From Eledone cirrhosa (lineage: Eukaryota): a stretch of 64,000 bases of DNA. Where the stretch lies: the NCBI GenBank assembly GCA_964016885.1, contig OZ024742.1, forward strand, positions 103,788,001 through 103,852,000, given 5' to 3'. Positions within the stretch are counted from its first letter, which is position 1; the number at the start of each line of letters is the position of its first letter. A program made the translations under genes and the position numbers. This document shows, piece by piece, positions 1 to 64,000 of the stretch. The notes below the pieces were generated by a model. It searched no databases and was not told where the DNA came from. It saw only the letters and a list, made by a program, of their open reading frames with translations.

Positions 1-92
1 CATCTGATAGGTTCTCTTCAGCCACTGTACGGGCTATCTGTTCTGATTCTATTGTTGACATGGCAGCTTTCAGGCTTTTATTTAATCTTTCA
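1..92 (-). CDS. ROCK: ROCK exon, truncated by window edge: NERLNKSLKAAMSTIESEQIARTVAEENLSD
   Basis: taacag acceptor at 93-98; SEQLAR..AEE-like motif. Confidence 0.92.
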
Positions 93-569
93 CTGTTAAA
101 TACAATAAATACTGTGTCACACATTTCAATAGTCTAAATAATTATAGACACACAAATATATAAGTGTGTTTATGTATTTATATATATACCCATGTCAGTA
201 TAGACTAGCAGACATATGATGATGTATCTGTGTATAACCAGTTGGTGCCTACACCAGTGATCCGATCCTGATGAAATTTTACACACATGTTAAGCTAATA
301 TTCAGAAACAGGACTGGCTAATTGGATTTCAATAACAATCAATAATGGAACCCCTGGGGACATCTTTACAATGTAGGAGGAAAGAGAAGACGTTTCAGTG
401 AGAGAGAGGGAAGAGGAGATACTACTACTGTATGTTAAACCCTCCCTCTTCCCACAACTCAGTCCTCCAAAACGAGGCAACAACTTATTAGAAATATACA
501 TACAGAAATTTCAAACAAAGTAGACGACAATCTAATTTTGGTTGATGACTGAACAGATGTCTCTGTAGA

Positions 570-1640
570 TATCATCATCATCATCATCATCAACGTTTAA
601 CGTCCGTGTTCCACGCTTGCATGGGTTTGGACGGGGGTAGTCCCACTTGAGGCAAGAGTGATTGTCTTGCTCGCATAGGACTGTCTGGCAGGTTTTCTAC
701 AGTTGGATGCCCTTCCTAACACCAACCACATTTACAGTGTGGGTCTGGGAGATTTTTACGGTGTTGCCTACACGGCCACATTACAGCGTGGACTGTGTGT
801 TTTTTTGTCGTGACACCTACACGATCTCATTTGTTTCGGCCTGGATGGTGTGGCACCAACATAACTTTACATAGAAGGGGCGGTGTGGATAGGTGGGGGT
901 GGTGGGACGGGGGTGTATTTTGTTAGAGATGCCTACCGATTGTAGTAGGTTTTACTATGTATTTAGGTAAGGCGGGTCTTCTCTATTACTGAGTACCGCC
1001 AAGGGTCTCGGTCCAGTGACATTGTCTTGGAGAGGTGTAAGTGTGTGAGGTCAGAGTTTATCAGCTCGTCCCAGGTTTTTCTAGGTCTGTCTATTCCGTG
1101 GCTACCGTCTATCTTTATTGCCCTGCACTTTGTTATACAGCTATCGACTTTCATGCGCATCACGTGTCCATACCAACGTAGCCTTCTCTCGAGTAAACAA
1201 CATCTGATCCCTCTTATTTCTAATTTTTTCCTTAGTTCGTTTATGCTTTGCCGTTCACGTATATTACTATTACACATCCAGCGGAGCATGCAAGCTTCGT
1301 TCCTCTCTAGTCTGCGTATATCCTCTGCACACAATGCCCAGGTCTCACTACCATGCAACATTGCTGTTCGTATGCAGGCATCATACAACCTGCCTTTCAT
1401 TTTTAGGGAGAATCCTTTAGCGGCTAATAGTGGTATAAGCTCTCTGAACTTTTCCCATCCAGTTCTGACTCTAGCTACTGTACTTTCAGAGCACCCTCCC
1501 CCACTGCTGATTTTGTCACCCAGGTAACGGAAGCTGTCCACTATTTCTATAGAGCCCTCTGCGCAGTTGAAAGAGCTAGTATTTTGTGGGCACTTGCTGC
1601 TACTTATTGCACCAGAGCACCGGCCACATGTAAAATCTAT
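570..1640 (-). mobile_element. 5'-truncated RTE-clade LINE, family A copy 1: ORF C-terminus, 3'UTR and (GAT)n tail
   Basis: ORF 963..1541 (FRYLG, HGSETW, RRLRWYGHVMR, RPRKTW); tail is (atc)n at 570-590. Confidence 0.93.
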
Positions 1641-2146
1641 ACATAGATATACTCAATGTTATCAAAATCTATAGATAGAAAATTTTTTATCCTTTTACCA
1701 ATATCTGGAAGATATGTAATATATGATGCTCTAAAATCATGTATAAAACTTTCACATATACTATAATTAGAATATTATTTGAAAGTAAATATTAGACTAA
1801 ACGCTAAATATAACTATATCTTTAAATAATGTGACTCCGTAAACTAATAAAAATTAGAGTTATCTTTTCCTTTGATAAAAACTTGTTTACATCTAAACTT
1901 TACGAGACATTCAAGCTTAATATAAATATTAAAAATTTGGTAATATTATTTCTATCTTGATACAACTCTAGAATATACAAAATAATATACATCTTCTATA
2001 CAAAAATATAATTATTTCCACATTCTTAAACTATATATTGAAAATGTAAACATATCTTCGCCCAGCATATCCTAACTGTTTTCTTATATAAAGGAATCTA
2101 TATCCAACCTTAACTATTTATCTACTAAATAAATAAAATATATATT

Positions 2147-3783
2147 CAACTACAGGAGAAGTACCTAACTAAAAGTAAACCTAGTAAACTTAGCTTTTGT
2201 TGACTTGGAGAAAGCCTTTGACAGAGTCCCACGCCCTATTATCTGGTGGGCTCTCAGAAAACTAGGTGTTGATGAATGGCTTGTGAGAGCTATACAAGCC
2301 ATGTATAAAGAAACAGTCAGCAAGGTTAGAATTAACAATGACTATAGTGAAGAGTTTAGCGTAAAAGTTGGTGTTCATCAGGGCTCCGTCCTTAGCCCCC
2401 TCCTATTTATTATTGCCCTTCAGGCTATAACAGAGGAGTTCAAGACCGGCTGCCCATGGGAACTCCTATACGCTGATGATCTAATGCTTATAGCTGAACT
2501 AGAGAAGAAATTCCAAACATGGAAGCATGGCCTAGAATCAATAGGCCTTAAAATTAACCTGTCTAAGACTAAAGTTCTAGTATGTAGGAAGGAAAATAGG
2601 GCACTGGTCCCATCTGGGAAATGGCCATGCTCAGTGTGTAGGAAAGGAGTAGGCAGAAACTCCATTTTATGTCCTAAATGCAAAGTACGAGTGCATAAAA
2701 GATGTAGTGGGATCACAGGTAAGCTAACTAAGAATATAGATTTTATATGTGGCCGGTGCTCAGGTGCAATAAGTAGTAGCAAGTGCCCACAGAATACTAG
2801 CCCATTCCATTGCACAGATGGTTCTATAGAAATAGTGGACACCTTCCGTTACCTGGGTGACAAAATCAGCAGTGGTGGAGGGTGCTCTGAAAGTACAGTA
2901 GCTAGAGTCAGAACGGGATGGAAAAAGTTCAGAGAGCTTATACCACTATTGGCCGCTAATGGTTTCTCTCTAAAAATGAAAGGCAGGCTGTATGATGCCT
3001 GCATACGAACAGCAATGTTACATGGCAGTGAGACTTGGGCATTGTGTGCAGAGGATCTACGCAGACTAGAGAGGAACGAAGCTTGCATGCTCCGTTGGAT
3101 GTGTAATAGTAATATATGTGAACGGCAAAGCATAAATGAACTAAGTGAGAAATTAAGAATAAGAGGGATCAGATGCTGTTTACTCGAGAGAAGACTATGT
3201 TGGTATGGTCACGTGATGCGTATGAAAAACGACAGTTGTATAAAAAAGTGCAGGGCGATCAAAATAGACGGTAGCCACGGAGTAGGCAGACCCAGAAAAA
3301 CCTGGGACGACTTGATAAATTCCGACCTCACACACTTATACCTCTTCAAGACAATGTCACTGGACCGAGATCTTTGGCGCTGCGTAGTAATACAGAAGAC
3401 CCGCCTTGCCTAAGTGCAAAGCGAAACCTAGTCAGTAGGCACCTCTTACCAAAATACACCCCCGTCCCACTACCCCCACCCCATCCACACCACCCCCTTT
3501 TGACATAAAGTTATGTTGGTACCACAACATCCATGAGGTTGTGTAGGTGTCACGACAAAAAAACACAGTCCACGCTGTAATGTGGCCATGTAGGTAACAC
3601 GGTAAAAACCTCCCAGTCCACACTGTAAACGTGGTTGGTGTTAGGAAGGGCATCCAGCCGTAGAAAACCCGCCAGACAGTCCTATACGAGCAAGACAACC
3701 AATCTTGCCTCAAGTGGAAAAATGCCCGTCCTACCCATGCTAGCGTGGAAGATGGACGTTAAACGATGATGATGATGATGATT
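2147..3783 (+). mobile_element. 5'-truncated RTE LINE, family A copy 2: RT, PHD finger, C-terminus, (GAT)n tail
   Basis: ORF 2205..3413 with EKAFDRVP, GVHQGSVLSPLLF, LLYADD; tail aaacgatgatgatgatgatg. Confidence 0.95.
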
Positions 3784-4377
3784 CACCATAACTATTTATA
3801 TATACAATTAAACTCTTATAATATAATAAAATATACTTATAACTACAATCTTCATAATATTAAAACACACCCGTAGAATACATCAAATTGTATATATAAA
3901 TATAAGCTATCTTTCACATATTGAATTAATAGTTTATCACTTTAATACATTTATTTATAATTCACACATTATATTATAAATATTTCCAAATTATATAATT
4001 AAATAAATAAAAATAAATATAATTATTTTATTCTTTCTACACCCTTGCAAATATGTTTTGGACAATTATACCTACATGGCCACATTACATATAAATATTC
4101 TGTAAGTAGCTTTAAATTTTTTTTTTTTTCTTAAAATCTTTTCTTCAATTTTTTTCTTCCACCCTAATAGTAACCTTTCTTTCCTTTTCTTATTAAAAAA
4201 TAATTCTAATAATTATTTAAATATACCTAGCATCTAAACATAACAGTCTTTTTCAGTTTTAACGTTATCCTCATTAGCATATTCATCTCGAGGTTTGAAG
4301 TTTTATTCACTATGTACATAGAACTCATAACGTTAAGTTCATATGTAGATATGTCACTATCTGTAAACCAATTTTTG

Positions 4378-4438
4378 TATTTTATCTGATGAGAGCGTAC
4401 CAAAATATTGGTACCCTTGAAATATATATAATAAAATA
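4378..4438 (+). ncRNA. Type I hammerhead ribozyme motif (Penelope-type), structurally intact
   Basis: Stem I TATTTTAT/ATAAAATA; core CTGATGA; stem II GAGCGTACCAA-AATA-TTGGTACCCTT; GAAA; minimal palindromic stem III; predicted AUA cleavage after 4430. Confidence 0.82.
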
Positions 4439-4997
4439 AATATGGTTTTATAAAGATAGTCTCCATTTATTAATATTATTGATATTATACCCCAGAAGAA
4501 ACTGTTGAGTGCTTCTAATATGTTATAAATTAGTTGAATAATCAACAAATTAAATAACTCATTGTTTATTTATATATATATATCGGAGTCCACCTGGTTG
4601 TGGTGGGGCTCATAACGTTGTTATAACTCAATTTATCCTAGGAAGGATGCCTGTGGCGAGAATCAACAGTGTGACTGGTAGTTCTTGTGGTAGTTGATCA
4701 TCACCTAAGGTATCCTCAAAGAAAATCTGTCTATGAAACAATGAACTAACTCTCTACCTACAATAATTGTCACAAGTGTAGTGTTTCTACCAGAGTTTTC
4801 AAGTCGCTGGCTGGACTAAAAAGTCACACTCATTCAGCGCATGGGTAGGGGTTCTCCTACATGGATATAAAGTAGTGGCCGTACTCGAAAACGAGTTGGC
4901 AGCCACCATATATGTATGTAAAAGGTAAGCAAAAATAACAACACAATCGGTTCAGTATATGGAAGGGACATATTAGGTTGATATGGCAGGAAGCAGG

Positions 4998-5033
4998 TCT
5001 TAACCTTTCGGACGCTAGTCCTTCATCAGAAGA
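4998..5033 (-). ncRNA. Minimal hammerhead motif (PLE-type), partly degenerate
   Basis: TCTT-CTGATGA-A-GGAC TAGC GTCC-GAAA-GGTT-AAGA. Confidence 0.65.
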
Positions 5034-5375
5034 AAGAATGAGAAATAAGATAGATTGAGGGGACGGGTGGGTTGGAATTGGAAAAAATCTCTTTAGATAA
5101 AAAATAACAGGTCCATTCATGTTGACATCTCTTGCATATATATATATATATATAAGTTATATCAGCGGGATTTGAACTCAGAATGGAAAGGGCCGTAATT
5201 CTATGCGTCAAAGCATGACGTCCGACCCTCTACCGATACTGCCAATCCACCGACTGAAAATAATGTGAACAGATAAACATGACATTTGACAAATTAATGT
5301 GAATGCTATATATAGTATATATTATTTCCACTATATACCCTAATGTTATTAGATCACAAAGAAACATGGACTTAC

Positions 5376-5479
5376 TTTTCTTGTTCCCTTGTAGAAATGT
5401 CCACAGTCAAATCCTGGTTCTCCTTGTTCCGATCTTTGATTTCGTCCTTTAAGTCTTTTACTTGAGCTCGGTATAAAGA
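5376..5479 (-). CDS. ROCK: ROCK exon (104 nt): SLYRAQVKDLKDEIKDRNKENQDLTVDISTREQE
   Basis: atacag/gtaagt boundaries; LYK.QV.ELKEE-like motif. Confidence 0.93.
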
Positions 5480-5719
5480 CTGTATAAGAGAAAAACACAC
5501 ATTTGGTAGAGAGAACTTAACAGTGAAAAATGTGAAAGAGCTGCGAAAACTTAGGATATATTTATGTGTTGAAATTCAGATCTGGTGATAAGTGTTCTGG
5601 TTGTTTGAATAATGGAACAGCCTGCTTGTGAAATTAACAAGCCAGTGCTAAGCATTTCAGACATATGTACCCTTAACATAGTTGTACTCCATGAGATTCA
5701 GCAAGATGCAGATACAACT

Positions 5720-5860
5720 CATTTTTATCAGCTGAATTGGTTGGAGCAATGTGAAATAAAGTGTCTAGCTCAAGAATACAATGTGCCACCAGAAATCAAA
5801 CTAATAACCTTACAATTGGGAATTGAACACCCTGACCACTAAGCCACATGCCTTCATGAG
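5720..5860 (-). mobile_element. tRNA-derived SINE (V-SINE-like). Other copies at ~26330-26475, 33160-33265 and 34490-34640.
   Basis: Shared cagctgag..ctggagcaatgtgaaat.aagtgtcttgctcaag..cacaa...gaattgaac(c/t)c, the reverse complement of a B-box-containing head. Confidence 0.7.
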
Positions 5861-6454
5861 GATGTTTATACTGATTGTACAATGACAGGCAGGAGACATT
5901 TGAAGCTACATACAATAGACACAGCACAAAATAAAAAGTACAATAAAACACAAGCTTAGTTATTTGTAGTCTTAATTTTTTGTCAATCCTGTAATTCCTC
6001 TGTTGGTCTGGCTATACACAACTAACCTTTAGTAGAGAAAGCTTATAATATTACAGAGTTATATTTGTCTAGCATGTGACTGATTTGAGACTGTGTATTG
6101 AAACTGAAACAATTACTGTGTGGGAGAGTCATTTAATAACACATAAAAACTTAACTTTACATCAGTTTTTGAATTGTGTCAGTAACAAGGTTACAGGCAG
6201 TGTGACAAGAGGTTCGACACCAGGAAATCATAATATAAAAAAGGGAGGAGTGCAGGACTGCATGCTGAATATATTTTTTTATCCCGTTAGTAAAGTAAGA
6301 CATTATTATATTCATATATATCTGCATATAATATCAATATGCAGACTACACATGCTAGCAGAAAACCACCCAAAGGATGGTTTTTCTGCTAGTAAATTAT
6401 AATGTAAACAGTTTTTGCATTTATAAATTGCTAAAAGTCACCCATCACACACTA

Positions 6455-6845
6455 TAAAGGGGTTGTGTAAGTGTCACGACAAAAAGCATCCAGCCCACAC
6501 TGTAAAGTGGTCATGTAGATGTCACAACAAAAAGCACCCAGCCCACTTTGTAAAGTGGTCGTGTAAATGTCATGACAAAAAGTGCCCCGCCCACACTTCA
6601 AACTGGTCATGTAGGTGTGACGACAAAAAGCACCCAGCTCACATTGTAAAGTAGTCACATAGGTGTCATGACCAAAAACACCCAGCAAAAACTATGTGGT
6701 TGGCATTAGAAAGGGCATCCAGCCATAGAAACCAAACCAGAAACAGTTCTGTATAAGACACAGTCACCTGAGCCGACTTGCCTCAAACGGGACAACCCGT
6801 TTAACGCATGCTAACATGGAAAAGACACATTAAACGATGATGATT
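6455..6845 (+). mobile_element. Short element sharing the RTE family A 3' end, with about 6 internal 39-bp tandem units
   Basis: Unit gtgtcacgacaaaaagcacccagcccacactgtaaagtggtc, then tggttggcattagaaagggcatccagcc...aaacgatgatgat. Confidence 0.8.
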
Positions 6846-7310
6846 CTTCTATGTGGTAAGATTATAATACATCCTGCTTTATTTACACACATACAGAGAG
6901 AGACAAATGCACACACACAAAAGCACATACAAAGATATGAGAGAGTAGTAAAAACTAAGTTCAGTTTAGATGCTGACAGAGATAGTCATGTAAATCATCA
7001 TCCTCATTGAACGTCTGCTTTCCCAACTGCCTCTGATTCCATGATACAAGGCTGTTTATTTTAAAGTATTCATTATTTATCTAAAAATCTTCCATCATAA
7101 TTTTAAATAAGAACCTTTGTTAAATTGTGTTCTAAACACCAACTTAATACTGAGAAAGTTATTTTACTAAATCCTTCCAAATTCTTTTGTTATTTTCAAA
7201 GTTATTTGAAAATTATAGGTAGTGTCTTTCATTAGAAATGTGGTAAGGAATGGGTTAAGAAATAAATGTATTGGTAAATGGTAGAGGTTGAAAATTTGTG
7301 CAATACTTAC

Positions 7311-7380
7311 TGAGAAATAAGATTCTGCTTCAAACTGGTCTTGTAACTCTCGCATCTGAAGTTCTGCTAAAGATGATTCT
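7311..7380 (-). CDS. ROCK: ROCK exon (70 nt): ESSLAELQMRELQDQFEAESYFS
   Basis: ctgcag/gtaagt boundaries; QMRELQDQLEAEQYFS-type motif (Shroom-binding region). Confidence 0.95.
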
Positions 7381-7974
7381 CTGCAGAGATAAATAGAAAT
7401 ATGACAAATATTTAGGATATTTACCATCAAATATGAAATTTCAGAGGAATTCCAGATAAAAGTATGGTGGTGAATATTGTGGGGGTGTGGTGCATAAAGA
7501 TACACTTTTACATACAGCATCATGGTGTGTACACACACACACTTATTTGTACTTCATGTGTGTATGTGTGTGTGTAGATGAGGGTGTAAGACACTACACA
7601 CATCTCAACACCTTAGACAATTACAAACTAAATTAGGTTTAAACTCATATTAAATATGCAAGTTTAGATTTTTTTTTTTAAGTAGGTACATATAGAGAAT
7701 AGGAGAATTTGAAATAATCTGTAGGGGAGTTTCAGAAGAACATAACATGTATTGATAGAAGGAGAGAGAAAGATATATAGTGATTTGGTAGAAGAATTCA
7801 TAGAGGGGAATGTGTGTATGTAAAGTGGTCATGTAGATGTCACAACAAAAAGCATGCATTGGTAGATGAATAAGTTGAGGGCCAGAGAGCGATGTAAAGT
7901 GTATCGATGGGTTGGAAGACACAGAGTTGAGGGGTGAGAGAGAGAGATGGAGAGCAGGAGACAGTGAGGCAGAT

Positions 7975-8240
7975 ATGTACTAATAGAAGAATTAGTACAG
8001 GGTATATATATATATATATATATGAGAAAGAGAGAGAGAGAAAGAAATGCCTACTATTAGAATTAGTACAGGGGGCATATATGAGAGAGAGAGAGAGAGG
8101 TGTACTATTAGAAGAATTAGTACAGGGGTATATATGACAGAGAGAAAGAGATGTGTGCTAATTAGAAGAATTAGTACAGGGGTATATATGAGAGAGATGT
8201 GTACTAATAGAATTAGTACAGGGGGCATGTGAGAGAGAGA
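7975..8240. repeat. Minisatellite, about 5 units, each with a hairpin core TGTACTAAT-AGAAGA-ATTAGTACA plus (TA)n/(GA)n
   Basis: Repeated tactaatagaagaattagtacagggg. Confidence 0.85.
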
Positions 8241-8362
8241 ATATTAACTATTATCACCTTTGTCCCATTGATTATCATCTAACCCATTTTGTTGTAGCTG
8301 CTGCTGCTGATGATGATGATGATGAAAAAGTAGACGAAAATGATACAAGAAAGATAACTTAC

Positions 8363-8424
8363 TCTTTTAATTTCCTCAGTTCTTCTTCTGCCTTTTGCTT
8401 CTCCTCTCGCAGTTCTTTGAGATC
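8363..8424 (-). CDS. ROCK: ROCK exon (62 nt): DLKELREEKQKAEEELRKLK
   Basis: ttgtag/gtaagt boundaries; phase 0-2. Confidence 0.9.
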
Positions 8425-9224
8425 CTACAAACAGAGCAGAATTATTACATCTCACTCAAGATATTGTTCTATGAAGCAGAGGACAAAATGTAGGACATGC
8501 TGTGGGGGATTCAGTCCAGAACTATCATTGTAAACACTGATGATACTCTAAGACTGTGAGAATGATAGCCATAAGGTTGATATCATGTTAAACACACCCA
8601 GATCACTAATAAATAACATGTAAAATACCAAAGTATTTAATTGAGGTTTGGGTGTGTTGACATTTTTAAAAATTATAATATAAAACAACAGAAACTACTT
8701 AGTGGCAGTGACAGAGAAAGTAAGTGATGCTGTTGGAGTTAGTGACTATAGTGAAAATGGTATTGGCAGTGGCAGTGTTAACACTAGTGGTGGTGGGTGT
8801 TGTTGTTTAACCCCAAGTCGATCCTAATTTAGTAGACCTACGATCAAAGATTTTACAGTCATGGCCATCCAGTCTTGTTTTCAGGTATATCTAAGATTAT
8901 GTTGTCCCAAAATGTCCTATTTTTTAAAGGTATGGTAGGATTTGAGGCAAATTTGACTGCTATTTCTAGCAGGCCAAGTGACCACATATAGCTGGCATAG
9001 TGAACCACTTGCCTGCAAGTAAAATTTCCCCTGCTTTTGAATCTGAATCCACTTACTCACAGAGTCTCTAAACACCCATATGAAAGCAACAAAAAGAAGA
9101 AAAAAAATGATTTAAGACAAACTCAGTAATTAAATATATGTTATATAGCTATGAATTAGTAAAATCAAAGATTCATTATTTCTATCATTGCAGATGCAGC
9201 TACACAGGTTTATAGTCACTCCCA

Positions 9225-9530
9225 ATATGGCCCTGGCAGTGGTGGGGATGTCGGTAGTGGTGGCGATGTCGGTAGTAGTAGTGGTGTCGGCAGTGATGAT
9301 GATGTTGTTAATGGCGATGGTAGTGGTAGTGGTGGTGCCAGTGGTGATGTTGGTAGTGGTGTAATGATAGTAGTGGTGATGATGGTGGTAGTGGTGGTGG
9401 TGATGGTGTGATGGCGGTAGTGGTGAAATGGCGGTTGTGGTATTATGTTGGTAGTGGTGCGATGGTGTAGTGGTATTGTTGGTTGTGGTGATGGTGGTAG
9501 AGGCATTATATTGGTTGTGGTGATGGTGGT
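9225..9530. repeat. Degenerate (GTG/GTA/GAT)n trinucleotide tract
   Basis: Low-complexity triplet run. Confidence 0.9.
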
Positions 9531-9654
9531 AATAAAATAGAAATTGTGTGTGTGAGAGTTGCTTTAGGTAGTGAATAATTGCAATGATCAAATCCACACT
9601 TCACTTCCAATATCTTGGTCTGACAGCAGAATAGTATTGCCCTAGTAAGAGATA

Positions 9655-10500
9655 CATTCCACTACAGTGGACTGCCAGGTACCTAATCTACTGGGATCTG
9701 TCTCACAAAGTGTCCCTCCATTACAGAGGACTGCCGGGTACCTAATCTACTGGGGGTCTTCCTAATAAAGTGTCCCTCCACTACAGTGGACTGCCAGGTA
9801 CCTAGTCTACTGGGATTTTCCTAACAAAGTGTCTAAACCCCACTAGAATGGACTGCCAGGTACCTTGTTTATAGGGATCTGTCTGATAAAATATCACTCC
9901 TCTACTATAGTGGACTGCCAGGTACCTAGTCTATAGGGATCTACCTAACAAAGTACCTACTCTCGGGGCCCAAATAATAGGGGGTGATGGGTAAGCAGGT
10001 GGAGGTGTGGAATAATCAGGTGGGGGTTGGAAAATCAGTAATTTTTCTCAGTTGTTTCCACTGATTTTTAAAAAAACAGAATTAGTTGTTTAGTTTACAT
10101 ATTGAGACCCCCCAAACCATCCTATTTATTCTATAACATAGGATTTCAAGTAATTTACTTTTTTGGTCATGTATAAAGATTTTTCAATGTCTAAAGAAAA
10201 TTAATCGTCACAGGAATGCTACCACTTAAAATAAAATTTTGCCAAAGATAGATTAGCAAAATTTAATATAGATGGGGTGGGGAATCTGGAAAATTAATAA
10301 GAAGGAGGAGGGGAGACCATTATTTGAGACATGAGAGTATCCTCTACTAGAATGGACTGCCAGGTACTTAGTCTACTGGGATCTGCCTCACAAAGTGTTT
10401 TATAGTGGACTGTTTGGTACCTAATCTATAGAGATCTGCCTGACAAAGTGTCGCTCCTCTACTACAGTGGACAACTGAGTATCAAGTCTATTGGGATTGC
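9655..10500. repeat. ~61-bp minisatellite interrupted by a MITE
   Basis: Unit ccactacagtggactgccaggtacctaatctactgggatctgtctcacaaagtgt; about 5 units left and 3 right of 9958-10339. Confidence 0.88.
9958..10339. mobile_element. Tc1/mariner-type MITE with TA termini
   Basis: Imperfect TIRs tactctcggggcccaaataat / attatttgagacatgagagta. Confidence 0.65.
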
Positions 10501-10519
10501 CTGAAATACATCCACTTAC

Positions 10520-10642
10520 CTTATCATATTGCTTTTCCCGTGCTTTGGCTTTGTTCAGTTCTTGTGTTTGTGTTTTCAAGTCACCTTGCATTAAGTTGCG
10601 CCTCTGTATTTCCTGTTCAACTTGAAGATTTAGATTTTTCAC
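10520..10642 (-). CDS. ROCK: ROCK exon (123 nt): VKNLNLQVEQEIQRRNLMQGDLKTQTQELNKAKAREKQYDK
   Basis: tgacag/gtaagt boundaries; resembles the vertebrate VKNLTLQLEQE..KR...Q.DLK.Q segment. Confidence 0.93.
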
Positions 10643-11390
10643 CTGTCAGTCACAAATATAACATGTTAGAATTACATCTGTTAGTCACAAATATAACATG
10701 GTAGAACTACATCTGTTAGTCACAAATATAACATGGTAGAACTACATTTGTTAGTCACAAATATAACATTGTAGAGCCACACATGTCAGTCATAATTATA
10801 ATATAGTAGAATTACATCTGTTAGTTATAATTACAACATGGTAGGATTACATCTGTTAGTTATAATTACAACATGGTAGGACTACATCAGTCGGTCATAA
10901 ATATAACATGGTAGAACTATATCTGTCAGTCACACACATAACGTGGTAGAACTACATCTGTCAGTCACACATATAACATGGTAGAACTACATCCGTCAGT
11001 CACACATATAACATGGTAGAATTACATCTGTCATTCACAGATATAACATTGTAGAACTACATCTGTCAGTCACATATATAACATGGTAGAACTACATCTG
11101 TCAGTCACATATATAACATGGTAGAACTACATCTGTCAGTCACATATATAACATGGTAGAACTACATCTGACAGTGACATATAACACGGTAAAACTACAT
11201 CTGACAGTGACATATAACACGGTAGAACTACATCTGTCAGTCACACATATAACATGGTAGAATTACATGTCAGCCACACATATAACATGGTAGAACTACA
11301 TCTGTTAGTCACACATATAACATGGTAGAACTCCATCTGTCAGTCACAAATATAACATGGTAGAATTACATGTCTGTCACATATATAACA
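10643..11390. repeat. 33-35-bp minisatellite, about 21 copies, derived from the exon's 3' splice site
   Basis: Unit catctgtcagtcacatatataacatggtagaacta; the first unit contains the real acceptor AG. Confidence 0.93.
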
Positions 11391-14169
11391 TTTACTTAAA
11401 GACACTTATTATGTAAAGTGATTGTTGATAGGAAGGGCATCGAGCTGTAAAAAACCTGCCAAACAAAGGGGTGGGACAATTCTGTTGTGTCAAAGACATT
11501 ATAACCTCCTCAGTGATCATACAACAATAAAATGCACAGCCTATGCTGCAAAATGCAGGAACTTATGTGAGATGTAGACACCCCTGGCTCATCTGAGAGA
11601 TCAGTAGCTCCAATGAAATACTAACTTGGCCTGTAATGACATATCTAATGCATGCTAGCAGGGAAACTAACATTAAATGATGATGAAATTAACAAAAGAT
11701 ATTGGTTTCATGCCCTAAACAATCTTTACAAACCCCAAAATATAACTGAAAGTTCATCTCTGCATATGAAAATATTATGCAATGTCAACTTAGAAAATTA
11801 TGTATTCAATTTTTAACTGTCACACTGAAATTATTTACACAAGAGAAAATGTTTGAGAATGCAAAGTGATTGTATGTTTAGAGTGAATTCTCTCAATTCT
11901 TTTTTTATTTAAATAATTTTTATAAGTTTGATAGTAGTTCAGTCGTTTCAGAGAAAAAACAATCTTGTCTTTGAGTAGTTGCTTAGGGATATGTAGAATA
12001 AGCGCACTTTTGCAATAGCAGAAAATGAATAGTACAATCAAAGTAATGTAAATCTTACATTTGAGTAGTGCTACTTATATTACATCTGTTTTTAAAATAA
12101 CTATAGTATGACATTTGATAACTTAAGTATACTTTCAAAATTGATATAACAATCATCATTATTGTACATCCACTTTCATGCTGTCATAGGCTGGATGTGT
12201 CAGTTTGTATTTGGAGTAGCTGTTCTCCAAGACAGATTGAATGACCATGTTTTGCTCATGTTTCATCATCATTAACATCACTTTATATGCCGAGGTTAAC
12301 TTTGCCTTTCATCCTTATGGGGTTGATAAAATAAAGTACCAGTAATGCACTGCGTAATTGCTGGCCTTGTGCCAAAAGTAGAAACAATTATCATCACTTT
12401 ATATTCACTTTCAATGCTGGCAAAGGTTGGACAGGTTGTCTAAACAGATTCTTTGCTTAAACATTCATTCTATGGTTATATAAATTATTACCTGTACATA
12501 TAACTTTTATTTAATCCTCACTGGATTATGGTCTTCTGATGCTTGTATTTGCATTTACTATTATAACAATAATAATAATCATCATTATCACTGTTTATGA
12601 CCATGTCTTGCTCATACAGAGCTGTTTCTATCTAGGTTTCTATGGCTGGTTGCCTTTCCTTGTGGCACCAAAACAGCCAACTGAGAGGTTGAATTGGGTA
12701 GTTTTTCATCGTGCCACCAACATGACCACTTTACAGAGTGGACTGGGTGCTTTTGTCATGTCACCAACACGACCACCAGTACAACCATCTAAACTAAAAC
12801 AATAAAATAGTTCCTTAGTATGGCATCATATAAAGCTGTGGAAGGAATTTCTAACTCTTTACAATCTAGAATTATGAAGCTCATGCAAGGAATGAAAGAC
12901 TGAAAAAGATGAAAGAAAAGAGAATACGGTATTATATACACACACACACTGTAGAGTTTTTAACCAAGCTAAAACAATACAAATTTTCAGACTAATGCCA
13001 TTCTAATAAAGGAAACAAAAAGATACCACAAAGAAGCAGTGTTACAGTATTTACTAATAAGGGGGATATGTGTAAAAAAAGGAAGAGATGTGTTATAAGT
13101 TTGTAGGTTTACAATGACCATTTCATCAGTTTATCTTACACCAGATGTTTACCTACAGCCTCCAAATTGCCTAATCATGTAAGTTTGTAAATATGTATTC
13201 TATTTTATGTGGCATTCAACATAGCTGAATAATTAGGAAGTTGGTTTCATAGTTATGAGATTCCAAGCTCAATACCATTGCATGGAATCTTGGTTGTCTT
13301 TTACCCATAGCATAGTGTCAACCCAAGACTTGTGAGTCAAACTGGATAAATAGAAAGTGTTTTGAAGTTCGTTGGATGAACTGTACCTGTAATTCAAAAG
13401 GCTAACTTTCTCAAACAGTGTTTGATGCTGATGCTGACTCTCTCTAAGACTTATATTAAGAATACACATGTCAGTGGAATATTCAGCCACTTACACATTG
13501 ATTAAATGAATAGGCCTTACTGTTGATCAAATAACAGTAGGTTCATTTAGGTCCAATGTTATAACAAAAGCTAGGTGAAAATATTTGAAAATTTTCACAT
13601 TTTTCCCTTTATATCCATGTTTCAATACACATGTGAGGTTGTGGCAAACTTAGAAATTTACTTGTTAATGAAGCAATTGTTTTTACAGTGGATGCAGGTG
13701 GCATGGTAGCAAATTTAGAAATCTGCTTCTTCTTTTGCTCATTACCCAGCCAAAACCAGCTCTGGTTCTATGAAACAAAACCACCCATTTTAAAGGGTTC
13801 CTATTTAAATTAAGTCTTCCAACATAATTTTATATAAGAACCATATGTTAAGTTACTAACTTAAATTTCTTCATTAATTAATTGAAACAATGTATTTTAT
13901 TAGAAATACAGTCATTAAAGGGTTATAGCTCCAAGTTGACCCTCTTGGATTATTTTGGCAATATTGCTCATTGTAGAAACAAACTGGCTAAGTCATTATA
14001 GAACAAAACTCTTCATTTGTAAACTGAAAATCAACTTGGGAGACATTACCCAACAACTATAAAACTTCTTTTTCCATTCATTTCGAGCCTGGAATAATTT
14101 TCTCCAACTATATTTCATTACAGGCAAAGTTTGGTGAAATAATAAAGTGTAGACTAATTTTTGATGAAA

Positions 14170-14310
14170 GTCGATTATACTGGTACTTTATTTTATTGAC
14201 CCAGGAAAGATGAAAGGAAGGCAAAGTTGACCTCAGTGTGATTTGAACTCAGAATGTAGAAAGTTGCAAGTAAATACTACAATGCATTTTGTCCAACACT
14301 CCACCAATAC
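14170..14310 (-). mobile_element. tRNA-derived SINE (MetaSINE-like central domain). Further copies at ~12290-12390(+), 20515-20650, 21150-21280, 30005-30150, 32400-32610, 37550-37680, 38880-38960 and 58725-58815.
   Basis: Shared tactggtacttattttatcgacccc.aaaggatgaaaggcaaagttgacctc.g..gaatttgaactcagaa. Confidence 0.78.
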
Positions 14311-15014
14311 TACCACCATCAACATCATCATTATCATCATCATACTTTAATAATGCTAGTGGTGGCAGAAAGGTCACATGATCTGGTAAATATATCTAAA
14401 TTATATCCAAAAAGCTGTTTGTATATCTGCAGTAATAGTAAGCTATTAACATCTGAAGAGTTATTTGTAAGAATGTCATTGTATCTTAGCAGCAGCCTGT
14501 TCCTTCTTGAAACAGAGCCATTAGTTTCCTTTCATGTACGAATGGAGTGATCTGAACACAACTAGGAATTGTGAGGAAGTGAAATATCTTTCATATAATC
14601 TGAAGGGGGGAAGATTGCTTAGGATGTGCCCTCACTCACCATAATGTTAATTATTCCATACACAGACTTGCAGTCAACAGAACAGTTCTGGTATAAAACA
14701 AATATTTACAAACTTATCAAAATTGATTTTTTTTTTTGTTTCAATACACACACTAGGAAGAGGTACATAGATTTTAAACAGTCATATGAGCAGAGGTTGT
14801 TAGAGCCAATAACAAAACATTGAACCTCACAAAGGAGATGACGAAGGAACGTTGTGGGTGGTGGGAGGCTGTCCTGGGAAAGACCTGTTTAACCCATGCA
14901 AGCTTGGAAAAGCAGATGTAAAATGATGATGATGGTAACATAAGGAAAGAAAGGTAGTACTGTTGCTAAGCAAACAACTATGTAACAATTATTTATAAGC
15001 AAGAGGCATCATTG

Positions 15015-15490
15015 CTATCATTATCATTTTAGAACCATTTTTCCATGCTTGGGTTTATTTATCTCATATTTATGGTCCATTGTCCTCCTTCATGAGGTTT
15101 AGCATCCCAATACCAGCAGCCTTCACCGCTTCTTATGTCTTTTCTTGGTCTTCCTCTTTCACAGAATCCCACTTGGATTATTTGGCACATTTTTTTTATT
15201 CAACTATCATCCTCCATAAACATCACATCTCTACTAACTCAGTATTCTGAGTTAGTAGAGACATGTGATGTTTATGGAGCCAATTCCACTTAGATCCAGT
15301 TTTTCTCTTAACTCATTTGTGCTCCATCACTCATACACACTAACATTACACATCCAGCAGAGCACACTTACCTCATTTGATTCCAGCCTTCACACATCCT
15401 CTGCATTCAATGCCCATATTTTACTACCATGCAATACAGCATCTCATCTAAATAATTCTCTCTCTAATCAGTTGTGCTATAACTCTTAGC
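15015..15490 (-). mobile_element. Old RTE LINE 3' fragment
   Basis: Minus strand degenerates to LHGSK.WAL.AEDV.RLE.NE..VLCWMCNV and GRPRKT. Confidence 0.7.
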
Positions 15491-17160
15491 AGTTTAGGTA
15501 CGTTGCGTATTTATATTAAATAAAAATAATACACACACACAAACACAGACATATACTGTATACACAGTGTGTGCGTGTGTGATGTTAGGAAGGTCATACA
15601 ACTGTAAAGACCATGCTTCCAGTACATGGTGTACAGTGGTTGGTGTTAAGAAGGACATTCAGCTGTAAAAACCATGCTCCCAGTACATGCTATAAACTGG
15701 TTGGTATTAGGACTGGCATCCAGCCATAGAAACTATGCCAAAACAAAGCACACAAGTAGAGCCTAGTCACCCAACTGATCTGGCTTCAGTATGTAACAAC
15801 TGTCTAACCCATGCAAACATGGAATATATATTTTCTTCTTCATTAGTTCCTTTTGTTAAACATGGAGCATTAAGCAATGAAAAATATCCATTCCACATTG
15901 TTACAAGCCTTGTCACAGGCCTGGTATCAACTAGTTTCTGTAGCAATTTTCATTAATGGAGATAAGGTCATCAGCCTTGTATTCGGACTCCCTCCTTTCT
16001 CAACACAGCTGAAAAACTAACCTTGAGTTTCAAAGTGAAAAGAGGGGCCCATTTCAGGCACTGTCGGCCAGAGGCAGCTGAGAGAGGGACTCAAATCATT
16101 TCACTATTTTCAAACAGATTTATTGAGATGTAAACTGGACACACACAAACATACATACATACATACACTCTTACACATTCATATATATATATACACACAT
16201 CCTAAAAGATTCTCCAAGCTGAACTTAGCCTATTACAGTGCCAATCTTGGGTTAACTCAAGCTTATTGGATGCTTATTGTTCAGATTGTCTTCCAAATAT
16301 ATTCATCATATTTTGGAGTGCTTGTCTTTAGTTATTACTACTGTTGTTATTTAGTGCCAGTCCAATCCTGATAGAGCAAACCTACAATCAAAAGCATTCC
16401 AGTCCTGATCAGCCTGTTTTTTGGAGGGATTTCAGACATAGTCATAGATATACTACATTTATACAATGTGGTCTTCCTTTTTAAATGCTAAGATGTGGTT
16501 TGATGCAGATTTTGGCTCCTATTTCTAGCAGGTTGGGAGAGCACGTAGAAGCTCACACATAAGGTTGAAATGACATTTTTATGAGTTTGTGTAGTCTATT
16601 TGTATTCTAAAAATAAAGGATATTTTTCTTAATGAAATAAATACATAGTCACAATGTTGGAGTATGCTTGAACATAATATGAAGTAATTCATCCAAACAT
16701 TCCTGAACTGTCTGAATAAGAACTTAACCACCATTTCAGCAACAACAAGCATTTTATAGCCATCTTCCCTGCTGAAGCAGGGGTTAGCCTGTGGAGTCAC
16801 ATGACAAGCTTCTCTATTTTTCCCTATCATCTGCATTCTCTTTCACCAACCTTCTGTTTTTCATTCCTCCTCCACCATCTTTAGACATGTATTTCTTGGT
16901 CTCCTTCCTCCTTCCACATTTATTTCCATCACACCCCTCACCCAGTTACTTTCATCCTTCCTCAACACAAGATCCAACCATCTCATTCTATTTCTCTTCA
17001 CAACATTTCTGGTTCTACTCCCATCATATTCTGCAATTCATTGTTTATCTTTCATTCTCTCTCAGTGATACTCCACTCATCCAATGGACCATTTTCATTG
17101 ATATATTGATATAAAAATACTACATGACAAAGGGTAACGATTTTAGTAGCTTAGACTTAC

Positions 17161-17321
17161 TTTCTCAGTTTCTGTTTTCAAATCTCGCTGTACAATTTCA
17201 ATTGTCTGTCTCATCTGTGACAGATCTAAAGATAGTTCACTCTTCTCTTTCTCTAGTTGTAATTTTTCACTTTCAGCTGTTTGTCGCACACTTCGTTCTT
17301 GGTCAATTATCACCTGAAGTT
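17161..17321 (-). CDS. ROCK: ROCK exon (161 nt): ELQVIIDQERSVRQTAESEKLQLEKEKSELSLDLSQMRQTIEIVQRDLKTETEK
   Basis: ttatag/gtaagt boundaries; phase 1-0. Confidence 0.92.
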
Positions 17322-17564
17322 CTATAACACATAAAAATGTACAATAAAATGAAAGGAAGCAAATGAATGAGACAACATATTTACAAGAGGAAAAGAAGTA
17401 AATCGATTTTATGCCATCTTTTCCAAACCGGCATGGGGTGGACAGGACTTTTTGAGGCAATGTTTTACAGCTGAATCTACTTTCTGACATCAATCCTTTT
17501 AGTTTCTTTTTACAACATGCAGAGATATGGTGTACCTATTCTAAAATGGATACAAGTTTCTTAA

Positions 17565-18045
17565 TTCATTATCCTTTTAGATCTATTTCAAATGCTGGCA
17601 TGGGTTGGATGAGTAGTTATGGTCCAGGTGAGTGAACCATGTCTTGCACATACGTTCTATTTTCTTTGTCGGTTTCTACAGATGGATGTCCTTTCTAATA
17701 CCAATCTCTACAGAGAATACTGGGTGCATTCTATCATAGCCCCAGCACTACCACTTTACAGAGTGTACTGGGTGAATTTTATCACTGTACCAGCACTACC
17801 ACTTTACAGAGTGTGCTGAGTAAATTTTACTCTTGTGCCAGCGCTACCACTTTACAGAATGTACTGGGTGAATTTTACTATTGTGCCAGCACTACCACTT
17901 TACAGATTGTACTGGGTGAATATTATCATTGTACCAGCACTAGCAGTTTACAGAATGTACTGGGTAAATTTTATCACTGTACGAGCACAACCACTTTATA
18001 GAATGTACTGGGTGAATTTTATCATTGTACCAGCACTTCCACTTT
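17565..18045 (-). mobile_element. RTE-tail element with about 8-9 tandem ~39-bp units
   Basis: Unit ccactttacagagtgtactgggtgaattttatcattgtaccagcacta. Confidence 0.8.
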
Positions 18046-18359
18046 CTCTTCTATATGATAAATATTGGTTTGATCATAACCAAATCACGCTTCATCACAG
18101 TAGAAGATTTCTCTGGGTGAAGAAACATTTAAAATTTTTATCAAAGGAATTCCATCTAGTCTATTATTCAGTATATGAAGCCTACATAATCCATGTTAAA
18201 CCCTTTTCATACCAAACCACCTAAAACTGCCCCTGGTTGTGTGATACAGAGCTGTTTATCTAACAGCATTCCATCATAATTTTGTTATGTTCCAAACACC
18301 AACTCCTGCCATATAAATCCTTGTATTATTTATTTGTTTAGGAGTTTCTGTTGTTTTAC

Positions 18360-18507
18360 CTTTCATTGTCTCTACATTGACTTCTGATTTTGAAGATATG
18401 CTCGCCTGACATGCACTGAACTGGAACATTGTTGCCTTATGGCTTTCAACCTCATGTTCCCATTTCCTCATATATGTTTCTTTTTCCAGGTCCACATTGG
18501 CACGGTC
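18360..18507 (-). CDS. ROCK: ROCK exon (148 nt): DRANVDLEKETYMRKWEHEVESHKATMFQFSACQASISSKSEVNVETMK
   Basis: ttgcag/gtaaaa boundaries; E.E.EHKAT-like ROCK motif. Confidence 0.92.
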
Positions 18508-19799
18508 CTGCAAATATCAATGTGAAAAAAGGGTTTTAAAATTTGTTTCTTATTCTTTCAAATGTTTCTCAATTAATGGAAGCTAGTTGCACATTAAAAT
18601 GAATTGTAGAAATAAAAGTACATTACAGTGTAGAAGAAGAATCATCATCACTATTTATTGTCTATGTTCCATGCTTACATAGATTAGATGGCCAGGCATG
18701 TATTGAGGCCAGTCTGCTCAAGTGACTACATGTTGCTCGTACAATCCATTTTGGGCTTCGTTTTCTACAGATGGATGTCTTTCCTAATGCTAACCATCTT
18801 ACAGAGATGACTGGGTTATTTTTGTCATGCCACCAGTATGCCCAGTCATTTTATCCATTTAAAACTTAACTTTACTGTATATTTATCATTTATTTCTTGG
18901 TATCAAATCACTTGCCAGGCAATTACAACACCTAAATGTATATTATTCTGTATAATAATTTAACTTGTCTAGAAATGTATGTAAAAAAGCATGTTAATAC
19001 AGTAAGTAGTTTGTCCTAAAGTAATGTCAAAATTTTTAGCCAAAACCACCTACTTTAAAGGGTTATTATTGAAATTAAAATCTTTCAACATAATTTATAT
19101 AAGAACTTAAGTTAAGTTGCTGTTTTAGTATAATGAAATAATTAATTTTAGTAAATCCCTCAAAATTCTTCATTAATTAATTGAAATAGAGTGTATTCCA
19201 ATAGAAATACTGTCAAAAGTGGATACATTTTTTATTTCTTAGAATCAAATAATGCCAAAGGCTTCTTTTCATGTGGTATCTTTCTATTAATTCTTTTAAG
19301 TTTCTATATATACAATATCTGCACAAGAGCTATAATAAACTTAGGCATTCAAACATAGAACTAAGTATACTACTTAATTCTTTTCCTCAGTTCAGCCAAG
19401 TAGCTATGGCCATGCTGGGATATCACCAAAAATAGATAAGATCAAATATTAACTTTCATAGAGTTGTGGTGAATTGTACACCAGCTGCAAACAGAATTAC
19501 AATAATGCTAAGAAAGTGTTCAGAATTTTATAAGGATGTGTGTCACGGGGAGAAGTAAATTTTAAAGTTCAGGTAGGACCATTTATTAAAGAAGAAATGA
19601 CTGACAAAGAACCTTGCTTGAAATATCAAATCCCACTTCCTTCATAGTATGCACATCTTTTCAGTTTTATAAACTTTATTAATTGATTTTTTTGTGTGAT
19701 AGTCTATCACTAGTTTCTTTGGAGTCTTGGGGTTTTATCCTTCTCCCCTATAAAACTACTATATTGATATACTGTTTTTGTTGAAAATGAATTGTTTCT

Positions 19800-20067
19800 A
19801 ATTTAGACACAAGGCCAGCAGTTTGAGAGAGGTGAAAGTCAATTGTATCAACCCCAGTACTTTACTGGTACCTCATTTTATTGACCCCAGGAGGATGAAA
19901 GGTAAAGTTGACCCTGGCAGGATTGTTACATTCTGAGTTCATATCGCGCTGGGGTCAACTTTGCCTTTCGTCCTTCTTGGGTCAATAAAATAGTACCACT
20001 CAAATAATGGAGTCTATTTTAACCCATTTTCCCCTTTCCCTAAATTGCTGGCCTTGTGTCTAAATTA
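19800..20067. mobile_element. Two head-to-head SINE copies forming an inverted repeat
   Basis: aatttagacacaaggccagca...gttgaccc versus ggggtcaac...tgctggccttgtgtctaaatt. Confidence 0.85.
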
Positions 20068-20108
20068 AACACCATCATTTAAAAGAGAAAAAGTCTAATT
20101 TTACGCAC

Positions 20109-20215
20109 TTTCTCCAGTTGAAATATCATTTGATGAGCTTTCTGGAGTTCACTTGAATTTTCTATTTCCCGATTTTTCAGCATTTCATTTTCGTTTTGAA
20201 AATTATTCAATTTTT
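20109..20215 (-). CDS. ROCK: ROCK exon (107 nt): EKLNNFQNENEMLKNREIENSSELQKAHQMIFQLEK
   Basis: tttcag acceptor; gtgcgt donor gives the phase 0 needed by the next exon. Confidence 0.88.
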
Positions 20216-21434
20216 CTGAAAAGTAAACAAATGAAAATTTTTTTGTAATTAGTATTGTTTTTCAACTGAACAAATGGAGAAAGAGGGGAAAGAGAGACAG
20301 ATTCAGGTGTTGTGATGCAATGAAGACCATCACTACTTAATACTAATGTATGTTTGGGCCTGTAACTCCTGCCGAAATTACAGGGGAGATGTAGTGACAT
20401 ACAGAATGTCTTGGGCATTTTAAAGCTGGCAGAGCCCATTTCATTTCCAGGTTGATAACTTTCAGAGAAAGAAAGAGATATAGTGATAAAGAGATATACA
20501 GGAAGAAATCAACTCCAGTACTCAACTGGTATTTTACTTATCGACTTCAAAAGGACGAAAGGCAAAGTTGACCTCAGCATGTTTTGAACTCAGAGAGCAA
20601 AGTAACAGAATATTGCAAGGCATTCTATACAACATTCTAATAATTGTCAATATGTTGCCTACTTAATATTAATACATGGCTCTAAAAGAATTGACACCAT
20701 CAATCTTACTATACTAGTATCCCTATAATCATCTGCAATGTATAGGTAAAAAAAAAATACTAACTGGCTTTAATAATTTATACTCTTGGGCAGGTCTTCA
20801 CAAACTGAGTCAGTATTCAAGCAAAACTTCTGACCACTGAGATATCAGTAACTTCATTTGAATACTGACTTGGTTGGTGAAGACCCGTCCAACTGTTACT
20901 AGTGGGGAAAACGGAAGTTAAATGATGATGATGAAGACTCTTGAAATCCTCACCTATCTATAATTAAAATCAGGAATGTGAACAAGAACTCTTCTATTAA
21001 ACAGAAATACTACCATTTTAAACAATATAAAGATCTACAACCACTATTTGCAATTGTAAACCGACACAAACACCCTCTCAACCCTCCCTCCCTTGATCCA
21101 GCAGATCATCTAGGATGTAGCAGCTGGAAGAAGTGAGGGTTGCACCAATATTAGGCTGGTACTTCCGTTATTGACTCCACAAGAATGGAAAACTAAGAAA
21201 ACTTCAGCAGGATTTGAACTCAAAACACAGAGGTCTGAAACAAATATCCAACACTCTAACAAATCAGCAGCTAAATTGACCGCTTTATATTAAAACAATA
21301 TAAAGAACTTTAAAAATGTTGTGGGGTATGTAGTCAAAGGTTAGAACATACATAACTTATGCAAATAAATAACAAATAGCCACAAGGATAGTTTCAAGGA
21401 AGAGAATATATAAAAAGTTAAAATATCACTTTAC

Positions 21435-21603
21435 CCAACAAAGTATTTGATTGCTCTGATACTTTTTGGTTCAATAAGTGTTTTTCTTCTGCCAAAAGAG
21501 CATGTAAATTAGCAATTTCTTTCTCAAGTGACATTTTCACTGATTGTGTTTCTAAATATTTGTTATTCAGTTCTGTATAACTCTGGTCCACATGACTATA
21601 CCT
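21435..21603 (-). CDS. ROCK: ROCK exon (169 nt): RYSHVDQSYTELNNKYLETQSVKMSLEKEIANLHALLAEEKHLLNQKVSEQSNTLL
   Basis: tttcag/gtaaag boundaries; open coiled-coil frame. Confidence 0.9.
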
Positions 21604-21951
21604 CTGAAACGGTAAAAATACAAGTTTAGGCTTCTTATAGATAAGAAATTCATCAAATATCTCAATAACATGTGAAACTTCCTAAATTCAAAGAGACTCT
21701 AGATGCAAGGTAGTCAACTTTATTGTGAATATGATGGGGGTTCATCATCATCTCATCTTGGCATGCTGGTTGCACAGATTGCCACAACTCTCCCTCTCAA
21801 CCCATCGTCCATTACTGGTGACAGGTCCTCCAGGACCCTCACATGGCTACTTGATGTACGTTCTGCCCACACTGGAATGCCCATGCTTTGGTGTCCATAA
21901 CACAAAATGACAGGTGTTAAAAACAAATTTTATTCCACCAACCTTCAAAAA

Positions 21952-23166
21952 ATCATTTTCATTCATGCTGTGCAGCACTCAGCATCAAACATAGTGCATG
22001 TCGGAGATAACGTTCTGTTGAGTTCAGTAATACCATGCCATCTCCAAATTCCAGCCAACTTATCCTACACCCACCAGTCTTGATACTATTTCCAACTCAA
22101 CTACGCATATCAACCATGTCCATGAAAATTATGAGCAGGAGAGGTGACAGTACACACTCTTGGCGGAGTCCAACACCCTTATTGGATGGTTTTGACGTAG
22201 CACCATTTATCTGAACACATATACTAGGGCATTCATATAGAGTCATCGGGACAATAAAAAGCTGTCCGTTGATCCTATACTCCCACAGAACCTCGTATAA
22301 CAGGTCCTACGGAACACAGTCGTATGCCTTTTTGAGGTCTTCATAACAAGCATACACCTCTTGGCAATGCTCCCATGATTTCTCAATGACCAGCTGCAGT
22401 GTGAATATTTTGTCAGCTGTGCTACATCCAGGATGAAAAAACCCCACTGTTCATCAACTAGCTCTGACTCAACAATATCCCTACTTTCCCTACTGCAAAA
22501 AACTGAGACACTTATCCTCTGAAGGAAACCTGTGCAGTGCACTCTACATGTGAGAGGAGTTCCACTGAAACAGGTGAAGAAGTTCAAGTATGTCAGGGTG
22601 GTGTTCACAAGTGAGAGAAGGTAGGAGGCTGAATTAAGTGCAAGAATTGCTGTTGTTGCAGTAATCAGCCAGCTTCAGCATTCAGTCATCTGAAGAAGGG
22701 AGGTAGGTGCAAAAGCCAAACTCACTATCTTCAATCCAGTATTCGTGCCAACCCTTGCATATGGTTCTGAATCTTGTGTAATGACTAAAAGAATATGATC
22801 ATGAATACAAGCAGCCAAAATGAGGTTCCTCCAAAAGCTCTTTGGAGTAACGTTACTTGATAGAGAGCATAGCTCAGAGATCAAAGTGTCACTACTTCTT
22901 CAAATTAAGAGAGCATAGCTCTGATACTAAAGACATGTGGTTAGAATATCTCAGGAAAGAATCGCTGGACAGATTTTACAAGCAAAAACCAACTGGCAGA
23001 GGATCCAGGGGTAGACCCTGAGCATGATGATTGGATAACTTCCATGTGTTTGGCTTGTCTCGCTTGGGGGTCCAGCTAGGTCAATTGGAGACAATTCTTT
23101 CTGACAGAATGCATTGGAAGACATGCTTGAAGACTCTTCCCCCATGGCCCTCCCAAGAATAAGAAA
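21952..23166 (+). mobile_element. RTE-clade LINE, family B, with inverted 5' segment and 12-bp TSD
   Basis: RT on minus strand 21952-~22490 (EQWGF, DLKKAYD, GLRQECVLSPLL); continuation on plus strand ~22491-23166 (AKTETL, KFKY); TSD AACCTTCAAAAA at 21940-21951 and 23167-23178. Confidence 0.85.
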
Positions 23167-23391
23167 AACCTTCAAAAATGGAGAAAACAATACCACATAT
23201 TAGGAATGTCTTGTTTCTATTTGTAGAGAAGTTTTATGGATACATTGTGGTTTTGTTCATCAATCCCCCCTCCCTCTCTCTCTCTCTAATACCTTTACAC
23301 CTACATATCAGTTAAGTTATAAAAGGAAGTTAAAGCTTAATTTGGTCATATAACATTTTTCTCCCAATTCCATGTTATTTGGAATCGATTT

Positions 23392-25865
23392 TCCAAGCCT
23401 CTTTCCGTCAGTGATTATATATTATCTTTCAGACATTGCAAGCCTCTTTCTGCCAGTGATTATATATTATCTTTCAGATATTGCAAGCCTCTTTCCGCCA
23501 GTGATTATATATTATCTTTCAGACATTGCAAGCCTCTTTCTGCCAGTGATTATATATTATCTTTCAGACATTGCAAGCCTCTTTCCGCCAGTGATTATAT
23601 ATTATCTTTCAGACATTGCAAGCCTCTTTCCACCCGTGATTATATATTATCTTTCTGACATTGCAAGCCTCTTCTCGCCAGTGATTATATATTATCTTTC
23701 TGACATTGCAAGCCTCTTCCCGCCAGTGATTATATATTATCTTTCAGACATTGCAAGCCTCTTCCCGCCAGTGATTATATATTATCTTTCTGACATTGCA
23801 AGCCTCTTTCCGCCAGTGATTATATATTATCTTTCAGACATTGCAAGCCTCTTTCTGGCAGTGATTATATATTATCTTTCAGACATTGCAAGCCTCTTTC
23901 TGCCAGTGATTATATATTATCTTTCTGACATTGCAAGCCTCTTTCCGCCAGTGATTATATATTATCTTTCAGACATTGCAAGCCTCTTTCTGCCAGTGAT
24001 TATATATTATCTTTCTGACATTGCAAGCCTCTTTCCGCCAGTGATTATATATTATCTTTCAGACATTGCAAGCCTCTTTCTGCCAGTGATTATATATTAT
24101 CTTTCTGACATTGCAAGCCTCTTTCCGCCAGTGATTATATATTATCTTTCAGACATTGCAAGCCTCTTTCTGCCAGTGATTATATATTATCTTTCAGACA
24201 TTGCAAGCCTCTTTCTGGCAGTGATTATATATTATCTTTCAGACATTGCAAGCCTCTTTCTGCCAGTGATTATATATTATCTTTCTGACATTGCAAGCCT
24301 CTTTCCGCCAGTGATTATATATTATCTTTCAGACATTGCAAGCCTCTTTCTGCCAGTGATTATATATTATCTTTCTGACATTGCAAGCCTCTTTCCGCCA
24401 GTGATTATATATTATCTTTCAGACATTGCAAGCCTCTTTCTGCCAGTGATTATATATTATCTTTCTGACATTGCAAGCCACTTTCCGCCAGTGATTATAT
24501 ATTATCTTTCAGACATTGCAAGCCTCTTTCTGCCAGTGATTATATATTATCTTTCAGACATTGCAAGCCTCTTTCTGCCAGTGATTATATATTATCTTTC
24601 AGACATTGCAAGCCTCTTTCTGCCAGTGATTATATATTATCTTTCTGACATTGCAAGCCTCTTTCCGCCAGTGATTATATATTATCTTTCAGACATTGCA
24701 AGCCTCTTTCTGCCAGTGATTATATATTATCTTTCTGACATTGCAAGCCTCTTTCCGCCAGTGATTATATATTATCTTTCAGACATTGCAAGCCTCTTTC
24801 TGCCAGTGATTATATATTATCTTTCTGACATTGCAAGCCTCTTTCCGCCAGTGATTATATATTATCTTTCAGACATTGCAAGCCTCTTTCTGCCAGTGAT
24901 TATATATTATCTTTCAGACATTGCAAGCCTCTTTCTGCCAGTGATTATATATTATCTTTCAGACATTGCAAGCCTCTTTCTGCCAGTGATTATATATTAT
25001 CTTTCAGACATTGCAAGCCTCTTCCCGCCAGTGATTATATATTATCTTTCAGACATTGCAAGCCTCTTTCTGCCAGTGATTATATATTATCTTTCTGACA
25101 TTGCAAGCCTCTTTCCGCCAGTGATTATATATTATCTTTCAGACATTGCAAGCCTCTTTCTGCCAGTGATTATATATTATCTTTCTGACATTGCAAGCCT
25201 CTTTCTGCCAGTGATTATATATTATCTTTCTGACATTGCAAGCCTCTTTCTGCCAGTGATTATATATTATCTTTCTGACATTGCAAGCCTCTTTCCGCCA
25301 GTGATTATATATTATCTTTCAGACATTGCAAGCCTCTTTCTGCCAGTGATTATATATTATCTTTCTGACATTGCAAGCCTCTTTCTGCCAGTGATTATAT
25401 ATTATCTTTCTGACATTGCAAGCCTCTTTCTGCCAGTGATTATATATTATCTTTCAGACATTGCAAGCCTCTTCCCGCCAGTGATTATATATTATCTTTC
25501 TGACATTGCAAGCCTCTTTCTGGCAGTGATTATATATTATATTTCAGACATTGCAAGCCTCTTTCTGCCAGTGATTATATATTATCTTTCTGACATTGCA
25601 AGCCTCTTTCTGCCAGTGATTATATATTATCTTTCTGACATTGCAAGCCTCTTTCTGCCAGTGATTATATATTATCTTTCAGACATTGCAAGCCTCTTTC
25701 TGCCAGTGATTATATATTATCTTTCTGACATTGCAAGCCTCTTTCTGGCAGTGATTATATATTATATTTCAGACATTGCAAGCCTCTTTCTGCCAGTGAT
25801 TATATATTATCTTTCAGACATTGCAAGCCTCTTCCCGCCAGTGATTATATATTATCTTTCAGACA
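23392..25865. repeat. 45-bp minisatellite, about 55 near-identical copies
   Basis: Unit GCAAGCCTCTTTC(C/T)GCCAGTGATTATATATTATCTTTC(A/T)GACATT with no spacers. Confidence 0.98.
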
Positions 25866-26911
25866 CTAAGATTTAGGTGTTGCTCTAACAAAGTATTTAT
25901 AATTTAGTTCCTCACACATTTACATCAAATATAAATATATATCATATTAATTTATTTTCACTATAATCAATATTGGATAGAATATGTATATTACTTTTTA
26001 TTCAATGTTGTTATGTTATGTTCATTTTGTGTGGGATGAATAAAAAATGGGATTTTTATTTATACAGTTCTTGTTATTGATAAACCTTGCTTTGGTTGTC
26101 TTAATTCTTTACACACACTTTATCTTTATATAATTAATCATCATCATCATTTTACGTCCGCTTTTCCCTGCTTGCAAGGGTGGGACGGGAACTGATTCTG
26201 GTTGTATTTCTACAGCTGGATGCCCTTTCTAACACCAACCTCATTTACAGTGAGTGCTGGGTGCTTTTTTTTGCCGTGACACCTCCACAACCACTTTGCA
26301 GTGGAATGATAGGGACCCCAGTCCCTATCATCTCATTTCTACAGTTGAGTAACTGAAGCAATGTGAAATAAAGTGTCTTGCTCAAGGAAACAACACATCA
26401 CCCGGTCTGAGAATTGAACTCACAACCTTTCGATTGTAAGGCCAATGCTCTAACCACTAAGCCATGTACCTCCATCTTTATATAATTAATGGTGACCATA
26501 TTTTATCAGCTCTACAGAATGGTGCACGTCGTCTTCTCGTCCTCCTCCTTCTTTACCTACTTATTCGAGAGAGTGTTGTGGGAGGAGCACAGTCCTTAGC
26601 TACACCTTCCAGAGGGTTTTATCAGAGGCAACCATCTCCAAATGATCTGGCTGGATCTGCAAATGTGGTCAAGCAAGATTATGGATGTTATCCAACTATG
26701 TTACTGGTGGCCTACCGCTGTGTCTCTTGCCAGTTGGCTTTCCTGTAAAATCTGTCTTGCGTTTCTTTCTTTAGACCACAACAGAATGTTGACATATATT
26801 CGCCACAAAATGGAGACCCTTGCATAAAACATTGCTACATATCCTTTCACATATAATTGATTATGTTCATGTTTATATGAATATCAATTTCAACATGGCG
26901 TAACCTCTTAC

Positions 26912-26992
26912 CTGTTGTAATTCTGTACACATCTTCTTATACCGGCTAACTGCATCTGTATTTGTTCGTATTTCTTCTTCAGCTTCTTGAAG
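26912..26992 (-). CDS. ROCK: ROCK exon (81 nt): LQEAEEEIRTNTDAVSRYKKMCTELQQ
   Basis: ttgcag/gtaaga boundaries; phase 0-0. Confidence 0.9.
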
Positions 26993-27669
26993 CTGCAAGA
27001 CAAAATATAACAATTAATATTGGACACTTCCAATATCATCAGAATCAATTAGATATCATCAATAAGTAATATAACAAAATATTGACCTTAAGTGTGCATA
27101 AACTAGATATCAAACATAAAATAAATTTAATTTGTTTAAATCTAAAATAAATTAGCATTACTCTTGACATTTCACAGATTTTGATATAATAAACAATTGC
27201 TACAATATATCTCTCATTTCAGTCAATCTTATGATTGAACCAAGGAAACAAGCTCAAACCAGGTATCTTGCTCCACCATCACTGTTTGTATTTCTAATAC
27301 ACTTTAAAATAGGCAGTTTTGTATTATAAAACCAGGATGGTTCCAACTAAATTGGTATCATTATCATCACCATTTGACATCCATTTTTCCATGCTAATAT
27401 GGGTTAGGCAAGTTGTCTTATTGAGACAAACCAGATCAGCTGACCATGTCTTGCTCATACAGGCCTGATTTGGGATTGGTTTCTATGGCTGGATGCCCTT
27501 CCTAATGCCAACCACATTTACAGTGTGTACTGGGTGCTTTTTATCATGACATCTACATGACCACTTTACTATGTAGACTGGGCGCTTTTTGTCGTGACTC
27601 CTACATGACCACTTTACAGTGTGGAATGGAGACTTAAAACAATTAGACTGCAACTGGCAAGTATGTTAC

Positions 27670-27953
27670 CTTGAACCCTTAGTTCATCAACTGTGGCAGA
27701 GAAGATGGGAGGGACACAATACCCACCAAAAACTGTTTTTGCTTCTCTGAAACAATGCCACCCATTTTAAAGGGTTCTTATTTAAATTAAAATCTTCCAA
27801 CATAATTTGATACAAGGACTTTTTGTTAAATTGTGTTGCAATTATTATCTTAATAGTGAAATAATTAATAATTTCAAAAATTCCCTCCAAATTCTTCATT
27901 CATTAATTCAAATACAGGGTATTTCATTAGAACTATGGTCATGAAAGGGTTAA
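27670..27953 (+). mobile_element. ~280-bp interspersed element with TTAA-CCCT...AGGG-TTAA-like ends (piggyBac-type MITE). Related copies at ~7040-7258, 13750-13926, 18195-18300, 19040-19225, 39320-39555, 46520-46770, 47570-47775, 57090-57520 and 60690-60905.
   Basis: Shared aaaatcttccaacataatt...aaattcttcattaattaa...gtatttcattagaaata.ggt.atgaaagggttaa. Confidence 0.65.
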
Positions 27954-28143
27954 GTAATGGATATTCTACAAGTGTTGAATTTAACATAAAGATGTTTTTT
28001 TAGGACAAGGATACATCATACCACCTAGCAAGCCATTGTTGTCGAAGTAACTAAAGGAAGGAAATAAAACTCTTTATAAAAAACAATGGATCAAATATCA
28101 AATCAATCACATACTGTCTTTTGATAGAAAAAAATTTACTTAC

Positions 28144-28302
28144 TTTTTGTTGTAACTCTATTATCTTATCACTAGTCTGAGTACTGTTTCCCTGTAAAGT
28201 GAGTCGATTCGCCTGTTCTTGAAGAAATTGTTTTTCTAAACTTTCCAAGTCACTCTCTTGCTTTTTGCGGAGGTCCAATTCAAGTTCATACTTCCGATTT
28301 GC
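28144..28302 (-). CDS. ROCK: ROCK exon (159 nt): ANRKYELELDLRKKQESDLESLEKQFLQEQANRLTLQGNSTQTSDKIIELQQK
   Basis: tttcag/gtaagt boundaries; phase 0-0. Confidence 0.92.
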
Positions 28303-28345
28303 CTGAAAATGATTTCAAGAAAATAGCAATAATTACATTTTCACA

Positions 28346-29450
28346 TACAAGGTTTGTCGCAAAAATAAGAGTATATTAAATATACATGAAATTATAAGTT
28401 ATCTTCTTTAAAATACAAACTTTAGGAAGTCACACAGTGGTTCCAATGTTTTTTTCCATTGATCGTAGCAGTACCCAAAGTCATCTTTTTTTTAGTGTCC
28501 CTAGCTCGTCAGTTACAATTTTTTGTACATTTTCCACAGTCCCAAAATTATGACCCTTCAACTTTGATTTCAACTAAGGGAAGAGGTAGAAATCTGGGCT
28601 GTAGAGAAAATGTGGAAGAGTGGGAATGCTTTTCTTTATCAGAAATTCTCTAATTGAAAGTACTGTGTGAGCAGGTGTGTTATCATGGTGCAGTAACCAA
28701 TCCCTTGCAACGTCCTTTCGGACTCGCTTGATCCATTTTCGAAGTCATTCCACGACATCTTTGTAGAAGGCGCAATTAGCTGGAGGTAAACATTTTTTGT
28801 GAACAATACCACAGCCGTTCGAAAAAATTATAATCATCGTTTTTACCCTGGATATGCTCATGTGCTTTCTTCAGACGAGGAGATTTTACATGTGCTACTT
28901 CTGACTTTGCCATTTTGTTCCTGGATCATAGTCGAACACCCATGATTCATCTCCTGTTATTACTTTATCCAAGAAATTTGGCTCAATTTTGAGTATTTCT
29001 AGAAAATCCTGACAAATTTCCAACCAGTTCACATTTTGTTCCACAAACAAGTGTTTGGGCACTAGTTCTGCACATATTTTTTGCAAGTGCAAATGGTCTG
29101 TTAAAATTCTGAAAAACCAGTTTCTTTTGCAATCATCCTAACATTTAATCAGCGATCTTTCACCTTCATTGCTCACACCACTTCTTCATGTTGTTCATTT
29201 GTTGACTCAATTGGCCTTCAAGAACAAAGTTCATCTTCAACATTTTCTTGGGCCTCTTTGAAAGTTTTGTGTCACTTAAAAATCTTAACTCTCGATAGAG
29301 TGGCATCTCCATAAGTTTATGTTAAAGAATTAAATGTTTCGGTGATGGCTTTGTTGCATTTCATACAAAACTTTTGGAAAACCTGCCTTTTGTAACAATT
29401 CCGACTAAAATCAAAAGTGGTCTTTCGACTTGGTTTCATGAAAACTTAAC
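28346..29450 (-). mobile_element. Decayed mariner transposon
   Basis: KICAELVPKHL and FLDKVITGDESWVFDYDP mariner motifs; many frameshifts; ends uncertain. Confidence 0.85.
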
Positions 29451-30237
29451 ACTACATAACAAGGATTAGCCTTGCAGGCCCCATGAAAAGCTTCATGCTC
29501 ATCATGGGTTCTTTTTTAAGGTAATGTTTTACAACCAGACGTCCTTCCTGCCACCAACCCTTTTAGTTACCGCTTACAGCATGCTGGGATCCAGTATAGC
29601 TATTTTAAACAGGATACACACAATGGAATTTGGATATACATATATATTTTGACAGAATTTACTGTTAAAACTTTTCTAAGTACATATTTTTTTCTGAGAT
29701 GAATTTATAGTAATGTTGGGGTAAATTCATGAATAAAAATTTCCTTAACTGCCCAAGGCCATGAACTGCAGAGAATTTTCTATGACATTTCATGAATAAT
29801 TAAAAATCTTGAGTTTAACTCTGCCACTAATACTTTCATGTATATTAAAGCAAAAATAAACTTGGGGGGGGCTTTATGATTGAATGGATATCAGAATAAA
29901 AAGCAATTTATCCTTATAAGTATGGATGCATAACTCCTGAAGGAGTAATAAAGACGCTGTAGTGACATACACCATTTCTTGGGTATTTTAAAACTGGCAA
30001 TGCCTGTACTGGACTGGTATTTCTTTTATCAACCTTGAAAGGATAAAAGGCAAAGTTGACTATGGCAGAATTTGAACTCAGAATGCAGAGAGCCTGAACA
30101 AATATTGCTAAGCATTCTATCCAATGTTCTAGTATCAATTTGCCACCTACTAACTGTCTCTCAGAGCTGAAAATACATGTACACACTCATATACACAGTA
30201 GTTGAAAAGAATGAAAATTGTAAGTAGAAAAGCTTAC

Positions 30238-30346
30238 CTCCTTTAAATCATTCTTTATCAAACCTATGTTGCGTTCCAATGTACGTGATTCTCTTCGTAA
30301 TGTAGCTTCCTCTGCAGATAACCGATCAAGCTCTTTCATTGATAAC
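30238..30346 (-). CDS. ROCK: ROCK exon (109 nt): LSMKELDRLSAEEATLRRESRTLERNIGLIKNDLKE
   Basis: tttaag/gtaagc boundaries; phase consistent; coiled-coil composition. Confidence 0.9.
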
Positions 30347-30679
30347 CTTAAAGATATTAAATATATATATATATATATATATACATAAATTATCATCATT
30401 GCAAATAGATTTTCTAACCCTCCTGCCATCCATCACAACTCAACCTTCACTACCAATCTGTTCCCCACTTCATACTCACATTTATACTCTATTCTCTCTT
30501 CATTTAACCTCTTGCTCATTACTGCCCTTCAAACACATTCTTGAACACATTTTTCTTGAAAGAATGGAGATGATGTAGAGTGGAGGAAAGTCTTTTATAA
30601 TGCAGGGAGCATGGTGGCAATCCCTCTAGTAGTGGTGTCATGATAAAATATACCCAATACACTCTGTAAAGTGGTTACA

Positions 30680-31525
30680 GAGAGTCTTTAGAAATAAAAG
30701 GCCTGAGAGTAAACTTTGCTAAAATTAAAGTGCAATATGTAGAAAGGGAGTAGGCATAAACTCCATACAATATACATAATGTAAATCTTGGGTACACAAA
30801 CGATGTAGTGGCATAACAACTAGGCTAACAGGAAGGGAAGACTTTGTTTGTAGAAGATGCACAGGGCTAACTAAGGGGAAGATAACGAGTGATGTAAACC
30901 TATTCCAGTCACAGGAAAGACCCATAGAAATGGTTGATAGCTTCTGCTATCTAGGCAACATAATTAGCAATGAAGGATTGTGCTCCGAGAGCTTAATAGC
31001 TAGAATAAGGATAGGACGGAAAAAGTTCAGAGCTACTCCCACTGTTACCACAAAAGATTTCTCCCTATATCCAAAAGACGACTGTATGACGCCAGTGTGC
31101 AAAGTGTGATGCTGCATGGTCATTAAAAATGGGCTGTGACTGCAGAGGATGTGCATAGACTTAAGAGAAATGAAGCAACCATGCTCCATTGGATGTGCGA
31201 AAAAGACAGAGCTTGGACGAGTTGAAGGAGACGCTGAATTCAAGAAGAATCCGAGGTGGTGTGCAGGAGAGAAGACTGCGTTGGTTTGACATGTGATGTG
31301 CATAGACAATGATCATTGGGTGAAGAAGTGCAAGGAAATGCGAGTGGAAAGGAGTAGAGGTAGACCAAGAAAGATCTGGGCAGAGGTTGTGGGAGCTAAC
31401 CCAACACCACTGAGACTCACGGAGGCGATGACAAAGGATTGCAACATGTAGAAATATGCTGTGCTGAGAACCCGTCTAACAAATGCAAATGTGGAAAAGC
31501 AAATGAAAAAAATGACGATGATTAT
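30680..31525 (+). mobile_element. Old, diverged RTE LINE 3' fragment of the PHD-bearing type
   Basis: Degenerate ICRKGVGINSI..CKSWVHKRCSGI, VDSFCYLG, GRPRKIW; gatgat tail. Confidence 0.8.
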
Positions 31526-31599
31526 TGTAATGAAACAAGCATAATAAAGAAACATTACTATATCAATGATTCCCTAATTTGACAAACTGAGGAACTTAC

Positions 31600-31688
31600 G
31601 TATATTTCTTTTCAATCTCATCTCTCACCATACGGTCAGAACGCATCTGTTCTTCGAGAACTTTTATTCGAGAATTAGTTTCTTTGTT
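31600..31688 (-). CDS. ROCK: ROCK exon (89 nt): NKETNSRIKVLEEQMRSDRMVRDEIEKKY, start of coiled coil
   Basis: taacag/gtaagt boundaries; open frame. Confidence 0.88.
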
Positions 31689-31852
31689 CTGTTAAATAAA
31701 AGACAAAAACAAACTATAATTAAAGCTAACATCTTTTTTTTTTCTACATAAAATTAAATCAAATGATTTGTTAAAAAGTATTGAATTATTTGGGGGTTTA
31801 CAGAAACCAGCTCACAATAAACAGAAAAAAAGGCTTATTCCTTTGAGGTACC

Positions 31853-32105
31853 TACTGTGGTAACTCTATGGATGTCAACTGTGGTAACTCGATGGATGTT
31901 AACTGCGGTAACTCGGCAGATACCAACTACAGTAACTTTACAGATGTTAACAGCAGTAACTCGACAGGTGTCAACTGCAGTAACTTGGCAGATGTCAACT
32001 GCAGTAACTCTAAAGATGTTGGCTGTAATAACACTACAGATGTCAATTGTAATAACACTACAGATGTCAACTGTAATAACACTACAGATGCCCACTGTAG
32101 TTACT
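31853..32105. repeat. 24-bp minisatellite, about 10 copies
   Basis: Unit actg(t/c)(g/a)gtaactc.acagatgtca. Confidence 0.9.
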
Positions 32106-32687
32106 ATAAATAACCCATTAGAAATGCATGCCAGCACCCCTAAAATCATTAACTTACATCACTATCCAAACACCACTTACAAACTATATGATCACAAATG
32201 AATTTCAAAAGATACATTTAGCTGTGTACTAGTAATATTACAAACTACAAAATATTTCACTTTTGAATCAACCAGCATATTCATAGTTCTTATTCTATGA
32301 TATGATGACAAATTGAATTTCAAATTAGATATACACTGATGAATATTTATTGAAGTTAAACCAATAAAAGTTGTCATTTTACAGCAAAATTGATCATTTC
32401 TAATTTAAGTACAAGGCCAATAATTTGGGGAAAGGGAAAGTCGATTACATCAACCCCAGTACATGACTGGGACTTTATTTTATCGACACTGAAAGAATGA
32501 AAGGTTAAATCGACTGAGGCGGAATTTGAACTCAGAACGTAAAGAGCTGTCACAAATACTGCTAAGCATTACATCTGACGCTCTACCAATTCTATCAATC
32601 CATCACCAGCAAAATTTATAATGAAACCCAATTTGAAGACAAACATTGATGTTAACAGGCTATAAGAGAAAAAAAAAAGATATTTAC

Positions 32688-32715
32688 CTCAGAAACAAGA
32701 GTTAAATTGTCATGA
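32688..32715 (-). CDS. ROCK: ROCK micro-exon (28 nt): HDNLTLVSE
   Basis: Long poly-T tract ending acag, GAG/gtaaat donor; bridges phase 2 to phase 0 between the flanking exons. Confidence 0.8.
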
Positions 32716-34709
32716 CTGTAAAAAAAAAAAAATAATATATATATATATATATATTGAAACATTTTGGCCAACAATTTTATCAAAATCCAAATTTCATATT
32801 ATAATATAAATTTAAGCCAGTGATGTATTATATGTAGTGAAACTGCTTAACATGAGCATAGTTTTTTTTTATGTGTTTAACTGACAGTGTACTGTGTTTG
32901 TAAACAATTTAAAAATTGGGGAATTGATAAAAATATGGTTTAAGTGTATTAATACTACTCTGTGATTGTATAACCCCAATTTACACTTCACATAATATTC
33001 CTAATATTGAAAAATGAAATAAAATGAAATTCTTTATAAATGAAATTTACTGGTTTAGCTGGCCTACAAACTGGCATGTCATAGGTTTTAGGTTTTTTTT
33101 TAGGAGGTAGAGGTGCATTAATGATAGGCTCCCCAGTCCTATCATGAAAAGCCACATGAAATGGAGTGTCTTGCTCGAGGACACAATGCACTACCTTGTC
33201 CGGGAATCAAACCCATGACCTTATGATTGTAAACTCAACACCCTAATCACCCATGTTCCTTCACATTTCTGCTATATGATTTAGCCTCTCAAATCACACC
33301 TTACCATCATGATCAGTATATATATATGAGTAGGGCATAATGCTAAAAAAAAAATGACTGGACACTAAATATAAGTTTGTGACTTCAATATGTCTCACTA
33401 CATATACTCTGTATAGTCCAACAAATGATTGTGACTTGAGAGAGTCTACAAGCTAAAAAGGGAACCACTACATGGCCCATTGCCCTGGAAGAAATAGCAG
33501 CCAAATTTCAGGCACAATGTAGTCATAGATATAAAAAAAAAACAGGATGGTTAAAGCTGTTGATCATAGGTCTGCACAACTGAGATTGACCTGGGGCTGC
33601 ATTCTAAATTAAATGAAACATCCCAATTGTATCATATTCCTAAACTGACAGAAAACACGTTAATATCCCCCAAAACCATCATATAACGATTTTTACATAG
33701 AGTAGCAATTTGTGATAGAAACCAGTTAAAATTCTTTTGTTTAATTCTTTCTTCTTGTTAATCTCATATTTCACACATTTGAATGTGTTGGATAGCTGTA
33801 AAATATGAATATCTGTATATGAATTGGTTGAGCAATTTGTGCTGTAGCTTAACTTTTTTGATACCAACTCGCCTGAAACAAGCCTGGTTTGATTTTATGA
33901 TATACAATTGCTCATTTTAAAATGTTCATACTTATATTAAAACCTTCCAGGATAATTTCATTTAAGGAGACAGTAGAGGCACAAGAAGACCAAAGAGGAT
34001 ATAGGCTTGGCCTGGCCCAAGTGAGACCAGCAGACAGAAACACATGGAGAGGGATGCTAAGGAGTGCTGTCAAGCAGGACCCAGCCCTACTTAGGGATTA
34101 ATTGTGTCTTGCATAATCAAAAACTGGATGATGATGATGATGATGATGAAATCTTTAATGTTTCCAAACTCAGCTTACTAATGTTCAAAATTAATTGGAA
34201 CACATCAGCAGTGCATTTCATTAGGATTATGTTAATAAAAGAGTTAATATTGTTAGCATTCACTAAATAACTAAAAGAAAAAAAAATTATAACTGGATTG
34301 TTTTGAGCAATACACTGTGTAGCAAGTCATAACCCTCTAATTAGTAGTCCATCACCCTAAGTTGGTCCCAAACCCAAAGGCTTATTAGGCTGGTGCTTAT
34401 TCCGGTTTCATCGACGTTTAGCAAATTAGAGTACAATTTTTCACGCAGGAGAGGACTCTAGTCCATTGCAAGATTAACCTCCAGCTACTGCCAGTACTCA
34501 TTTTCAGCTGAGTATACTGGAGTAATGTGAAATGAAGTGTTTTGCTCAAGAACACAATGCACTGCCTGGTCCAGGAATTGAACCCACAACATTATGATCA
34601 TAAGTCCAACACCTTAACCACTGGGCCATGCAACTTCACAGCAAATAAACATTTATATCAACCAATTCTCGTGAAAGGAAAAAATATATATATAATTATT
34701 TTCTTCTTA

Positions 34710-34907
<198 letters not shown>

Positions 34908-34987
34908 CTAATTTCTAAACTCATTTAGCAGCTATTTCTATCTATTTCTAAGCCCATGTTGAACATTTAAAACACTGTTACAATAAT

Positions 34988-35278
34988 TACCATATTCTTC
35001 CATGTATACTGCACAGTTATTTTCACTATTTTTCCTTGTTTGTTTTAGGGGTGTGCTTTACTTTGAATCGTAATTCTGTTAATATGGCAATTCCCAGCTG
35101 TCTAACTTGTGTTGTCCAACAAGTTCAAGGAATTTAGTTGACTTCCCATGTTCTGCTTTCTTTTGTTTGGGTAACTTCTGCATGATACACCAAACCTCGG
35201 CTTTTCCAGACATTTTTGGGGGTCAAAAAAGGGTGTGTGTTGTACATGAATGTGTGTTATACAGGGAAGAATACAGTA
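34988..35278. mobile_element. Tc1/pogo-type MITE with TA termini
   Basis: TIRs taccatattcttccatgtata / tatacagggaagaatacagta. Confidence 0.72.
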
Positions 35279-35286
35279 TTTACCTA

Positions 35287-35541
<255 letters not shown>

Positions 35542-38268
35542 TTATGTGCAGGCATGTGCATGCTTATGTTGAGTGCATCTATATATGAACTTATGTTGTA
35601 TATGTGCATGTGTGTGATATAAATTGTTATACACAGATCTGTTGATTTATGAAAACACATGCTATAGCTAAAGCCAAAGAAACCCACAAATTTGCCAGAC
35701 TCGCTACATCTGATGAGTCTAAGTCGACAAAGTGATTTCATCATCTTACAGTTGCCTGCTTCTTTGGCTATATTAAATAATTGTATTTATCTAATAAAAT
35801 GTTTTATAGCAGTTTTTTTCATGCTAGCACCATCATCATTTGACTTGTTTTCCATGCCGGCATGGGTTCAGTGGGCTTGTTATCGACTGAAACTCGATGG
35901 ATAACTGAGCCATGTTTTACTCATGCATTCCATTTTGACATGGTTTCTACAGCTGGATGCCATTCCTAACACCAACCACTTTACAGAGTGTACCAAATGT
36001 ATTTTATCGTGGCACCAGCACGACCACATTCAAGAGTGTACTGGGAGCATTTTATGACATCAGTGCTACAACTTTACAGTGTGCACCGGATGGATTTTAT
36101 TGCAACACCACTACCACCACGTTCTTGAATATACTGGGTGCATTTTATCATGGTAACCTCACTAGAGAGGTCTTGCAGACTGTTAGAATAACTGCCTTAA
36201 CAGTTTGATGGCCTTACTTACTGCTAAATAGTCAAATGTAAAATAAGAATGGAACCTATTGTCAACCGATGGACAGGTTTCAAGCTACAAGTGGTGACTT
36301 CAACTTCAGCCATTCTGCCTCATAGCTGCATAAATATAACAAACAAACACAATTCAAGAATTTATGTGATCTACATGATAAATGCACTCAGTTTACTCTG
36401 AAAACCAGTCTAGCAAAAGGTTCTTTAGTTGTGTCAAAGACATGACAATCTCCATAGTATCAATGATCTATATGATTATTGCAGCCAGTACATGCTATGA
36501 AGTGGTTGGTGATTAGAAGGGCAACCAACCATAGGAAAACGTGAAGGACTTTTCAGCTGTGTTAAGGACATGAAAACTAGTGTTGTTGTCAAGATAAAAT
36601 GCACTTGATAGAACACAAGATTGTATGTTGAGTACCCAGTCCACCTGGAGGTCAGTGACTCTGCTTGAGCACTGACCAGTCTCTGACATGCCCAATCCTA
36701 GCTAGCAGGGAAATTGGATACTAACCAATGATGACAACAAATAAAGATCTGGCATTATAATCTACATTACATTTCTACATCTGCTTGTTTAAACAAGCAT
36801 GTTTCAGCAATTTGACACAGTGTTGTAAAGCCATTATCAAAGTAAAATACATAGGCAATGGTCTGACATTGCTGTGATGCAATAAAAACTAGGGTAATCA
36901 TAGTAATAACAATTACAGCAGCTAATCACAGTTACCAACCTATCTAGCACTGCACTGAGACAATAAACAATGATTAATGCAATATAAAGCCACAAGCATG
37001 AAGAGTTAGTTGTGAAACCCTGATCATATCAGTTAATGAGCCTTATCACTAAGTCTGGCAAAGTAAAGAGACAATTGTTGTATTTTTCTTAGGCACAAGG
37101 CCAGTTTTTTTTTCAAAAGAGATGCTTACAGTCCATCCTCTAAGTTGGTCATACTGGTACAAAAACAAAAAAGTACCCAGTCCACCCTGTAAGATGATAG
37201 TGCTGGTGTCACAACAAAAGACCACCCAGTCAACCGTGTAAAATGGTAGTGCTGATGTCATGACAAAAAGCAACCAGCCAACTCTAAAGTTGTACTGGTG
37301 CCATGACAAAAAGTACCCAGTTCACCTAGTAAAGTAGTATAGGTGGTGCCACTAAAAATCTTCCAGAAGACGCCATAATGTGTTTTGGCATTAGGAAGAG
37401 TATCCAGTCATGGAAAACCAAGCTAAAAACGGATTGTATGAGATAGATGTGGCCACCTGACCCGTCTAGCCACGTAACAGCCCAATTAACTCATTCATGC
37501 ATGGAAAATAGATGATGATGATGACCATGATAATCATCAGGATGTAGTACAGTTAATTGAATCAACTTCAGTAAATTACTGGTATAATTAATAAAGATAA
37601 ACAGTAAAGTTGAGCCAAGTGAAACTGAAACTCAGAAGCTAAGATATAAAATATTTAGAACAGCACTCTATGAACTACAACATTACCAGTGTCACATTAG
37701 CTGTTTATATACAACGGGTTGAGAGGGTCTTTCAGTTGTGTCCAGGACATAACAACCACACTAGTGCTGGTTTCTTGATAAAATGTACCCAGTACACTAT
37801 GTAACGTGCTTGGTTTTAGGAAGTGTAACCATCCAAAGAAACCAAAGGAAAGGTTAAAAGGCCTCTTCAGTTGTGTCAAGGATATGACAATCTCTTGTGC
37901 TGGTGCTACAATAAAGTGCATCTAGTCCATCTGAGAGGTCAATGGTTCCAACTAAGTATTGACTTGGTCTGTGGTGACACATCCAACCCTTGCTAATAGG
38001 GAAAACAGATGTTAAATGGTAATGATAATTTAAAAAAAAACTCAAGTAATAACTGTAAGGCATTACTAATCTAGACCAATCCCCTACTGCCATTCCACCA
38101 CCTTTGGTAGCAGAGGTGGTAGTAGATTTCATAGTGGTGGTGGTGGTGATGGTAGTAGTGGATTTCATGATGGTAATGATGACGATGAAAATAACAAAAA
38201 TGATAATTAGAATTATCTTTCTTTTTATTATTATATTAAAAATTGTGATAACAGTTAAAAAGAGTTTA

Positions 38269-38454
<186 letters not shown>

Positions 38455-38978
38455 TTAAACAGATAACAGTAATTGATAAGTCAATAAAACACCCCCAGTA
38501 CACTCTGTAAAATGGTTGGCATTTAGGAAAGGCATCCAGCCATAGAAAACTTGCCATATAAAGTGTTGAGAGGACTCTTCAGTTGTGCCCTAACACATAC
38601 ATATGTTGTTCGATTTTTAAGACAATGTGTAGTGATTTGGGAGAGATGTTACTGCTATCTGTAACAGGTTGAGTGGCCATCTAGAGGCCATAACCTAAGG
38701 GTATAATTCAATAGAGTTGTCACTATAATTACCCAGATATGTATGGACCTGTCACTCCTGATGAAGTTGTATGGGTGTCATTGTGGGGCATTTTAACCTG
38801 GCAGAGCCCATCCCAGACCAGATTTGAACACAGCTGGTTTCTTTCAAAGGAGAAAGAGTAAGAGAGAAAAGGTGAGGAAAAATCAACCCCAATGGACTGG
38901 TACTTCTTTTATTGACTTTTATGGAATTTGAACCCAGAGCACAGAGAGCTGGAATTATTACCACAAAGCTTTCTATCA

Positions 38979-39200
<222 letters not shown>

Positions 39201-40689
39201 TCAATTTAAATAAAACAACAAACAATATACCACAAAGATAAACCAACTAAACTATAACGAACCAACAAAGAAGCCTCTATGCTCAAAATACTAAAACATA
39301 ACAGCCAAATCTCCCTCATATCACACCCTAATGCTATAACCATTTTTTTATACCAAACTGTCCCAAAACCATTTCTAGTTCTATCATTCAAAGGTGATTA
39401 TTTTAAAAGTGTTTACATTTATCTAAAACCTTCCATCATAACTTTATGTAAGAACCTTTAAGTTATGTTCCAAACACCAATTTAATAATGAGAACTTTTT
39501 ATTATTTTCAAATAACTAATGTCTTTTGTTAAAAATATGGTAATGAAAGGGTTAAAAGAGGATTGAATAATAGATACATTCTGCTTGTAAATATAATGAG
39601 ATGATTATGGATTTGCTTAATCAGAGCTGACTTGAAGCTAAGCAACAACCATCTCCAATATTCAGGTATTTACACAATATTTTGAACATTTCACTAAAGA
39701 AGATTTGACAGGGTTTTCATAAGAAAGCATGTCAGATATTTAAAATTTATAAATGGCAATGTCTTCCAGTTATCATTATTACAGCATTCAAATGCTGTTT
39801 AACTTCTGGTCAGTTTTCATTAAGTAGATCTATGATCAAAGGCATTCCAGATATGGTCATCCAGCCATTCTCTTCCAGGCATAATGTCCACCAAAATACC
39901 TTACCTAATGTATCATTCTTTAAGTAGAGTGTAAGTTGTGGGAGAATTGGTTGCTATTTCTAGCAGATTTATCAATTACCTTTAATGTTTTTTTTAAAGG
40001 ATATATGAATTAAAGTGACGGGATTTTTTTTAAAACTTAAATTTGAATAAGTTTCTCTTAATTTTACTTTGGTAATTACACAATAGTCATTCATTCCAAC
40101 AAAGAATTTCCCCAAGTCAGACGTGAGATGACAGCAGCACCCAGCTGATCATTAAGACAATTCTGGTAGACTGGGATCCCAGAGTCATAACATCTGATGC
40201 TAGACTAGCATGCTTTCAACACTGAAGAAGACAGGTTTTACTGTCAGTATACTGCCAAGATGGCCTGTAAGCAATTCTGACTGGAGAGTATCCATACACC
40301 TAATCCTTACAACAAAAAAAAGTCAGAATTACTGTTTTATAAATTTGAGTTTTAAAAGAGGAACCAAGCAACTCTTGTTTAGAATTTTAATGGCTGTGTC
40401 CCAGTTTTTAGAATAGGTACATCATATCTCTGTGTTATATGAGGCAACTAAAAGGAAAGAGCATCCAGCTAAAAAACACTGTCTGGAACTATCCTGTCTA
40501 AACCAACCAGGCTAGTATGGAAAAGTGAACATAAAAGAAATGATGATGAAAATTATAATAACTAGCAGAAAAATCGCCCTTTGGGCAGTTTCCTGTTAGT
40601 ATATGTAGTGTGCATATTGGTATTATATGCAAATATATATGCATATAGATATATGTAAATTGAAAAGTAAATTGACAATATCTTCTTCA

Positions 40690-41270
40690 CCCACTTATTT
40701 CTGAGAGGGTCGTGGGGGCAGAGTCATTCTCAAACACTCCTTCCAGCGAGTCTGTCAGTAGCAAACATATCTAACTGATCCAGCTGGATCCCAAAGCATG
40801 ACCAGCCAAGCTCATGGATGTTATCCAACTATCTTGCTCAGGGTCTACCTCTTGGTCTCTTGCCAGTTGATTTTGCCTGTAAAATGTGTCCAGCGATCCT
40901 TTACTGAGACATTCTAACCACATGCTCATAATCTGAGTTGTGATCTCTCAATTCGGAGAAGAAGCGGCCTTACCAGGAGCGACTCTCTGGTCTCTGAGCT
41001 ATGCACTTTATCGAGTAACGTTACTCCAAAGACCCTTTGGAGGTATCCCATTTCTGCCGCTTTTATTTGCAATTGTATTCTTTTGGTCATTACTCAAGAT
41101 TCATGATACTCGGTAAAAGTTGGCAGGAATACCAGGAAGACAGCGAGTTTGGCTTTTACATATTCTGATTGCTGAGGCTGGCGCATTACTGCATCACCTT
41201 TTGCAATTCTTGCACTTAATGCAGCCTCCTGCATTCCATCACTCGTGAACACGGCTCTAAGAGTTTCAGT
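40690..41270 (-). mobile_element. RTE family B 3' fragment; a smaller piece lies at ~26550-26770
   Basis: Reverse complement resembles 22600-23160 (VFTSDG, ARIAK, AKLAVF, AAEMGYL). Confidence 0.8.
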
Positions 41271-41499
41271 AGAACTCCATTCACATGTATATAAATTTGA
41301 GGGACTTCTGTCCACCCGTCCATCACGCAATGTGTATGTGTTTGTGTGTGTGTAAAAGGAAGGAAAGGGATACACACATATATATGTCTAACTTAAAAAC
41401 AGTGACACACACACACTAATTTATGAACACCGACAAACTCACGCGCGTGCACATACACACACTGTATTATTACCACTTAAGAGCTTTGTCCCGAGCAAA

Positions 41500-42135
41500 C
41501 ATCCCCTCAATTTTGGAACCATCTGGGTTGTCCTGAATTGATGGGAAAAGACTTTACAGTCTTACTCTGTTCTCCTGGTCAAGAGGCAGGTGCCTTACCT
41601 GGGACGTCACAGTTAGTGACTCTTTTGCTTGTTCCCACATTCTGGATGCAGCAGTAAGGGCAAAAGCTACAGCATCCACAGCTAAACAGAACAAAATCCT
41701 AAAAAATCGTGTTCTGTCAGCTAACTACATTATCCAGCCTGTGGCATTCGAGACATTTGGGGGAGTCGGGCTACTGAGAATGTGATTCTTATCTTCACTG
41801 GCAGCTCGCCAAACAGAGGTAACTGGTGATGCTCATGAGGACACTTGATTGTTCCAGCACCTCAGCGTCGCCATCACCCAAAGTAATGCTGTGAGCATGC
41901 TGGCCTGCCTCAAAAATTATTAGAGAGGTTTCCCAGTGCTCCTTGCTATATTGCTATCTTTTGCTCTGGTAGCAGCTCGTTTTCCCACTCTTTCGCCTGC
42001 ATTTTATTCTATGTGGTCTAAGATGTGTGTGTATTTTTTCTTTGTTCTTTTCCTTTCCCTTTCCTTTGTATATATTATGTTTTGTTAGTGTTTTCGTTCT
42101 GTAACCATTATATTAAATAAATTTAAAAAAAAAAA
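41500..42135 (+). mobile_element. 3' fragment of a CRE-like RLE retrotransposon with an A-rich tail
   Basis: DGKR, RCLTWDVTVSDSFA, PVAFETFG, LFQHLSVAI motifs; aataaatttaaaaaaaaaaa tail. Confidence 0.72.
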
Positions 42136-43918
42136 GTTAATAAATAAATAAAACGTTATACTTGTTTTCCCCTCCCATTTCCAATTCATCGAACGCTGCT
42201 ATCACGACTGTGTGTGTGTGTGAATGTATGTATGTTTGTGTTAATGTATGTGTATTTGTGTGAAAGTATGTGTGAATGCATGTGTATTTGTGTGAATGTA
42301 TGTCCGTGAGCATATATTTTTTATAAGTTTGTGTTTCGCGATTATAGTTATATACTCATAATAGTTATATACTCATATATATATAGACATATGTATGTGC
42401 ACACTCATACGCGTCAGCGTGTAGAAAATCATAATCTCTATCTCTCTCATCACACACTCTCTCTTTCTATATATATGGCAGTTGAAGTGGTGGTGGTGGC
42501 GACGATATACCGGAAGTGTAGAAATTTGAAACTTTGAAAAGAAGTCAATTTTAAATTATTTATGTTAACGAAATTTAGTACCTAATGTAATATTCATTCA
42601 TCATTTATTCAAAGTAATCCAACCTATTTTACTAACTGGATTAAAAGGAAATAAACCGTATGCAGTCCCACAGTCCTTACTTTATTATAGTTTAGATAAT
42701 CAAACAAAGTATCCGTGATTTTTCTGTGGAGCCTCTGAGACTGATGGGATAAAGGAAGGTAGATACCACAATTTATAGGTTATCTTTACACTAGAAATGT
42801 AATCCAAATGTTTGCAATAATGAGCTCCAGTAAAAACACCAAGGACCAGATAGTATAGTGTTAAATTGGGAGACAGGATTAAGTCTATCACCCAAGAACA
42901 GGTACAGCCCATCTGATGAACTACAAAGTTTGCATCTATTCAACTTCACTAACAGGACCTGGGTTGTACCATTTGTTTTTTATAATTTTTATGTTTACAA
43001 TTTCTACATGCAATTTACTATTTGGAAGATTTATGTAAATTTTGGCATCTGAATATTATTATTCATTTTCATGATTCAAAGTCTGTTTTCTTGTTAGCAA
43101 CAGTTGGAGGAGTCACCCCAAACCAAGTCTGTACTTAATGAAATCCACTGACTGCTCAGACTAACTTGGGGCAGCATCTCACATATATTCTTGCACGCTG
43201 CAGAATGTACCAGATGCATTTTATCACGAGACCAGCAATAGCGAGATTGTCATGTCCTTGACACAACTGACGAGTTCGCTTGACCTTTTGTTAGGCAAAA
43301 TTTTCTGCAGCTGGATGTCCTTATCACCAGCCACTTTACAGAGTGTACTGGATGAGTTTTATCATGTCACCAACACTGGAGAGGTTGTTGAGTCCCCTTT
43401 TTTATTTATTTTGTAACAGAACATTCCCAACTGCTAACCATTCAATCATGGAATATGACTACAACAGACAGATGTTCCTTGCTTAATATAGAACACCTTG
43501 TTTGTATATAACAAAATATGTAGACAGCAAGTTGAATGAGGTAACTCTAAACTACCACTACTTCCCAGACAATACAACTTTATATTACAAAGTAACATGG
43601 TTGTAGATGAAATAGAAGCATAGCCTATATAATTCAAGCATCCATTGGATTATCTCTACAACAACAGCAAACTGGCTGCAGCAAAGTATAAACTTAGATA
43701 TCAAATATCCATAGATAATGTCCTCTCATTGCTAGCAGGGAGAATGGAAGTCAAATGATAATGGTGATGAAAAATGTAAAAACAAAACAAACAAAAAAAT
43801 AATAAGCATTTTATCATCAACTAAACTGATAAAACACCATGAGATGACCAATTCCAGTGAGTTTGAACTATAAAGATAGTAAATTATTGGAAGCAAACAT
43901 CAAAATATATTTAATCTA

Positions 43919-44038
<120 letters not shown>

Positions 44039-44659
44039 TTACAGGTATCAATTACAAAAACAAACATCAAATGATATCTAAATTTACCTCAATTACAGGT
44101 ATAAAATCAATACACACATACATATACATACATGCATACACATATACACACATAGATATATTTTCTTCTTCCCTTTCTCCTTTCTTCCTTTATTTCTTTC
44201 TTCCTCTTCAAGCTCCCTTACCCTCTTCCCATGCACATGTGTGTGTGTGAGGTGTGGAGACAACCAAATGGATTCCCTCCATCTCCAACCCTCTTCCCTT
44301 CACCCTCTCCCCCACCCCATTGCTAGCCACTGACTGACCTTCTACTCAGGCTAGACTGAGAATGGGCAAGGTGATGAGAGTTGACCTCAAGTCGTTGAGA
44401 CTCAGAGAAATGACGAAGAAAAGGAGAGATGCCGTGCTGAGAAGAACCCATCCAACCTATGCAAGCGTGGAAAAACAGACGGAAAAACGATGACATGTGT
44501 GTGTGTGTCATCATCATCATCATACGTCCGCTTTTCCCTGCTTGCAAGGGTGTTGTTCATTTTTCAACCTGCCTGACCAACAATATGCGCTTTCTCTCTT
44601 CCCTACCCATTACTGTTTCTTTTACTCTCAAAAAAATCCTCTCTTTACTCTTTTGTATA

Positions 44660-44695
44660 TCTTCTGATGAAGGGCTAGTATCTGAAATGTTGAGA
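44660..44695 (+). ncRNA. Degenerate minimal hammerhead motif, same family as 4998-5033
   Basis: TCTT-CTGATGA-AGGGCTAGTATCT-GAAA-TGTT-GAGA. Confidence 0.55.
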
Positions 44696-44724
44696 CACTC
44701 TTCCAACTAAATCAAGTGTTAGAC

Positions 44725-45015
44725 CAGTCATGGGCAACCTGCAGCCCATGAAGCTTTCTGAATGGCTCACCTAAGTCACCTAAATGAAATCTTTCTGATT
44801 TTTTTTACCCCAACTTTTCAGCCTAATTTATCTTTCTATCATTTTTACGATCGAGGAAAACAACGTGTACAAATTCTGAAGAAGCAAATCAAAACAACCT
44901 GAGTTACCGCCATTTTTTTTTATGTGGGCATGAATGTAGATTAGCGCCTGTGGCCCGCCTGATGATGAGCCATATCTCATGCGACTCACTTCTCGAAAAA
45001 GGTTGCCCATGCCTG
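44725..45015. mobile_element. hAT MITE (291 bp) with 8-bp TSD
   Basis: TIRs CAGTCATGGGCAACCT / AGGTTGCCCATGCCTG; TSD TGTTAGAC at 44717-44724 and 45016-45023. Confidence 0.9.
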
Positions 45016-45226
45016 TGTTAGACTAATATACCCCACAATAAAGTGACCAGTCCACACTGCAAAGTGGTAGTGTATGTTTTACGACAAAGCACCCAATAAA
45101 CACTGCAAATGTGGTTGGCATTAGGAAGGACATCCAGTCATAGAAACCATGCCAAAATCAGTTCAGTATGAGCAAGACATGGTCATCTGACCTGGCTTGT
45201 CTCACAACAGGACAGTTCATCTAATC

Positions 45227-45325
45227 CAGAGTTTCTCAAGGTGGGTGCTGCCCCCCCCCCCCCCGCCCTCCGCAGGATGGGGGGGGGGGGCATTGAGAAG
45301 GGGGAGAACATTTTGAGAACCTCTG
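45227..45325. mobile_element. Tiny hAT (Charlie-like) MITE inserted in a SINE
   Basis: TIRs CAGAGTTTCTCAA / TTGAGAACCTCTG; TSD ATCTAATC / ATCTAACC; internal polyC/polyG. Confidence 0.82.
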
Positions 45326-45673
45326 ATCTAACCCATACTAGCAGGGAAAATGGAAGTTAAATGGTGATGATAATGAACATATACACACACATAAGCAGAA
45401 ATAAAAGAGAGAGTGTGTGAGTTTACAGAGAGAAAAAGAGAGAGAGTGAATGTGTGTGTTTAGAGAGAAAGAAAGAGAAAGCATGTTATCATCATTATGG
45501 AGGTTTAACATCCACTTTCCACACTAGCATGGGTTAGATGGTTAGCATGATATATATGCATGTACATGTGCTTAAGCAGGAATGCAAATAAATAAAAGAG
45601 GTATTTTTTACCTTAGTAAAAAAAAAAAAAAAAAAAAGTGAAAATATCAATTTCCCAATACAGAAGAGACTTA

Positions 45674-45865
<192 letters not shown>

Positions 45866-46959
45866 TTATGCATTATTAAAGACTTTTATAGAGGTGATAG
45901 ACATTCAGAGTAGTAAAATAATGAAAACATCAACTATAATGTTGTGTATGTTGGTATTATTCATCATCATCATCATCTTCGTTTAACGTCCATCTTCCAC
46001 GCTAGAATGGGTTAGACGGGCATTATTTATATATATATATACTTCTGTCTGTAAATCTTGAAAATTTACACACACAATGCATTTCCTATCACAGTCATAT
46101 TGCTACAATAAGAATTTCACTTTCCAATCACAAGGTCCTGGGTTCTAACTTTATATATGCCCATGTAAATAGTTATTTCTCCAAAGTTATTTATACATTT
46201 AATCCTGTATGTCATTTGTACATACATGCTGAAAATTTATGACATTATATCCTGCAAATTAATTATCAAAATATCGTTTGTATCTTTAATCACTTCCATG
46301 TATCAATAATCAGCATAAATTACAGTGTTTCTCTTATTAAAACACAAATTTCCCAGTTTATGCCATTGTTCATATATTCGATAATCCTGGTGTATCCTGG
46401 ACTCCCAAAATTAAATGCATTCAATGTTATTACTGTCATTATTGGCAGCTTGGGTTCACTTGTATAACAGTGAAATGAATGTACATTGAACCATTTTTTT
46501 AATTTCTTAGTGTAGGCCAAACATTTGATACCAAACCACTTGAAACAGTAGATTGAGTCTACAATACAAAAGTGACTGTTTTTAAGTTTTTATATTTATA
46601 TAGAAACCTTCCATCATAATTCTATATAAAAATCTTTGCTAAATTATGCACCATCAGTTTAATAAGTTAGTTGTATTACTAAATCCCCCCCAAATTCCGG
46701 ATTATATTTTAAATCATTTGAAAATTATAGGCAGTGTATTTCATTAGAAATATGGTGACAAAAACGTTAACTGCTAAACAGCAGATAATGTCAGAACAAG
46801 TCAACATTAAAATTAACTGATGAAAAAGTATTTTCATTTTATGAATCTTTGTTCAAACACCTAACTAGTCATAATTCTTATATATTTATCCAAATATCTA
46901 ACAACTTGTCACATTTTCTTGAATACATACCCAAACATCTAACAATTGGTAACATTTCA

Positions 46960-47403
46960 TTAACTCTTAACATCCTACAATAATTTAGTAGATTTCTAAA
47001 AATGTATCTGTAAATTTTTAAAAAATTTTATAGTAACTTTATTTGTGGTTAGACCACAATGAAAATTTGTAGTGTAAGACTAAAGACTTTAATATTTAAT
47101 GTGATGCAGTCAATTATACTGAAAATAATGTTTTGCATGCATAGTTAATTTATTACAAATGTTTAAAGTATCTTCACTTGTGGACAGATCATTGTGAAAA
47201 TTTGCAGTACAAGACTAAAGACTCTAGTATTTGATATGATGTAGTCAATTATCCTAAGAATAATGCTCTGGGTGTATGGTCGTTCATTTATTACATAATA
47301 ATTAGAGTTATTCCTCTTATATTAGAGAGTTCATCGCTATATTGAACGTTTTGAGAATATTTTGCTGTTGTGTTTTTATACAATGTAGGATGTTAAGAGT
47401 TAA
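46960..47403. mobile_element. TTAA-flanked MITE (piggyBac-like); partial relative near 56403
   Basis: Perfect 20-nt inverted ends TTAACTCTTAACATCCTACA / TGTAGGATGTTAAGAGTTAA. Confidence 0.82.
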
Positions 47404-47858
47404 ACAATTTAGTTTAATGATGTGTGGGTGAATGAGGGGGGGGGGGGTTAATGAGTAAGTGAGTGAGTAACAGTAGGCCACATATCATTCAGAAATCATT
47501 TTTAAAATATAGATGTGAAAAGAAATATTCCCACATTAGGAAACAGACAATATTGTAGAATTTAATAGATCCTATGAAACAAAACTATTAATTTTAAAGA
47601 GACCCTATTTAAATTTAAATTTTTCAACATGATTTAATATTTAAACTACATGTTAAGTTACTATATATTAGTTATGACATAATTCATAAATTAATAATTA
47701 GTAAATCCTTCAAAGTTCTTCATTAACTAAACGAAATGGAGGGTGTTTCATATCAAATAGTCATGAAAGGGTTAATTTAGCTTTGCTGTATTTTCATATT
47801 TCAATAAAAAAAAATATTGGAATGATCAAAGAATGAAAAAAAAAACAGACTACCTCAC

Positions 47859-47936
47859 CTGTACAATCCAATCACTGTTGGCATTTGCCATAATTTCTCT
47901 TTCTTCCCAGAAGAAAGCTGAATCAGAACGTTTTAT
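47859..47936 (-). CDS. ROCK: ROCK exon (78 nt): IKRSDSAFFWEEREIMANANSDWIVQ
   Basis: ctag/gtgagg boundaries; ROCK-diagnostic alphaC sequence. Confidence 0.95.
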
Positions 47937-48034
47937 CTAGTTGCAGAAAATAAGAAATAAAAGAGACATTCAGTTTTAGAGTTTAGAACTTTTTTTTTGT
48001 AGAGGGGAATGGATTGTTCAATAATCTACAAGAA

Positions 48035-48158
48035 TTGGACTGGGCTGGATTGGACTAAACTGGACTCAACCAGACTGAACTAGATTGGACCTGATTGGAC
48101 CAAACTGGATTGAACAGGACTGGACCAAACTGAACTGGATTGACCCAGACTGGACTGA
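48035..48158. repeat. Degenerate pentanucleotide (TGGAC/TGGAT)n repeat
   Basis: Visible 5-nt periodicity. Confidence 0.8.
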
Positions 48159-48344
48159 GATATAGATAAAACTGTTCTAATTCATTGATCAATGGAAGAG
48201 CCTGCTCATAAAATTAACATGCAAGTGGGTGAACATTCCACAGACATATGCACCCTAAATGTAATTCTCAGGGAGGTTCACATGATAGTGCGTGACAAAG
48301 CTAGAGCAACATGAAAACTTAATGAGAATAAAATAGAACCTTAC

Positions 48345-48404
48345 CATTTCATATTTACTGAGCAATTTCATGGCAAACACCTTTGAAGAAGATATATGCC
48401 GCAC
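48345..48404 (-). CDS. ROCK: ROCK exon (60 nt): VRHISSSKVFAMKLLSKYEM
   Basis: ttacag/gtaagg boundaries; AMK catalytic lysine. Confidence 0.95.
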
Positions 48405-49773
48405 CTGTAAGAAGAAATGAATGAGAATTAAAGTATTGGACATTTTGAAGAGAAATGGTGGAGGTTCATTTAATATAATTGGCCTAATAGTTAAAGACTC
48501 CTAATTATAAGATTATGGGTTCATTTCCTTCACCAGGCGCACGGTGTGTTTTTGAGCAAAATAATTTCATAATTTCATAAGATATCGAAGGCAACCCATC
48601 TAGAAGAGCAGTTACCCTGAATTGAGACCGATACAGGTTAGAGAAAACTTCTAAGTCCTGACAGACATTCTCTTTAGTGCTGATGGCATGATAAAATGCA
48701 TCCAGCTAGAAAATTTCTGCAAAAAAATTACCATGCCTGGCACAACATACAGCATTGAAAATAATTGCATACAAAGGAATGAAGAAAGGCTATCCAGTAA
48801 AGGGCCCATGCAAACATGGAAAAAAAACAGGACTAGAATGATGACGTCTGCTTCTGTTATTAAGAAGAATACTCTGAAAGTGTAGTGGCTAGAGTAAGAA
48901 GACTGGAGGATCCATTATCTGTACGGGGCTCAGTTTTGATACACTGGTATGGGGTATAAAACTGAATCCTCTTAGTAAGTTTGGAGCTTTACAATATATT
49001 TAATAGGTATTCCTGTAGAGCTCCGTGGAAGGAGTAACATGCACACTTTGCTTGATAATTTTCATGTCAAAATACATTTTTTGTGGACAATTATATATTA
49101 TTTGAAAGTTTGGATGTGAAATTTCTTATGTATTTTTTATCAAAATCTGACACTTTCATTATCATGCCAGGTTGTGAAGTCAATACAGCATTTGCCAAAG
49201 CTTAAAAGTTAACCGAAGTGTTACTAACGGTCCTGTTAAAGAGTGTTAGTGATATTTATCAATAAAATTGTTCAATTTTATTTAATCATTAATCAAACTT
49301 TCTTAGAATTGCATATAGGCCTAGATTAAAAAGCAAAAAAAAATGTGAAAACTAATTCCTGTAACCAAACTCATTAGCAGGAATGAGAGAAAAGAAAAAC
49401 GAATCAACACTACTTGTGAAAATGATCAAGCAAAAAGTAGATTTTTCATGGTCAAACTGTGCACGTTGCTCCTTTTCAGAACTCTACTATGATATCTAAT
49501 AGAAACAAACAATGTAGATCTACCCCATAAACATACAGAGCATGGAGCCACTACATAAATACATATCAATGCTATGTAAAGATATGTTTAATACAGACAT
49601 ACAGAACATAGAGCTACTACATAACGAGATAATAATGCTATATAATGTTTAATACAGACATACAGAACATAGACCTATTCGTAAAACAGATAATTCATTT
49701 CTGCTACAAAACACACATGCGTGTGACAATACACAGATTCAAAAATGGATATATATATACTGGTCCCTCCACA

Positions 49774-51927
49774 TATCATCATCAACGTTTAACGTCCGTG
49801 TTCCATGCTTGCATGGGTTTGGACGTGGGTTTTCCCACTTGAGGCAAGAGTGATTGTCTTGCTCGCATAGGACTGTCTGGCGGGTTTTCTACAGCTGGAT
49901 GCCCTTCCTAACACCAACCACATTTACAGTGTAGGGCTGGGAGGTTTTTACCGTGTTGCCTACACGGCCACATTACAGCGTGGACTGTGTGTTTTTTTGT
50001 CGTGACACCTACACGATCTCATTTGTTTCGGCCTGGATGCTGTGGTACCAACATAACTTTACATTGAAAGGCGCGGTGTGGATGGGGTGGGGGTGGTGGG
50101 ACGGGGGTGTATTTTGTTAGAGATGCCTACTGACTGTAGAAAGTTTTACTTTGTATTTAGGTAAGGCGGGTCTTCTCTATTACTGAGTACCGCCAAAGGT
50201 CTCGGTCCAGTGACATTGTCTTGGAGAGGTGTAAGTGTGTGAGGTCGGAATTTATCAGCTCGTCCCAGGTTTTTCTGGGTCTGCCTATTCCGTGGCTACC
50301 GTCTATCTTTATTGCCCTGCACTTTGTTATACAGCTATCGTCTTTCATGCGCATCACGTGACCTTACCAACGTAGCCTTCTCTCGAGTAAACAACATCTG
50401 ATCCCTCTTATTTCTAATTTTTTCCTTAGTTCGTTTATGCTTTGCCGTTCACGTATATTACTATTACACATCCAGTGGAGCATGCAAGCTTCGTTCCTCT
50501 CTAGTCTGCGTATATCCTCTGCACACAATGCCCAGGTCTCACTGCCATGCAACATTGCTGTTCGTATGCAGGCATCATACAACCTGCCTTTCATTTTTAG
50601 GGAGAACCCTTTAGCGGCTAATAGTGGTATAAGCTCTCTGAACTTTTTCCATCCAGTTTTGACTTTAGCTACTGTACTTTCAGAGCACCCTCCCCCACTG
50701 CTGATTTTGTCACCCAGGTAACGGAAGCTGTCCACTATTTCTATAGAACCCTCTGCGCAGTTGAAAGAGCTAGTATTTTGTGGGCACTTGCTGCTACTTA
50801 TTGCACCAGAGCACCGGCCACATGTAAAATCTATGTTCTTAGTTAGCTTACCTGTGATCCCACTACATCTTTTATGCACCCATACTTTGCATTTGGGACA
50901 CAAAATGGAATTTCTACCTACGCCTTTCCTACACCCTGAGCATGGCCACTTCCCGGAAGGGACCGCCGCCTTATTTTCTTTCCTACAAACTAGAACTTTG
51001 GTCTTAGCCAGGTTAACTCCCCTGAAGGGCAATAATAAATAGTAGGGGGCTGAGAACAGAGCCCTGATGGACGCCAACTTTTATGCTAAACTCTTCACTA
51101 TATTCGTTGTTAATTCTAACCTTGCTGACTGTTTCTTTATACATGGCTTGTATAGCTCTCACAAGCCATTCGTCAACACCTAGTTTTCTAAGAGCCCACC
51201 AGATAATGGAACGAGGGACTCTGTCGAAGGCTTTCTCCAAGTCGACAAAAGCTAAGTATAGGGGTTTACTTTTAGCTAGGTACTGCTCCTGTAGTTGTCG
51301 TACAATGAAAAGAGCGTCTGTGGTACTTTTGCCTGACACAAACCCGAACTGCATTTCATCTAGATCAATTCTCTCTCTGATTAGTTGCGCTATTAATTTT
51401 TCCATGACCTTCATGACCTGGTCGATTAATTTAATGCCTCTATAGTTACTCCTATCTAGGGCATCTCCTTTACCCTTATAACAGTTAACGATGATGCTGC
51501 TACACCAGTCCTTCGGAACAACCCCATTCTGTACGACTTGGTTAACTATCCGGGTGACTATGGTGTGTCCCACCGTACCAGATGCCTTCAGCATCTCAGC
51601 AACTATTTCCGAAGGCCCAGCCGCCTTACCCGTCTTCATATCCTTGATTGCCTTACTTATTATACTACCCTCGACTAACAGTGTTGGTCCCTCTATTGGG
51701 TCGATGTGGGGGAGACTGTCTTTCTCCCATTTATTCTCCTCATTTAGTAGCCTTTCATAGTGACACTTCCAAGCTGCCTTCTTATCAGCGTCGGTGATGG
51801 CAAGTACGCCGTCATCATTAAGTACACACTTCTCCCCGACAATATCACGGTTTTCCTTGACACATTGCCTAGCAATCCTGAACACCTCACGTTTTTGGTC
51901 CTCGCGTTGTAGAACATGCTTGATATG
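49774..51927 (-). mobile_element. 5'-truncated RTE LINE, family A copy 3, with 24-bp TSD and internal deletion
   Basis: ORFs 51013..51978, 50364..51077 and 50157..50357; YADD region deleted at ~51018; TSD TATATATATACTGGTCCCTCCACA at 49750-49773 and 51928-51951. Confidence 0.95.
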
Positions 51928-51954
51928 TATATATATACTGGTCCCTCCACACCA

Positions 51955-52240
51955 GGTTCCCAAACTGTGGTTCTGCACCTGTCTCTCCTCATAGCAGTGT
52001 CATCTAGTACCAGGCCCCAAAACTATGGTAAAGTTGCGAGATGGGTTTGGTGCGACCGACTGGCCTGCCCCTCCTCATAGTGGTGCCATCCAGTACCCGG
52101 CCCCAAAACTATGGCTACACTGTGAGATGAGTTAGGCTCCCCATATTGGTGCCATCTAGTAACAGGCTCCAAAACTATGATTCTGCTGTGAGATGAGTTC
52201 GGCATGGCCAACTGGCCTTTCCCTCCTCATAATGGAGCCA
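51955..52240. repeat. Degenerate tandem repeat, 3-4 units of ~65-90 bp, upstream of an RTE-tail SINE
   Basis: Repeated cctcatagtggtgccatc(c/t)agtaccaggccccaaaactatg. Confidence 0.7.
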
Positions 52241-52871
52241 TCCACTTCCACACTATAAATGTGGTCCGTGTTAGAAAGGGCATCCAGCTGTAAAATACCC
52301 AGCCAAATTTTCAGTCCTCACCAGTGCAAAGTGTGGCATAGCCAACTCTGGCTAGACTTGCTTCTCAGCGTGGACGACCCATCTAACCCATGCAAACATG
52401 GAAAAATGGATGCTAAACGGCGATGATGATGATAATGCTTTCCATGTGAACAAAACATATGAGCAGTTCTCTATTGGCCCACTACAAACCCAATGTCCAT
52501 TATTGCATGTATTGTGCGTCAATCAAAAGTGGCAATTTGAAAATGTTGGTTAATATGTGAATCTGGGGCAAAAATTATAGAAACAACGCTATCATAACTA
52601 TAATTCCATGACTTTGTTAGACTGTATTGGCAATGACTGGGATTATTTAAACTTTTTTTTAGTAGTACTTTATTTAAATGTGACCTGAAGTAGCGTTGCA
52701 ACAGTGTTTGTGCATGTTAATGAGTGAAACCAACAATATCATACACAAAAAGAGGTTGCAAATTATCTACTGCTGTGACATATACAAGTATATATGGTAT
52801 ATGTTAAAGTGCACATCTTTTTACCAAAATTAAATGGTTGGTTCTGCAGAGAAGAAAAGAAAGATACTTAC

Positions 52872-52972
52872 TAACTGAACTTCTCCAAAGGCTCCTCTAC
52901 CAATGACTTTCACCATTTCGAAATCATTAGGTTGAAGACGGCAAAGGTTGATGAATTCAACTGATCTAACAT
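52872..52972 (-). CDS. ROCK: ROCK exon (101 nt): VRSVEFINLCRLQPNDFEMVKVIGRGAFGEVQL, kinase subdomain I
   Basis: ttctag acceptor, gtaagt donor, GxGxxG loop. Confidence 0.95.
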
Positions 52973-53038
52973 CTAGAAATAAAATAAAGAGAATTTTCAA
53001 ATCCTAGAACAGTTTTATTTTATTCTTTTATTTTTTTA

Positions 53039-53190
<152 letters not shown>

Positions 53191-53429
53191 AGTCAGAGGC
53201 GTTGGGGCAGTGCCCAATGACTGCTGCAGATTACCTCCAACTGGTGAGATTGATGAACAAATGTAGGAGATATGTGGGATAAACCTGGACAGGAAGAAAT
53301 TTCAGTGTTTTAGGGGAAGAAGAATTGGTAATGTGTTTAATACAGGATTTGATGGTTGAAAAAAAGACCCCCCCCCCTTTTTTTGTACATTCATCCATTC
53401 ACTCATTCATTTACTAACATTCTACCTTC

Positions 53430-56150
53430 CTGTGTGTCCCCCTCCATGCAGCTCCTTCTTTTCTCTTATTTTCTGACACCTCAATATATATAGGTGAGCT
53501 ATGAGGCCCTCTTACCAGCACTTTCCCTTCCACCCACCCCTGATGCTGCTCGGTCCTCGGACCCACACCCCATCCCTCCAAGCCGACACCTGCAGCACCA
53601 CTAACAAACGGAAGAGGGGTTGGAACTGTTTGGGGGGGCGGCTGCTTCCACCACCTCACTTGCATTGGCTTGACTCGTCGAGCTTCCAATGCCTCGCGGC
53701 GTGGAGGTGCAGGAGCTGCCTCTTCCCCACGTCTTCCCAGCCACGGTCGTCTGGCACACCACCAGCTGGGACAGCGAGCTTGCCTGGCGCCCAAGCCTCA
53801 CTGGTCAACATCGCTCCGTTCAGGCGGCTCCGGAAGATCCCACTCAGGATCCCGAGGGCGGCACGGGTATCAGTAACCGATGCCCTCGCTTCCTCGATTG
53901 AGAGCGCCCTGGACTCCGATCGAGCCTGTGACTGGGAGCGACTGTTCTACTTCGCCCCACTCGCCCTCGGCCTCCTCAGCTCTGGCGCTGACCAGGGCAG
54001 CCGGTCAACAGCAGCCTTCGTCAAGGTCAATATCTCATCCTTTGGGCAAGGGCCCATTCCAAGCGTGCCCAGGGACCCCGCACACCCCACCCTCAGGTAG
54101 CCCCTATCCTCTACCCCCGAGGCCAGTGCCAAGCGTTTGCGTAACCAGGTAAACGCCAAGCTTATGATGTGTCGGCTGCAGTCAGAGTTGTTGCCTCAGA
54201 GGACACTGTCCTCCAACCGACCGAGGAGGTCCTGGCTGCTCTGCGACTCAAACACCCTGAGCCACCTACTGATCTCAGACCCATACCCCCACCCGACCCC
54301 ACTTGCTCCTTGTGGCTTATGATGCAGACATCATGTCCGCCATCAGGTCCTTCCCAGCTAGCAGCTGCGGAGGTGTTGATAGTCTCTGACCAGGCCACCT
54401 CAAAGAGTTGATATACCCCCTCTCCGCTGAGGCCGGGCACCGCCTTCTGAGTGCAATTGTGGCGCTCACCAATAGGCGCCCTGGACCCTTACGCCCGAGG
54501 CCTCTTTTTCGGCCCGCCTCATCGCTCTCAGGAAGAAAGAAGATGGCATACGCCCCATTGCTGTAGGCAATGTCTTCCGGGGGCTAGCTGCCAAGGTGAT
54601 CTGCAACTCCGTTACACACGAACTGGGTAAGGAGTTTAGTCCGATGCAACTGGGTGTCGGCGTATCCGGTGGCTGTGAGGGGGTCACTCATGCAACCAGG
54701 CAGTTCTTCAGCAGCTGCCCATCGGAACTGGCATCCAGGGACTCCAGGCACCTTATTGTCAAGCTTGACATGAGGAATGCCTTCAACTCTTTACGCCGGG
54801 ATCATCTGCTCGAGGCCTACCTCAGCCGAGCCCCCTCAACCTACCCGTCTTATGGAGCCCCGAGCATGCTCCTTGCTGCTGATATGGTCATACCCTCAGC
54901 TACTGGGGTCTAGCAGGGCGACCCTTTGGGACCCCTGCTGTTCGTCCTTGGTATTGACCACATTCTCCATTCTCTGCCAGGTTCAGGTAACCCCCAAAGA
55001 GCAGCAGCCAAGGAGATATACAACGTCAAGTTTGACGACATAGGGTGGCAACAGGCCACTTTACCTGTCAGGTATGGCGGCCTTGGCCTCCGATCCCAGA
55101 TGTCACTAGCTTTGCCGGCGTATCTTTCGTCAGTAACCTCGTGCGGCGTCCTTGTCAGTAGGGTTCTTCAAAACACAACAGAACCCACTGTGTTCAGAGA
55201 ACGTGAAGCCGCCTGTGAGACGTGGGACCAGCTGGGACTTAGCCCAGTAGACGTCCCTCCTCCTTCTCCCCCTGTTGACATCTAGTCCCCCCAACGCACT
55301 TGGGATGCCATCCAGTGCAGCCTGGCCTCAGACAGGCTCACGCCCCAGCTCGACCAGCACCGCCTTGCTTGTTTTCGTGCGGCCTCCAAACCCCACAGTG
55401 GTGCTTGGTTCCATGCCCTGCCCTCCTTCTCCACTGGCACGCAGCTAGACAACCATAGCCTGCGCATTGGCGTTTCCCTGAGACTCAGCCTCCGGATCTG
55501 CCAGCCACTCCAATGTCGCTGCGGTTCCACCGTGGACTCTTTCGGCCTCCACCCGCTTTCCTGTGGCCCCAGTGCCGGCCACATTCCACGCCATGCTGCC
55601 CTCAACGAGGTAATAAAGCATGGCTTTGACGCTGCAAGCTTCCCTTCCCAGCTCGAGCCGGTGGGGCTGGATCGAGGGAACGGCAAAAGGCCAGATGGCA
55701 TGACCATCTTCCCGTTGCGCGGTGGACCCCTCATCTGGGATGCCACTTGCACCGACACTTTCTGCAACCGCAACCTGGTGCAATCTGCGACTGACCCAGG
55801 TTCTGCTGCACGTCGTGCTGAGGGGGCCAAACTCCTCAAATACCGGTCACTCTGCGACAGGTTTGCGGTGGTACCCCTGGCAGTGGAGACTTCTAGTATC
55901 CTCGGCCCCAGGCTACCTCCTTACTCACCACCATAGGCGCTGAGCTGGCCAGCCGCAGGTGTGAGCCCCACGAGTTGGAATGGCTCTTCCAGCGTGTCTC
56001 CCTCACCATCCTCCGGGGAAACGCCTTCTTCATTCTGTCCGCCGGGGCTGTGGGTGGGCCTTATTGCGTACCATTGTAGCTGTTGTAGAAGAAACGGGTT
56101 CCACTTGTATATTGTATATAGTTTTGGCTTCTTCACTCATATATGATTTC
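53430..56150 (+). mobile_element. CRE-clade non-LTR retrotransposon (RT plus restriction-like endonuclease), frameshifted and internally deleted
   Basis: KKEDGIRPIAVGNVFR, QLGVGVSGGCE, VKLDMRNAFNSLRR, QGDPLGPLLF, WQQATLPVRYGGLGL, CRCG..DSFGLHPLSC, RH..LN, EPVGLDRGNGKRPDG, IWDATCTDT, PLAVET. Confidence 0.88.
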
Positions 56151-58929
56151 CATGTCTCATCTTGAAGTAATTCTAGTGGGGTGAGTGTGACTGGGATGGT
56201 GTAGGGAGAATATGCAGGCAGCTTGTTCTCAGGAGCAGAAGATATTGTGATTTGCTCAGTGATAGGGAGACATGAAAAGAGAAAAACAGTGCATCCGTAA
56301 GCTCATAACTGAAGCCATGTGGGTGGTTGAATTTTTACCAATCTGTTGTACTGTGTGTATTACAAAACCTTTCAATAAGTTTTTCATTTTTCACTTTATA
56401 GCTTAACTCTTAAGACCCTGTAATGATTTAGCAGAAAATATCTTTAAAAAAACAGGTTTGTTAATTCAAATGTTTATAGTATCTTTACTTGTGGATGAAC
56501 TGTTGTGAAAAATTGTAGTAAACTAAAGTAAAGACTTTAGCATAAAAGTATGTAAGTAAAAGAAAATAGAAAACATAACTATTTCTCTATCTGTAGCATA
56601 ATTGGAATAACTGAGCTACTAAAACAAGTGCACTACACTGTTGCACCTGTTTTTGATGAGACTGAGTTACTATAAACTGATGCACTATATTATTGTGGCC
56701 ATACTGTAAACAGGTGATTAAGCCACTAAATGAAGATAGACTATTATATCTGCACCACAAGGAAATGACAGAGCTACAGAATCTAGATTAAACTATACCA
56801 TTGAAACAAATTTTATAATACTATGGAGAAATAATTTTGAATAGAATGGTAAAGTACTGAAGGTTTGTGGGTTAAATGGAGTAATTGACCAATATGGATC
56901 ATGTCAACATCAGAAATCTCCTAGTTCATAATATACAGTAAGATGATAGAAATACAAAAATAAAGAAAATCATAATCCTTCTATAGAGTTGACTAAAAGG
57001 AAAGTTTTCATGGAGTAGTGTCAAAAAACTATTTAGTGTCATATGAAAGAAGTGAGTCAAATGGTATAGAAATCAAAATAGTTTTTTGATTAACCCTTCT
57101 GATAACAATCGAACCTAAATTGCACTGGTTTTATGATACACAACTGCTGGTTTTAAAATGTTCATTTTAGCATTTAAACTGGCTGTATCAAGCCAGAATT
57201 CTCTCACCTCATTCTGTTCAAACCAGCTGTAAATGACCGCTCATACTGGTGTTAAGGTATTGTTCTCAAAATAAATGACATCAAAATCTCATAGATTCGA
57301 TATTATGTGAGATAATTATGTAAGATGAAGCTTTTACCACAAAAACGCAATAGCATATATAGATGTTAAAGGATTAAAACATTTCATTATAATTTCATGT
57401 AAGAAAGTTTTGTTAAGTAATATTTAGAACATCAGCTTACTAATGAAATGTAAAATTATCTCATTAAATTCTTCAAATTTTCAAAATTAATTGATACACA
57501 TAGGCAGTGTATTTAATAAAACTTCAGCCAGATGGCTGGAACAGGTAAAAGAGTAAAAGAGTTGGGTTAAAACATTAAAGTCAACCAGTTATTGCTGCTA
57601 ATATGTCTAGTCCACTGGTTAGATGTTCTTGATGTTGCTGCATAAAATTTCAGGATCAACTTATATCTACTGTTGGTATAGTGATGACTGTAGCCAACTA
57701 TCTACTACAACAATGGAAAGAGTCAAATTGTTACAACTAAAGCTGCCAGCATATCTTATATGGACTGAAGTCAAATAAGAAACTATTAATGCTGTGGCAA
57801 TAGGAGCAACCGGCTGGATGCAATGAGTATTGCTGTATGATACAACTTTAGAGCTATGTATGCTAATCAGGGTAGTGAGTGTGGGGAGAAATTACATGAG
57901 CATGCTTCAATGGATGTGCAATTTTAATGTGTGTTTGTATATAACAAAACATGGATGAACTGAGAGAAAAACTGGGTATAGAGGAATCAGAGAAGATTCC
58001 TGTCAGACTGCTCCACATCTTAACCACTCGACCATGTCTTCCCCCATACAGAATACATTTGTGTATACACAAACATGACCGTGTCATTAAACCCCGCTTT
58101 CCCTGCTAGCAATGATTGGACTGTGTGTGTGTATATATAAAGACAAGTATACTTTATATCATTCACTGAACTCGATCTTTTAATAGAAATAAGTGGTTTT
58201 ATGATGATACCATATACACACTGACACAGCATATACAGAAGAATTACAGCAAAATTGTCATACACAAAACAAACACAAAAGTCGAATCCAAGAAAAAAAG
58301 TTTAACAGACACACAAAGAGAATTTAACTCTAAAATACAAATATAAGAAGATTGTCAACAAAATAATAACTGACTCAGAAATGATTTTTACTTGCACACA
58401 TGAACACACCAACAATATTGCAATCATCAAAATGACTCACACATAAAACTATTTTTATCACTGCAATAATCTTTTTACTTACTTTATTTCAAAGAACATT
58501 CTTACACACACATATATACCTATATATATACCTTGTCTTCAAACCCATGCAAGAGTGGAAGATGGCCGTTAAACGATGATGATGATGTCTTGGTCCCCTT
58601 AACTCACAATTGAGTGGTAGGGGCATTATAGTGATATACATCATGTTTTTGACATTTTAAACCAGGCAGAACCCAGCCTTTCTTTGGGTCAGAACAGAGA
58701 GAGAGAAAGCCGGATAGAAGACTGATACTTTATCAACCCTGAAAGGATGAAAGGCAAAGTTGACTTGGGCAGAATTTGAGGTAGGAGGACACTGAGCTGG
58801 AACAAATACCAAAGCATGTTCGATTTTTAGGCTGACTGGCAGAGGCTGCTACACATGCACACAATTTGGAAATAGGAGGGAGGTGGGAGATGTTGTTCCA
58901 CATAACAAATTGAATGAAGGGGTTTTTCT

Positions 58930-59540
58930 TTTTCCCTGAGCAAGTTTCCCATAAAATAGTTGCTTAGGGACATGCTCATCAGACATGTGGACAATATGTC
59001 CCAGACGACCGCAGTTAGTTTTTCAAAATTATTGCCTGGATGGAACTAATACCAGATGCAGCTAAAGCATCAGAGTCAGGAGTGAATGAATTCCATTTTA
59101 TTTTCAGAATATAGCGTAAGCATTTTTGATATTTGTACACGTCTAAGTTTCAGAAGAATACAGAAGAGAGGATAACACAAAGGATCTATAAACAGATTTT
59201 TTTGTTCCATTCTTGATGTGTCTTTGTGACCAAACCCAAGACTCTAAACTACCAAAACATTTTGGTGCCTTTTGAATCTTTAGAGATATTTCTGAATCCC
59301 ATGTTCCATCTTTATTCACTGCACTCCCAAAGTATATGAAGTATTCAACAAACTTAAAAAGGTTACATTTCACATATATTTTAGATTGCTGCACAACTAG
59401 TCCAGGTGTAGGTTGACATAAAACTACCACTTTCTTTAAATTTATAGTCAAACAAAAGATATCACATGTCAAATCAAATGCAGAAATCAACAATTGTAAT
59501 CCATGCTCAGTATGACTGACAAGGTCACAGTCATCAGCAA
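58930..59540 (-). mobile_element. RTE-BovB-like LINE fragment
   Basis: ORF 59143..59568: LFADDCDLVSHTEHGLQ, LTINLKK, VLSSLLYSSET. Confidence 0.82.
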
Positions 59541-60616
59541 ATAAGGTGGTATCAAAAATTTCCCACACTAGTTCTGTTTAAAAAAAAATAATATATTTAC
59601 CTAAGTTTTAACATCATCTCCTTCAAAATAGTCCCCTTATGCAGCAATACACCGGTCCCAGCGTTCCTATCACTTTTGGAATTCAGCCTGGAAGTCATTT
59701 TCTGCAAGCGAGTCGAAGACCTTCTGTGGCTCGCTCTGGATCTCAGCAACAGTGTTAAAACGGCGACCTTTAAACTGCATTTTCAGCTTGGAGAAGTGTT
59801 GGAGGTCCGCAGATGCTAAATCTGGCGAATAGAGCAGGTGCAGAAGCGATACAATGTTTTTGGCGAGAAACTCATGAGTAAGGAGAGCTCGGTGACAGGG
59901 TGCATTCGCGCTCCACAGATCCGGTCGCTTTCGCTGAACATCCACCCTCAAACGCCTCAAAACATTGTAGCAGAACTCTTAATTGACAGTTTGGCCCTGG
60001 GGGATGAATTCTCAATGCACAATATCATGGATGTTGAAAATAACGATGAGCATTCACGTGATTGAGCTGCAGCTCTGCCATGTCTTCTTCGGTCATGGAG
60101 ACGAAGGACTTTTCCACTGTGTTGATTGCTGCTTTGTCTCAGGATCGTACTTGTAGACCCAACTCTCATCACCGGAGATGATCCCCAACATGAAGGATTG
60201 GTCATCAGCAACACGCTGACAGAGATCTTACAGACAACGTGATGTTCTTTCTGTTCGGTGAACAGCAGGCAGGGAACAAACTTGGCAATGACACACTGAA
60301 TGTTCAATTCAAATGTTAAGATTACCTGCACTGACCCATATGAAAGACCAAGAACATCAGCAATATCTGTGATTGACGTCCAACGATCCTCATGCACAAG
60401 CTGATTAATTTTCTCCACATTTCCGGGGTTGGTGCTCATGGCAGGTCTTCCAGATCGCTCGTGATTTTCCAAAGACGTTCTTCAGCTTTTGAAGTGCAAG
60501 TGCCACTCGAAACATTGCATATGACTCATTGTCACAACGCTATAAGTTTGTCGAATCATGCTCAATGTCTCTGTAGCTACAGAACTAGCTTGAAAACCTT
60601 TTGATACCACCTCATA
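59541..60616 (-). mobile_element. Mariner transposon with both TIRs; transposase pseudogenised
   Basis: TIRs (a)ggtggtatcaaaaatttcccacactagttctgt / acagaactagcttgaaaaccttttgataccacct; RSGRP, AKFVP, NAPCH and YSPDLASAD motifs. Confidence 0.92.
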
Positions 60617-61730
60617 TGTGTGTGTGTGTGTGCATGTGTATATACACACACATGACCAACTGGCCTGTCCTTCCTCATAGCAGTGCTACGCTTTTGATAC
60701 CAACCTAGCAAAGACTGGCTCTGGATTTATGAAACAAAACCACTTTTTTCAAGAGTTCCAACATAATCATATAAGAACATGTTATGTTAAGTTATAATCT
60801 TAGCAATGAAATAATAATTTCAGCAAATCCTTGAATAATAAATTATTCATTAATTAATTAAAATAAACTGTATTTCATTACAGAAATAGTTACAAAACGA
60901 TTAAGAAGAATTTAGCTGTTATTCATGGCAGATCAAGTGACCATTTATAGGCTCCCTTACTTTGACTCCTATACAAGAAAGTTATTACATGTGAAGAGTA
61001 GTTACAGGAGCATCAAATGCCACACTGTTCTCAAATGGTACTGCTTCAGTTAGCTGTATACAGACCAGTCTCTTAACGCATCATGTGCTATCTAGTGATA
61101 CAAGATAAATAACTATGGCATCATAAAAAAGTTTATCTAAAATAGAACCATCTTTTAGCTTAGAACAGGAAGCTGGAAGTGGCAAGATAGAGGGTTGGTT
61201 GTTACTTATGAGAATATTATTGCATATGGTACCAGTAAAATATGACAAGGGTGATGAGATATTGGAATAGCAGCTCATCTATCCTTGTATCCTTTATCAT
61301 TGTATCTGATAAATGTATTTATTTCTAAATAGAACACTTAATTCCACTTGTCACTGGTGCTACAAAAATTCACCAAGTACACTCTGTAAAATGATATTGC
61401 TGGGACCACAATAAAATTACCTGATACACACTGTAAAGAAGTTCATGTTAGGAAGAGCATGCAGTTGGAGAAACAATGCCAAAACATGGAACATATGAGC
61501 AAGTCGTGATTCCCCAACACATTTAGTCTCAGACCATGACAGTTCAGCCAATCCTAGTCAACATGGAGAGTGGACATAATATGATAATACTTCAGCCAAC
61601 TGTTGAAAATAAGTGGCACACCTCTTCAGAAGATTATCCATGCTGTCTTGAAGAAGTAACAGAAAGTCAATTCTAGGTATCAACCAATCCAGTATCATTC
61701 CTTAGAGTATCCAATACTATAACTAATGTA

Positions 61731-61810
61731 ACTAGCAGAAAAACCACCCTTCGGGTGGTTTTCTGCTAGCATGTGTAGTGTGTAAATTGATATTATACGT
61801 AAGTATATAT
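61731..61810 (+). mobile_element. Hairpin terminus of a Helitron/Helentron-like non-autonomous element. Also at 40561-40640(+) and 6315-6393(-).
   Basis: ACTAGCAGAAAAACCACCC-TTC-GGGTGGTTTTCTGCTAG followed by catgtgtagtgtg.a.attgatattata, in three copies. Confidence 0.55.
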
Positions 61811-61814
61811 ACAT

Positions 61815-64000
61815 GTAATCCTCTTTATTTCGGCCGCGGATGGCCAACATAACCCCAAACCCCTCACCGCGCCCCACCGTTCCCACCCACCAAACGCAAT
61901 CCAAAACTTCAGAGTTGGTATCATGAATGTAGGCACCTTAAAAGGCCGCTCTAACGAGGTTGTAGAAATGCTTGAACGTAAGGATGTTGATGTTTGCTGT
62001 ATCCAAGAGACCAGGTGGAGGGGTGGGTCTGCTAGATTCATTGTGGGTAAAAAACGATGCTATAAGCTTTTCTGGGTGGGAAATGACGATGGGCTGGGTG
62101 GGGTAGGAATCATGTTAGCAGAAAAATGGATAGATAAGATAATAGACGTAAATAGAGTGAACGACAGAATAATTAAAATAAGACTTGTCCTAAATAGAAC
62201 TACTGTGACAGTAATATCTGCGTACGCACCCCAATCCGGACTGCCTGGCGTTATAAAAGACAGATTCTATGAGACATTGATGCTCACTACCTCCCAAATA
62301 ACTGACAGTGACTACATAATTATTGCTGGCGACCTAAATGGTCATATTGGACAACATTGTGATGGCTATGACAGAATCCATGGAGGCTATGGGTTTGGTA
62401 CTAGAAATGAGGAAGGCTCCAGAATCCTGGAATTCTGTGACGCAAATAACCTAACTGTCTGTAAAACACTAACTTCAAAAAATGAGACAATCACTTGATC
62501 ACCTATAGATCAGGGGAACACGGCAGTCAGATAGATTATATCCTTACCAGAAGACGTGATAGAGTGTCTGTTGTAAACACTAAATCCCTCCCCCATGAAG
62601 AATGCACCTCCCAACATAGACTCATAGTCAGCGACCTCATAGTCAGGACAAGACGTCCTCGACAACAGAGGAGGACTATCCTCAGGAGAAAAATATGGAA
62701 GCTAAAGGACCCCACAACCAGTAATAAATTTAAAAGCATATTACTTGATGCTTTTGACAGTAAGGAAGAGCAATTAGTCGTACAATATAGAGGAACAGTG
62801 GGAATTCCTGAAAGCTAACCTGCTGAAGGCGGCAGATGATGTCTGTGGCTGGAGGAGAGTGACGTGGAACAGTAAGGTGGAGGAGTCAATTAAGGCCAAA
62901 AAGCAGGCTTGGAAAGTATGGCGGGATGGGCAAAGTAGAGAAGACTATCAAGTGGCCAGGGAAGCTAGGAGACAAGTGTACTTCGCAAGAAGGGAAGCAG
63001 AGGAAAGAAAGTTCAAGCACGTTCTACAATGCGAGGACCAAAAACGTGAAGTGTTCAGGATTGCTAGGCAATGTGTCAAGGAAAACAGTGATATTGTCGG
63101 GGAGAAGTGTGTCCTTAATGATGATGGTGTACTTGCCATCACTGATGCTGATAAGAACGTAGCTTGGAAGTGTCACTACAAAAGGCTACTAAATGAGGAG
63201 AATAATTGGGAGAAAGACAGTCTCCCCCACATCGATCCAATAGAGGGACCAGCAGTGCTAGTTGAAGGTAGTATAATAAGTAAGGCAATCAAAGATATGA
63301 AGACGGGTAAGGCGGGTGGGCCTTCGGAAATAGTTGCTGAAATGCTGAAAGCATCTGGAATGGTGGGACACACTATGGTCACCCGGATAGTAAACCAAGT
63401 CATACAGAATGGGGTCATTCCGAAGGACTGGCGTAGCAGCATCATCATTAACTGCTACAAGGGTAAAGGAGATGCCCTAGATAGGGGTAACTATAGAGGC
63501 ATTAAATTAATTGACCAGGTCATGAAGGTCACAGAAAAAGTAATAGCGCAACTAATCAGAGAGCGATTTGATCTAGATGAAATGCAGTTCAGGTTTGTGT
63601 CAGGTAAAAGTACCACAGACGCTCTTTTCATTGTACGACAACTACAGGAGAAGTACCTAGCTAAAATTAAATGGCTTGTGAGAGCTATATAAGCCATGTA
63701 TAAAGAAACAGTCAGCAAGGTTAGAATTAACAACGAATATAGTGAAGAGTTTAGCGTAAAAGTTGGTGTTCATCAGGACTCCGTCCTTAGCCCCCTCCTA
63801 TTTATTATTGCCCTTCAGGCTATAACAGAGGAGTTCAAGACCGGCTGCCCATGGGAACTTCTATACGCAAATGATCTAACGCTCATACTGAATCAATGGC
63901 CGAACTAGAGAAGAAATTCCAAATATGGAAGCATGGCCTAGAATCAAAAGGCCTTAAAATTAACCTGTCTAAGCACCAGTCCCATCTGGGAAATGGCCAT
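61815..64000 (+). mobile_element. RTE LINE, family A copy 4, including the AP-endonuclease; frameshifted; runs off the window
   Basis: APE motifs NVGTL, CCIQETRW, SAYAPQ, AGDLNGH, SQIDYIL, SQHRL; RT fragments with a deletion at ~63668 and YADD changed to YAND. Confidence 0.95.

What the first reader, a model, noticed from the sequence alone, without database searches (positions are those of the whole stretch)
10643..11390. Splice acceptor amplified about 21-fold into an array of decoy 'poison' 3' splice sites
Seen: on the gene strand the real acceptor unit reads TTCTAACATGTTATATTTGTGACTGACAG/GTG. Upstream copies mostly read TTCTACCATGTTATATGTGACTGACAG/ATGTAG (or ATGTAA). The upstream exon ends in phase 0, so using a decoy AG gives Met-stop immediately. 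Only the last unit has the consensus branch motif CTAAC about 24 nt from its AG; most others have CTACC there. Caveat: CTGAC/CTAAC next to each AG could serve the following unit. Inference: either selection disabled the decoy branch points, or the array is a length-variable NMD/truncation switch. Truncation here would remove the autoinhibitory RBD/PH tail, and such C-terminally truncated ROCK is known to be constitutively active.
Basis: partly seen in the sequence, partly recalled or inferred. Interest (0 to 1): 0.72.

Follow-up and report, generated by a model that had tools for sequence, protein, structure and literature searches.

The report
Silent splice-acceptor minisatellite in octopod ROCK
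The last 35 bases of one intron of an octopus-type Rho-kinase gene are repeated about 21 times, but the one spliced transcript seen uses only the real, last copy, so this is likely a tolerated repeat of a kind already known from lancelets and human genes, not a splicing switch.

Summary
The array is real: 21 units of 33-35 bp (11371-10643, minus strand) ending exactly at the acceptor AG of a ROCK exon in an octopod. 15 of 20 upstream units keep CAG; 13 of these give Met-stop. Only unit 21 has CTAAC at -24. A spliced 5,438-nt contig joins donor 17161 directly to 10642, and no contig of that run lay on the last three units; contigs cannot show rare decoy use. 'Poison' is uninformative: 12% of ordinary AGs in this intron also stop within one codon, and the copies are one event. 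The unique branch motif is the one notable feature (1 of 105 possible substitutions), but 16 other CTRAC motifs survive upstream, so the decoys are not clearly disabled. A second acceptor-copying array turned up among 130 control exons, and the scan has noted this kind before, in this and other genomes (unchecked notes). Closest known: amphioxus 'mirages' and the human ABCA7 and F7 splice-site VNTRs. Best reading (0.78): a local, tolerated minisatellite that splicing skips. Poison switch about 0.05; length-tuned in-frame exon skipping about 0.08. Interest 0.17.

The parts
10643..11371 (-). 35-bp minisatellite, 21 full units, each a copy of the intron's 3' end; 15 of 20 upstream units end in CAG
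11372..11394 (-). partial distal unit (about 20 nt of the unit's AG-proximal part) and edge of the array
   Evidence: distal edge seen in DNA contigs
10643..10677 (-). unit 21, the used 3' splice site; AG at 10644-10643; lowest pyrimidine content of 29 mapped ROCK acceptors (0.53)
10665..10669 (-). CTAAC, predicted branch point (A at 10666, -24), unique to unit 21; part of a perfect 10-bp palindrome
   Evidence: branch use inferred, not mapped
10680..10684 (-). CTAAC at the end of unit 20, second candidate branch point, 38 nt from the real AG with only the adjacent CAG between
   Evidence: inferred
10520..10642 (-). ROCK coiled-coil exon, 123 nt, phase 0 at both ends (aa 758-798 of the O. sinensis homologue)
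17161..17321 (-). upstream ROCK exon, 161 nt, donor GTAAGT, phase 0; intron 6,518 nt
10818..10852 (-). unit 16: decoy best placed for use (CTAAC 38 nt upstream, no AG between beyond the adjacent one; PWM 3.4 against 2.0 for the real site)
   Evidence: use not observed
11234..11268 (-). unit 4: decoy with CTGAC 36 nt upstream and no AG between (PWM -0.4)
   Evidence: use not observed

Best explanation
A 35-bp piece at the 3' end of a ROCK intron is repeated 21 times, and the spliced transcript seen joins to the last copy only; the array is likely a locally arisen, tolerated minisatellite whose upstream acceptors are mostly skipped. Shown: the unit occurs only here, ends at the AG, and the main mRNA uses 10642. 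Inferred: a local duplication at (possibly across) the intron-exon border was expanded by slippage or unequal crossing-over. The last AG likely wins because it is nearest the exon and its strong donor 123 nt downstream, is followed by G, and alone has a branch motif at -24, which may make up for a poor pyrimidine tract. The version without that motif is the one that spread, which fits a survivor filter (weak copies cost little) rather than a built device. Any small leak to a decoy would give an early stop and likely be degraded.
For: One unbranched 5,438-nt contig of run X4 covers only exons and joins 17161 to 10642 (record positions 3570-3734, then 3733-3856; the loose end is the upstream exon's end); it was the only X4 contig laid on 10470-10750 at 85% likeness. 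Unit unique to the locus. The ROCK span holds 9 arrays of period 20 or more and 4.5 or more copies in 131 kb. A second acceptor-copying array in 1 of 130 control exon cores with an acceptor candidate. AG is not conserved or destroyed beyond other columns: 16 of 18 at each position. Early stop is the norm after intronic AGs: median 10 codons, 85% within 31, 11.7% within 1, n=317. Known parallels are silent or nearly so: mirages (PMC3087553, PMC3902484), F7 (PMC1557585), ABCA7 single-unit retention about 2% and not length-dependent (PMC5954066).
Against: The RNA evidence is one run of one sample, kind not on record, held as contigs that drop rare variants; only the last 3 units were in the stretch laid. 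Four decoys (10678, 10713, 10818, 10853) score above the real site on a PWM of the other 28 ROCK acceptors, 3.4-3.9 against 2.0, and one more (11302) scores 2.15. 16 upstream CTRAC motifs persist. Only 3 of 28 other ROCK acceptors have CTRAY at -45..-14, so a consensus branch motif is not generally needed here. In ABCA7 array length did change skipping of the next exon.
Confidence: 0.78

Rival explanations
1. Length-variable poison switch: decoy AGs are used in a regulated way, giving NMD or a ROCK cut at about residue 758 without RBD and PH.
For: 15 decoy CAGs, all leading to stops; several score as well as the real site; units 4 and 16 have a plausible borrowed branch point; RBD (949-1013) and PH (from 1123) lie downstream.
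Against: No decoy-joined contig. The stop is one inherited event with a background near 0.12. 5 of 20 copies have lost the AG. The kind recurs at another gene here. [quoted passage not shown]
Confidence: 0.05
2. The array works as a brake on the next exon: competing acceptors lower inclusion of the 123-nt exon, and in-frame skipping removes 41 residues of the coiled coil, changing the length of the ROCK 'ruler'.
For: The exon is phase 0 at both ends and its acceptor is weak (6th lowest of 29 by PWM, lowest pyrimidine content). ABCA7 precedent: skipping rose with VNTR length. Coiled-coil length is reported as conserved and functional.
Against: The only transcript seen includes the exon. No length alleles seen. 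In ABCA7 the array is at a donor.
Confidence: 0.08
3. Functionless but noticeably leaky: decoys take a steady 5-20% of splicing as error, removed by NMD, with no regulation.
For: Decoys 19 and 20 match the real site closely and score higher by PWM; contigs would hide a minor path (tool statement).
Against: F7 pseudo-sites identical to the real one stay unused; ABCA7 leak about 2%; unit 21 alone has the -24 motif, predicted the most accessible of 21 positions (0.69-0.78).
Confidence: 0.09

Closest known systems
Amphioxus 'mirage' minisatellites (Adh3, troponin C, globins BflGb6/BflGb9, PGBD5); PMC3087553 and PMC3902484, passages read
   Same: Tandem copies of a splice junction region, units 10-160 bp, many but not all keep the splice signal, normal splicing not disturbed; BflGb6 is an acceptor-side case.
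   Different: Mirages clearly include exon sequence; here the array stops at the AG and an exon-derived part is only suggested (p about 0.03). 21 copies against 3-6 at BflGb6. Mollusc host. A branch motif private to the used copy is not mentioned in the passages read.
Human ABCA7 intron-18 25-bp VNTR (PMC5954066, passages)
   Same: About 23.7 copies in the reference, starting exactly at the splice dinucleotide; use of the next copy shifts the frame and gives an early stop.
   Different: Donor side, not acceptor. Length polymorphism (12-427 units), 2% single-unit retention and length-dependent exon skipping were measured there; none could be measured here.
Human F7 intron-7 37-bp VNTR (PMC1557585, abstract and Discussion)
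   Same: Similar unit size; pseudo-sites copied from the real site; only the exon-proximal site used.
   Different: Donor side; pseudo-sites identical to the real one and shown competent by mutation; here the copies differ at +1 and -24.

Membership tests
Mirage minisatellite | Tandem repeat at an intron-exon boundary | tested here: met
   Array ends at the last intronic base 10643.
Mirage minisatellite | Unit spans the boundary (contains exon sequence) | tested here: inconclusive
   First 13 nt of unit 21 against the exon start: matched or beaten by 604 of 20,000 random post-AG windows and 1 of 28 other exon starts; whole unit p 0.03-0.06, majority unit not significant. An 8-mer at the distal edge matches the exon at 7 of 8 exactly one period away, 851 of 200,000 by chance, but the test was chosen after seeing it.
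Mirage minisatellite | Many but not all units keep the splice signal | tested here: met
   15 of 20 upstream units end in CAG.
Mirage minisatellite | Regular splicing is not disturbed | tested here: inconclusive
   Main transcript is normal; rare products cannot be seen in contigs.
Mirage minisatellite | Length instability between alleles | not testable with these tools
   The three DNA runs are one sample and short contigs; no second haplotype found in G000.
Splice-site VNTR (ABCA7/F7 type) | Array begins or ends at the real splice dinucleotide, each unit a pseudo-site | tested here: met
   acceptor-side mirror.
Splice-site VNTR (ABCA7/F7 type) | Exon-proximal site is the one mainly used | tested here: met
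   (one run).
Splice-site VNTR (ABCA7/F7 type) | Variable copy number in the population | not testable with these tools
   No second individual's DNA.
Regulated poison splicing (AS-NMD) | Stop-bearing isoform is made at a measurable, regulated level | tested here: inconclusive
   None seen in 1 run of contigs.
Regulated poison splicing (AS-NMD) | Conservation of the poison element across species (criterion recalled) | not testable with these tools
   No relative's genome or run offered.
ROCK kinase | ROCK-type kinase domain, coiled coil, Rho-binding, PH and C1 domains in order | tested here: met

The most novel reading that the evidence does not exclude
The array is a copy-number dial on ROCK: its 15 competing acceptors divert a real share of transcripts to decay or to in-frame skipping of a 41-residue coiled-coil exon, so repeat length sets ROCK dose or the length of its molecular ruler; and the branch point that keeps the real acceptor ahead was itself built by the duplication from a copy of the exon's start.
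Probability: 0.08. Interest if true: 0.62.

Novelty: new member of a known kind. Interest (0 to 1): 0.17.

Why it matters
As it stands it is one more example of a repeat type that is recurrent in this repeat-rich genome. Its modest value is as a natural test case for 3' splice-site choice: 15 near-identical decoys differ from the used site at just a few positions (-24 and +1 above all), so a small minigene series could separate branch-point, +1 and exon-proximity effects. It would matter much more if array length tuned decay or in-frame shortening of ROCK, for which nothing here gives support.

Tried and rejected
1. 'Met-stop is designed': rejected, one inherited event, background 11.7%. 2. 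'AG selectively destroyed or kept': rejected, the AG columns vary like the others. 3. 'Unit comes from a dispersed element': core pattern found only here. The one other DNA hit, C28:12284425-12284926, 73-76% identity, is a different 33-bp satellite among other satellites; chance likeness is my inference. 4. 'RNA structure hides decoy AGs but not the real one': not supported; the real CAG is predicted as paired as the decoys (0.03). The array folds better than 20 of 20 shuffles (z -3.1), as self-complementary units would; only the -24 position is more open in unit 21. 5. 'Whole unit is a copy of the exon's first 30-40 nt': not significant. 6. No run is on record as RNA; X4 is treated as RNA because it covers exons only and is spliced. 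7. Control screen rows dropped after inspection: acceptor hits L103 and L177 (not the true acceptor); donor hits L044, L103, L126 (arrays start away from the donor). 8. Literature searches listed no cephalopod case; the library lacks most subscription journals, the original Adh3 mirage paper was not read, and no supplements were read. The CBS 31-bp VNTR is recalled only and not used as evidence.

Full report
Gene and setting. The window is G000:C3:103788001-103852000 of a 3.0-Gb genome. It carries a ROCK gene on the minus strand: a kinase exon matches ROCK1/2 structures at E about 1e-33 against 1e-19 or weaker for DMPK and MRCK, and the upstream exon is 91% identical to Octopus sinensis ROCK, 1,363 aa. 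With that protein I mapped 29 junctions over 131 kb; two short stretches (aa 406-416 and 1173-1197) were left unmapped. Rho-binding (949-1013), PH (from 1123) and C1 domains lie after the intron in question. The intron runs from donor 17161 to acceptor 10642, 6,518 nt, phase 0.

The observation. TRF finds a 35-bp array at 10643-11391, 21.6 copies, 88%. It has 21 full units and a partial distal one. 15 of 20 upstream units end in CAG; 13 are followed by Met-stop, one by Ile-stop, one reads 31 codons; all 32 AGs from 11405 to 10678 reach a stop within 31 codons. CTAAC with A at -24 is in unit 21 alone. DNA contigs of run X1 hold array variants and the distal edge. A 22-base core pattern hits 10 times genome-wide, all in this array, so the unit arose here.

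Which acceptor is used. Four runs hold the gene's last exon and UTR, none on record as RNA. Run X4 behaves as RNA: one 5,438-nt contig (depth 51.5) covers the upstream exon and none of the unique intron around it, then continues at exon 10642-10520 and on to the 8424 exon; its loose end at 10642 is the end of the upstream exon. It was the only X4 contig laid on 10470-10750 at 85% likeness. The main mRNA therefore uses the real acceptor and includes the exon. Limits: one run, one sample, contigs drop rare variants, and only units 19-21 were in the stretch.

Is 'poison' meaningful? Of 317 other AGs in the intron, 11.7% stop within one codon and 85% within 31. As the units descend from one unit, Met-stop is a single event at about p 0.12. 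The two AG columns are each kept in 16 of 18 full-length units, like other columns, so there is no sign of selection for or against the decoy AGs.

The branch motif. Unit 21 differs from the majority unit at two positions. One removes an AG 6 nt into the unit (shared by 6 of 18 units). The other is private and is the only one of 105 possible substitutions that makes CTRAY with A at -18..-34; it is also predicted the most accessible of the 21 equivalent positions. The real acceptor has the lowest pyrimidine content of 29 ROCK acceptors and a weak PWM score, 2.0, with 5 of 28 lower, so it may lean on a branch point (inference). So the branch motif likely helps, but exon proximity and the +1 G probably matter too.

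Origin. The 22 AG-proximal bases of the unit plus the first 13 bases of the exon would make 35, and an 8-mer at the distal edge recurs in the exon exactly one period away (7 of 8; 851 of 200,000 random), as slippage across the junction would leave. The unit's first 13 bases resemble the exon start only weakly (p about 0.03). A boundary-spanning origin is thus roughly even odds; if true, the -24 motif sits in exon-derived sequence.

How unusual? The ROCK span has 9 arrays of period 20 or more with 4.5 or more copies, and 1 of 29 junctions with self-copies, this one. As a control I fetched 160 of 179 myosin and kinesin exon matches: 149 distinct cores, 130 with an acceptor candidate. One independent case appeared: a kinesin exon present at four loci, with 2, 3, 5 and 5 copies of the whole acceptor plus 15 exon bases, branch motif intact, the copies stopping after 19-23 codons; expression of that gene was not tested. 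Two weaker donor-side cases were seen (L192, L036). A rate near 1% of acceptors would mean many such arrays genome-wide (inference from one event, so very rough). Earlier notes of this scan list similar arrays in UBE3C, Raptor, TMTC4, LRRC23 and others of this genome and in at least 10 genomes; these are unchecked and not counted as evidence, but they pointed me to the term 'mirage'.

Comparison with what is known. Amphioxus mirages are tandem repeats spanning exon-intron boundaries, 10-160 bp, many keeping splice signals, without disturbing splicing (PMC3087553, PMC3902484; passages). The human ABCA7 VNTR starts at the donor GT with about 24 copies; single-unit retention is 2% and does not depend on length, whereas skipping of the next exon does (PMC5954066; passages). 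F7 pseudo-donors are competent but unused, and its Discussion cites globin duplication experiments in which only the proximal duplicated site was used (PMC1557585; abstract and Discussion). A typical branch-to-AG distance of 19-37 nt is given in PMC10078293 (passages). On ROCK, a review reports no autoinhibition and no change of in-vitro activity on deleting the tail, while noting reports of higher activity of caspase-cut ROCK1 (PMC4905274; passages), so 'truncation activates' is contested. The array works like a mirage or an acceptor-side ABCA7/F7 VNTR. It meets the positional and splice-signal features; exon content is inconclusive and length variation untested.

Verdict. Real, locally arisen, and of a known kind. 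Best explanation, 0.78: tolerated minisatellite, real AG chosen by proximity, +1 G and a private branch motif (first two clauses shown, mechanism of choice inferred). Rivals: leaky but functionless 0.09, length-tuned in-frame skipping 0.08, poison switch 0.05. Interest 0.17.

Noticed in passing
L074 (G000:C22:18817656-18820874), L080 (C18), L076 and L079 (C1636), about 1,460 in gene orientation: A kinesin exon at four near-identical loci is preceded by a 120-bp unit that copies the whole acceptor (branch motif, pyrimidine tract, CAG) and 15 exon bases: 2, 3, 5 and 5 acceptor copies. A clear mirage with copy number differing between paralogues.
   Followed up: partly
L192 (G000:C10:13963521-13965646), about 1110-1260: A 33-bp array of about 4 copies starts at a kinesin exon's donor; the copies lack the GTAAG core.
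   Followed up: partly
L036 (G000:C5:20233217-20236546): One degenerate copy of a myosin exon's donor region lies 110 nt into the intron.
   Followed up: partly
window 10520-10642: The exon behind the array is 123 nt and phase 0 at both ends, so skipping would remove 41 coiled-coil residues in frame.
   Followed up: partly
window 23394-25865: 45-bp array of 55 copies at 95% identity in the middle of another ROCK intron, not at a junction.
   Followed up: partly
L025-L026 (G000:C28:12276001-12296000): Abutting satellites of 40 bp (200 copies), 33 bp (30 copies, weakly like the ROCK unit) and 45 bp (over 226 copies).
   Followed up: partly
window 50160-51080 and 966-1652, minus strand: Two near-identical open frames in ROCK introns; the first has a PHD-finger match. 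They look like 3' parts of a LINE-type retroelement (recalled, not tested).
   Followed up: partly
window 59673-60481 and 28577-29321, minus strand: Broken frames that look like mariner-type transposase fragments (recalled); no Pfam match for the two pieces scanned.
   Followed up: partly
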